NCBI RefSeq assembly: GCF_044704955.1
Contig: NC_091978.1
Coordinates: 319,796,001 to 319,860,000 of the forward strand
Source of the DNA: Pristiophorus japonicus
Lineage: Eukaryota
Length of the DNA: 64,000 bases
Direction of reading: 5' to 3'
The translations under genes were made by a program, and so were the position numbers. The notes under the pieces are model-generated. The model was not told the DNA's origin, ran no database searches, and saw only the letters and a program-made list of their open reading frames with translations. Positions 1 through 64,000 of the stretch are shown piece after piece; the first letter of the stretch is position 1, and each line of letters starts with the position of its first letter.

Positions 1-207
1 TTGCTATTCCAATTTGATTGCCACATTCACAGACTTAATTAAAATGTCTGCACTCCAAAAGTGACCCATAGGTTGTGAAGCTCTTTTGGGACACTTCAAG
101 GACTTGATAAGGTACTATATTAATGCAAGTCTTTCTTTCTACGAGGGAAATAACTTGCCCTAAAGGATGAGGACTGGGGGAATGCTAAACATAAATCAAA
201 AACCAGT

Positions 208-863
208 GGGCCAAAAATTGCGGTTGGAGATGACCTGAGGAAGAATTACGAACCTACCTGCTGACGGCAAGGCTGCGAGGTGGAGGGCAACGTAATGGCC
301 CAGGTGGTGTGGAAAAGTTCCTGGGATCACGTGGGCCTAGTCCTCCAATCACAAAGCAGAGTTCCATTTTAATAATTTCTTAAGGAAATCCCGTAATGAG
401 GTGTATTGGAATCCCGAAATCTAATTATAGTTTGCAGAATTGGTGTTTTATTCGTAATTATCTTCATTCCGCCAACCTCATAAAAAATTTAATTTTTTGA
501 TCATTTTAGACATCATTAAAACTGTGATCCAGGCCAATATTTGCAGAAACTCAAATAGTGTATGTGTATAATTTACAATTGAAAATATTTAATTAATGTC
601 CTAGATATCCACTTACGCTGATGCAAACAGGCCCTGCGTCTGCTTGCATCAACCATAACATTTCCGTGTGCAATTGCTGGCCAGTCGATGGGCAAATAGT
701 CCAACTCTGCGCCAGCGATTGCTTTTTCGTGGCCCGCATCCGTTGACAGACCGCAAGTTCCAGATTTCACACATGCGGAAATCCCGAACTTGTGGTGGAT
801 TTCAAAGGATGTATAGCGGTGTACTCCGAGTACACCACCATTTCGACTGAAAATTCTGGGCCC
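208..863. mobile_element. Harbinger-type MITE (non-autonomous DNA element)
   Basis: Starts GGGCCAAAAATT and ends AAATTCTGGGCCC (imperfect TIRs of the GGGC..AAATT type seen repeatedly in this window); no coding capacity. Confidence 0.45.
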
Positions 864-897
864 GTATTTATAAGAAGTATAAAGCATTATCTGATGG

Positions 898-1258
898 ATC
901 GCTTCTCGGCCTTTTGGCTAAGATCATGCGTAACTGACCTGACAGGGGAGTAACCATGACCCCAACGTGGTTCTCCCTGGATCAGGAAGGTGGTTCTCCT
1001 ATGCTTTTTGGAAATAGGAGGTGGGTGGGGTGGCTTGACCCATCCACCTCCACGGAGGTGTGTGGGGGGGCCTGACCCATCCACCTCCATGGCACGAACC
1101 TGGTATTGCAGTACTTCCAGGAACGGTGCAGTGGCTCTCGGCCTTTTGGCTAAGAGCATTAGCGCAGGGTGATCCTTGATGTGTGCAAGGTGACCTCTGG
1201 CGTTTGTGATCTGACAAAAAATTGGAAAGATTGGCTTCAAAAAAATTAAATAAAAAAA
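898..1258 (+). mobile_element. snRNA-derived chimeric retroposon (U2/U1 mosaic, SINEU-like) with A-rich tail and TSD
   Basis: 898-926 = U2 nt 1-29 (ATCGCTTCTCGGCCTTTTGGCTAAGATCA); 931-1000 U1-like; 1005-1130 U2 3' half incl. CCTGGTATTGCAGTACTTCCAGGAACGGTGCA; A-rich tail ~1238-1258; direct repeat ATAAAGCATTATCTGATGG at 879-897 and 1259-1277. Confidence 0.9.
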
Positions 1259-1839
1259 ATAAAGCATTATCTGATGGGGTACATTTCATGATGGCACTTC
1301 CCTTTAACTTGGCACCTTTGTTAGTAATGTCCACCTTGAAGCACATTTTGAGAAGATGTGTTGTACTTGATTCAGTTTACCTAGATATAAACTCTGAATT
1401 TATTTGTGGAAATGCTCACAAAACTGAAGAGAAAAAAGAACCTTTGGGCTTGGATTTCTTAACTTTTATTCAGGAAATGTGACATCCCTTTTACTCCTGA
1501 GAATTGCAGGAATCTTTATTACTTTTAAATGAGAATCATCTGATTTGGCCCAATGTGTAGAGGGGGTTAAACCGGGAAACTTTCTCCACTAATATGATTT
1601 TTGTTTTGTTGTGAATGTGGCAGCGATAACCGAACATAACTCCCTTTGCTAAAGAGCTTGGAACGTCTTGTGGCACTAACTGAGGTTAGTTAATACAAAC
1701 TGTTATATTAGCGGAAATATTGTCCAGAAACAAAGGAATAGGACTATAGGCGAAAATTATGCAACACACACGTTTTTGGTCTCAGCCCTTGTTGGCTATT
1801 GCAAGATTCAACAAAATTCACAGTTTTCAGCCGATAAAG

Positions 1840-2095
1840 TGAGTCCTAGCTAATATAACAGAATCAAGGGCCCTATCTGATTGCTATTCTATAACTGCTG
1901 GATAATGCGTGTCTGTGGATGTCAAGTGAAGACAGGATCAGACTTGATCATGATGCCCACAGCAGTCAAATATCCAGCTGACTGTCTAGGTTCACATTTT
2001 GAGAATTGTCACTTTGGTGAGTATCAGGGGGCTGGAGGTTTTTGTTGAATCATATCCTCGCATGAATCAGTGCCATCAGGAGCAGATATGGAGAA
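1840..2095 (+). repeat. Old SINE-like dispersed repeat (related copies at ~44535, ~46465, ~47680, ~51290)
   Basis: Shared degenerate motifs (CTGATTGCTAT..., GACAGGATCAGAC, CTGGAGG) with the other copies; family not identified. Confidence 0.4.
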
Positions 2096-2133
2096 AATCA
2101 AAAGAAAAAAAACAACTCAACATTAAATATAAT

Positions 2134-3257
2134 GATGCCGAATTTGCCCCCAGCTGGGTTGACAGCGCATAATTCGAATGTTTTTTTTCTGCCTGTGCGG
2201 AAAGTGCCGGGACCTGTGCATATTTGGGCTCTTGGAGTTAAAAAAAAACTTGCTGCTGCGGTAACGGAGCGTTCACGTGGCGTTTACAGCGTTGATGACG
2301 TCAGCGCGACGCAGACGTGCCGCGTCATACTGCCGCCTCACAACGTCCCTCCCCTTTTAAATGGGAGGGCCGCTGCAAACTCTGCCGCTCCTTTAGTGCG
2401 CCCACTGGGCCACCAGGCAGAGTGTCGGCCGGGGTGCGGGGCTGCATGTTGGCGGCCCAGCCACACCAGCGGCCGCCATTGTTGGGCCCACTGAAAAGTC
2501 ATCCGACAGAAAAAAGATTTCGGCCGCCGCGCTACCACCTCCCCTTTAAGGGCGGCCAGAGCGCCACAACCACCACAATTTCTCGCATTGAAAAGCTGTT
2601 GTTGGCATTGCCCCACGTCGACCTTTCTCCTTCATGGCAAATGAGCCAAAGGTGGGCAGCGGAAATGTTACAAGGGCACCCTCAAAGCCTCCCTGATAAA
2701 GTGCAACATCCCCACCGACACCTGGGAGTCCCTGGCCAAAGGCCGCCCTAAGTGGAGGAAGTGCATCCGAGAGGGCGCCAAGCACCTCGAGTCTCATCGC
2801 TGAGAACATGCAGAAAACAAGCGCAGGCAGCGGAAAGAGCGTGCGGCAAACCCCCCCCCCCGCCTCCCTTTCCCTCAATGACTATCTGTCCCACCTGTGA
2901 CAGGGACTGTTGTTCTCGTATTGGACTGTTCAGCCACCTAAAGACTCATTTTAAGAGTGGAAGCAAGTCTTCATCGATTCCGAGGGACTGCCTATGATGA
3001 TGACCTCAACCTTGTGTCCCACGGGACAATTTCCCCCGGAGAGCGCAAAGGGATTAGCGCACGGCGATGTCGTCATTGCCGTGTATGCACTATGGTAACG
3101 CACTAATCGCGGAGGGCAGCGCAAACCACATTTGGCCGGTGGAGCCCCGGGGGCAAATCCTCTCGTGCCGCTGCGCCCACACGCAAACTCATTAGCGCAC
3201 CATTAACGCTGGCCGGCGGCGCTAACTGGTACTGCGCAAAGGGGCAATTTCAGCCCC
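2134..3257. mobile_element. Harbinger-type MITE with AAT TSD, carrying an RTE insert
   Basis: Left GATGCCGAATTTGCCCC, right GGGGCAATTTCAGCCCC; AAT at 2131-2133 and 3258-3260. Confidence 0.7.
2590..3003 (+). mobile_element. RTE-clade LINE, 3' fragment
   Basis: Degenerate ORF C-terminus (GGQRK..TLKASL..CNIPTDTWE..; CPTCDRDCCSRIGLFSHLKTH zinc finger) and tail GAGGGACTGCCTATGATGATGA. Confidence 0.85.
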
Positions 3258-3794
3258 AATGTGTTTATATATAAAGTAACAAAAACAAAACTGCTATTAC
3301 AGATGGAAATGCCTAAGAATGAAGTATAATACTTTACCCCACAGAATGGAAACTTTTTTTGTTGAGAAACAAATGTGATGGGTATAGACCCATACTGCAG
3401 GGCACCACCACTGCTGAAAGAGTAAAGGAGATGCACTGGCAATTTCTTTGGGGTTCTCCTGATCAGCCGCCAGCTGGCAGAACTCCCAGGTAAACGCATA
3501 AACAGGATTTCTGCTGACGTTATGGAAGCTGATCAGGAGAACCCCTGAGGAAATTCACAGCAATGAGGTAAATTAGGAAGGAGTGATCAGCTGACATCAA
3601 ACTTAAGAGCTTGCAGAGTATAAGAGCGAAGAAAGACAGAAACAAAAGGAGGCCCTGGTAAAGAAGGAGTTAGTATAAGAGGCTCTATGATGTAGAGAGG
3701 AGGGGGACAGTATGTATTTTGGAGCTTAGAGTGAAGACAGGAAAGTGCTGAGGAGCAATGGCCATAGTAGTTTCAATAAAGTAGAGACCAGGAA

Positions 3795-4212
3795 AGTTGC
3801 AATTCAGCAGAATGATACCAGGGCTTAAAGAGTTAAATTATGAGGGCGGATGGCATAAACTTAGCTTGTATTCCCTTGAGTTTATAAGGTTATGGGGTGA
3901 TCTAATTGAGGTGTTTAAAGCATTTGATAGAGTAGATACAGAGAAGCTGTTTCCTCTGGTGGGGCAATCCAGAACCAGGATACACAATGTTAAAATTAGA
4001 GCTAGGCCATTCAGGAGTGAAATCAGGAAATGTTTTTTCAAACAAAGGGCCATTGAAACCTGGAATTTCCTCCCCCAAAAGGCATTGGATCCTGGTTCAA
4101 TTGAAATTTTCAAGACTAATTTTTGTTAGGTGAAGGTATCAAGGGCTATCAACCAAAGATGAGAATTGCGGTAGAGATCATCCATGATCTAATTGAATGG
4201 TGGAATAAGAGA
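3795..4212 (+). mobile_element. CR1 LINE 3' fragment
   Basis: ORF 3797-4129 matches the CR1 ORF2 C-terminus (LYSLE..GDLIEVFK..SRTR.H..FF.QR...WN.LP). Confidence 0.85.
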
Positions 4213-4345
4213 GCGGTTGAACAAGATGTGGGATTTAGAATTACCATTTTCTTGTATCTTATCCTGAAGTGCGAGAGAAGAGCCTCCCCAGATATGCGAG
4301 TAGTATTTAAATCATGGATGGACTTGGGCTTTATAAAGAGTTTGC

Positions 4346-5359
4346 GGCCCCGATATTTACGAGGAGGTGGAGCGGGTGCGGAGTAGTGCGGGGAAACCCG
4401 GCAAGATCGGAACACGGAGGACCTATCGAAATTAACGGCAAGACCTCATTATAATTTTTTTTCCTTCCATTTCCCATCCGGCAGCCGGTCAAATTGACAG
4501 GTTGGCTAGCTGCCGGGCGGGAAAAGCACCAGCAGAAGCCACAGCCAGGGATGGAACCTTGGGGATGGTCCATGGCATTCGGGAAGGGGGGGGAAGCGAG
4601 AGATCAGGCTTGGCGGATGGGTGGGTGGGTAGAGAGCCCATCACGAAAGGGAGGGAGCGAGAAGCCATTGCTCGAGGGAGTAGATTAGGCTTTTGGGGGG
4701 CGGGGCGGGGGGGGCGGGCGTAGAGAGGCAATCGTTGGAGGGAGGGAGTGAGAGATCAGGAATTGGGGAGGAAGAGAGACCATTGTTAGAGCGAGGGAGC
4801 GCGAGATCGAGTCTGGGGAGTGGGAGGGAATGAGATTGGGGAAGGGAGAGGCCATTGCAGGAGTGAGAGATTGATCTTGGGAGGAAGAGGGGTAGAGAGG
4901 CCATTGTTGGAATGGAGGGAGGGAGTGAGAGATCAGGGATGTGGGAGGAGACAGTTGCGAGAGGGAGGGAGAAGTGGGTGTGCGATCTGGGGTGGAGTGG
5001 GAGGCCTGCGATCACAGCAGAGCAGAGACAGAAGGCTTTCTTAAGTGGCTGGGAGCAGCCCTCCTGGCCGACGAGGAGTGCTGTAAAAGGCAGTTACCTT
5101 CATCAGCTGGCAGCTCCCGCCTCCCTTTTACTGCTGGGTTTCCCGAGCCCTGGAAAATCCAGCTATCAGTGGCTAAATTTAAGTCAGGTTGCTAATTGCA
5201 CTGTGGGAGCCTGTTTTAAATATGTTAATGAAGTACCCCGCCTCTCTCGGGCTGAACATTCGCAAGACACAAAACCCACCGCCGTAAAAACGACAGTGCT
5301 CCCTATATAAAAATGTTAGTCCTCTCCTGCCCATCCTGGCGGCGATTAATATCGAGGCC
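4346..5359. mobile_element. Harbinger-type MITE with purine-rich internal repeats
   Basis: TIRs GGCCCCGATATTTA / TTAATATCGAGGCC; internal GA-rich tandem-like units (GAGAGGCCATTG..GAGGGAG..GAGATC). Confidence 0.65.
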
Positions 5360-5690
5360 TAAGAGTTCAGAGGAGTAAACTGTTTGCTGCAAAAGAAAAA
5401 ATCTTGGAAACAGCTTTATCATGGGAAATATGGAAGTTCCATCTGAGGTCAGAAAGAAATAGTGAGGTCAAAATTGTTTGTAAACGAAGCACTAAGGATG
5501 GAGTCATAAAAGTGAAAGACAGAGGTTAAGCTCTGAATTGCAGACTAGAGGACAACAGGAGCAGCTGAATGCTTCAGACTAAGTTACAGTACTACCAACG
5601 TCTGACTTGCATGCAAAGATGACATCATCCCCCTCACACATGCACACTCTGTCTCTCACACACACATTAATTTAAATACCTGAATTCATA

Positions 5691-6293
5691 GGGGCTGAAA
5701 TTGCCCTCAGCAAGAAATTGGGGAGGGCACTTCGATTTAAGCGGAGCTGTTGGAGGCGGTATCGGAGTGGTATCGGGTCGGGAGCAAGGCGGTGTCCATC
5801 CCCATCACACTGATGCACCGCAGTGTCCCTCCCCTTCACTTAAAGGGGAGGGAGGCTGCGGGGCCTACGTGGAGCCCACTGGGCCACTAGGGAGGGGTTC
5901 GGCTGGGCCAGCGGTCCCGCACCCAAGAGGGGGTGCCGGGCGGCCTGCTGACAACCCAGCCGAACCAGCGGCCGCCATTGTCGAGCCGACTCAGCAGTCG
6001 GATGACAATTAAAACAAAATGGCGGCCGCGCCAGTGTGCCCTCCCCTTTAAGGGCAGCCGCACCATCCAGCCACTGGCATCTTCCCACCTCGTGAAGCTG
6101 TCGGGGGCACCAACTGGTGGCGGCCGCACTCCCGCGAGCAATTTCCCATGCGTGGCGGAATAGGGGTCGGCACACGTCCGACTAGGGGTCGGAGCGCCAG
6201 GTGGGGTGGAAACACGGGACACGTTGGAAATCCATTCCTGCCGCCCCCGGCTCGGAGGCAATTGCGGATGGGTCGGTCCCGCCGCCTGCCCCC
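5691..6293. mobile_element. Harbinger-type MITE, same family as 2134-3257
   Basis: Starts GGGGCTGAAATTGCCC; internal similarity to 2340-2560 (CCCACTGGGCCAC, CAGCGGCCGCCATTG, CCCCTTTAAGGGC); right end unclear. Confidence 0.6.
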
Positions 6294-7807
6294 AGTCAGA
6301 AAGGCCTTAACCTCCCTAATGTTCTGTGTGAGTTAATCTACTTCATGGTGTGATATTTTTAAAGCAATTATGTTTATAATAAGGAGTATTCCCTCAAGAA
6401 AGCGGGAAATTTACCACAGCAAAGACTTTAATCAAACAGACTTTTACTTAACCTGGTACCAATATAGCAAATCAAAATGAGCACACAAAGTAAGATATCA
6501 AATGGATTCTAAGACTTGTGTCTGTAGATTTATTGTAATAAAATTTCCCAGGGAGGATGGAAGAACACATAATTCCAATTCTGTGAACTCATGAAATCTC
6601 TAGGTATTTCCTGGGCTTTAAAAGCAAAATATTTTTGTAGTTAATTTTTTATCATTGTTTGAAACTTCTTCGATTTATGAAAATATTTTTACACCGGCCC
6701 AATTTTTGCTCGAGCCTGATCCTTTGAGCTGTTTCTGTTCTAAAGCCATTATAGTTAATGTGGCTTATAATTTGCTACTTCCATTATAGTTTAGCTTTCC
6801 TGAGAAAATTATTTTGTGTTACATCTGTAGAGTTTTATCTGGTACCTTGGCAAATGTCTTCGCAACGATCTGATGAATTGTGATAGCTACATTATTGTTA
6901 ATTGTTAACGTGCTGTTGTTGGGAAGTCTGCTTACCATCAGCTCTTTCCTACGCTCAACTTCTTTCAGGTTCACCGTTATTTGAGCCATTTTCAATTTTT
7001 CAACCATATAGTTCATCATAAAGCGCTAAATTTTCAATTGATTTCTGCATTAGTTTTGGCTCTATTTTTAGCCCCTACTACTAAAGGTTAAAGAAACTAC
7101 TGGCATTGTCTTTTCTTTATTATTGAATATAACCAAGCTATAAATTATTTTCTAGAAAATTGTGTGTAGGTACTCAGTGTAGAAACGACTGTTGGTAATA
7201 TTATTGTGTGAATGCTTAACGCATTTGTATCATATTCCTCTCTGTTATTGTAACTGAGGCATTAAACTGTTTAAAACAAATAAAATAGCATATATTAAGC
7301 AATTTGTATGAAAACATTGCTGACGATCTTTTCTACACTTCAGTATCTATACTTCAATTTTTAACGATCAATCTTTAATATAATGTGTTTCTATTTGTGG
7401 TTACTGCTTGACAATTTTAATTTAAACCAAGTATATTTTGTTGTGCAAAGTTGTTCTGTTGGAGCAGTCCAGTGATCTGCTGACCCAGTGCTTTGAGTTA
7501 CCCTGCTGTGGTTGTCGGAACTGACTCACAGCAATGCCTACCACACTAACCAACTAAACGCTGTGGGTGATGGATGAACTGTGTCACTTCCTCGGCAGAT
7601 TGTATTGTCTTAGGAAAGGAAAATCTAGGAACTGCATCTGTCTCCTGCTGTGGAAAACACGAACTGTCGAGGGACTATCCATGGAGGAGTTTCAGTTTAA
7701 AAAGCATGGATGAATCTGCTCCCATTTTGCCTGTCATTTTTGAAAGGAAGAATGTATGGAAGTAAGTGACAATGAAAATAGAAAATCCTAGATGAGCAGT
7801 TATTGGA

Positions 7808-8185
7808 ACCATAGAAGTTTCCAACACAGAATGAGGCCATTCAGTCCATTTTGTCCATGCTGACTCTCTGTTGGAACAATGCAAAACTGCCCTACACCCT
7901 TCCCGTAGCTCTATATCTTTCTTTGCTTCAAATATTAATCCAATTTTCCCTTTAAAAAAAAATGCAAATGGCTTTGCCATATCTATTCTCTGTGGCACTG
8001 CATTCCATGATCAAACAACCCTCTCTGTAGAGAAATTTCTTCTAATCTCTCTCTTTATTCTATTATTAACAATTTTAAATCGATGACCCCTTGCCACTGT
8101 TTCCCCAGCCAGAGCAAATAGCCTTTAACTATTCATACAATGAAAAGCCTTCATAATTTTAAAAACCTCTAAAATCTTCTCTGCA
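7808..8185 (-). mobile_element. CR1 LINE 3' fragment (old)
   Basis: Reverse-strand CR1 tail (CATAGAA..AGGCCATTCAG) and degenerate ORF2 C-terminus. Confidence 0.7.
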
Positions 8186-8189
8186 AGGC

Positions 8190-8860
8190 TCGGTACCAAA
8201 AAATTAAAAAGACTAATGGAATATTGACCTTTATCTCAATGGGGCTGGATTACAAAAGGGTGAGTGTTATGTTACAGTTCTGTCACGCTCTGGTTAGACC
8301 CCCATTTAGAGTACTGCGTTCAGTTCTGAGCACCTCACCTCAGGAAGGATGTATTGGCCTTGGAGGGGGAGTAGCACAGATTCACCAGAATGATAGCGGG
8401 GCTAAAATGGATAAATTATGAGGATAGATTGCATAGACTATGCTTGTATTCCCTTCAGTATAGAAAATTAAGGGGTGATCTTACTGAGGTGTTGAAGATG
8501 ATTAAAGGAATTGAAAGGGTAGATAGAGAGAAGCTACTCCTTCTGGTGAGGAAGTCCAGAACAAAAGGCCATTTCTTTCAAATTATAGCTAGGCCATTCG
8601 GGGGTGATGTCAGAAAGCATTTCTCCACACAAAGGATAGTGGAAATATGGCGCACTCTTCCTCCAAAAAGCTGTTGAGGTTTACGTCAATTAAACATTAC
8701 AAAACTGAGATTGGTAGATTTTTGTTAGGCCGTTGTATTGATGTACAGAGCCAAAGTGGATAGATGGAGTGAAGATACAGATCGACCATGATCGAATTGA
8801 ATGGCAGAACAGGCTTGAAGGGCTGAATGGCCTACCCCTGTTCCTGCGAGTTCCTGTGCT
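8190..8860 (+). mobile_element. CR1 LINE 3' fragment
   Basis: ORFs 8224-8677 match CR1 ORF2 C-terminus; 3' UTR GGGCTGAATGGCCTAC. Confidence 0.85.
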
Positions 8861-9288
8861 CCATTTGAAATAATCAAGCTAATGTAAATGAGTAACTGAT
8901 ATAGAATAAAACATTTAAGAGGATAAAATCTCCATGCATAAATCCTTTTTGTATCTTTTTCAGTGAGTGCTGTCCCTGTTAAATGAATAACTATGAAACA
9001 AGTAAAATGTTGAACTGAATTGTTAAAAGTCTGAACTTACTCATTTAAATGTTGGACAGCCTCAGTAAAGTCGATGTGTTAAGTCCTTTTTGCCAATCGA
9101 TGTCTTACGCTCTTTTTCAAGCAGTTTTGGCTGGGTGTGAAAATCACCTAATAACCAATTCAGCCGATGTTACCACGTCTTTTTCACCTCATGAGGTACT
9201 GGAGTTCAAGCACTTTTGGCAATCAGTGTGATAACCGCTTTTGTTTAGCTGTGAAAATTTCCTCATCAGGTGCTAATGCTTAAACTTT

Positions 9289-11070
9289 GTGCTGCTTATA
9301 AATTACTCATGCAAAAGTTTCTATAGGTATGTAAAGAGAAAAAGGTTGGTGAAGACAAACGTAGGTCCCCTGCAGTCAGAATCAGGGGAAGTCATAACGG
9401 GGAACAAAGAAATGGCAGACCAATTGAACAAGTACTTTGGTTCGGTATTCACTAAGGAGGATACAAACAACCTTCCGGATATAAAAGGGGTCAGAGGGTC
9501 TAGTAAGGAGGGGGAACTGAGGGAAATCTTCATTAGTCGGGAAATTGTGTTGGGGAAATTGATGGGATTGAAGGCCGATAAATCCCCAGGGCCTGATGGA
9601 CTGCATCCTAGAGTACTTAAGGAGGTGGCCTTGGAAATAGCGGATGCATTGACAGTCATTTTCCAACATTCCATTGACTCTGGATCAGTTCCTATGGAGT
9701 GGAGGGTAGCCAATGTAACCCCACTTTTTAAAAAAGGAGGGAGAGAGAAAACAGGGAATTATAGACCGGTCAGCCTGACCTCAGTAGTGGGTAAAATGAT
9801 GGAATCAATTATTAAAGATGTCATAGCAGTGCATCTGGAAAATGGTGACATGATAGGTCCAAGTCAGCATGGATTTGTGAAAGGGAAATCATGCTTGACA
9901 AATCTTCTGGAATTTTTTGAGGATGTTTCCAGTAAAGTGGACAAAGGAGAACCAGTTGATGTGGTATATTTGGACTTTCAGAAGGCTTTCGACAAGGTCC
10001 CACACAAGAGATTAATGTGCAAAGTTAAAGCATATGGGATTGGGGGTAGTGTGCTGACGTGGATTGAGAACTGGTTGTCAGACAGGAAGCAAAGAGTAGG
10101 AGTAAACGGGTACTTTTCAGAATGGCAGGCAGTGACTAGTGGAGTGCCGCAAGGTTCTGTGCTGGGGCCCCAGCTGTTTACATTGTACATTAATGATTTA
10201 GACAAGGGGATTAAATGCAGTATCTCCAAATTTGCGGATGATACTAAGTTGGGTGGCAGTGTGAGCTGCGAGGAGGATGCTATTAGGCTGCAGAGTGACT
10301 TGGATAGGTTAGGTGAGTGGGCAAATGCATGGCAGATGAAGTATAATGTGGATAAATGTGAGGTTATCCACTTTGGTGGTAAAAACAGAGAGACAGACTA
10401 TTATCTGAATGGTGACAGATTAGGAAAAGGGATGGTGCAACGAGACCTGGGTGTCATGGTACATCAGTCATTGAAGGTTAGCATGCAGGTACAGCAGGCG
10501 GTTAAGAAAGCAAATGGCATGTTGGCCTTCATAGCGAGGGGATTTGAATACAGGGGCAGGGAGGTGTTGCTACAGTTGTACAGGGCCTTGGTGAGGCCAC
10601 ACCTGGAGTATTGTGTACAGTTTTGGTCTCCTAACTTGAGGAAGGACATTCTTGCTATTGAGGGAGTGCAGCGAAGGTTCACCAGACTGATTCCCGGGAT
10701 GGCGGGACTGACCTATCAAGAAAGATTGGATCAACTGGGCTTGTATTCACTGGAGTTCAGAAGAATGAGAGGGGACCTCATAGAAACGTTTAAAATTCTG
10801 ACGGGTTTAGACAGGTTAGATGCAGAAAGAATGTTCCCAATGTTGGGGAAGTCCAGAACCAGGGGTCACAGTCTGAGGATAAGGGGTAAGCCATTTAGGA
10901 CCGAGATGAGGAGAAACTTCTTCACCCAGAGAGTGGTGAACCTGTGGAATTCTCTACCACAGAAAGTAGTTGAGGCCAATTCACTAAATATATTCAAAAG
11001 GGAGTTAGATGAAGTCCTTACTACTCGGGGGATCAAGGGTTATGGCGAGAAAGCAGGAAGGGGGTACTGA
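9289..11070 (+). CDS. CR1 ORF2 reverse transcriptase (N-terminally truncated, no endonuclease; listed start lies in flanking DNA)
   Basis: KSPGPDG, NYRPVSLTS, QHGF, YLDFQKAFDKV, GVPQGSVLGP, FADD motifs in one 593-aa frame. Confidence 0.9.
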   Translation: MLLINYSCKSFYRYVKRKRLVKTNVGPLQSESGEVITGNKEMADQLNKYFGSVFTKEDTNNLPDIKGVRGSSKEGELREIFISREIVLGKLMGLKADKSPGPDGLHPRVLKEVALEIADALTVIFQHSIDSGSVPMEWRVANVTPLFKKGGREKTGNYRPVSLTSVVGKMMESIIKDVIAVHLENGDMIGPSQHGFVKGKSCLTNLLEFFEDVSSKVDKGEPVDVVYLDFQKAFDKVPHKRLMCKVKAYGIGGSVLTWIENWLSDRKQRVGVNGYFSEWQAVTSGVPQGSVLGPQLFTLYINDLDKGIKCSISKFADDTKLGGSVSCEEDAIRLQSDLDRLGEWANAWQMKYNVDKCEVIHFGGKNRETDYYLNGDRLGKGMVQRDLGVMVHQSLKVSMQVQQAVKKANGMLAFIARGFEYRGREVLLQLYRALVRPHLEYCVQFWSPNLRKDILAIEGVQRRFTRLIPGMAGLTYQERLDQLGLYSLEFRRMRGDLIETFKILTGLDRLDAERMFPMLGKSRTRGHSLRIRGKPFRTEMRRNFFTQRVVNLWNSLPQKVVEANSLNIFKRELDEVLTTRGIKGYGEKAGRGY

Positions 11071-11165
11071 AGTTTCATGTTCAGCCATGAACTCATTGAA
11101 TGGCGGTGCAGGCTAGAAGGGCTGAATGGCCTGCTCCTGCACCTATTTTCTATGTTTCTATGTTT
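9309..11165 (+). mobile_element. Young 5'-truncated CR1 LINE
   Basis: Uninterrupted ORF2 RT region plus 3' UTR ending TTTTCTATGTTTCTATGTTT. Confidence 0.95.
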
Positions 11166-11569
11166 TAGCGACGCACAAATCCTTTGACAACAAACTGTGT
11201 GGCAGAAACTCTCTCCTAAAGAAGGTTGTTTCTCTTGCTGATAAGGCGAAAGTAATTGCGATACTCAATGGGCCGAATGTTTCCTAGATTCCCTGAGTGA
11301 AATCACCAAGCAGTTTGGTATATCACAGCCTTTTTATAAAGATTTGTTGTGCTGCTGTAATGTGTACATTGGAATGGAGCAAATTACATAAATATACTTT
11401 GTTATCCGTAACAATTGTGAGACTGTTTTTACAGTGCTGGAATTGTAATCCAGTTTGCATTATATTGCTAACTTCTTTCTAAACTTGATACAGCACTTAA
11501 AATAGATAAAAGAATAGAACGGTTAAGTGAATAAAATTACTTGGAAAAATCATTTTTCATTTAACAGTT

Positions 11570-11930
11570 TTCCTCTGTCGGCCCAGTATCTCCAGTCTCT
11601 CCTCAAACTATAGTTTCTCACACCTGATATCATCCTGGTGAATCTACGCTTTAATGTCCTTTTCTATCATGGTACTTTTACTGTGGCCTAACCAATGTTT
11701 TGTGCAAATTTATCATTACTACTTTACTTTTGCATTCGATGCCTCTATTTACAAAGCTCAAAATGCTGTTGGCCTTATTATATCTTGCCTACCTTCACTT
11801 TTGAAGAATTATGTTATATTTGAACCCCTCTCTGTTCATCCATACCTTTTAGCATATTTCTTTGAGTATTTACTCCCATTTCTTGTTTTTCTTCCCATGT
11901 ATTACATCACATTTCTCCACATTAAATTGT
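11570..11930 (-). mobile_element. Highly degenerate CR1 fragment
   Basis: Reverse-strand remnants such as ATCATCCTGGTGAATCT and TGTGGCCTAACCAATG resemble the other CR1 copies. Confidence 0.4.
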
Positions 11931-14900
11931 ATCTATACACCCTCTGCAACTGGTTGTGACGGCTTGAGTCAAGGGCTAACTGGCACTGTAATCTGTCTGC
12001 AAAGGTTAGCCTGAGTTTTCTTTTGCCTTTTCTAGATCGAATAATGTGATGTGTTGCATCTTGGGAGGAAGGGGAAAAAACACAAAACTGGAGTAGATTA
12101 GAAGAGGTAGAATAAATGCAGAAATACTTGTTCTTATGAAACAAAGCCTTCTCCGCTGACAATTGATATTAAGTTTAGACAGACTCCTACGTGTGGTCTT
12201 ATTGTGGCCAGGGAGCATTGTAAGGCCAACTGAGTAATGTTCAGAGGGTCAGTGATATGGTTTCACTTGGAATAGCCCTGTTGCATGATGTAGCTGCTCA
12301 TTAAATTAAATTATGATCCAATGAATGCCAATCCTTCCCTCCTGTTGCACAGTTGAATGAACTCTGCAATGTCATTATTTCTGTGTTGAAAAGATGTGCT
12401 TTCCAAGTAACCACTTTGAAGTCAGAATAAGTCACTCAATGAAGAAAACTGGGACCCAGAGCTGATGGTAACTGGGTCTGAGGCGATAGTCTGAACACTG
12501 CATTGTACACAGGCTAAAATATTCAAAGCAAAGCCCACCAAAGTGTATGTAACTTAATTAGAACTGAATAAGCAGTGTTCTTGTGGTTGGGATGTTTGCT
12601 GGCATATCAGTTATTGATGTAACCATTCATCTGGTTGTATAATTCAAACAAACTTCAAAAGAGTTAACCACACATATTGAAAGGATTGATGGCTTATTTC
12701 AAGTATAATCATGCCTCTGTTCTTGGCAACCATCCTATTTCAACACCTATTAGCCTGATGTGGAATAATGCCTCTAATAATCTTAGGCAAATACAGTTGT
12801 ATTTTCTTGTTACTGTCATTGGCATACATTTACATTGTAAACTGAATTAATAGAGTCCATCTAAAAGGGTGTTTGTATTAAAAGGCTGATTCAGTGGTAG
12901 GTGCCATGGATTCAATTGCTGAGTTCCTGATATTGGTTATGTCACTGTGTGGAAGCATCAAGTGGAAGCCATCTATTCCCTATGCGGATAGAGGGAAAAT
13001 TGGCAGGCAAATCATCCACTTGTTCATCTCCTAGCAGCCACTTCAGAGGGCTATAAACAGAGACCTAAAAGCAGGTCGCCCACTTCTTCTATCGGTCATA
13101 GATGGTGTATGATCCCCTCCCACCATTCTGGGATGTTGAGACATCCTCCCACCCACCAGTTACAAAATGATGATTAAGATCCTTTTATTCTTTCCTTCTG
13201 TTTCAATCATACTTTAAAGTATTTTTTGTTTAAAAAATGATCTTGACTGTTGAGAAGCCAACATAACATTGTTAGAAGCAGTCATAAACCTGAGGTGATC
13301 AGCAGTGACTGTGTATGTTGAGTCAGCTGCCTCACACTGTAGGGCTTAGTAATCCTTACAAACTGGTAACCCTGATGATGTCATTGACACTCACTTTTTA
13401 AACAGAAATATTCCAAAAATGTATGAGTGAACAATATAAAGGAATGTAAATCATAAGGCTTTGTAACTTTAATTTTTAAATAGGGTGCTGATGAGATTCT
13501 CATGCCTTTTTGGTTGCACCCTTAACCACCAACTCCCCTCCACCCCCCCCCCGCCACCCCAACCCCCCACTGTCTGTTTCCCCACTTTGCCTGAAAGTTT
13601 TGATTCATACAGGCCATGACAATTCCTCCAGTACCTTGCCCATGTGGCCATTCTTCACATGTAAACCAAGTCAGTGAGTATCTGTGGGCTATTTGATTGT
13701 GGAAGGCAGTCTAGCTGTACAGTCGCCACCTGATGTAACAGAGCATAACAGCTAGCTGTCCTCATTTCTTTCCCTGAAAACTCTTAAGACAAAACTTATC
13801 ACTCTGTCAAGGCTTGAACTGAAAAACAACATAACCATTGGATGTTTATTTGTGATATAAAATTTATTACATCTGGTTTGTAAAGCAAGACGGGTGGATG
13901 TGCGTCCCTCGCCTTCTATTGACGCAAATCCTTGAACTAAACCAGTCTTCCCTTTGGAATTATCCCAATGTTGCTATTTCTGCTCTAGTTTGAGTCATTT
14001 AAGAAATTCCTGTGTGAATGCTGCAGAGCCGTGTGCCAGAATTTTCAACTGTTTCTCCTCTCTGGGCTTTTTTTTATAGGCCTCACTGGGAGGAAGTACA
14101 GAACTTGGGATCTGCAGACATCCTGTTCTTCAGTGTGATTTGTTTTTTTTATGCCGCAATGAGAGAACATCAGAGTTCAACATAAAATGAGTTGATTATT
14201 GTCAGAATTTGGAGTATAGTGGAGTGTTAGTGCTGTGTTAATATCCTGACCGAAATGTAATTTCTAACGTAGTAACACTATCTGAATTGAGACAACATAA
14301 CCGACATCATGCTGGGTTGTGCTCAGTGGCATTGTGTAATGTGGGAAAGGTCAAAGGTTAGCTACTTTTCTGTAACATTTTAATTTGATAAAGATGGGAC
14401 TATTTAGAGAGGTAAATAAAATTGGCTATATAAGCCTTTCAGGCTTGCTACATACTATGATTAAAAACTGAAAAAGCCAATTTGTGTCTAAAGGAGAAAA
14501 GTTAACTTTTAGTGGTAGCATTTTAGCCAGATCTGGTACACCAGAAACGTTAACCTGCCTCTGTCCTGCACTGTATTTTCCAACACTTTCTGTTTTCATT
14601 TTTGATTTCCAGCATTTAGTTTTTTTCTTTTTATCTTTTGGTACCTTCCATAAATGTATAAGTAAATCTTCAAACAATGATGATAGCTTATCAAGCTCCA
14701 TATACCAATTATGTTTAATGATTCAGCCCTCAGAAAAGCTGACCCACAGGAAGGACACAAATTGAGCCTCAACTCTGGCATTATGGCAGATAGGGGCCAA
14801 AAACTAGAACTAAATCTGTGTTCACGAAGAAAAATGTTTTGCTGCTATCTATCTGCTGATTGCCTCTGGACAGTACTGCAAGCTGTATGTGCCAGAATGT

Positions 14901-16125
14901 ACTAATCTACAAAGTGATTGAATTAAAGACACAAATCCCAAGCCAAGTCATTCGAAAATTGCCAGTTCTCTTCATGGAATAATCACTTCATATGAAAGAG
15001 CTAATTCCATGATCCCAGTGGGGAGTCACTAGGTGGAGAAACCTAATAATGTTCAGGATTTTTTGGGGAAGGAGAAGATGGTCATATAGTGCATACTTTT
15101 TTTTTCCCGGGGGGATCTCTTTAAAAACCTGTGGTTGGCAATGGGGGAAATGAAGGGGTCAGGAATTTGAGATTTTCAGTGTGCATACTTTATAGATGAC
15201 CTCTGAGACATACTGTTGGAGCAGAGCAGAAGGATTTTCTTTTTCTGCATCTGGCTTATACTATACGTGACCTAGGAATGCTCTGCTGACAGTGGATGCA
15301 TAAAAAACCCAATTTGTTTTTAAAAGAAATATATAATTCTTCAGCTTTAACATCCCTTACCTTGGTGAGAATGAAATAAAGCAACCAAAATGTACAGAAA
15401 TTATCTTTAAAACCAGAAATATTTATGTCACTATTTTCCTCGATGCATCAAAGCATTTTTCAGATAAGCAGATTATCTGGCGAATTGCCAATCATAGTAT
15501 AATAGTGATTAAGTATTTTAGCACCAAATAAAAAGCTCACATTCAATAAGTGCCTGTCAGAAATAGTGGTTAAAATACTTTACTGTTAGCCTTCACCACC
15601 CTCAAGTTTTAAATCGTGTGTGATTTTTGTGTTGATTTCACATTAAGCTGTAACATCCTGTGGACACAATCCAGAGGAAGTTATCCAGTGAGAGACTGAG
15701 AAGGGAGCCTTCACAGTTCATTTGGCTCATCGGGTTTTTTGCACGTGTTGGCAGTGCAACATGTTGCCATTATCAAAAAGTACATGAAGATCTGTTTGTG
15801 ATTTCTGACAATAACACCTGTGTACAAGCCTGAGAGGTTTTGAAGAACAAAATATGTATATAAAAAAAATGCATAGATGCAGATGCAGAAAGAGATCCTT
15901 TTTTTGTTCATGAGCAAAGCCATGGGACATTAAACTTGTACATGTAAATATAAACACATTTGTATGGCTTGGCACAATGTATTCATGTAACAATCACATC
16001 CTTTCTCTGCCATTCTAATTCTAACTTTAATTGTAACCCAAATAGAAAACCATTTTTTTTCAGAAATTAAAGACAAGTGACCATTAATTGAATCTTTACG
16101 GTACAAGTAGCTGTAGTGACATATT

Positions 16126-16540
16126 GGCCCTGATCGTTATAGGGCAGCAGGTAAGTAGCCGGGTCACGTGTGGCTGTGAAACCCAGAAATACCGGGAAGG
16201 CTGCTGGCCTGCCGAATTTGACGGCACGACTTCATGAGAATCGTTTGACTCCGTTTCCCACCTGGCAGCCATCCAGATTGAAGGCTGGCCAGCTGTCGTT
16301 TGTAGTAGAAGGCCACAATCAGTAATTATTGGGGGTTGATGGGGGTGCTCGGAGTGGGGGAGGGAGAGATCACGGGGGAGAGCTCGCTGGGGGGTGGGGG
16401 AAGATCGGGCAGGGGAAGGTCGGCTGATCGTGAGGAGGGAGAGTGGGTGGCAAAAGGGTTGGGGTCGGGGGGAAGTACTCCTGCTCCTTCTGACCCACAA
16501 GCAGTGCTGGAAACATAATAGGGGCAGGATTAGGCATTAC
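16126..16540. mobile_element. Partial MITE (family of 4346-5359), cut by a CR1
   Basis: Starts GGCCCTGAT..TTA; contains CCCACAAGCAGTGCTGG as in the 63.9-kb copy. Confidence 0.5.
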
Positions 16541-17505
16541 GGCCCCCCGAGCCTGCTCCGCCATTCGTTAAGATCATGGCTGATATGATCTTGGCCTCAA
16601 CTCCACTTTCCTGCCTCTTCCCTATAACCCTTGACTCCCCTATATCGTTATATTTCAAGAATCTGTCTATCTCCGCCTTGAATGTATTCAGTGACTCAGC
16701 CTCCATAGCTCTCTGGGATGGAGAATTTCAAAGTTCTCGACCCTCTGAGAAGAAATTCCTCCTCATCTCCATCTTAAATGGGTGAGCCATATTCTAAAAC
16801 TCCCCACATCTCTCTTAGCATCTACCTTGTCACGCCCCCTCAAAATCTTAGATGTTTCAATAAGATCACCTCTCATTCTTCTAAACTCCAGTAAGTACAG
16901 GGCCAATCTGCTCAACCTTTCCTCATAAGAAAACCCCGTCATCCCAGAAATCAATCTAGTGAACCTTATCTGAACTGCCTCCAATGCAAATATATCCCCC
17001 CTCAAATAAGGAGACCAAAACTGTTTTCAGTATTCTAGATGAGGTCTCATCAACACCCTGTACAGTCTTCGCTACTTTTATACTCCTTCCCCTGCAATAA
17101 AGGCCAACATTCCATTTGCCTTCCTAATTATTTTCTGTACCTGCATGCTAACTTTTTGTGTTTCATGTACAAGGACGCCCAGATCTCTCTGTACCGCAGC
17201 ATTCTGTAGTCTCCATTTAAATAATATTTTTCTTTTCTATTCTTCCAACCAAAGTGGATAACCCCACATTTGCCCACATTATACTCCCATTTGCCAAATT
17301 TTTGCCCACTCACTTCTATCTATATCCCTTTGCAGCTTGCTTTTGTACCTATTTTTTTATCGTCAGCAAATTTGGCTACAATACACTTGGTTCTTTCATC
17401 CAAGTCATTAATATAGATTGTAAATAGTTGAGGCCCCAGCACTGATCTCTGTGGCACCCGACTAGTTACAGCTACCTGAAAATGACCCATTTAGCACAAC
17501 TCTCT

Positions 17506-17822
17506 GGGCCCGAAATTGGTGGCCTTAGCGTCCGCTGCCCGGCGGTCTCCCCTCTGAGCGAGTTTGGTGGAGTCCTTCCGCCGGCGGGGAGAGAAGACCG
17601 CTGGGTACTGTCTGCTAGCGTGCAACGTCCAGAAGAGTCCTCCCGCCCGCTGAGTTGCCAGTTTGGCCTGGGCGGTCCTCCGCTCCAGCAGGGGAAAAGA
17701 CCGCCATGTGGAGGCAGGTCTGACCTCAATGGTAAGTATGAAGAGCTGCAAAAAAAAGGTTAGTCCACTTTTCTTTTTTTTTTTGCAGTGATTTAAGTGG
17801 ATGAGGTCCCCTGAAGGATTTC
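17506..17822. mobile_element. Partial Harbinger-type MITE inserted in CR1
   Basis: GGGCCCGAAATTG start interrupting the CR1 RT sequence. Confidence 0.55.
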
Positions 17823-19102
17823 GGACTCTGTTTTCTGTTAGTTAGCCAATCTTCTATCCATGCTAATATATTCCTCCCAACACCATGAGCTCTTATCTTG
17901 TGTAGTAACCTTTTATGTGGCACTTTGTCAAATGCCTTTTGGAAATTAAAATACATTACATCTACTGGTTCCCCTTTATCCACCCTGCTCGTTACATCCT
18001 TAAAGAACGCTAATAAATTTGTCAAACACAATTTCCCATTCATAAAACCATGTTGACACTGCTTGATTGTATTATGATGTTCTAAATGTCCTGCTACTAC
18101 TCCCTTAATAATGGATTCCAGCATTTTCTCAATGACAGATGTTAGAGTAACTGGCCTACAGTTTCCTGCTTTCTGTCTCCCTCTCTTGAATAGGGGCGTT
18201 ACATTTGCAGTTTTCCAATCCACTGGGACCTTTCCAGAATCTAGAGAATTTTGGAAAATTACAACTACTGCATCCACTATCTCTGCAGCCACTTTTTTAA
18301 AGACCCTAGGATGCAAGCCATCTGGTCCAGGGGACTTGTCAGCCTTTAGTCCCATTAGTTTGCCTCATACTTTTTCTTTAGTGATAATTGTTTTAATTTC
18401 CTCCCTCCCTTTGCCCCTTGATTTTCTAGTATTATTGGGATGCTTTTAGTGTCTTCTACGTGAAGACAGATACAAAATATTTGTTCAAAGTCTCTGCCAT
18501 TTCCTTGTTTCCCATTATTAATTCCCCAGTCTCTACCTCTAGGGGACCAACATTTACTTTAGCTATTCGCTTCCTTTTTATATATTTGTAGAAGCTCTTG
18601 CAGTCTGTTTCTATATTTCTTGCGAGTTTGCTCTCATTATTTTCTCCCTCTTTATTATTTTTTTAGTCATCCTTTGCTGGTTTCTAAAATGTACCCTATC
18701 TTCTGGCCTACCACTAATCTTCGCAACATTGTCTGACTTTTCTTTCAATTTGATACCATCCTATTTGATACCAGTCTTTCTTTCTCAATGCATATATCTT
18801 TGTCAAGAATTATGAAATATCTCCTTAAATGTCTGCCACTGCTTATCTACTGTCTTACCTTTTAATCTATTTTCCCAGTCCACTTTAGCCAACTGTTTTC
18901 ATACCTTGGTAATTACCTTTATTTAGGTTTAAGACACTAGTTTCAGAACCAAGTTTCTCATCCTCCAACTGAATGTGAAATTCTATCATGATCACTCTTC
19001 CCTAGAGGTTCCTTTACTATGAGATCATTATTTAATCCTGTCTCATTACACATTGCCAGATCTAAAATAGCCTGTTCACTGATTGGTTCCACAATGTAAT
19101 GT

Positions 19103-20227
19103 TATAAGAACATAACATAAGAAATAGGAGCAGGAGTAGGCCATTTGTCCCCTTGAGCCTACTACGCCATTCAATAAGATCATGGCTGATCTGATCATGG
19201 GCTCAGCTCCACTTCCCTGCCCGCTCCCCATAATCCTTTACTCCCTTGTTGCTCAAAAATCTGTCTATCTCCACCTTAAATATATTCAATGACCCAGCCT
19301 CCACAGCTCTCTGGGGCAGAGAATTCTACAGATTTACAACCCACTGAGAGAAGAAATTCCTCCTCATCTCAGTTTTAAATGTGCGACCCCTTATTCTAAA
19401 ACTATGTCCCCTAGTTCTAGATTCCCCCATGAGTGGAAACGTCCTCTTTGCATCTACCTTGTCGGGCCCCTTCATTATCTTGTATGTTTCAATAAGATCA
19501 CCTCTCATTCTTCTGAGCTCCAATGAGCCCAACCTGCTCAACCTTTCATCATAAGTCAACCCCTTATCACAGGAATCAACCGAGTGTACCTTCTTTAAAC
19601 TGCCTCCGATACAAGTATATCCCTCAAATAAGGAGACCAAATCTGTGCGCAGTACTCTAGGTGTGGGCTCACCAATACCCTATACAGTTGTAGCAGGACT
19701 TCTCTGCTTTTATACTCTGTTCCCCTTGCAATAAAGGCCAACATTCCATTTGCCTTCCTGATTACTTGTTGCACCTGCATACTGACTTTTTGTGTTTCAT
19801 TCACAAGGACCCCAGGTCTCTCTATACTGCAGCATTTTGTAATTTTTCTCCATTAATAATTTGCTTTCTCATTTTTTCTGCCAAAGTGGATAACCTCACA
19901 CTTTCCCACATTATACTCAATCTGCCAAATTTTTACCCACTCACTTAGCCTGTCTATATCCCTTTGCAGATCTTTTGTGTCTTCCTCACAATTTGCTTTC
20001 CCACCCACCTTTGTATTATCAGCAAACTTAATTACATTACACTCAGTCCCTTCATGCAAGTCATTAATATAGACTGTAAATAGTTGCGGTCCCAGCACCG
20101 ATACCTATGGCACCCCACTAGTTGCAGTTTGCCAGGCGGAAAATTATCCATTTATCCCGATTCTCTGTTTTCTGTTAGTTAGCCAATCCTCTATTCATGC
20201 TAATATATTACCCTCGACCCCGTGAGG
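19103..20227 (-). mobile_element. 5'-truncated CR1 nested in the endonuclease region of another CR1
   Basis: Own tail (AAGAACATAACATAAGAAATAGGAGC) at ~19103 and RT ORFs 19326-20098. Confidence 0.85.
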
Positions 20228-20935
20228 TTTTTCTAATAAACTGTCCCGAGTACACTCTATGAAATCGTATTCAAGGCTATTATTGTCAATTTGATTTGTC
20301 CAATCTATATGAAGATTAAAGTTACCCACGATTATTGTAGGACCTCTCTTACAAGCCCCCATTATTTTTTGATTTATACTCTGTCTTACAGTGTAGCTAC
20401 TGTTAGGGGGCCTATAGACTACTCCCACCAGTGACTTCTTTCCCTTGTTATTTCTTATCTCCACCCAAACTGATTGTACATCTTGATCTTATGAGCCGAG
20501 ATCATTTCTCACGACTGTACTGATATCCTTTATTAACAGAGCTACCCCACCTCCTTGTCCTTTCAGCCTATCCTTCTGAAATATCAAGTACCCCTGAATA
20601 TTCAGTTCCCAGCCTTGGTGATCTTGCAACCACGTCTCTGTAATGGTTATCAGATCATACCCATTTATTTCTATTTCTGCCATCAATTTTTTTATCTTGT
20701 TATGAATGCTGCGTGCATTCAGGCAAAAACCCTAAATGCAGTAGATGATCTTCTTCCATCCAGTATCTTCCATTTATTATGTAATTTATAGAGTTATGGC
20801 CGAAAAGTGAAGTTGAAATAGATCAGCCATGATACTGAATGGCGAAGCGGTCTCAGTGGGCTGTATGGCTTACTCCTGTCGGACGATAGATGAGATTTAT
20901 GGCACCAAGGAGCCCTAGCGAAACTGAGACTAATA

Positions 20936-21812
20936 AGAACAACAACTTGCATTTATATAGCATCTTTAACATAGTAAAATGTCTCAAGGTGCTTAATAAG
21001 AGTGTTATCAAACAAAATTTGACACTGAGCCACATAAGGAGATATTAGGACAGATGACCAAAAGCTTAGTCAAAGAGGTAGGGTTTAAGGAGCATCTTGC
21101 AGGAGCAGTGGGAGGTGGAGAGGTTTAGGGAGGGAATTCCAGAGCTTAGGACCTAGCGAGCTGAAGGCACGAACGCCATTGGTGGAGCGTTTAAAATTGG
21201 GGTTGCGCAAGAGGCCAGAATTGGAGGAGCACAGAGATCTCGATGGGTTGTAGTCCTGGAAGAGGTTACAGAGATAGGGAGGGGCGAGGACATGGAGGGA
21301 TTTGAAAATAAGGATGGCCATTTTAACATTGAAAAGTTTCTGGATCAGGAGTAAATGTAGGTCAGCGAGCACAGGAGTGATAGGTGAACGGGACTGAGTG
21401 CGAGTTAGAATACGGGCAGCAGAGTTTTGGATCAACTCAATTTATGTAGGGTGGAAGTTGGAAGGCCGGTCAGGAAAACATTGGAATAATCAAGTCTAGA
21501 GGTAACAAAGGCATGGATGAAGGTTTCAGCAGCAGATGACTTGAGGCAGGAGCAGAGTCGGGCGATGTTATGGAGATGGAAGTAGGTGGTCTTGGTGATG
21601 AAGCAGATATGTGGTCAGAAGCTCACCTCTGAGTCAAATACAACAAAAAAAGTTGCGAACGGTTTAGCCTCGGACAGTTGCCAGGAAGAGGGACAGTGTC
21701 TTTGGCTATAGAACGGCCTTTGGCTATAGAACGGAGTTTATGGCAGGAACCAATGACGATGGCTTCTGTCTTCCCAATATTTTATTGGAAAAAATTTCTG
21801 CTCATCCAGTAC
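20936..21812 (-). mobile_element. L2 LINE 3' fragment
   Basis: ORF 21085-21435 IQNSAARILT..SPITPVLADLH..RAFS..GPKLWNSLP; tail AACAACAACTTGCATTTATATAGC. Confidence 0.85.
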
Positions 21813-21814
21813 TG

Positions 21815-23495
21815 GTAATCCAATAAGGGTCACAAAGGAAACTGGTTCTGGTTGTTCAAGGCCAATTATCACAGCCCAGGACATTGATCCTAATGGCAAT
21901 ATCCTCAGATATTTCATCATTAATCTTCCCTCCATCATAAGGTCAGGAGTGAAATGGGCTGTTTACGAATGATTTTACAATATTCAGCTCGCTTCACAAC
22001 TCCGAAAATGAAGCAGCTTATGCCACCCTCCAGGACCTGGACAATAGCCATGCTTCAACTGACAAGTGGCAAATAACATTTGTGCCACAAGTGTCAGGTA
22101 GTGACCATTTCCAATGCAAAAGTTCCACCTACTTCCCCCTGATCTTCAACGATACAACCTATGACCCCACCATCAACATCCTGAGGATTATCATAGACCA
22201 GAAGCTTAACTGAAAGTCATTTCTGCAACAAGGCTATGAGAGCAAGGCAGAGGTGATGAGCAGCTCAACTGCTGACTCCTCAAAGCCCCTTTGTTATCTA
22301 CAAGGCTCAAGTCAGAAATATGACAGAATATTCACTAGTCATCTGGATGGGGGAAGCTGCAACAATACCCAAGAAACCCAATACTATCCAAGACAGAGCA
22401 GTCCATTTGATTGGTGCTCCTGGGCCACCACCTCCACCATTGGCATATCGTGGCTGCAGTATGTATTAGCCAAAGGAGATGTTGGCCTAGAAATCCCGGT
22501 CGAGATCTTCCCGCGGGCAAACGACTGAAAAAGGGAAAAAAGATGCGCACTTACCTGTTCCTGCTGCGTCCACCAGTGATCCCAGTCCTGAGGCCTCCTC
22601 TCTCTGCGCGTCAGAGCGCGTGTACGTCTGAACATCCGTAAACTGGCGCTGGAGTCACATGACTCTGGGCAGCCAATCCAGGTACAATATTTTCTCATTC
22701 ATAATGGGAACTCTAAGTTGGAGTTCCCATTATTATGATTGAGAAACAACCCCCCAAACACCAAAACAAAAATATTAAAAATAGAAAAAATACACCACAC
22801 TTTTAAGATTAATTTAAATTAAAAGTTTATTAATGTCAAAAAATATATATATTTTTCCAATTAAAAAAAAAAAAAAAAAAGTTTTTAAAATTATGGTTTA
22901 AAATAAACTTATTGTAGTGGGCGGGGTTTTAAACAATAAAATGTGTTTTTTAAATTTTATTTTATAATATTTATATGTGTTTTAAAACTCTTATGCCTGT
23001 AAACGTTGGAGAAGCGGAGGATCTGTCAAGCTGGAGCTTGACAGATTGGAAAAGCCAGTTTTCAGCGCATACGCATTGCACGCTAAAAACCAGCTTTTGC
23101 AATGCCTTCCCAGGTCCGTACACACTCCGTACAGACTCGGGGAGGCCGGGATTTCCAGGCCATTGTGGCAACTCACCAAACTTACTTCAAAAGCAACTCC
23201 CTGCCATGTGGTCGCTACCATCAAAAAGGACAAAAGCAGCAAGATTATGTAAACACCATCACTTCCAAGTTCCACTCCAAATCCACAACATTTTGACTTG
23301 GGCATGAGCAGCCATTCTTCCAATGTAACAAACTAAAAATCCTAGAATTTCCTACGTAACAATATTGTGGGGCACGATCACCACAAGGGTTGTGGCAGTT
23401 CAAGGAGAAGGCCCACCACCAGCTTCTCAAACCAGTTAGGGAAGGACAATAAGAATACTTCTTTTTCTAGAGTCCCCATATCCTGAAAACAAATT
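21815..23495 (+). mobile_element. Degenerate CR1/L2-group LINE 3' portion, interrupted by a MITE
   Basis: Similar to the minus-strand copy at 23790-24510 (TACAAGGCTCAAGTCAG; GCAGTTCAAG..CACCACC..CTTCTCAA). Confidence 0.65.
22484..23161. mobile_element. Harbinger-type MITE
   Basis: 16-bp TIRs GGCCTAGAAATCCCGG / CCGGGATTTCCAGGCC (15/16); flanks GTT / ATT. Confidence 0.75.
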
Positions 23496-23789
23496 AAGAA
23501 AACCTTTTTGGCATCAAAGCACCTAAAATCCTTTTTTTGCATTACTGAAGATAAGATCATTGTTCTGCAGATTGGTGAACAAGCCTCTTTGGGCTGCAAG
23601 GGACAGAGATACATTCCATTTTACTGCAAATTCTGCTTCCTAACAGCCAGTCTCCACAGTTTTTTTTCAAGCTTGTGCCTATGATCATGTTATCACCAGT
23701 CACTGTATAAACACAGAGATTGTTTGAACAGAACAAAAAGTCTGTCATAATTCTTTGTAATTTCATTTTAAAAAGGGTTCTAATCTTTA

Positions 23790-24510
23790 AATTTTTTTTT
23801 AAATTGTGGGCGTCGCTGGCAAGACTAGCATTTATTGTCCATTCCTAATTACCCTTGAGAAGGTGACAGTGAGCTGCCGCCTTGAAACACAGCAGTGGTG
23901 GTGGTGTTCCCAATGCTCCTGCTGCCCTTGTTCTTCTAGGTGGTAGAGGTCATGGGTTTGAGAAGTGCTGTCGAAGAAGCTTTGGCGAGTTGCTGCAGTG
24001 AATCCTGTAGATGGTACATACTGCAGCCACGTTGCGCTGGTGGTGGAGGGAGTGAATGTTTAAGGTGGTGGATGGGGTGCCAATCAAGCGGTCTGCTTTG
24101 TTCTGGATGGTGTCGAGCTTCTTAAGTGTTGTTGGAGCTGCACTCATCCAAGTAAGTGGAGAGTATTCCAACACACTTCTGACTTGTGCCTTGTAGATGG
24201 TGGAAAGGCTTTGGGAGTCAGGAGGTAAGTCACTCACTGCAGAATACCCAACACCTGCCCTGCTCTTGTTGCCACAGTATTTATATGGCTGGTCCAGTTA
24301 AGTTTCTGATCATTGGTTACCCCCAGGATGTTGATGGTGGGGGATTTTGCGATGATGATGCCATTGAATATCAAGGGGTGGTTAGACTCTCTTGTTGGAG
24401 ATGGTAATTGCCTGTGACTTGTGTGCTGTGAATGTTACGTGTCACATATCAGCTCAAATCTGGATGTTGTCCAGGTCTTGCTGCATGTAGGCACAAACTG
24501 CTTCATTATT
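23790..24510 (-). mobile_element. CR1/L2-group LINE 3' fragment
   Basis: ORF 23950-24237 IYKAQVRSVLEYSPLTWMSAAPTTLKKLDTIQNKA; 3' tail at ~23790-23880. Confidence 0.8.
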
Positions 24511-26117
24511 CTGATGGTATTATTTCCCCTTTAATTTCCACTAAAGGTAATTCTAATAACAACTTGCTGTAACTGTATTATCATGATGGAAGACATTTAA
24601 ATTCAATGGGCTAATAGGCACAAGAATATCGTACAAAAATGTTAAGTGTAGCTAATATCAACAACGGTAATTTCGACACTAATATCTCAATAATAAAGAA
24701 CAATGTTTCTATCAGGATAGATACAGCAACGAGTATCTGAGTCTCCTGAAACAGTTTACCACGTGACATATATGGGAGTTTCCCTTCAGTGGGTTATGGG
24801 CAGTTTTATTTGAGTCAAGCCACGTGTTAACCCCATATTATTGATCCTGATCTGTGCCACACCTAATGCAGAAACTTTTGGTATAGAGGCCATACACAAA
24901 TGGTTTTGTTTCTAGCACTGTTAACCTTTGCTAATAATAAGTTCCTTCAGAAATACTCTCTTCAATGTTTCAAAAGCTTATATTGAATGCTTGGGTGCAA
25001 AAGGCTAACTTTGGAACGCAGGGTTAAATAAAGTGCAAAATTTTCAAGTACGTTTTACCTTATGAAAACATTGGCAGACTATGACGTTAGTACGTCTGAA
25101 TGGCTTTTTGCCATGCATTCCTTGCTTTCTTAGAAACAGTTGGTGCAGGAAGTGGCTTAATTAGTACATAAACATCTTCCTGCAGTGCAACTCCAATTAG
25201 CGTATGTTGGCTCTGCTTCAGCTATAAACATGAGACCAAGTTAGAAGCACATGTCAGATTTCTTCCAAACAGTTTATTAAACCTTCATGGCCCCTGGGAC
25301 AGTTGTGGAAACAGTTTCGCCCAAGAGACAGAAACCAATAACATTACAGTAAAATAGTCAGAGTAGACAAATGGCAGACTCATTTTATCAAGCCAAGCAA
25401 AGGACAAGGACATGAAAGTTTATATATTCTGTTATGGCCTGACCTACGTGTATGATTTTCTTAATGCAAAATTGCAGGTGGAACAAGTTTTAGTTGCTTT
25501 GGAGCTTGTTCAATTTACCTAGCATTTTTCACAAGATACTTTATAATTCAAACTTAAGGTAACACCACACTGTTTAGGAATTCAACAGCTAGCTTTTTAT
25601 TGAAATATTTTGCTGGGCAAAGATAAAGAAATACCACAATTGTACATTTTATTAAAGTTAATTCTCACCAATTAAAGGAAACCTAAAGCCAAGTGCCAAA
25701 ACCAATCCTTTCATTGCATTACTCACTTTTCCCATCACTGTACTGAAATCTTTTCTGTTTTTTATTCCTGTTGGCAGAGCACTCTATACTATTTGAGTTT
25801 GTTTGATTCTTATGAATTGTTTTCCCTGCCATGAATTATAAGTCTAGGGTTATCACTGAGCACAAGAATGTACTTTTGTAGTTCACACCCTTTATGCCAG
25901 AGGTCCTAAAATTACACAATGGAACACTAGTGTCTGAACACTTAATACATTAGTCTGAAATTCCTCTCTCCACTATTTTAGGACAGACATTAACCCATTT
26001 AAAATAAATGGCTTAAGCCTCGGCTGAAATAAGAAGCGTAAAATTTTAGATAAATGTGTTAAATATTTATATGCTCGTTTCACACTTTAATTTCGGGACC
26101 ATATTGTTTTAAATGGA

Positions 26118-26545
26118 AAGAAAGAATTTGCATTTCTATAGTATCTTTCACAACCTTAGGACATCCCAAAGTGCTTTACAGCCAATTAAGTACTTTTGAA
26201 GTGTCATCACTGTTGTAATGGAGGAAGCATGGCAGCCAATTTATGCATGGCAAGCTCACACAAACAGCAAGGTGATCATGATCAGATAATCCATTTTTTA
26301 GAGATGTTGGTTGCGGGATACATATTGGTCAAGGCGCCAAGGCTTCGAAATAGTGCCGTGGGATCTTTTATGTCCACTGGAGAGGGGGGGCCTCAGTTTA
26401 ACACCTCAGCACCACTGACAGTGCAGCATACCTCCGAGAGCACTGGAGTGTCAGCCTAGATTTTGTGCTCAAGTCTCTGGACTTGGTTTGGGACTTGAAC
26501 CCATAACCTTCTGACTCAGGCAAAATTGCTGCCACTGAGCCATGG
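26118..26545 (-). mobile_element. Deu-domain tRNA SINE (SacSINE1-like)
   Basis: Reverse complement of the 53958-54415 copy: tRNA-like head, Deu-like core, L2-like tail. Confidence 0.75.
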
Positions 26546-26639
26546 CTGATTGAAAGCCAAGGTAAAGGGCCAAGGCTCATTTGTAGGTTATCACAGTAGT
26601 TGAAAAGAGTAAGGGAGAAGACGAGGTAAACCAGGAAGT

Positions 26640-26960
26640 ACTGAATAGACAATGCAATGCTTGGGTTTTCAGAGTGTTCCGGAAACAAAGACTGAAGTTG
26701 TTAAATAATTCCTGAGAAAGAATGAGTCTTGATTTCAACACAGTGAAGAATGTAGGGAAGAGAATTAGCACACATTTATAGCCTTAGAGGAATAAAAGAG
26801 GAGAGTTCTTGTATCCTGGCCAAGATTGCAAGAGAAGTGTTATAAGAGCCTCCCCATATATTGGGCAAACTTCAGCTTTATACAAAGTTAAGTGTTGTTG
26901 AGGGGAAAAATAAGTTTTGGCACAAGAGAGGAAACCAAACTTCTCGAAGACAATTTTCTC
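26640..26960 (-). mobile_element. Very old LINE RT C-terminal remnant
   Basis: Reverse translation gives CAKTYFSPQQHLTLYKAEVCP..WGGS..SLAILARIQ, resembling the LYKAQVRP..WGG..LDRIQ motif of CR1/Jockey-group RTs. Confidence 0.4.
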
Positions 26961-28061
26961 AATCGAAGAGATGAAAATTTGAGATCAGAAAAGATTCTGC
27001 GCCTGCGAAAGTCAGTAGATGAACAAGGAACCATCAAACTGTGTATGGACATCTGATGAGTGTACAGGCTCGGGCTCAGCTTTATTGCGCTTTATGGTCG
27101 AATAGCCTGTTGATCCTTGCAGTCTCGGCTCATACCATCAGCTCTGACGATGGACAGTACTTGAATGATTAAGGAGGTTTTAATAATTCTTCATTATGCA
27201 TTCTTCATATGCTATCTGAGTGTACTTGCCTTGTTAGGTTCTACAGAACCTATGTACTGAACATGCACTTGAAAATGTGCAACAACCAATCCTATGGTCC
27301 CTTTACAGCAAATTAAGGGGGCAAGAACAAATGGGAATTGTTATATAGAGGGGGCAGGGACAAAAATTACAATTTTACATTCCCCATACTGAGTGTGCCT
27401 CAACTCTGCTGTGGTCTTGTGTACCACCTTCAGCAATGACTCCTGCAATGCATTCCTTTATCAAAGCAGATCAATGCCTCTACAGTCAGCTCAGCTTGTC
27501 TGCATCAACATCTTCCAAAGCAAAATGCAATTGTCCATTCACGATAGCTAACATTCACAATTATATAAAATTCTTGGCACCTGGACATAATATGAATTGA
27601 AATGCACTCTTAAGGAACTACCCACGTTCCCCACATTCTTCAGAACAACATAGATAATCACAATATATGCATTCAGGAGTTGATGAACGTATAATGAAAA
27701 TGACAAGTGATGCGGAACCATCGCACTGCATAGTACCGATTACTTGATGACCAATCAATGTTAGGGAATCGGGATTGGCTGATGCAGCAGTCGAGGGCTC
27801 TTTTACAATCTTCATCAGTGAGAGTTCACCAGCAAACAAATAGGAGCAAAATTATATTAGTGCTAATAAACAGCAAAATCTTGACAGCAAATTCCACAGG
27901 GTAAATTACACCCAATCCCTCCAAGGGATTAACACAAGCCTTTACTCAGCCGGGATTCTTTAACTTGGAGAATTCAGCAGCACCTGGAAAAGTATCACGG
28001 GATCAACCGGTGCTGTCTGATTCAAGTTACCCTTTGGACTATTCCCCTCCAAGTATAGTTT

Positions 28062-31000
28062 AAAAAAAAAGACTTGCATTTATATAGCGCCTTTCATGAC
28101 CACCGGATGCCCCGAAGCACTACAGCCAATGAAGTACTTTTGAAGTGTAGCCACTGTTGTGTTGTAATAGAAACATAGAAAATAGGTGCAGGAGTAGGCC
28201 ATTCGGCCCTTCGAGCCTGCATCGCCATTAATAAGATCATGGCTGATCATTCCTTCAGTACCCCTTTCCCGCCTTCTCTCCATACTCCTTATCCCCTTAC
28301 CCGTAAGGGCCATATCTAACTCCCTCTTGAATATATCCAATGAACTGGCATTAACAACTCTCTGCGGTAGGGAATTCCACAGGTTAACAACTCTCTGAGT
28401 GAAGAAGTTTCTCCTCATCTTAGTCCTAAATGGCCCACCCCATATCCTACGACTGTGTCCCCTGGTTCTGGACTTCCCCAACATCGGGAACATTCATCCC
28501 GCATCTAACTTGTCCAGTCCCGTCAGAATCTTCTATGTTTCTATGAGATCTCCTCTCATCCTTCTAAACTCCAATGAATAAAGACCCAGTTGATACAGTC
28601 TCTCCTCATATGACAGCCCAGCCATCCCTGGAATCAATCTGGTGAACCTTCGCTGCACTCCCTCAATAGCAACAACGGCCTTCCTCAGACTAGGAGACCA
28701 AAACTGAACACAATATTCCAGGTGAGGCTTCACTCAGGCCCTATACAACTGCATTAAGACCTCCCTGCTCCTATACTCAAATCCCCTAGCTATGAAGGCC
28801 AACATACACCATTTGCCTTCTTTACCATCTGCTGTACCTGCGTGCCCACTTTCAGTGACTGATGAACCATGACACCCAGGTCTCGTTGTACCTCCCCTTT
28901 TCCTAATAATATTCTGCCTTCGTGTTTTTGCCCCCAAAATGGATAACCTCACATTTATCCACATTATACTGCATCTGCCATGCATTTGCCCACTCACCTA
29001 ACCTGTCCAAGTCACCCTGCAGCCTCTTAGCGTCCTCCTCCCAGCTCACATCGCCACCCAGTTTAGTGTCATCTGCAAACTTGGAGATATTACACTCTAT
29101 TCTTTCATCTAAATCGTTAATGTATATTGTAAAGAGCTGGGGTCCCAGCACTGAGCACTGCGGCACTCCACTAGTCACTGTCTGCCATTCTGAAAAGGAC
29201 CCGTTTATCCCGACTCTCTGCTTTCTGTCTGCCAACCAGTTCTCTATCCATGCCAGTACATTACCCCCAATACCATGCGCTTTGATTTTGCACACCAATC
29301 TCTTGTGCGGGACCTTGTCAAAAGCCTTTTGAAAGTCCAAATACACCACATCCACTGGTTCTCCCTTGTCCACTCTGCTAGTTACATCCTCAAAAAATTC
29401 CAGAAGATTCGTCAAGCATGATTTCCCTTTCATAAATCCATGCAGACTTGGACCGATCCTGTCACTGCTTTCCAAAATGCGCTGCTATTTCATCCTTAAT
29501 GATTGATTCCAACATTTTCCCCACTACTGATGTCAGGCTAACCGGTCTATAATTACCCGTTTTCTCTCTCCCTCCTTTTTAAAAAAAGTGGTGTTACATT
29601 AGCTATCCTCCAGTCCATAGAAACTGATCCAGAGTCGATAGACTGTTGGAAAATGATCACCAATGCATCCACTATTTCTAGGGCCACTTCCTTAAATACT
29701 CTGGGATGCAGACTGTCAGGCCCCGGGGATTTATCGGCCTTCAATCCCATCAATTTCCCTAACACAATTTCCCGCCTAATAAGGATATCCTTCAGTTCCT
29801 CCTTCTCACTAGACTCATTGTCCCCTAGTACATTCGGAAGATTATTTGTATCTTCCTTCGTGAAGACAGAACCGAAGTATTGGTTCAATTGGTCTGCCAT
29901 TTCTTTGTTCCCCATTATAAATTCACCTGAATCAGACTGCAAAGGACCTACGTTTGTCTTTACTAATCTTTTTCTCTTCGCATATTTGTAGAAACTTTTG
30001 CAGTCAGTTTTTATGTTCCCTGCAAGCTTCCTCTCCTACTCTATTTTCCCCCTCCTAATTAAACCCTTAATCCTCCTCTGTTGAATTCTAAATTTCTCCC
30101 AGTCCTTCGTTTGCTGCTTTTTATAGCCAATTTATGTGCCTCTTCCTTGGCTTTAACACAATTTCCCTTGTTAGCCATGTTTGAGCCACCTTCCCAGTTT
30201 TATTTTTACTCCAGACAGGGATGTACAATTGCTGAAGTTCATCCATGTGATCTTTAAATGTTTGCCATTGCTTATCCACCGTCAACCCTTTAAGTATCCT
30301 TTGCCAGTCTATTCTAGCCAATTCACACCTCATACCGTCGAAGTTACCTTTCCTTAAGTTCAGGACCATAGTTTCCGAATTAACTTTGTCACTCTCCATC
30401 TTAATAAGGAATTCTACCATATTATGGTCACTCTTCCCCAAGGGGCCTCGCACAACAAGATTGCTAATTAGTCCCTTCTCATTACACATCACCCAGTCTA
30501 GGATGGCCTGCTCTCTAATTGGTTCCTCGATATATTGGTCCAGAAAACCATCCCTAATTTACTCCAGGAAATACTCCTCCACCGCATTGCTACCAGTTTG
30601 GTTAGCCCAATCAATATGTAGATTAAAGTCGCCCATGCTTACTGCTGTACCTGTATTGCACACATCCCTTATTTCTTGTTTGATGCTGTCCCCAACCTCA
30701 CTACTACTATTTGGTGGTCTGTACACAACTCCCACTAGCGTTTTCTGCCCTTTGGAATTCCGCAGCTCCACCCATACCGATTCCACATCATCCAGGCTAA
30801 TGTCCTTCCTTACAATTGCATTGTTTCCTCTTTAACCAGCAACGCCACCCCGCCTCCTTTTCCTTTCTGTCTATCCTTCCTAAATGCTGAATACCCTTGG
30901 ATGTTGAGTTCCCAGCCTTGGGCCCCCTGGAGCCATGTCTCCGTGATGCCAATCACATCGCATCCGTTAACTGCTATCTGCGCAGTTAATTCATCCACCT

Positions 31001-31910
31001 TATTCCGAGTACTCCTCGCATTGAGGCACAGAGCCTTCAGGCTTGTCTTTTTAACACACTTTGCCCCTTTAGAATTTTTCTGTAATGTGGCCCTGTTTGT
31101 TTTTTGCCCTGGGTTTCTCTGCCCACCACTTTTACTATTCCCCTTTCTATCTATTGCTTCTGACTACATTTTATTTCCCTCTGTCTCCCTGCATAGGTTC
31201 CCATCCCCCTGCCATATTAATTTAACTCCTACCCAACAGCAAACACTCCCCCTAGGACATTGGTTCTGGTCCTGCCCAGGTGCAGACCGTCCGGTTTGTA
31301 CTGGTCCCACCTCCCCCAGAACCGGTTCCCATGCCCCAGGAATTTGAATCCCTCCCTTCTGCACCACTCCTGAAGCCACGTATTCATCGGAGCTATCCTG
31401 CGATTCCTACTCTGACTAGCACGTGGCACTGGTAGCAATCTTGAGATTACTACTTCTGAGGTCCTACTTTTTAATTTAGCTCCTAGCTCCCTAAATTCGT
31501 CTCGTAGGACCTCATCCTGTTTTTAACCTATATTGTTGGTACCTATATGCATCACGACAACTGGCTGTTTACCCTTCCTTTTCAGAATGTCCTGCACCCG
31601 CTCCGAGACATCCTTGACCCTTGCACCAGGGAGGCAACATACCATCCTGGAGTCTCGGTTGCGGCCGCAGAAACGCCTATCTATTCCCCTTACAATTGAA
31701 TCCCCTATCACTATCGCTCTCCCACTTTTTTTTCTGCCCTCCTGTGCAGCAGAGCCACCCATGGTGCCATGAACTTGGCTGCTGCTGCCTTCCCTTGATG
31801 AGTCATCCTCCCCCAACAGTACCCAAAACGGTAGGAAACACAGCAGCGAATCAACGCACAGCAAGCTCCCACAAACAGGAACGTGATAATTACCAGATAA
31901 TTTGTTTTTG
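28062..31910 (-). mobile_element. Deu-SINE 3' part split by a CR1 insertion (pieces ~28062-28167 and ~31831-31910)
   Basis: SINE tail ..GAAGTGTAGCCACTGTTG stops at the CR1 tail and resumes as GTAGGAAACACAGCAGC..AGCAAGCTCCCACAAACAG. Confidence 0.7.
28168..31830 (-). mobile_element. Near-full-length CR1 LINE (ORF1 esterase + ORF2 endonuclease/RT, frameshifted)
   Basis: ORF1 GDSL/SGNH esterase motifs (VIGDSIVR, HIGTN, PDGLHL); endonuclease GITETWL, GDFN, SDHN; RT FADD; tail TAGAAACATAGAAA. Confidence 0.95.
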
Positions 31911-32012
31911 TTCAAAACAAAATGTAAGTATCCCGCTGAAGTAAATAAGAAAGCCTCCCAAACCACCGTCTAAAAAGGTATTGCAAAGCAGTTCTGCCAT
32001 TGTCCTCCCAGC

Positions 32013-32168
32013 CAATGTCCCTGTTAATTTTCTTTTGGGTACACGGCCCCTTTAAGGGACTGCACGGTCCATTCACAATACAGCGCATGCATGGTTTTTA
32101 CCATTGAACAGCCAGCTGCGCGGGAGGTCCAGAGCTCTGCGCAACCATGCAGCTTAAAGGGAACATTG
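32013..32168. mobile_element. hAT-type MITE (156 bp)
   Basis: TIRs CAATGTCCCT / AGGGAACATTG; 8-bp TSD CTCCCAGC / CACCCAGC. Confidence 0.75.
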
Positions 32169-32566
32169 CACCCAGCATTTCGCTGAGAGATGTATAACCC
32201 ATCTCTAACTGCAAAAGTATTCCATCCATCTGCACCATTTTCATTGGAAACCCCTCTCTTTCAAACATCAATGAACTCCCTTTGTAGAGGATACTTTGAG
32301 GAAACACCGGCAAATCTGGCACCCTTTCCTTGACAATATACTGCATAATTGCAGTGCATACTACATGACTGATTCAATTTCCTGAAAAAGACTTGACAGA
32401 ATCAATAAGATCCATACTCCCATCTATCACTGGGCACACTAGACCTCCACAGACAGAGGAGAACTCTAGAGCCCACCTTATAATGTTCCCATCTACCTAA
32501 TGATAATTAGAAAAAGGCTGTCTCGAGGGGCACACAGCTGAGTGAGAGGAGGAAGTGAGTGCAAAT

Positions 32567-32934
32567 TTAAAAAAAAAATCATTCCTGAGATGTGGGCATC
32601 GCTGGCAAGGCCAGTATTTAGTGCCCAGCCCTAATTGCCCTTGAGAAGTTAATGGTGAGCTGTCATTTCAGAGGGAAGTTAAGAGACAACCACATTATGG
32701 GTCTGGAGTCACATATTGGCCAGACCGGGTAAGGATGGCAGATTTTCTTCTCTAAAAGACATTAGTGAACCAGATGGGTTTTTACGACAATCCGGCAGTT
32801 TCATGGTCACCATTACTGACACTGGCTTTTCATTCCAGATTTATTTAATTAACTGAATTTAAAATCACCAGCACCATTAGTGTTGGGATTTGAACTCGCG
32901 TCTCTGGATAATTAGTCCAGACCTCTGGATTACT
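32567..32934 (-). mobile_element. tRNA-derived SINE, 3' part (5' end displaced to 39127-39167)
   Basis: B box GAGTTCAAATCC on the minus strand at ~32886-32897; LINE-like tail shared with the 23790 element; breaks at TCTGGATTACT. Confidence 0.75.
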
Positions 32935-33503
32935 CATCATCATAGGCAGTCCCTCGAAACGAGGATGACTTGCTTCCATGCCGAAAGGGGATGTTTCAGT
33001 GAAGGACCTAATATTCTGGATCCAGACCTACATCCTGAAGGGTGGAAGATGCCTGTGCATGGATTTTTTTAACATGTGGTGGCTGTTGCACCCCAGCCAC
33101 CACACGGACTTGACAGAGCTAGGTCTTGGTCCAGTGGCAAGGATTAACCAAGATGACTGGAGACCAGCTCTGCTGCATGGACCTAGTGCACACACATATC
33201 GCACCCAGTGTGGGCTGGCCCGTGCTGCCCCTGAGCCCTCACCTCTTCTGGGCCCCGATCTCATCCCTCTACGAACTCTTGCAGCTCCTTTGCCCCGACC
33301 TCGCCACTCCTGCTGTACCTGCCTGCACTGCAATCAGCCGTCGCCCTCTTGCAGCAGCACGTGCTGCTCCCTTCAGGGGTATGCCACCGCACGCTGCTCC
33401 CTCTAATGATCCAGGCCTGCTGATGGTCTTGCAGGCCGGGACCGCGCCAATTTCTGGGCCTGGCCACCGCATGCTGCTCCCTCTAATGGCCCGGTCTGCT
33501 GAT
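32935..33503 (-). mobile_element. Non-autonomous RTE-related element (RTE 3' tail plus non-coding body)
   Basis: Last ~45 nt match the RTE end at 2955-3003 (TGGAAGCAAGTC..CGAGGGACTGCCTATGATGATG); related copy at 56740-57215. Confidence 0.8.
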
Positions 33504-34544
33504 GACATCCCAGAGTGTGTGCAGCATAAACAGATCAAAGATCAAAGCTCAAATCACCAGGCTCCCAATACAGAAAAGACACACGTTTAATAACCTACAA
33601 CCCCCACCATTACAGTTAAACAGGGTCACAGATGCAGAGCCGTCAGTCAATTGCCATCACCGCGCTGAAAAGCCACCCTCCGCGATTCTCTCTCCAACTC
33701 CTCCCGCTGACTGCGGACTCACGTCTTTGGAGTATCAACGGGACATGGGACGCCACTCAGGCTGGGACGGAGGAGTTTGATGGGGATTCCCCTTTATCAG
33801 AAGTCTTCGCAGGATTGTAACCGCTCTCCTTCCCCGCTTTCTTTTTGTAGGTGACGACAGCCACAATGGCGAGAATGATGAGCAGCGCAGGACCAAGCAC
33901 AACACCAACAATAATAGGGACCTGAGAAACAGGCTTCGTCACATAAAACATGATGACTTTTTCCACCTCAAAGGAGAACCTGCCCTGGTCCTCGGGGTCA
34001 AACTCCGTTCATCTGTTGATCTGATAGGCGCTGTTACGGTTGAGGAAGATCCCACTGGGCAGGGTCTCGTCGAGGAACTTCCCGTCTCTCCGCAGTCACC
34101 TCGATGGCTTGAGGGTAAAACCCGGTGACGACGCAGGACAGGCGTTTAGCATTGCCCGGAAGGGTAAAGGACACGGCGGGGGCAACGGCTCTCAGTTCTC
34201 TCTCTCCAGCCATCAGGTATTTCTTCAACCACTCGATGCAGATCTGCTCCAGGTGAATCTTGTACTGCTGCTGGCCCAGGGCCGTATCCTGGTCCCAGTT
34301 GCGGTTGGTGCTCTCCCCCCAGTATAGCGGGATGACCCCTGCCAAGTGCGCCGTGTCCAAGCTGATGAAATCATTGCCGTCCCAGCAGTACTGATGGAAC
34401 CCGTCGGTGGTGCCGTCATCCCGCAGCTCACAGCCGTACATCGTCTGATAGGTGTGGATCACGGGGGTCTGGTTGGTCTGGGTTAGGAAGGTCTGACTAT
34501 AGATCTTCATTCTCTGCTGCTGGCCCTGCGCGGTCTGTGTGATC

Positions 34545-34775
34545 TGTCATGTATTCAACCAGCATTGTAACCCATGTATAATCTGACCTAAGTTGTACAC
34601 TGTGAGTACAATGACCACTAGGTGGGAGACACTCCTAACCTGGACCTTCAGGTACAAAAGGGGAAGCTCCACCCACCTTCATCACTTGAGTGCTAAGGAA
34701 TAAAGGATAGGTCACAGACTGACCTCTCAAGCATGGGCCTCATGTGCATTTATACTGTATAGTAAGGACCTATCA
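34545..34775 (+). repeat. 5' LTR (231 bp)
   Basis: TGTCATGTATTCAACC...GGACCTATCA, direct repeat of 38407-38640. Confidence 0.95.
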
Positions 34776-37700
34776 ATGGCGAAGAGAAACTGGGATATGA
34801 CCCATGCGAGCATGGCCACTAGCAGAACAGACGAGAGGTACTGTGTTAATGGAATGGTTGGGACAGAGATTCAACATTGTTAAAGCAGCACACAGTTCTC
34901 CAGGCAGACAAGGGCAATCGGGCATGCCCCAGCATGTAGTTGAACCCATAGGGGGAGTTCGACAGAGACAATGGCAAGTTGAACGGCGATTCACGCCATT
35001 GCAAGGGACAATGTGGCCAGTAATGGGGCCATCAACACCTGTTAATGGCGCATTCAAGGACAGTCACGGGGCAGTCAGGGACGATTGACTGGCAAGGGAC
35101 CTTTTGTTTCCAACAACAGCTCATGTTGGAGGCATGGAGGCACACATTCAGCCGGAGTTTGCAGAGATGAACAAAATACCTGCAGAAATTGCAGAAATGC
35201 ACGCTGGGGGAAATCGCTGGAAGCTGAAGTTCAGCGAGTTCATGTGGAGCACGTATACAGTTCATACACCAGGACGCCACCGATAATGATGAAAGTGCTT
35301 CTCAATGGCATCTCGGTATCAATGGAGCTAGACACGGGGGCCAGCCAGTCCCTGATGGGTATCAAACAGTTTGAAATGTTGTGGGCGTCCAAGGCCAGGA
35401 GGCCAAAATTATCGCCGATTGACGCACAGCTACGGACTTACACAAAGCAGATCATTCCGGTGCTAGGCAGCGCCACTGTAGTCGTGACCCACAAAGATTC
35501 GGAGAACAGGTTGCCACTCTGGATTGTCCCAGGGGACGGTCCCACACTACTGGGGAGGAGTTGGCTTGCTGTCATGAACTGGAAATGGGGCGATGTCAAT
35601 GCAATTTCCTCTGTGGAGTGAGTATCATGCTCACAGATCCTGGACAAATTTGACTCATTATTTCAACCCGGCATCAGCACTTTCATGGGGGCCAAGGTAG
35701 TGATTCACATAAACCCGGACGCAAGGCCAGAGCGGTGCCGTACGTGATGTTGGAAAAGATAGAATGCGAATTGGACCACCTGCTGAGGGAAGGCATCATC
35801 TCGCCAGTCGAATTCAGTGACTGGGCGAGCCCGATCGTGCCGGTGCTCAAGGCGGATGAGTTGGTCAGGATATGTGGTGATTACAAGGCCACCATCCAAT
35901 CGGGTGTCACTCCAAGACCAGTACCCGCTACCGAGAGCGGAGGACCTCTTTGCGACGCTATCCGGTGGCAAACTTTTTTCAAAATTGGACCTGACCTCAG
36001 CTTACATGACCCAGGAGCTGGCGAGTGAGTCGAAGAAGCTGACCACCATCACGACACACAAGGGGTTGTCTGAGTACAACAGATGTCCGTTCGGGATTCG
36101 CTCGGCCGCCGCGATCTTCCAATGAAATATGGAAAGCCTCCAAGTCGATTCCAGGGACTGTGGTTTTTCAGCACGACATCCTCATCACGGGTTATGATAC
36201 TGAAGAACACCTCCACAACCTGGAGGAGGTGCTACGCAGACTGGACCGGGTAGGGTTGCGACTGAAAAAGGCGAAGTGCGTCTTCCTAGCTCCAGAGGTA
36301 GAATTCCTGGGGATGAGGGTAGTAGCAGACGGGATCAGCCCTACTGCGTCCAAGACAGAAGCGATCCAGAGAGCACCCAGACCCCGTAACACGACGGAGC
36401 TGCGTTCGTTCCTGAGGCTCCTGAACTATTTTGGTAACTTTCTTCCTAAATTGAGCACGCTGCTAGAGCCGCTACACGTGCTCCTACGCAAAGGTCGCGA
36501 ATGGGTCTGGGGAACTAGGAAAGGGCTTTTAATAGAGCACGCAATTTGTTATATTCCAACACTCTGTTAACACTATACGACCCATGTAAGAAACTTGTGT
36601 TAACATGCGATGCGTCGTCTTATGGTGTCGGGTGTGTGTTGCAGCATGTCAATGTCAAGGGTCAGTTACAGCCGGTAGCTTATGCCTCCAGGAGTCTGTC
36701 CCAGGCAGAAAGGGGTTACGGGATGGTAGAAAAGGAGGCGCTCGCATGTGTATATGCTGTAAAGAAAATGCACCAGTACCTGTTTGGCAGGAAATTTGAG
36801 CTGGAGACAGATCACAAACCCCTAACGTCCCTTTTGGCCGACAACAAGGTCATAAATTCAAATGCATCGGCCCGCATACAGAGGTGGGCACTCACGTTAG
36901 CTGCCTATGACTATACAATTCGGCACAGACCGGGCACCGAAAACTGCGCCAATGCACTCAGCAGGCTCCCACTAGCCACCACTGAAGGGGCTACCGAGCA
37001 TGTTGCTGAGATGGTCATGGCTGTTGCAGCTTTCGGAAGCGAAGGCTCACCCATGACAGCCCATCAGATTAAAGTCTGGACAAATAGAGACCCGCTATTG
37101 TCTCTAGTCAAGAAATGTGTCCTGAATGGGGACTGGGCAGCCACGTACAGGCATGCCCTGAGGAATTTAAACCATTTCACAGGCGCAGGGATGAACTCTC
37201 GATTCAGGCCGATTGCCTACTGTGGGGAAACCGCGTAGTCATGTCCCAGATGGGCAGAGAGGTGTTCATCAGAGAACTCCACAATGAGCACCCGGGTATT
37301 GTCATGATGAAGGCAATTGCCAGGTCACACGTTTGGTGGCCAGGGATAGACGCAGATCTGGAACTTTGTGTTCACAGGTGCAACATGTGTGCCCAGCTGG
37401 GCAATGCGCCCAGGGAAGCCCCCCTTAGGCCCTGGCCATGGCCCGCCGAGCCTTGGTCACGCATCCATGTGGACTACGCAGGCCCTTTCATGGGGAAAAT
37501 GTTTTTGGTTGTAGTAGACGCCTACTCCAAATGGATCGAGTGTGACATTTTAAATTCAAGCACATCCTCTGCCACGGTAGAAAGTCTACGGGCAATGTTC
37601 ACCACCGACGGTCTACCAGACGTCTTGGTCAGCGACAATGGCCCGTGCTTCACAAGCACTGAATTCCAGAACTTCATGGCAGGCAATGGAATTAACCATG

Positions 37701-38406
37701 TCAGAACGGCACCGTTCAAGCCGGCCTCAAACGGCCAGGCAGAACGAGCAGTGCAGATAATCAAACAGGATGCTCAGAATCCAAGGGGGTTCCCTACAAA
37801 GACGCTTATCACGCCTCCTGTTGGCCTATGGATCCTGACCACACTCGCTCACAGGGGTTCCACCCGCAGAGCTGCTAATGAAAAGGATGCTCAAAACCAG
37901 GTTATCCCTTATATACCCCACCATGAAAGGAATTGTCGAGAGCAGGCGCCAGCCACAATATGACTACCATGACAGCGAGGGCGTGATGTATTGATGTAAA
38001 TGATTTTGTTTTTGTCCTCAACTACGCTGCAGGGCCCAAATGGCTCGCAGGCACTGTGATTGCCAAAGAGGGAAATAGGATTCTGGTAGTTAAACTTACC
38101 AATGGACAAATCTGCCGCAAACATGTGGATCAAACAAAAAGGAAGTTCAGCAACCCCATAGAAGAAGCAGAGGAAGAACACGACGTAGAGTTCACTCCAC
38201 TACAGGTGACCAAACACCGGAACCAAAGGGAGGAGAGCCCAATCACTGTGGGCAGTCCGGATAGGCCTGAGGCACCGCAAACAGTAGACACTCAGGCCAG
38301 AGCCCAACAACTGGAGCCCCAAGTCAGGCGCTCTACAAGGGAGCGTAAACCACCAGAGCGACTCAACCTGTGATCCCAATAAGACTTTGGGGGGGGGAGT
38401 TGGTGA

Positions 38407-38640
38407 TGTCATGTATTCAACCAACATTGTAAACCATGTAGAATCTGACCTAAGTTGTACACTGTGAGAACAATGACCACTAGGTGGGAGACACTCCTAA
38501 CCTGGACCTTCAGGTACAAAAGGGGAAGCTCCACGCACCTTCATCACTTGAGTGCTAAGGAATAAAGGGCAGGTCACAGACTGACCTTCTCTCAAGCATG
38601 GGCCTCGTGTGCATTTATACTGTATAGTAAGGACCTATCA
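38407..38640 (+). repeat. 3' LTR (234 bp)
   Basis: About 8 substitutions and one 3-bp indel versus the 5' LTR (manual comparison). Confidence 0.95.
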
Positions 38641-39014
38641 TGATCCATTCCCAGTACTCGGCGTCCTGGCTCTCCTCCATCCACCGCTGCCGCAGAATCG
38701 CCTCCTTCCGATCGCTGTCATAGTGAACAATCTGCGCATCGTTCACATAACCGACCACCACAAACTCCGGCCGTCCGGGATCGAGGTCACTGAGGTAAAG
38801 AAATACCGGAGAGAATGGGAGCCTGCAGTGATCCCTTCACACAGAAGGGCCAACACTATCAGTCCGATCACTGTTGCTTACCTCGACAGACTGGCAGAAG
38901 CAGTTAGTGCACAGTCCTTTTCCAAGCGAACATCTCTTCTCGGTCTGTGAGCTGTGCCTTGTATGGACCGTGTGACTCTTGAGGTCTGCGCTCGGGGTAT
39001 TTTTGTTGTGCCAC

Positions 39015-39110
39015 TACTGATTCGGTGTCGGTGTCTCTCAGTCCATGAGCAGGGCCCTGTGCTGATTCGGTGTCTCTCGGTCCACGAGCAGGGCTGTGTG
39101 CTGATTCTCT
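39015..39110. repeat. ~37-bp tandem repeat (about 2.5 copies) in the 5' leader of the MHC retrocopy
   Basis: CTGATTCGGTGTCTCTC(A/G)GTCCA(T/C)GAGCAGGGC repeated. Confidence 0.7.
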
Positions 39111-39126
39111 GCCCTGTACCCTGCGT

Positions 39127-39167
39127 TCTGGATTACTAGACAAGTAACATAATCACTATGCTACCGT
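39127..39167 (-). mobile_element. 5' end of the tRNA SINE interrupted at 32934
   Basis: TCTGGATTACT duplicated; minus strand reads ACGGTAGCATAGTGATTATGTTAC (A-box-like head). Confidence 0.75.
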
Positions 39168-39291
39168 TATCCTTAGTTACCTGAGGGCATATAATTAAAC
39201 CAAAGGTCGAAATGCACAGAATTTTCTGGAGAATGTCGAATGAAGAAGAAGCTACATTAGCCACCTGATGGGATTCTTTATTCACTTTCTC

Positions 39292-39383
39292 CACACACTA
39301 CAATCTCACACACTACAATCTCACACACTACAATCTCACACACTACAATCTTACACTCTACAATGTTACACTCTACAATCTCA
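39292..39383. repeat. 15-bp minisatellite (CACACACTACAATCT)n, about 6 copies
   Basis: Seen directly. Confidence 0.9.
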
Positions 39384-40419
39384 TCCATCCATCCCCATAG
39401 GTCCTTCAGGGGTATAGTTTTTTGATGGGGATTAGTGGTAACTTTCAGTTTGGCTTCAAAGCAAAATAAACTGGCACAATGCAAAGGTTCTGAGGCTTTA
39501 GAACGTTTGGAGAAGGAGATTACCTGTGGCAACATTTTCTGGTAAATGCTTAATACATGGATAGCCCCAAACCAATCAAGCTAAGCTTGGTGGGGGCATT
39601 TCTGTTGAAGAATGATGACCCTACCTGATAAGTAAACTATGGGACTGAAATTCGGCAAAATCGACTGGCAGCCGCGTTCCGGTCGATTGGCATTTTTGAC
39701 GTTTTTTCGGCGGTGTGGACTTCTGCTGGAAGCCGCCAACTGCCGCTGCGGTATGGGGCTTGCGGCTGTACTGACGTCATCAGGGTGCGCGCCGCTGCTA
39801 CGTGGCCACACCACAAATTCAGCTTTAAAAATGGAGCTTTTTGTTGGACAGTGCCCCCGCCAGCTTTTTGGGTCGGTACACTTTGCTGTGCTACTCGACA
39901 CCGCTGGAGGAGGAGAAGGGAGGATTACCGTGATCGGGTTTTCTGGGTCACAGTTTTTTCTGTTGCTTTGTGTGCATTTGGTTAGCCTGCAGAGTCGCGT
40001 TCATCACTTTTGGGAGAGTTTTGAAGACTTTTAGCTCTCACTGATTAGTGGAGGCCTGTAGGCCTCATTGTGTGCTCCACAGAGGCCTGCTTGTCAGGGT
40101 CCAGCCTTCACACACATTGGGCTCAGTGTTGACAGGGGAACACCTTGTCCACCTTGTCAGACACAGGGCGGCACGCAGGAGAAGGCGGCACTGTCAGCAA
40201 CGTGTAGAGTCGCAGCGGGCAAGGGCGGCAGCAGCCATGGCTGCCCAACATCCAGAAGGGCCTGCAAATGGGCGCAGACCTCCAGGAGGAAGATGGCATG
40301 AGGAAGGAGGGTCAGGTACGCTGACCTCCCCGCACTACATACTGCAGAGGCTCCCGAACATAAGGAGGAACAGGGAGAAGACAATCAGCCAGCTGTCATG
40401 GGAGGTGGCCAGCACAGAC

Positions 40420-41590
40420 CTGGGAGAAGGAGGCTCTACCGACGACAGTTCTCCTTCATGGAGCTCAGTGATGAGCAATGCTTGCGAAGGTTCAGATTTA
40501 GAAAGGACGTACTGAGGGAGTTCCGCAATGTCCTGCGCCAAGATCTGGAGCCTCACAAGACTCAGGACCGCTCTGACCGTTGAGACCAAGGTCACCATAG
40601 CTCTGAACTTTTATGCTACAGGGTCTTTCTAGCCTGTGACTACAGACATATCCAACATCTCAATTCTCTGCCCATTGTTCCATTTGGCAGTTCACCGATG
40701 CTCTATATAGGACAAGAGTGGATTTATCTCCTTCCCGATGACCATGGAGAAGCAGGTAGAGCGGCAGACCGGATTTGTCCGGATTGCAGGGTGCAGGGTG
40801 CCATCGACTGCACACACGTTGGCCTGAGGGTGCCACAACACCATCCTGAGATCTTTATCAACCGGAAGGGATTCCATTCCCTTAATGTATGTGACCACCA
40901 GCGTAGGATCCTGGCAGTTGATGCCAGGTATCCAGGCAGCAGCCGCGATTCCTTCATCCTGCGCCAGACCAGTGTTTCTGCCCTCTTCACCGGCCCAAAT
41001 CAGGATTGTGGATGGCTGCTTGGGGACAAGGGATATCCCCTGTCCTGGGGTTCCACAGTGGACTGCTGACTCCACTGTGGAACCCCAGGAAAGCGGCCAG
41101 GCATGCCTACAACGACGCTCATTAAAAAATTAAAAATATGCAGGATACATTGCAACATAATATTCTTAAACATTTAAAACTTTCAGTGCTGATCAAGCCA
41201 AACCATTTGATATTATGGAATTTTCTTCGAGAGCACCTTGCACATCAGAACAAACTTACACCACAAGACTAGTTACATAAATGAAACAAACCCCCACCAG
41301 GTGTATCATTGAGCACCGCATTGAGATCCTCAAACAGAGGTTCCGTTGTCTGGACCGGTCTGGTGGTGCCTGAACAGGTCTCCATATTCGTGATAGTCTG
41401 CTGCATGCTGTACAACCTGGCCCTCATGAGGGGCCAGCCACTGGAGGTCAAGCCAGCAGTTCCACCTGATAAGAAGGTGCAGGAGGAGGAGGAGGATCCC
41501 TGTCGCCACCCAGTCAGGAGGGGGCGTCGCCATCGTAACCCTGCAAGGGAGGTGCAGACACATCTCATTGCTGCTCGATTCACATAATCT
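40420..41590 (+). pseudogene. Harbinger DDE transposase (HARBI1-like), frameshifted
   Basis: LSDEQCLRRFRF, GAIDCTHV, FINRKGFHSLNV, YPGS.RDSFIL, LLGDKGYPL, YNDAH, LKQRFRCLD, CCMLYNLAL. Confidence 0.9.
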
Positions 41591-42099
41591 CATCCCCACA
41601 TGACCCTTCAGCTCCTATTTTCCATGGCCATCCCAATGAGTGCCTTCACACAGAATTGCCCATTCTCAAATGAAACACCTGCCCAGATATATGTGCAAAA
41701 AATAAAGATTTATGTCAAGATGCAAGTCAGTGCAAAAAGACAACTGAACAAAAAACAGAACCAGAAACTAACACAAAAACATCATTTTTTAGCCTTGTGA
41801 TTCTCCTTATAACACCTATTACGCATGCCTATCCTACGACTACGTGTGTCTCCTGTGTGGCTGCCTCATGGGCCTGGGAAGGCTGCTGTGGTTCTTGTGT
41901 TGGATCAACAGATGTCCTTCTCAGATACCCTCGACCACCTTAGATCCTGGAAGGGCCGGGTGCAGACTGGTCAGCATCCTCCTAGGAGGATTCAGTGTGG
42001 CTTGGCTTGGGCGAAGCCATGCATGGAGGCACTGGCGGAGTGGTAGGTCTGGGGCCAGGAATGTTGTGATCCTGAGAGAGCACATCATCAGGATGCTGG

Positions 42100-44127
42100 T
42101 CCAAGGAGCCTGAGGCACTCACCGGGGGCGGCACATTACCACCACCACCAATCTGAGGGAGGTCAGGTTGGTGCTGTGGCGCAACACCGGAAGGTCCCCC
42201 ATGGCCCGTGTTGGACCCAGTCGCGAACGCAACACTGAGGTGTCAGGTGGCATCGAGCTGAGACTACATGAGAGCAGCCAGAGTCGCAAAGCCACCAGAC
42301 ATGGCAGCAGTTTGATGCTCCATGGCCTGTTGCCCAGAGTGCATAAGAGCATTCTGAGCTTCCATCCTCTCCAATCTAACGTCGATGCACTCGTTCCCTC
42401 ATGCCTGTGCTGAAATGGCAGTTGCCACGTCATCTGCATGTTGCGGCCTCACCGATGGATCTGCACGGTCACTCTGGGAGTCCACCATCGCCTGCACACT
42501 GGCAACGATGGGCTCCATGGTGCGCGCAGAGCTGTTGACTATGCGGGAGGCAGACTCCTCCACACTCCTCACCACTTCCGACAGCCTGTCTGGCACCCTT
42601 GTCAGTGCCCCTAATGTCTGGGAATGCATGGGCTCCACCCTTCTTTCGTAAGCCGCAATATTGATGGCATCATCTGAGTCCTCCTCGGTAGAACTCCGGT
42701 GCGGACTTCCCCGCCGGAGAGATGGCACCTGAGGTTGCCTGGCCCTGTCACCATGCTGCAGCCCGCTAGGCCCCTGTGCAACACCCAGTGCAGACCCCTG
42801 TACTAAGTCACTATATCAGACCGCGCGCTCCCAGTATCTGAGCTGGCGCGTGTGGGTGGAAGCAGTGAAGCGTTGGTGCCATTAGTGTCCTCCTCTTCCT
42901 CTTCCTCATCAGTCGCATCCCCAAACGATATAGTGCTTTCGGCACTGTCACCAGGGCTTGACCCCTCAATGTCATCACTGCTGCGACTTGAGATGTCTGC
43001 TGTGATGTGGAGAAGGGTCTCATGCAGGCCTCCAGCTGGTCTGCGAGGTCTCTCCTCACTCCCCACTGTGCTGGGTGTGCTGCCACTCGGTCTCTCATCT
43101 GCAAGCATGAATGGGAGAAGGGCTGCCATGCGGGAGAGGTGGAGCATTGTAAATAGCAGATTGCAAATAGCAGACTTCCAGAAGGAAAGGCACAGCTGGC
43201 ACATTCAGGTAGAGAGCGCATTAAAGGACAGCCTCACTTACCCATGGTGCCTACATCGGGATCGCCAGTACCACAGGCTAAGGGGGGGCGTCTCATCTGC
43301 AAGCATAAATGGGAGAAGGGCTGCCGTGAGGGGAAGTGGGGAATTATTGCATGGAGGCTGCAACTAGCAGACTTCCAGAAGGAAGGGCACAGTAGGCGCT
43401 GGCGCATTCAAGGAGAAAGCGCATTAAAGGAGGGCCTTCACTTATCCACATCACTGTCAGCAGTAAGTACCCTGGCCCACGGGGAAGGTACCATGTCCGT
43501 CCACGAGCGCTTCAACCCTCTCCTCCAAGGGTGTGAGGACCTGGATGCCTGCCTTACCACCACCAATCCTCCTTTGCTCCATTCTATTGTGAGCCAGTTT
43601 GGCCTGCAAAACAAAGAATGGTTGTTGAGTACCACTGTGATGACACATCAGAAATGAGTGCACAAGTGTATGTCCCTGACATGCAGCTGTAGGTGTGAGA
43701 TGAAAGGGAGCCTCCATTGCGAGAACACGCACACACATATATATCTATATTATATAATATAATATATATAGAGGCGTCAACAATGAAATGCTGCTTCAGT
43801 GACTAAACAGTGAGGATGGGAAATAAGAGAATGTTGAAGGAGGGGCTCGTAGATGCAAGGTCAGCAGTTGGTGGAACAGGTATTCACTTTCATAACACGG
43901 ATGATATCATTCAAGCGTTTTCTGCACTGCGCCAGAGTCCTGTTATGAATGGAGGTGCCTGAAACCTCCCCTGCAATCTCATTCCATGCATTGCTTAAGA
44001 CCTCACGAGTTGGTCTCCCCACGTCGGGATAAATCAGTCTCCTCCTGCCCTCGACACCCTGCATGAGGGTCTCCAGCTCTGCGTCAGTAAAGCAGCTTGC
44101 CCTCCTTGGTCCACGAGCACCAGCCAT
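42100..44127 (-). pseudogene. Harbinger Myb/SANT-like DNA-binding partner gene (NAIF1-like), spliced; 3' end approximate
   Basis: Exon 1 44127-43888 (RASCFTDAELETL..AWNEIAGEV..RTLAQCRKRLNDI) with GT donor; exon 2 from 43603 (AKLAHNRMEQRRIGGG..LTPLEE) after a CAG acceptor; acidic low-complexity downstream exon. Confidence 0.8.
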
Positions 44128-44534
44128 CCTGCAACTCAATTCCTTCCCTCCTCAGGGCCCAGCTGCAAACCTTGGCCTTTAAGAAGGCCAGGGAGCAGCT
44201 GGCTTGTTATCTCCACATTAGCACAATGCTGAATTTCTCTGTGGTAATCCCGCTTAAATCAAGACACCCACACTGCTGTAAACTAGCGATTACAGCCGCT
44301 CCTTAGCGCAGGATGGCATTTTTTTTCTTGCTGAATTTGGATCAGGTGCCCGCCGCAAAAATTTCAGCGGTGATGGCTCGAAAAAGTCAGGAGGTGCGCC
44401 AGCTTCCTGACGGACCTGAATTTTGGCCCCCCCTATGTTCACCACCTAAAATTTGTTTATGCATGCCAAAAGTAGCATCAAATAAGCTCCCTTAATGTCT
44501 CAGCAACTTTATTCAATAGATATCTGAGCCACAC

Positions 44535-44840
44535 TGATGAGGAAGAACCCTCAGTCTGTGCTCCTAGCTGATCTCCATCGGGGTGCTGGTAGGGTGCTAC
44601 AAGTTGAGTCTTTCCATCAGAGAGGGGATAAAGCAGCCAGGTTGCCTACTGCTGATCACTATCCAGTGACCCCTGCTGGAAACTCTGTGTATGGAAGGCA
44701 AGTAAGAATAGGATCAGACTGTGACAGCCCCTGCAGCCAAATGGTCTGTCAACAGGCTCCTAACTTGGCCTCACCCACTTGGCAAGGTACTGGAGGATTC
44801 TGGCACCCATGGGGTAAGGAGAAAAGGGGAGAGAATTGAT
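44535..44840 (+). repeat. Old SINE-like dispersed repeat
   Basis: TAGCTGATCTC..CTATCCAGTGACCCCTGCTGGAAA..GGATCAGAC, shared with the other copies. Confidence 0.5.
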
Positions 44841-45361
44841 GAGAAACAAAAAAAGCTAAGCACTTTTGCAAAACATTGTGCTATTGAATCTGTGTAGGAT
44901 GCACCAGAAGTGCACCAGAATTATGCAAAATTATTAAAGAATTTGTGTTCTTGTAAGTTACATAGCAACAAATGAAAATTTACATATAATGAACTGAATA
45001 ACACCCCTAGTTTGACAAATGTGATGGTCATCACTCGATAAAGGAACATTTGTATTTGCACATCTTGGTTATATTCTCTAACTCTAAACATATAATCAAT
45101 ATTGAATTTGCATATATGGACGGCAGGTCAGTTGGCATCTGAAAGAAAAGTTCATATTTTGGATAGGATCCTTCATTATGGACAGTGTTGATGTAGGATC
45201 CTATCCTAAACATCAGATGTTTATTGATCCAGTGTGATATGTGCCCTTCCAATGTATCAGTTCGATCATAATCATAAATCTTGAACTGAAAGCTGATCAT
45301 TTTTGCAAATTCACCATTGTGGCAGAGATTCTGTTTTCCATTTACCTACTTTGCACACTAT

Positions 45362-45809
45362 GGGCCCAAGTTTCCCCAGGAGTTGCTCCTTTTTTTTGGA
45401 GCAACTTGATTTTTCCGGACTATCTTTTTAGTTGCAATTCTAGCCATTTAATTTGCAGCAATGTAAGTGAGTTAGTTAGGTTATTTTTTAGTTCAGTTTT
45501 TTTTTCAAAAGGGGGCGTTCCCAGCCACTTACCCCTGTTTTAAGCGTTTGGCCAGCAAATAGTTGCTCCAAACTAACTTAGGCCAGCGTATGTTGCCACT
45601 TCTGTCCGCATAGAAAAACTTTACCTAGAGTTTTCAGCGCTGGGAACTGGCTCCGCCCCCAATCCATTGGGCCACACTACGCCACCACCGAGGAGAGGCT
45701 GGGGAGTGGCCAGAATACCGACGTCTTTTTTCAGCGCGTTTGGAGGCGGACAAAAACGGCGCACCTCGAGTGACGGTGCCAGAAAAACAGCTCAGGGAAA
45801 CTCTAGCCC
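45362..45809. mobile_element. Harbinger-type MITE
   Basis: TIRs GGGCCCAAGTTTCCC / GGGAAACTCTAGCCC; related to 53060-53615 in the opposite orientation. Confidence 0.7.
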
Positions 45810-46464
45810 ATGAGAGTATACTGAAGGATAAAAGATGATAGAATGTGTGTGTTGGATTCAGATATTTTCAGCACCTCATTGAATGCAATTTAAAATTCAC
45901 ACATCTGCTCTCCTCAGGCATTCATTTTTACTTTATTGTAACTTATTGTTCTGATTGCGTGTGTCATCTTGCATTTTTTTACAGTGCCTGATGCATCTGT
46001 CAAACTAAAATAACAAATGTCACTTTTTAATGCCTATAAGACATGGTGCATGAAGAAAAGCACCAAGTGATAGTACACCTGCCAACCCTCCAGGATATTA
46101 CTGGTCTCTCAAAATTATTTTTCCTCTTCATCCCAACAATTGTCCAGAATTGAATAACATACTGAAGCAAAATCAAATCTGAAAGGAAAAGGCTTCTTCC
46201 TGTTGAACTTAGCATAAGATCTGAAAAGAAATGGTTTATTCATGAATGCTTGTTTATGTGTTGGGGCTATTTTCACTATTCCAGTGCTAATGTCTAACTT
46301 TCTCCATGACTGCTTTATATTGAAGTCTTTGCTTTTGACAGAGTCACAGGTTGTTGTCCTTGTTCCTCTGTTTCTTATCAATTCCCTTCCCCTTTCCAAT
46401 CTGCTAATTTGGTTTTAGTCCTGTACAGTAATTCTTCTGATGCCTTAGCAAATTTATCCTGAGT

Positions 46465-46765
46465 AAATGAATCATATAAACCAGGAAGTCCCAGGTTTGA
46501 TCTCTATCCTGTGTTGACTGATCTCAGCCATGGTGAAGTCAGGGTGTGACAGTTGGCCTCATCACCTCCTTAAGAGCAAGGACGAGAAAATTATCCGGGG
46601 TTTCCTCTCCTGATTGTTCCCCAGTGATCCCTGCGAGAAGTGCACATGTCGACACAGATCTGAATAGGACTATGCTTGACCCAGATGGCCCCTGTCGCAA
46701 AACTGTATCCCAGCAGGATATCGATGCTTTCAGGGGCTGGAGGAGCAAATTGCAAAAAGAGAATA
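46465..46765 (+). repeat. Old SINE-like dispersed repeat
   Basis: CAGGAAGTCCCAGGTTTGATC (B-box-like), CTGATCTCAGCC, CCAGTGATCCCTGC. Confidence 0.5.
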
Positions 46766-47679
46766 TTTAGAGGCATTACATGATTGAATAATGTTATGTT
46801 TTACTGTACAGATCCATTTCAAAATTCTGTACCAAAAGGGTGAGCTGTTTGTAAAGTGTCTTCTGGAATTCATGGAGGTGCAACATGTTCCGATGAAGAG
46901 TAATAACGGAATTGTTCTTTGAGAACAAAGAATTTGTAGAAAGCAGTGGAGCTATAATCTCTGTGCTGATAGAAGCAGGCATTTAGGAGATGAAGATGAA
47001 AATATTGGTGTTATCTCGTTAAAGAATTTCTAAATTCTTGCATTAGTTGTTTCTGGTCAGGCATAGTCATGACATAAATCTTTGAAGTGAAAATCTTGAT
47101 CCGAGATATTATAGAGATAGTGTTGCAGAACTTAGCTGTTGGATGACATAAGTCCACTTCCGAAATAGAGAGGTCTTCTGGTATGCACAAGTTCACGAGT
47201 TATGATGCAATTCTTCATTGGCGTTATATGATATAATCATTCACCAAATGTGCTTTTTACTCAAATATTTTAAATCAGTGAAACAGATGTAGATCCATGA
47301 AGTGATTTGCTATTGGGCTGCATCGTGATAACATCACCTTGCAATGTAGTTACTGTGAGCTAATATTCTCCCAAAATTGGGAAAAAGGTTGATGAGCTTC
47401 TTAATCACAGCACATTAATGGGGAAAAAAAATCACTGCTTGACAATCTTAGTCCCATTTAGGTGATCTGTAAAAGAAGGACCAGGTCCAAACTGCAGGGT
47501 GTGAAAAAAAAAGAGCAATTTTAATGTAAGAATGTGACAGATTAACTTAGGAGAGACATTTTTTAAAGTATTGTGATTAGGCTTTTTGCTTTTTTTTAAA
47601 CATTGAGTTCTGTGTCTGAGTGGATGGATTGATGCACTAACTTCCACAAATATCCATCACTTGGTATTAAGTAATATGG

Positions 47680-48095
47680 CCCATGGAAGGTCACAGGTTT
47701 AATCCCTACCTAGTTTGTGCTGTTTGATCTCAGACAGGGTAATAGTAAGGGTGTTCCTACTGACCTTAATGAGCTCACTTAACTTCTGGTGGTGAAGTCA
47801 ATGGAAGAGAAAATTGGGCAAGGTATATAACCACCGATCTACCACCGCCCGTATTCCACCACCACCAAAAGTTAAAATCAGCCTTTAAGCTTCTTTGAAC
47901 CTGAGGGGGGGGAAAAATCAGATCAGATTCCCAATCTTAATTGCTGTCAAGTGATTCCTCTAGAACGTGCACATGTATGAATCTTAGGGCAGCATCAGCC
48001 TTGGCTGAGAGCCAGCCAACACTCATCATCTAGCCTTACACTTAAAGAACTTCCACTTGGGCACTGTTGTCAGTGGCCATGAAACTGTATCCCAT
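47680..48095 (+). repeat. Old SINE-like dispersed repeat (with internal insert)
   Basis: GGAAGGTCACAGGTTTAATCCC, TGATCTCAG, as in the other copies. Confidence 0.4.
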
Positions 48096-49755
48096 CATAG
48101 AAACATAGAATTCTACAGCGCAGAAGGAGGCCATTTCATCCCTTCGTGTCTGCGCCGGCCGACAAAGAGCCACTCGGCCCTCGATCAGCAGCCCTGAAGG
48201 TTACATATAAACCTATGAATAATGAACAATGGCGGAAAGGTAAAGAGCATCCGGCCCAACCAGTCCACCCCATGCAACTGCGACACCCCAGCACCGTAAC
48301 ATTCTGCACTCCATCCCAACTGGAGCCTTGTGATCTCCTGGGAGAGGCAAAAAACCCAGGCCAATTGGGGGAAAAAAATCTGGGAAAATTCATCTCCGAC
48401 CCATCCAGGCGATCGAAACTAGTCCAGGAGATCACCCTGGCCATATTCGATTCCCTGCAGTACTTACCATTATATCTGCGCCAGCCAACAAAAGGTTATC
48501 CAGTCTAATCCCACTTATCAGCTCTAGGTCCGTAACCCTACAGGTTACGGCACTTCAAGTGCCCATCCAAGCACCTTTTAAAAGTGGTAAGGGTTTCTGC
48601 ATCCACCACCCTTCCAGGCAGTGAGTTGCAGACCCCCACAATCCTCTGTATGAAGAAGCCTCCCCTCAAATCCCCTCTGAACCTTCCACCAACCACCTTA
48701 AAACTATGCCCCTCATAATTGACCCCTCCACAAGGAAAATAGGCCCTTGCTATCCTCTATATCCAGGCCCCTCACAATTTTATACACCTCAACGAGGTCT
48801 CCTCTCAGCCTCCTCTGTTCCAATGCGAACAACCGCAACCTATCCAATCTGTTCTCATAGCTAAGATTCTCCATTCCAGGCAGCATCCTAGTAAATCTCC
48901 TCTGCACCCTCTCGAGTGCAATCACATCCTTCCTATAATACTGCGACCAGAACTGCACGCAGTACTCCAGCTGTGGCCTAACCAGAGTATTATACAATTT
49001 AAGCATAACCTCCCTGCTCTTGTAGTCTATGCTGTGGCCAATGAAGGCAAGTATTCCGTATGCCTTCTTAACCACCTTATCCACCTGACCTACTTTCAGG
49101 AATCTATGGACAAGCACTCCAAGGTCCCTTTGTTCATCAGCATTTTTAAGTGGCCTACCGTTTAGTGTGTATACCCTTTCCTTGTCGCTGCTATTTAAAG
49201 TAAAACCTTTTCCCAAGTGCATCACCTCACACTTCTCCAAATTAAATTCCATTTGCCACTGTTCTGCCCACCTGACCAGTAGATTGATATCCTCCTGCGG
49301 CCCATGACTTTCCTCTTCATTATCAACCACACAGCCAACTTTAGTGTTATCTGCAAACTTCTTAATCATTACTGCCTATATTCAAATCTAGATCATTGAT
49401 GTATACCACAAAAAGCAAGGGACCCAGTACTGAGCCCTGCGGAACCCCACTGGAAACATCCTTCCAATCACAAAAACATCCATCAACCATTACCCTTTGC
49501 TTCCTCTTAAGACAATTTTGGATCCAACTTGCCACTTTGCCCTGGATCCCATGGGCTTTAACCTTCGGGACCTTATCAAAAGCTTTTCTAAAGTCCATAT
49601 ATAATACGTCGTACGCACTACCCTCATCGACCCTCCTGGTTACCGCCTCAAAAAATTCAATCAGGTTAGTCAAACACGATCTTCCCTTAACAAATCCATG
49701 CTGACTGTCCCTAATTAATCATTACCTTTCTAAATATAGATTTATCCTGTCTTTC
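48096..49755 (-). mobile_element. CR1 LINE, 5'-truncated, subfamily with a long structured 3' UTR
   Basis: RT ORFs 48713-49673 (GVPQGSVLGP, FADN); tail CATAGAAACATAGAA. Confidence 0.9.
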
Positions 49756-51289
49756 AAGAGTCACAGCTTTCAGGAGGGACAGACAGAAAATTGGGAGTAA
49801 AAACTTCTGCAGGTATTATGAGCTGCTCTTTCCTCTAAACAAAATTGGTAACTTAGTCAATTAATACCACCACGTTTTCCATTTGCTGGCCTCCACAAAC
49901 TGACAGACTGAATTTGCTGTCATTGGTTCATCAAAAAAAATTGCAAACACATTATTTAGCAGAATAGACTTTGGAAATGAATGAGTTCCTGGGTACTGGC
50001 AGTGTTGAAGGAAATTTATCTTGGCACTGCAAACCACTGGTTGTAAATAGCTAAAACATTTGGTTTGTTTAATGAGAGAACCATTCCAAACAACACTAAG
50101 TAAACAGAGCACTATGATATACAACATAATGATTAGTTCAGAGAGTTCTGTTTTTCTATGATCTTCTGCATGCTGCTCTTATTAGAGATGAAAGGGTGGA
50201 ACAGGGTGGGGAGAGAGAGTCAATAAGTTTGTTTCTGCCTGGACTCATCTCTTTGGTGGTGCTGGTGAGGGCAATGTGATCTGTGATTTGATATCACAAG
50301 CTGATGGAATAATTTGTATCCTCAGCTAGTAAACATGGATGATTGGTTACATATCGTGAAAATCTGTAATTTTATATTTCTAATGTGCTTATAAGAGGCC
50401 CCAATAAACCATCTGTTTCTCTGTGTCTCTCTCACACATTCTAACATTGGTAGAAAAAGTTAGAATTATTGGGATTCGTATCCACACAATGGAACAGCTT
50501 TAGCTCCTGAAGGCTATCCAGGGCCAATATTCTGCAAAAAAAAATTTACAATCAAAAATTTTGTCAAAATCCATTTTCTGCTGTGCCCATAGTTGGAGCA
50601 AAAAAGAAATTGTACAAATAGTCACTGGATTAATCAGTGTGGTTTCTCGTGGTAAAATGGAAACATAAACTCGTTTCACCCACAAGCTAAATGAATAACC
50701 TACAACAACCACAACAATACAACTACCTTGCCCCCCCCCCACCCGCCCCCCAGGCAAATCTATTTAAAGAGCAATTAAAGTACTCAGTGAGTGACAACGG
50801 CATATGTGCTCTCCATGTGGTGGAGGAGGGAATCTCCTTTACAAGCAAAAGCACACCACAACCAAACCAATCCCACAACAGTCTGAGATCATCATTCCAT
50901 AGAACTACCCACCCTACAACATTACTACCAGCATGAAGCTTGCCACATAAAGGGATCTTGCAGAGGTTTTTAATTTAGAAATTCCACAAAATGTGGGTGA
51001 TGCAATATTGCACATTAAGGACTGAGATATCGGGGGAGAGGGGGGTGGAGGGTGGGGCGGGGGGGTGTGTGGGGGTTAGTGAGGAATTTCATTTGAGAAC
51101 GACCTATGCAACTTACCTGTGCGTGACTTGTCGATTGTGAATGATAAAGCAATTTACTCGTAGTATTTACTTTAAAGCTGTAACATTTTGAAAAAAATAT
51201 TTTCAGTAATTAAAGTAGAACTTTAGTTTTGATAATGCGACAAGAGGTTCCAACAATAGTTGAATGGATAAGTGCACAGTCTGGTACAA

Positions 51290-51610
51290 TACTGAACAAT
51301 GCAGGTCAGGAAAGTCCCCAGTTTGTTTTCTGGTCTGTTCTGAGTTAAATCAATTCACATTGCGCAGCAGTTGGGATTCTGCTATTGACCTCAGTGACAC
51401 TGGGCAGCAAAGATTTAAAAAAAAATCAGGGTTCCGACTCCTGATTGCTATTCACAATCCCTGCTGAAATGTCTGGGCGAGGACAGCATCATACTTTGGC
51501 TCGGATGCCCTCCAAAATTGATAGCCTGCCATCATTCACCCCTAGCTCACTCATGAAGAATAGCTTTATGGTAAATCATTGCCTTGAGGATGGGATGGGG
51601 AAACCCAGCA
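51290..51610 (+). repeat. Old SINE-like dispersed repeat
   Basis: CAGGAAAGTCCCCAG, CTCCTGATTGCTAT..CCCTGCTG. Confidence 0.4.
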
Positions 51611-51644
51611 GTGTAGCATCAAGTTGGCCTATATAACTCTATTA

Positions 51645-52046
51645 GAAGGATGAGAGTGGATCTCATAGAAACGTATAAGATTCTGATGGGACTGGACAGG
51701 TTAGATGCGAGAAGAATGTTCCCGATGTTGGGGAAGTCCAGAACCAGGGGTCACAATCTAAGGATAAGGGGTAAGCCATTTAGGACCGAGATGAGGAGAA
51801 ACTTCTTCACTCAGAGAGTTGTTAACCTGTGGAATTACTTGCCACAAAGAGTTGTTGATGCCAGTTCATTGGATATATTCAAGAGGGAGTTAGATATGGC
51901 CCTTACGGCTAAAGAGATCAAGGGGTATGGAGAGAAAGCAGGAAAGGGTTACTGAGGGAATGATCAGCCAATATCTTATTGAATGGCGGTGCAGGCTCGA
52001 AGGGCCGAATGGCCTGCGCCTGCACCTATTTTCTATGTTTCTATGT
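51645..52046 (+). mobile_element. CR1 3' fragment (young subfamily)
   Basis: ORF 51650-51955; tail TTTTCTATGTTTCTATGT. Confidence 0.9.
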
Positions 52047-52169
52047 AATGGCCATATAACTCCAAAGTGCCAAAGTGACTGTCCAACATCAACCCACTAC
52101 TCCCTCCACTTTGGGAAGACCAGAACCATTGTTTTCAGTATCCACCATGATCTCTGGTTCCTTGCCACT

Positions 52170-52826
52170 ACAACAACAAGAACAACTTGCATTTGTAAAG
52201 CACCTTTACGTAGCAAAATGTCCCAAGGCGTTTAACAAGAGTGCTATAAAAAATTTGGAAACTGAGCCGCAGAAAGAGCTATATCAGGACAGATGACCAA
52301 AAGTTTGGTCAAAGAGATAGGTTTTAAGGAGCATCTTTAAGTGGGAGAGAGAGGTAAAGAGGCAGCGATGTTTAAGGAGGGAATTCCAGAGTTTAGGGCT
52401 TAGGCAGTTGAAAGCATGGCCGCCAATGTGGTGCAATTAAAATCGGGGATGCGCAAGATGCCTGAATTGGAGGAACACAGAGTTCTCAAAGGTTTGTAGA
52501 CAATGTTTCTTTAATTTTTTATAGGTGCGCGGCCCCTTAGCAGGTTAAGCGGCCCATTCAAATTCCTGACCATGTGCGTTTTTTTCTATTTAAAGGCCGG
52601 TGCGCTAGCTGCGCGGGAGCTCCAAACACAGCCACGCAACTTCAAGAGAACATTGCTTGTAGGGCTGGAGGAGGTTACCTAGATAGGGAGGGCGAGGCCA
52701 TGGAGGGATTTGAAAACAAGGATGAGAATGTTAAATTTGCACTGGAAGATAGTGTAGGTCAGTAAGCACAATGGTGATGGATGAACAGGACTTGGTGCGA
52801 ATTAATATGCAGTTAACAGAGTTTTG
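52170..52826 (-). mobile_element. L2 3' fragment with a hAT MITE insert
   Basis: Similar to 20936-21430. Confidence 0.8.
52501..52655. mobile_element. hAT-type MITE (family of 32013-32168)
   Basis: TIRs CAATGTTTCTT / AAGAGAACATTG; degenerate 8-bp TSD TTTGTAGA / CTTGTAGG. Confidence 0.7.
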
Positions 52827-52864
52827 CTGATTTTAACCCATTCCCTGCCACTCTCTGAGGATGA

Positions 52865-53950
52865 GACGGACCATATAAAACCTTAGCATCCTGTTTATCA
52901 CTGAGCTTCCAGCCCCATATCCTATCCATCACCAAGATCATTTATTTCCACTTCATAAAATTGCCTGCTTCTGTCTTACATCAGTCTTTCCACAGCTGAA
53001 ATCCTTACTCATGCTTTTGTCATCTCTCGACTGATTATTCCAATTCCTTCTTTTCTGATCTCCCTAGCCCCAAGAGCCTTGCCGGTCTGCTTCCCCCGCC
53101 CCTGCCCCTGCCCCTAGCCCTGGCCGAAGGACCTCCCTGTCCACTCCCCCGCCCGCCCCTTAGCCCTAGCCAAGTGGCCTCCCAGTCCGCTCCCCCGCTC
53201 CTATCCCAGGCCGAATTGCCTCCTCCCTCCTGGTCTCCGCATCCAAGTATACCCGAAAGGCTTCCCCCCCCCCCGCCCGTCCCCCGCCCCCTTGCCTTTC
53301 CTGCTGCTGCTGTCCAGGCATCTGCTGTACTCACCTGCGCCGATTTCCTTAACTCTCCAGAAGATTTTTCTGCAGAGGCCACATACACTGACCTAAAAAG
53401 AACTGGAGCAACTCTCAGCTGGCCAAACCTCCCTAAATAGCCAGAATTGGCGTGCGTGGCAGGTTATGCCCTCTTGGCTGAAAAAAAACGTCCCTAAAAA
53501 AATCGTAACTGAGTTAGGCTGGTGCAAATTGATCGAGGAAACTTTTTTTTAACTTAGACCAAAAAAAGCGGCTTGCTCCAAAAAACAGTGCAAATCACTG
53601 GGGAAAATTGAGCCCAATAATTATCTTCAAATTCCTCCATAGACTCTCGCAACCTCCTCCAGCCTAATATTCCTTCACCTGTATCCTTCCTTTAATACAA
53701 TATAACAGTGACTACATTTCAAAAGTACTTCATTTGTTGTGAAGCACTTTGGGACATCCTCTGACTCCCTTTTGTACACGCCCCCTCCCTTTGCCCCACC
53801 AAAGGTGGCAGAGCTTTAGTTGCCTTACCTTCACTCGCTGGAACTCCCTCTAACATCAATCACCTCACCACTTCTTTCCTCACCTTTAAAAGTCTTCTCA
53901 AAACCCATTTTTGACCAGGATTTAAGTCACCCTTCTAATCTCTCCCTTCT
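52865..53950 (+). mobile_element. Old L2 fragment interrupted by a MITE (~53060-53615)
   Basis: AETL.HAFV.SRLDYSNS-like coding remnant; the MITE ends GGGGAAAATTGAGCCC. Confidence 0.6.
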
Positions 53951-53957
53951 CAGTGAC

Positions 53958-54415
53958 AGCTGTGGCTCACTGGGTAGTACACTCGCCTCTGAGTCAGAAG
54001 TTGCAGCTCCAGGTGCCAGTCAGGGACTTGAGCACATAAAATCTAGGCTAACACTCCATTGCAGTGCTGAGGGAGTGCTGCACTGTATGAGGTGCCGTCT
54101 TTCGGATGAGATGTTAAACCGAGGCCCCATCTGCTCTCTCAGGTTGACATAAAAGACCCCATGGCACTATTTTGAAGAAGTGCAGGGGAGTTATCCCCAG
54201 TGTCCTGGTCAATATTTATCCCTCAATCAACATAAAAACAATGTATCTGGTCATTATCACATTGCTGTTTGTGGCAGTGTGCTGTTTGTGGGAGCTTGCT
54301 GTGTACAAATTGACTGTTGTGTTTCCCATATTATAACAGTGACGACACTCCAAAAGTACTTCATTGGCTGTAAAGCACTTTGAGACGACCGGTGCTATAT
54401 AAATGCAAGTCTTTT
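53958..54415 (+). mobile_element. Deu-domain tRNA SINE (SacSINE1-like)
   Basis: tRNA-like head GTGGCTCACTGGGTAG..GCCTCTGAGTCAGAAG; Deu core CTGAGGGAGTGCTGCACTGT..GGTGCCGTCTTTCGGATGAGATGTTAAACCGAGGCCCC; tail GCTATATAAATGCAAGTCTTTTCTT. Confidence 0.85.
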
Positions 54416-54715
54416 CTTTCTTTTCTCAGCTCAGTGTTTCTTTCCATGTATATTTCCATTTGTGAGGTTCTTTGGAAATCTTTCTCAACATTAAAGGTGC
54501 TATAAAAATGGACATTGATGATGATGATGAAGAATTCGTAAATGATCATATGTGGGAATGTTTATCATATCATGCAGTGCCTATGCATATTCTGTTTTGC
54601 ACGCTCTTTAATACTTAAAGAATAAATTGGAATATTTTTGTACTTTTCCCGAATCGAAGATAATCACACAAAGTTGCCTCTAAATATTTTGTATTCATCA
54701 AAGTGACTGATGTCA

Positions 54716-56530
54716 CATAGAAACATAGAAAATAGGTGCAAGAGTAGGCCATACGGCCCTTCGAGCCTGCACCACCATTCAATATGATCATGGCTGATCA
54801 TGCACCTTCAGTATCCCATTCCTGCTTCCTCTCCATATCCTTTGATCCCTTTAGCCGTAAGGGCCACATCTAACTCCATTTTGAATATATCTAACTAATT
54901 GGCCTCAACAACTTTCTGTGGTAAAGAATTCCACAGGTTCACAATTTTCTGAGTGAAGAAGTTTCTCCTCATCTCGGTCCTAAATGGCTTACCCCTTATC
55001 CTTAGACTGTGACCCCTGGTTCTGGACTTCCCCAACAATGGGAACATTCTTCCTGCATCAAACCTGTCCAATCCCATCAGAATTTTATATGTTCCTATGA
55101 GATCTCCTCTCATTCTTCTAAATTCCAGTGAATATAAGCCTAGTTGATCCAGTCTTTCTTCATATGTCAGTCCTGCCGTCCCGGAAATCAGTCTGGTGAA
55201 CCTTCGCTGCACTCCCTCAATAGCAAGAATGTCTTTCCTCAGATGAGGAGACCAAAACTGTACACAATATTCAAGGTATGGCCCCACCAAGGCCCTGTAC
55301 AACTGCAATGAGACCTCCCTGATCCTATACTCAAATCCTCTCGTTATGAAGGCCAACATGTCATTTGCCTCCTTCACCGCCTGCTGTACCTGCATGCCAA
55401 CTTTCAATGACTGATGTACCATGACAACCAGGTCTTGTTGCACCTCCCCTTTTCCTAATCTGTCACCATTCAGATAATATTCTGCCTCTCTGTTTTTGCC
55501 ACCAAAGTGGATAACCTCACATTTATCTACATTATACTGCATCTGCCATGCATTTGCCCACTCACCTAACCTGTCCAAGTCACCCTGCAGCCTCTTAGCA
55601 TCCTCCTCACAGCTCACACTGCCATCGAGCTTAGTGTCATTTGCAAACTTGGAGATATTACATTCAATTCCTTCGTCCAAATCATTAATGTATATTGTAA
55701 ATAGCTGGGGGCCCAGCACTGAACCTTGCGGTACCCCACTAGTCACTGCCTGCCATTCTGAAAAGGACCCATTTATTCCTACTCTTTGCTTTCTGTCTGC
55801 CAACCAGTTCTCTATCCACGTCAATACATTACCCCCAATACCATGTGCTTTATTTTTGCGCACTAATCTCTTGTGTGGGACCTTGTCAAAAGCCTTTTGA
55901 AAGTCCAAATATACCACATCCACTGGTTCTCCCTTGTCCACTCTACTAATCACATCCTCAAAAAATTCTAGAAGATTTGTCAAGCATGATTTCCCTTTCA
56001 TAAATCCATGCTGACTTGGTCCGATCCTGTCACTGCTTTCCAAATGCGCTGTTATTACGCCTTTAATAATTGATTCCAACATTTTCCCCACTACCAATGT
56101 CAGGCTAACCGGTCTATAATTCCCTGTTTTCTCTCTCCCTCCTTTTTTAAAAAGTGGTGTTACATTAGCTACCCTCCAATCCATAGGAACTGATCCAGAA
56201 TCTATAGAATGTTGGAAAATGACCACCAATGCATCCACTATTTCGAGGGCCACTTCCTTAAGTACTCTGGGATGCAGCCTATCAGACCCTGGAGATTTAT
56301 CGGCCTTCAATCCCATTAATTTCCCTAACACAATTTCCTGACTAATAAGGATTTCCTTCAGTTCTTCCTTCTCGCTAGACCCTCGGTCCCCTAGTATTTC
56401 CGGAAGGTTATTTGTGTTTTCCTCTGTGAAAACAGAACCAAAGTATTTGCTCAATTGGTCTGCCATTTCTTTGTTCCCCATTATAAATTCACCTGATTCT
56501 GACTGCAAGGGATCTACATTTGTCTTCACT
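54716..56530 (-). mobile_element. Young 5'-truncated CR1 (544-aa ORF2 RT fragment at 54895-56529)
   Basis: Same subfamily as 9309-11165; catalytic FADD changed to FAND; premature stop at 54895. Confidence 0.95.
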
Positions 56531-56739
56531 GTTAGGGAATGGAAAATTCTTCCATTTGTTTACATATTTCCCAGATCAGGTATGACTCAGGAAGAGTGCA
56601 GTTCCCCCTCGTGTGTCTGTCTCAGCATTAGTGGAGCATCACCTGCAGCACTAATGTGATAGGTCCATATTCCAGACCCACCATCTTTGTGACAGTCTGG
56701 GTGGTGCTGGCTGACAATATTACAATGCTGTTAGGTATA

Positions 56740-57215
56740 GTCGTAGTATAAGGCAGTCCCTCGTATCGAGGATGACCTGTTTCCACACCCAAAAGGGATG
56801 AGTTCACAGGTGTTTCAATGAGGGACCTGATATTCCAGGTCCCGAACTACATGTTGAAGGATGGAAGATGCCCGTGCGTGGATTCTTTTAACGTGGGGTG
56901 GCTGTTGCACACCAGCCACCACACAGGCTTGACATAGCTAAGTCTTGATCCAGTGGCAAGGGTTAACCAAAACGACTGGAGACCAGACTCTGCTGCACGG
57001 ACCTAGTGCACACATATGCTCCTACCATCCGTAGATCGAAATGTGGGCTGGCCCGTGCTGCCCCTGGGCCCTCGCCTCTTCTGGGCCCCGAACCCTCGTC
57101 TCTCCTGGACATGGATCACGTCGCTCCTGGGCCACGATCTCTCGCCGCACCTCCGCCACGATCTCTCGCCGCTCCTCCGCCCCGATCATTCGCCGCACCT
57201 CCGCCACGATTTCTC
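56740..57215 (-). mobile_element. Non-autonomous RTE-related element, second copy, with ~21-bp GC-rich tandem repeats at its 5' side
   Basis: Colinear with 32935-33300; (CCACGATCTCTCGCCGCACCTCCG)-like repeats at 57130-57215. Confidence 0.8.
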
Positions 57216-57749
57216 GCATAGTGACGCAGAGCCAAGATTTCATGTTGACTATCTTAATGTGGCTTTGCTAATGCTGATATTATATTGCTGTACACATCTC
57301 CTCGATCAAAATGTTCTTCTATCACCATTGCGCATCATGTATTGGATACACATATAGTCATGTGTGCAGTGGGGTACAGGTAGTGTTCCAAATTTGTGGG
57401 TGTCACCAATGTTATGCATAAATGATAAGTGCAGACACATATCACAGTCAAGGATTAAAACTCGTGTCAGTCGACAAGCAGTAACCTTGATGTGTCACAA
57501 CATGCAAGGAATAAATACTGGGGCATTTTGTCAGCTCTTCAACAACTACTCGGCCACTGCCAGACTACCACCTTGTGGCGACCTTGTTCCTGCTGGTGCA
57601 GAGCACAACATTACTGTTCCAACAGATTTATACTCAGATTATAATGCAGTATCTACAATCATCAAGATCTAAATGTGATACTGAAAAGTCAGATATCACA
57701 GTGTTAGTGTTGATTTATATTTATATGATTATTTTGTGTCATATTTTTT

Positions 57750-60700
57750 TACATAGGAAAAACAGCACGGAAACTGGCCATTCGGCCCAATTAGTCCGTG
57801 CTGGCATTAATGCTCCACACGAGCCTCCTCGCGTCTTTCCTCATCTAAATCTATCAGCATAACCCTCCATTCCCCTCTCCCTCATATTCTTATCTAACCG
57901 CCCCTTAAATGCATCTATGCTGTTCGCTTCAACCACTCCCTGTGATAACGAGTTTAACATTCTCACCACTCTGCATAAAGAAGTTTCTTCTGAATTCACT
58001 ATTTGATCTCTTGGCGACTATCTTATGCTGATGACCTCTAGTGTTACTCTTCCCCACAAGTGGAAACACTTTCTCTGTATCTGCTCTATCAAAACCTTTT
58101 AAAGACCTCCATTAGGTCACCCATCAGCCTTCTCTTTTCAAGAAAAAAGAGACCCAGGCTGTTCATCCTTTCCTGATAGGTATACCCTTGCATTTCTGGT
58201 ATCATCTTTGTAAATTTCTGCATCCCCACCAGTGCCTCTACATCCTTTTTATAATATGGCATCCAGAATTGTACGCAGTACTCCCAAGTGTGGTTTAACC
58301 AAGGTTCGATACAAGTTTAGCATAACTTCACTACTTTTCAATTCTATCACTCTAGAAATAAACCCTAGTTTGCATTTTTATGGCCTTGTTAACCTGCGAG
58401 AATACTTTGTGATTTGTGTATTCATACTCCGAGATCCCTTTGTTCTTCAAGCCTATTTAGATTCTTATTTTCCAAGTAATACGTGACCTCCCCATTTTTC
58501 TTACCAAAATGTAATGCCTCATATTTATTTGTTGAATTTCATTTGCCAATTATGTGCCCATTCAGTTTATTAATGTCCTCCTGTAATTTGTTGCAATCCT
58601 CCTCAGTATTGACTATCCCCCCCGCCCCCCCAAATTTGGTGTCATCTGCAAATTTAGAAATTGTGTTTTGATTCCAATGTCTAAATCGTTAATATAAATT
58701 GTGAACAGTGATCCCAGCACTGATCCTGTTGAACACCACTTCCCACCTTCTGTCACTCTGAATAGTTACCCTTTATGCCTACTCTCTGCTTTCTGTCTTG
58801 AAGCCAGCTAGCTATCCAATCTGCTACTTGTCCCCTGACTCTGCATTCTCTGACCTTATTCATTAGTCTATTATGTTGTACCTTATCAAAAGCCTTTTGA
58901 AAATCTAGATATATTGTATTTACTACATTACCCTTGTCTTGTCTACTCTCTCTGTTACTTCTTCAAAACATTATATTAGATTGGTCGAGGAAGACTTCCC
59001 CTTTTGAAATCCATGCTGACTATTAATTTTGGTTTCTAGATGTTCTTCCATTTTCTCATTTAGTAAAGATTCCATTATTTTTCCTACCACCGATGTTAAG
59101 CTGACTGGTTTATAGATTCCTGGACATGTTCTATCTCCCTTCTTAAATATAGGTATAACATTAGCTATCCTCCAGTCCTCTGGCACTATACCTTTTTATA
59201 ACGAATTACTAAATATGTGTAGTAATGCTTCTGCTATCTCTTCCCTAGATTCTTTTAAAATGCGCGAATGTAATCTGTCCGGGCCAGGGGTTTTTATCCT
59301 CTTTGAGGTTCATTAGTTTATTTAATATATCTCCATGTTTTATTTTAAATGCAGTTATCTCATTACTAATCTCATCATCCAATGTCTTATCCACCTGTTC
59401 TACCTCCCTGGTAAATCCTGAAGCAAAGTAATTATTTAATATCTCTGCCTGTGGTATTATCCTGTCCATCCCTTAGTGGCTCTATTCCTATCCCGACCTT
59501 CCTTTTTTCTTTGCGTGCCTGTAAAATATTTTACTATTTTGTTTTATGTTCCTTGATAATTTAATTTTATAATTCCTCTTTGACTTCCTAATTGTTTTTT
59601 TGACTTCTCTCTAATCTTTTCATATTCGCCCTTATCATGCTCGCCCCTGCTGCCCATGTACTTAATGTATGCCTCTTTCCTTACCCTCAATTTTTCCCTT
59701 ATGGCATTGTTCATCCATGGTGCGTCATTCGTGTTTAGCTTGATCTTATTTTTTAGTGGAATATATTTTTCCTGGGCTCTGTTGACCACCGTTTTAAATG
59801 TTTCCCATTGCTGCTTTACATCATTGTTTGCCAATATTGTTTTCCATTTTATTTTCCCAAGTTCCATTCTCAGACCCTCAAATTTTTTCTCCAATCTATT
59901 GTCTTGGTCTTTGTCATGCTTATGTCTTTCTCAATTATTATCTTAAAATATATTATATTATGGTCACTATTGCCTAGATGTTCTCCTACTTTTGTTTCTC
60001 GTATTTGCTCTGGCTCATTCCCCATTACTACACCCAATAGCAAATCCTCCCTTGTTGGGTTTTTTACATATTGGGTTAGAAAGGAGTCCTGTACACTCTG
60101 TAGGAACTCCATTCCCTTATCCCCTTTACCTACCTCTTCTGTCCAATTAATATCAGGGTAGTTGAAATCCCCCATGATTATTCTATGTTTTTTACTCAAT
60201 TGCCTAATTTGTTTGCATATTTTTTCCTCCACCTCCCTTCCACTATTAGGTGGTCTGTAGACTAACCCTATTAGTATGATTGCTCCTTTATTATCTTTTA
60301 TCTCTATCCACATGAATTCTATTTCTGTTTTGCTGATAGCTGCGTCACATTTTTCTACTGCTATTAAGTTATTCCTAATAAGTACAGCTACTCCTCCTCT
60401 CTTTTTTCCCTCTATCGTTTCTAAATAAGTTATACCCTGTAATGTTTAATTTCCAATCCTGATTTTTCTGTAGCCATGGGCTGGATTTTTACCAACCTTG
60501 GCGGGTCAGTGGTGGGCGACCTCTGTGGTGGGTCCCGGTCTCACTGCTGGCTCCAGCCCGCTGTCTAAAATTATTTCCGCCTGATTGGGCTTATTAAGTC
60601 CACCCAGCGCGCTTGCCATCGAATTGAAGGAAGCGGGTCTGATGACATCATTTGATGATGTGCCATCAGCTGGTTTACTTAAAGGGACCATGCACAAATT

Positions 60701-62850
60701 AATTTTGACAGTTGTATTGTCAATGTTCTGCAGCATTGAGGTGCTGAAAACACTGTCAAGCACTGCACAAAGGTGCACAACTGCACCCAGGCTCTCTCAT
60801 GATTCCCTCCATATGCTTATGGAGAGAGCCACGGCAAGCAGGGAGGTCCTCTTCCCTTCCCATGGGCAGAAGAGACCTCTCCAGGAGACCAACGCAGCCT
60901 GGTTGCACATTGTACAGGAGTTCACAAGAAGGGATGTCATCAGGAGGAGCTGGCTGCAGTGGTGAAAATCTTTCAATGATCTCAGTAGATCACGAAACGT
61001 TACTGTAAAGCCACACTCAGCCTCGTCCTGCTGTGCCACTCATCATATCACCATCACTCTGTCTTCCCTACCCTATTCCTGCACATACTTACTAACACCA
61101 ACTTACCTTGCACATCCACCCACCCCTCTTTCTCTCTCTCACTCTCTATCGACATTATCACTTCCCTATCTTTCTAGCCACCCCTCACACTCACCTCATC
61201 CTAGGCCAATCATATCAACTAACAACACATAAGGGTAGGCACTTGGTTGTTTTATGCAATGTTCATGTAAAGTTTCTGTTAATGTGGCGTCAAACATTGA
61301 AACCTTTATTTTGCATTCTTGGACAGATCTGGATACACCTTTGGAAGTGGCTTAGTGAGTTGCAGTGAATGGTGAGACAATGGTGATCAATGTGAAAGGA
61401 TTGTAGGGCCATTGTAGGGAGGCTTTATGGCGTTGATGTGGGGTGGTGCTATCCTGGCAGTCAGGGTGTACAGTGTCAAGTAAATCTGGCCATGGTGAGG
61501 CTATCCTTGGTGTCCCGGGCAGCAATGTGTTTGGGTGCTGATGTCCTCTGTCCTGTGTAACATCAGTTGATTGCAGAGAAGGATGGTGTTGCTGTTGGTG
61601 CTGCTGGTGTTGGTGCTGATCGTAGTGCAATTCTGACGACCACGGTGAGATATTTTCAAGTGCACCAATGCTGATATAATAGATGGCAGGTGAACTTTAG
61701 ATAACAGAAGAAATCTGTCAATGGTGAGAGAAGTTGTTCCAATGAGATAGAGTGTTTGCTCCAAACATTTGCAATCTGCATAAAGCTCAATCTGTCTTCC
61801 AAGTGCAGTAAACAATAGATTCTGGGCTTGGAAAGTGAACAGTTGTGAAATAGGAGCTTTTATACCACATGTGCACCTGTCAAGTAATGTGATGATTCCA
61901 TGGCCATTCAACTCCTGCCCTGCTTACCTGACGTGATCCCCGAGCAGCGTGGACTCTGTGGGCGACCGGGTAAACTCTGAAACAGAGCTCAAAATAGTTC
62001 TTAATGGTCTGTTAACAAGATCATAATGAGCTGAATTGCCTCCCCCTCCGCTGTGTGTCGGGTCTGCTCAGCGCTGACAGACCCGACATTTGGGAAAGGC
62101 ACATGGCGGCAGGTTGATGATGGGGTCCTGACCCATTGTCAAAAAAAAGCATTTTCCCAACCGACCCACCACCAATCACGCCCGCTGGCCCCCCCCACCC
62201 CCCCCTCCCCATGTCTCTGTAATCCCTACTATGTTTGGTTCCAGCTTCCCGGTTTTATTACGGACACTGTACGCATTGCTGTACAGACAGATTAACTCAT
62301 TTTAATAGTAGTTCCCCTCTCTTTATTTTTAGCCATCATTTTAAACTCCTGTTCTATAACACTATTTATTCCGTGGTCATTGATGTCTTCCCTTACTTTG
62401 CTCTCTCCTATGCTCTCCTTTCCTGTTTTGTTTGTATTTAGGCTGGCTTAATTTCTTGTAAATCCCTCCCTCCATCTTAATAGTTTAAAGCCATTGCCAC
62501 CTCCCTATTTATCCTTTCCGCTGGGACACAGGTCGCATTCCGGTTCAGGTGGAGCCCATCCCATCGGTACAGCTCCTTTCTGTCCCAGTACTGGCGCCAG
62601 TGTCCCATGAAAAAGAACCCCTCTTTCCCACACCAGCCCTTTAGCCACATGTTAAATCTCCTGATCTGACTGTTTCTATGCCAATTTGCTCGTGGTCGGG
62701 CAATAATCCAGAGATTAGTACCCTCAAGTCCTGCGTTTTAGCTCCTAACTCCTGATACTCTCTCAACAAGACCTCCTCCCTGTTCCTACCTAAGTCATTT
62801 GCTCTGACGTGGACTGACATGGACCACGACAACTGGATTTACCACCTCCC
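57750..62850 (-). mobile_element. Older CR1 (RT, endonuclease, ORF1 esterase remnants) split by a Harbinger element
   Basis: ORFs 58971-60313 (VYRPPNS, GDFN, SDHN); the VGITETWL codons are split at 60477/62210; DGLHLN esterase remnant at ~62550. Confidence 0.85.
60478..62209. mobile_element. Defective PIF/Harbinger element with a Myb/SANT remnant
   Basis: CAT TSD (60475-60477, 62210-62212); left end GGGCTGGATTTT; 60770-60985 encodes APRLSHDSL..REVLFP..AAWLHI..RSWLQW*KSFNDL. Confidence 0.75.
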
Positions 62851-62854
62851 ATTC

Positions 62855-63128
62855 CCAATTATTGCCCATCCCTACTTGCCCGTGAGAAGATGGTGGTGAG
62901 CCACCTTCTTGAACTGCTGCAGTCCGTTGGGTGAAGGTGCTCCCACAGTGCTGTTAGGGAGGGAGTGCCAGGATTTTGATCCAGCAATGATGAACGAATG
63001 GCGATATATTTTCAAGTCAGGATGATGTGTGACTTGGAGGGGAACGTGGAGGTGGTGGTGTTCCCATGCGCTTGTTGCCCTTGTCCTTCTTGGTGGTAGA
63101 GGTCGCGGATTTGGGAGGTGCTGTCAGT
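62855..63128 (-). mobile_element. 3' fragment of the LINE family at 23790-24510
   Basis: TTATTGCCCATCCCT..GAGAAG.TGGTGGTGAGCC..CTTGAAC. Confidence 0.65.
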
Positions 63129-63309
63129 TATCAGTTTAAATCTTTTCCCATGTATATAGTAGAGGAAAACAGAACATGTCATCTCATAAATATTGTGTTG
63201 TTTTTCTGCAGAACAGTCAGTTAAAATGCCACTGTTTTGCCGAATAGAAGATTGTTATCTTAATGAAGAAAGATTTGTTTTCCTATAGTACAATTCAGCA
63301 CACACCAAG

Positions 63310-64000
63310 GGATCGAGGGTTGAGGAAGATATGGATGCGAGGGCCAGAGGGATCAGGGAAGATACTGATGGGGGGTGGGCGGGGGGGCGGAGAGGTCAGG
63401 GAAGATATTGATGGAGAGGGTGGGTGGCGGGACATTGGCGTGGAGGCTGGAGGAGTTGAGGAAAATATCGATTCCGGGGTGCGCCGAGAGGTCGGGAGGA
63501 CATCGATGGAGGATCAAGGGGGATATCTATGGAGAGGGTGAATAGATTGAGGGCCATGGGGGACATCAACTGGGGGGGAGGAGACCTCGGGGGATCATCA
63601 ATGGGGGGTTGGAGAGAGCGGTGGGTGGTGGGGACATCGTTTGGGGGCAGGGGCGGAAAGAGCGGGGGTCGTTGGGGACATTGATGGAGGGCCCAGAGAT
63701 AGGGGAAGATTGTGGAAGAAGCTGGAGACATTAGGATGAGGGGAGAAGATCGTGGGGAGCCGTGGAGGACATGGGGTGTGGTGAGGAGGAGATCATGGAT
63801 CATGGAGGACATTGTGACTGCATTGGATTGTAGGAGGTTAGGGTCCGATTGTTAGGGAGGTTAACAGGTTTGCTTGGTGGGCCGGAGGGAGGGAGCACTC
63901 CTGCTCCTCCTAGCCCACAAGCAGTGCTGGAAAAGCACTTACCTCTTCCATGTAGCTGTTCTCGTCTCCCTTTAGCTGCCAGGTTTCCCAAGGCCCGGGA
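63310..64000. mobile_element. Partial MITE (family of 4346-5359) running off the window end
   Basis: G-rich internal repeats and CCCACAAGCAGTGCTGGAAAAGCACTTACC, shared with 16495 and similar to ~5070. Confidence 0.55.

What the first reader, a model, noticed from the sequence alone, without database searches (positions are those of the whole stretch)
32924..39137. MHC class I mRNA apparently retroposed by RTE machinery as a chimera with an RTE-type element
Seen: a tRNA SINE is cut at TCTGGATTACT (32924-32934) and resumes after an identical 11-mer at 39127-39137. Everything between is therefore one insertion, about 2.1 kb once the later Gypsy is removed. On the minus strand it reads: ~255-nt leader, intronless MHC class I CDS, ~250 nt of 3' sequence, ~570-bp RTE-related element, (TGA)n tail. 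There is no poly(A). Known: RTE/CR1/L2 RTs are generally thought to recognise their own 3' tails, and vertebrate retrogenes are mostly L1 products with poly(A). Inference: an MHC transcript acquired an RTE tail (read-through into a downstream element, or template switching) and was copied. This is a poly(A)-independent route to dispersing immune genes and could help explain intron-poor class I genes.
Basis: partly seen in the sequence, partly recalled or inferred. Interest (0 to 1): 0.85.

Follow-up and report, generated by a model that had tools for sequence, protein, structure and literature searches.

The report
Dead MHC-I retrocopy with LINE tail
A broken, intron-free copy of a shark MHC class I messenger RNA, fused at its 3' end to a very abundant jumping-gene-dependent repeat instead of a poly(A) tail, was pasted in one step into another repeat, which shows how non-L1 jumping genes can scatter immune-gene copies in this genome.

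Summary
TCTGGATTACT occurs only at 32924 and 39127. Without a later Ty3/Gypsy element (34545-38640, own 5-bp TSD TGATC) the insert is 2091 bp. On the minus strand it reads: 255-nt leader, intronless MHC class I CDS, about 260 nt of 3'UTR, a 561-bp repeat, then GGACTGCCT(ATG)3. There is no poly(A).

Public contigs of the same species show that the repeat is very high-copy. More than 1200 copies break off exactly at 32934/32935, so the TSD abuts the family's true 3' end. The last 45-50 nt are shared with a LINE 3' fragment (2600-3005) whose ORF stops inside the (TGA)n tail.

One target-primed reverse transcription of a chimeric MHC/repeat RNA by a tail-specific (stringent) LINE is the best reading. 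RTE clade is plausible but not shown. Read-through against template switching stays open.

The copy is dead: lost start codon, two frameshifts, a stop, an 18-nt deletion, and the Gypsy. It sits in a clade made only of Pristiophorus japonicus MHC-I proteins.

The scan has noted similar "MHC cDNA + RTE-tailed" copies, and intact intronless MHC-I genes, on other pieces of this genome. I could not check those notes.

The parts
39127..39137 (.). Target-site duplication, copy next to the 5' end of the retrocopy (TCTGGATTACT on +)
   Evidence: Only two occurrences in the window, 0.04 expected; the flanking bases differ, so it is exactly 11 bp
38872..39126 (-). 255-nt leader upstream of the former start codon. 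It includes a 39-nt tandem duplication (39028-39107) with CCAAT-like CCGAATCAG motifs and an A-rich CAAAAATA
   Evidence: It is unusually long for an MHC-I 5'UTR. Whether it holds promoter sequence is inference only
38646..38871 (-). MHC class I CDS part 1: signal peptide and most of alpha1. The start codon is now GTG (38871-38869) and there is a -1 frameshift near 38770
   Evidence: Pfam MHC_I 9.1e-10 on 38642-38770; tblastn to P. japonicus P0191/P0174, which start MIGLIVL; frames
34545..38640 (+). Later Ty3/Gypsy-type LTR retrotransposon with broken ORFs. LTRs at 34545-34775 and 38407-38640; 5-bp TSD TGATC at 34540-34544 and 38641-38645
   Evidence: LTR divergence 3.5%.
33757..34544 (-). MHC class I CDS part 2: end of alpha1, alpha2, alpha3, TM, cytoplasmic tail and stop codon. 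Lesions: 2-nt deletion at 34093, TGG>TGA at 34011-34009, 18-nt deletion at 33961
   Evidence: Pfam MHC_I 6.6e-17 and C1-set; 6lup_A 6.6e-43; related contigs carry the extra AG at 34093 and 18 extra nt at 33961 (table 4)
33496..33756 (-). 3'UTR of the MHC transcript. It is low-copy (at least 10 other genomic contigs) and has an ATTAAA at 33591-33586
   Evidence: Depth is 107-140 here against about 10 for single copy and above 10^4 to the left. The C-termini of the P. japonicus models P0190 and P0196 are translations of this stretch
32935..33495 (-). High-copy non-autonomous repeat fused to the 3'UTR. The core 32935-33262 is the most abundant part; 33262-33495 is GC-rich, repeat-bearing and less abundant
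   Evidence: Summed contig depth up to 2.35 million. A second copy lies at 56751-57091 at 80% identity. No Rfam head was found
32935..32990 (-). LINE-type 3' tail: a small hairpin (CCUCG-UUU-CGAGG inside GCA.GUC/GAC.UGC) followed by CCU(AUG)3
   Evidence: The tail is shared with the LINE fragment at 2958-3005 and with copy 2. The fold is -16.5 kcal/mol with z only -1.3. 1228 contigs of X1 diverge exactly before 32934
32924..32934 (.). Target-site duplication, copy directly after the (ATG)3 tail
32560..32923 (-). Host repeat (shark tRNA-headed SINE-like element), the part 3' of the insertion; B-box-like GAGTTCAAATCC at about 32888-32899. Its head continues at 39138-39175
   Evidence: Continuity rests on box order and on a consensus recalled from memory, not on a tool result
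2600..3005 (+). 5'-truncated LINE 3' fragment with the same tail. The ORF ends ...CPTCDRDCCSRIGLFSHLKTHFKSGSKSSSIPRDCL and stops in TGATGATGA
56751..57091 (-). Second copy of the tail repeat, with 24-nt tandem repeats upstream at 57100-57230; its ATG repeats have decayed

Best explanation
A spliced MHC class I transcript of the sawshark was physically joined at its 3' end to a copy of a very abundant non-autonomous repeat. The transcript ran from a 255-nt leader through the whole coding sequence and about 260 nt of 3'UTR. The last ~50 nt of the repeat, plus its (AUG)n repeats, are the recognition tail of an autonomous LINE. That LINE's reverse transcriptase bound the tail, nicked the tRNA-like head of a resident SINE, and copied the whole chimeric RNA by target-primed reverse transcription. 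The result was a 2.09-kb insert flanked by an 11-bp duplication and lacking poly(A). The copy then decayed, and a Ty3/Gypsy element later landed in its alpha1 region.

Shown here: the anatomy, the TSD, the family terminus at the TSD, tail sharing with a LINE fragment, absence of introns, the lesions, and the nesting order.

Inferred: that the LINE enzyme recognised the tail (by analogy with stringent-type LINEs), and that the fusion already existed in the RNA. I put the second point at about 60:40 for a pre-existing fusion (the repeat sitting in or behind the 3'UTR of a source gene, or a chimera that was itself re-copied) against a template switch during this very event.
For: - The 11-bp TSD is unique in the window.
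- The left TSD copy touches the (ATG)3 end. That position is the terminus of the repeat family in 1228 (X1), 95 (X5) and 67 (X7) contigs with unrelated flanks (table 7).
- No second TSD or A-run lies at the 3'UTR/repeat junction.
- The same tail sits on a LINE fragment whose ORF stops in the tail.
- The CDS is colinear with full-length shark MHC-I proteins across all exon borders.
- The Gypsy is nested with its own TSD.

For a pre-existing or recurrent fusion:
- A different genomic contig (X1 record 1, 227 nt, 87% identical, about single-copy depth) spans 33298-33524 across the junction.
- At least 10 other genomic contigs carry the 3'UTR and cytoplasmic-tail end, but only 1-4 carry alpha2-alpha3. 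This 3'-anchored gradient is what repeated 5'-truncating retroposition would give (tables 2, 3, 8).
- The tree places this copy in a 100/98 clade of only P. japonicus sequences, several of which look like fragments of such copies.
Against: - The fusion in a source transcript is therefore not seen directly.
X5 record 14 stops matching at 33496. At least some family members thus lack this repeat at that position.
- X1 record 1 has only 29-73 nt on the low-copy side, depending on where the repeat starts.
- The tail hairpin is not better than shuffles.
- SINE continuity was not tested against a consensus.
Confidence: 0.75

Rival explanations
1. One-off template switch. The LINE enzyme started on an ordinary RNA of the tail repeat. 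At or near its 5' end it jumped onto an internal site of the 3'UTR of a normal MHC class I mRNA, so the chimera was created during this insertion only.
For: Expressed relatives seem to continue past the junction with sequence unlike our repeat (X7 records 27 and 28, X5 record 14). The only poly(A) signal lies about 90 nt upstream of the junction, so the junction is not a normal mRNA end. Template switching by stringent LINE enzymes is the accepted route to chimeric SINEs (PMC5729268).
Against: Another genomic contig seems to share the same junction (X1 record 1). Unchecked scan notes report several MHC cDNA + RTE-tailed copies elsewhere, with other TSDs. Independent switches should give different junctions.
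Confidence: 0.2
2. Two separate insertions that only look like one. Either the repeat entered the SINE first and the MHC retrocopy later landed exactly at its 5' edge, or the reverse order.
For: Nested insertions are common here: a Gypsy sits in the retrocopy and the retrocopy sits in a SINE.
Against: The 11-mer occurs only at the outer borders. No direct repeat, A-run or second tail marks the inner junction. The MHC part would have no 3' priming signal of its own.
Confidence: 0.04
3. DNA-level event. A pre-existing chimeric segment was copied into a break in the SINE by repair or segmental duplication, and the 11-mer is microhomology.
For: The scan notes one MHC fragment inside a DNA transposon that was explained by break repair (s1-874478, unchecked).
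Against: The insert ends precisely at the retroposon family's 3' terminus. It is flanked by a clean 11-bp duplication of the size usual for LINE insertions.
Confidence: 0.03

Closest known systems
L1-made processed pseudogenes and retrogenes of mammals
   Same: [quoted passage not shown]
   Different: There is no poly(A). The 3' end is a specific LINE tail with (ATG)n, so the template was chosen by a tail sequence and not by poly(A) (relaxed versus stringent recognition, PMC3747384).
SINE/LINE tail sharing in stringent-type LINEs (for example UnaL2/UnaSINE1 of eel and the zebrafish L2 elements; PMC4176376, PMC3747384)
   Same: About 50 nt of shared 3' tail with a small stem-loop and short terminal repeats. 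Any RNA that carries the tail can be mobilised in trans.
   Different: The passenger here is a pol II, spliced, protein-coding mRNA of about 1.5 kb joined to a whole non-autonomous element, not a small pol III RNA head.
Chimeric retrocopies made by template switching (U6/L1 chimeras; the PittSINE origin model, PMC5729268)
   Same: Two unrelated RNAs in one insert, inside one TSD, with the LINE-recognised part at the 3' end.
   Different: The junction appears to recur in another genomic copy, which points to a stable fused template and not to a single switch. This is not settled.
RTE-clade LINEs and their non-autonomous derivatives (Bov-B/Bov-A2, MAR4, RTE1-N1; PMC3747384, PMC6007223, PMC1291365)
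   Same: Almost no 3'UTR, an ORF running into a trinucleotide microsatellite tail, and abundant internally deleted or SINE-like dependants.
   Different: Clade membership is untested because no RT sequence was available. The ORF end carries a C2H2-like motif (C-x2-C-x12-H-x3-H) that I cannot assign to RTE from the data in hand.
Shark classical-type MHC class I (UAA-like; solved structure 6lup)
   Same: Signal peptide, alpha1-alpha3, TM and cytoplasmic tail; best PDB match 6lup_A.
   Different: Intronless and disabled. It belongs to a sawshark-only clade whose annotated members are partly fragmentary.

Membership tests
MHC class I heavy chain | alpha1/alpha2 peptide-binding domains (Pfam MHC_I) followed by an Ig C1-set alpha3, TM and tail | tested here: met
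   MHC_I 6.6e-17 and 9.1e-10, C1-set 8e-4 (just under the cut-off on a frameshifted piece); 6lup_A 6.6e-43; colinear tblastn to shark MHC-I
MHC class I heavy chain | Intact reading frame, that is, a working gene | tested here: not met
   ATG>GTG start, -1 frameshift near 38770, 2-nt deletion at 34093, TGA at 34011-09, 18-nt deletion at 33961, and a Gypsy in alpha1
Processed retrocopy made by target-primed reverse transcription | All introns absent | tested here: met
   Single HSPs cross the exon borders; reading
Processed retrocopy made by target-primed reverse transcription | Target-site duplication at the exact ends of the insert | tested here: met
   The 11-mer occurs twice against 0.04 expected. 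Its left copy abuts the family terminus
Processed retrocopy made by target-primed reverse transcription | Empty site in a related genome or an intact host-repeat consensus | tested here: inconclusive
   No other SINE head in the window. ARAGORN on the joined head is non-specific: 10 of 200 shuffles and 19 hits in the window. No other genome was reachable
Stringent-type LINE-dependent (tail-sharing) element | 3' tail shared with an autonomous LINE of the same genome | tested here: met
   The last 45-50 nt plus ATGATGATGA are shared with the LINE fragment at 2958-3005, whose ORF precedes the tail
Stringent-type LINE-dependent (tail-sharing) element | Conserved stem-loop just before the terminal repeats | tested here: inconclusive
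   A hairpin is predicted in ours and in copy 2, with a loop change that keeps the stem. The z-scores are only -1.3 and -1.7, and the LINE copy is no better than shuffles
RTE clade of LINEs | Placement by reverse-transcriptase phylogeny; a single ORF with endonuclease + RT | not testable with these tools
   Only about 400 nt of the LINE 3' end is in the window. The RT-bearing LINEs here are CR1 with ...TTTCTATGTTTCTATGT tails
RTE clade of LINEs | Very short 3'UTR made of trimer-to-pentamer repeats | tested here: met
   The ORF stops at the TGA of the TGATGATGA tail. The criterion is quoted from PMC1291365 and the tail table from PMC6007223
Ty3/Gypsy LTR retrotransposon (the nested element) | LTRs TG..CA, PBS, PPT, short TSD, pol order RT-RNaseH-integrase | tested here: met

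The most novel reading that the evidence does not exclude
The MHC class I cDNA fused to the LINE-tailed repeat is not a single accident. It is a transcribed, repeatedly re-copied unit, in effect a protein-coding passenger turned into a LINE-dependent retroposon. It has seeded a sawshark-specific family of intronless MHC class I copies, including the intact ones that the scan noted in an IFIT cluster. This would be a poly(A)-independent route by which stringent LINEs duplicate and disperse a functional immune gene.
Probability: 0.3. Interest if true: 0.8.

Novelty: new variant of a known kind. Interest (0 to 1): 0.58.

Why it matters
Genomes ruled by tail-specific LINEs (CR1, L2, RTE) are thought to make few retrogenes, because ordinary mRNAs lack the tail. 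This locus is a clean natural case of the way round that limit. The mRNA borrowed a tail by being fused to a LINE-dependent repeat. The case has an unambiguous TSD, an exact family terminus and a datable nesting order.

The gene is an MHC class I gene, and related copies, some reported intact, exist in the same genome. That makes a concrete question testable: did retroposition through LINE tails build a lineage of intronless antigen-presenting genes in a shark? This particular copy is a pseudogene with no function of its own.

Tried and rejected
- ARAGORN on the joined SINE head. It gave a hit only at the relaxed threshold, which also fires on 5% of shuffles and 19 times in the window. I rejected it as evidence.
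- Search for other copies of the SINE head in the window: none.
- Rfam on 32000-40000: no small-RNA head for the tail repeat.
- TSD search for the LINE fragment and for repeat copy 2: nothing usable.
- Protein search with the ORF 33126-33587(+), which spans the 3'UTR/repeat junction, hoping for ORFs called on other chimeric copies: blank.
- Findings search by sequence: blank.
- Literature: no paper on intronless shark MHC class I or on the sawshark genome's repeats.
- Considered and rejected: that the tail belongs to the CR1 elements of this window (different tail), and that ATTAAA at 33591 marks the mRNA end at the junction (about 90 nt too far upstream, and RNA contigs run past it).


Full report
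OBSERVATION

The 11-mer TCTGGATTACT is present only at 32924-32934 and 39127-39137. Chance expects 0.04 matches, and no shuffle gave two. The bases just outside the two copies differ, so the duplication is exactly 11 bp. The window has no N.

Inside the interval lies a Ty3/Gypsy-type LTR element.
- Its LTRs are at 34545-34775 and 38407-38640, run TG..CA, and differ at 8 of 231 sites.
- A primer-binding site follows the 5' LTR and a purine run precedes the 3' LTR.
- It has a 5-bp duplication TGATC.
- Its broken ORFs carry RVT_1, RT_RNaseH, Integrase_H2C2 and rve, in that order.

I only describe this element. Nothing was merged or repaired.

ANATOMY WITHOUT THE GYPSY

The insert is 2091 bp, read on the minus strand.
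- Leader, 39126-38872. It is 255 nt long and holds a 39-nt tandem duplication.
- CDS, 38871-38646 and 34544-33760, with the stop at 33759-33757.
- 3'UTR, 33756 to about 33496.
- Repeat, 33495-32935, ending GAGGGACTGCCT ATGATGATG. The second 11-mer follows directly.
- There is no poly(A). The only poly(A) signal is an ATTAAA about 90 nt before the UTR/repeat junction.

The coding part is MHC class I. Pfam gives MHC_I at 6.6e-17 and 9.1e-10, and the best solved structure is 6lup_A at 6.6e-43. Full-length shark MHC-I proteins align across all domain borders without interruption, so the copy is processed.

The copy is dead.
- The start codon is now GTG.
- There is a -1 frameshift near 38770.
- There is a 2-nt deletion at 34093. 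Related contigs keep AG there.
- TGG has become TGA at 34011-34009.
- There is an 18-nt deletion at 33961. A related contig keeps those 18 nt.
- The Gypsy sits in alpha1.

WHAT THE 3' ELEMENT IS

I laid contigs of four public runs of the same organism on 32700-34544 at 85% identity or more.

Summed depth in the DNA run X1 changes sharply along the stretch:

| Interval | Summed depth (X1) |
|---|---|
| 32948-33257 | 0.8-2.35 million |
| 33258-33443 | 70-190 thousand |
| 33444-33505 | 17 thousand |
| 3'UTR | 107-140 |
| CDS (33816-34544) | 2-70 |
| Contigs identical to this locus | about 10-12 |

In X1, 1228 contigs stop matching exactly before 32934 and continue with unrelated flanks (95 in X5 and 67 in X7). 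So 32935 is the true 3' terminus of the family, and the TSD touches it. This is the geometry expected of target-primed reverse transcription.

Two relatives lie in the window.
- The core of the repeat recurs at 56751-57091 at 80% identity.
- Its last 45-50 nt plus ATGATGATGA recur at 2958-3005. There they end a 5'-truncated LINE whose ORF (...CPTCDRDCCSRIGLFSHLKTHFKSGSKSSSIPRDCL) stops in the TGATGATGA tail itself.

That is the SINE/LINE tail-sharing pattern of stringent-type LINEs (PMC3747384, PMC4176376). A small hairpin precedes the repeats, but it is not statistically distinctive. No small-RNA head was found for the repeat.

WHICH LINE

The two RT-bearing LINEs in the window are CR1, with the usual ...TTTCTATGTTTCTATGT ends, so they are not the partner. 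The partner's near-absent 3'UTR and trinucleotide tail match the RTE hallmark quoted in PMC1291365 and the tail list in PMC6007223. No RT of this family could be examined. I call RTE plausible (about 55-60%) but unproven.

ONE EVENT OR TWO

The 11-mer is absent from the inner junction. No direct repeat, A-run or second tail lies there. A single retroposition of a chimeric RNA is the economical reading.

The nesting order is: host SINE, then the MHC/repeat chimera, then the Gypsy. The Gypsy's LTRs already differ by 3.5%, so the chimera is not young.

HOW THE CHIMERA AROSE

This is not settled.

For a fusion that existed before this insertion:
- A different genomic contig spans 33298-33524 across the junction (X1 record 1, 87% identical, near single-copy depth).
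- At least 10 other genomic contigs carry the 3'UTR and tail end, against 1-4 for alpha2-alpha3. This 3'-anchored gradient is what repeated 5'-truncating retroposition would give. Faster divergence of the alpha domains could mimic it.

For a template switch, or a repeat insertion private to one source gene:
- Expressed relatives run 160-253 letters past 33539 without being laid on our repeat (X7 records 27 and 28).
- X5 record 14 stops matching at 33496.

The loose end at 33539 itself is only a 7-nt duplication in our copy. The next 30 letters are still homologous (table 7).

A protein search with a junction-spanning ORF was blank.

FAMILY CONTEXT

The closest database proteins are UniRef entries of Pristiophorus japonicus.

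For the tree I read the broken gene through with X at each break. This was done only inside a local script, and the joined sequence was sent to no search tool. In that tree the copy falls in a 100/98 clade made only of P. japonicus entries (P0006, P0190, P0195, P0196). Several of these look like fragments or read-throughs of similar copies. The C-termini of P0190 and P0196 are translations of our 3'UTR, and the N-terminus of P0006 is an out-of-frame alpha1.

The scan's own notes report similar things on other pieces of this genome. I could not check them.
- Further "MHC cDNA + RTE-tailed element" copies with other TSDs: s1-878004, s1-877592, s1-876557, s1-878029.
- CR1-tailed copies: s1-878643, s1-874724.
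- Intact intronless MHC-I genes in an IFIT cluster.

So the scan has met this kind of thing before on other DNA. An inverted copy, as in s1-877535, may be what the two-piece contigs X5 record 13 and X7 record 29 show.

HOST SINE

The host repeat lies on the minus strand. An A-box-like TAGCATAGTGA is right of the insert and a B-box-like GAGTTCAAATCC is left of it, so the insertion hit its tRNA-like head.

I could not test colinearity against a consensus with tools. The joined sequence agrees, without indel, with the consensus of this widespread shark repeat as I recall it. That is a lead from memory, not a result.

VERDICT

It is unproven on the clade and on the origin of the fusion.

This is a new variant of a known kind (tail-borrowing retrocopy formation) and not a new mechanism. 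Its value is as a clean exemplar and as an entry point to the sawshark's intronless MHC-I family.

Noticed in passing
window 38872-39126 (minus strand): The 255-nt leader is long for an MHC-I 5'UTR. It holds three CCAAT-like CCGAATCAG/GAGAATCAG motifs (two of them in a 39-nt tandem duplication), an A-rich CAAAAATA, and a consensus-looking 5' splice site GAG|GTAAGC 13 nt before the former start codon. The template RNA may have started upstream of the normal promoter.
   Followed up: no
window 9289-11070 (+) and 54895-56529 (-): Two CR1-type LINE copies with long RT ORFs (RVT_1 1e-33 and 9.5e-31). Their nearly identical 3' ends finish in TTTCTATGTTTCTATGT, a tail family different from the one on the MHC retrocopy.
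   Followed up: partly
window 2600-3005 (+): The LINE 3' fragment has a C-terminal motif ...KRYKGTLKASL..WESLAKGRPKWRK.. followed by a C2H2-like finger (C-x2-C-x12-H-x3-H). Its stop codons are formed by the (TGA)n tail. The clade is unresolved.
   Followed up: partly
window 57100-57230 (minus strand): About 24-nt GC-rich tandem repeats (GAGATCGTGGCGGAGGTGCGGCGA-like) lie directly 5' of the second copy of the tail repeat. Our copy has a different repeat-bearing GC-rich 5' part (a 37-nt motif twice, 80 nt apart, at 33372-33488).
   Followed up: no
window 39292-39383: A 15-nt tandem repeat (CACACACTACAATCT, 6 copies) sits about 120 nt beyond the SINE head.
   Followed up: no
proteins P0190, P0195, P0196, P0006 (P. 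japonicus, UniRef): Annotated sawshark 'MR1-like' gene models look like partial or read-through translations of MHC-I retrocopies. P0196 lacks alpha2, and its N-terminus matches a non-MHC stretch of this window (43493-43597). P0190 and P0196 end in translated 3'UTR.
   Followed up: partly
runs X5-X7 on window 33506-34544: Contigs 85% or more similar to this MHC lineage reach very high depth in run X6 (up to about 78,000), so close relatives of this dead copy are strongly represented there. The library type of these runs is not on record. RNA is my guess from the uneven depth.
   Followed up: no
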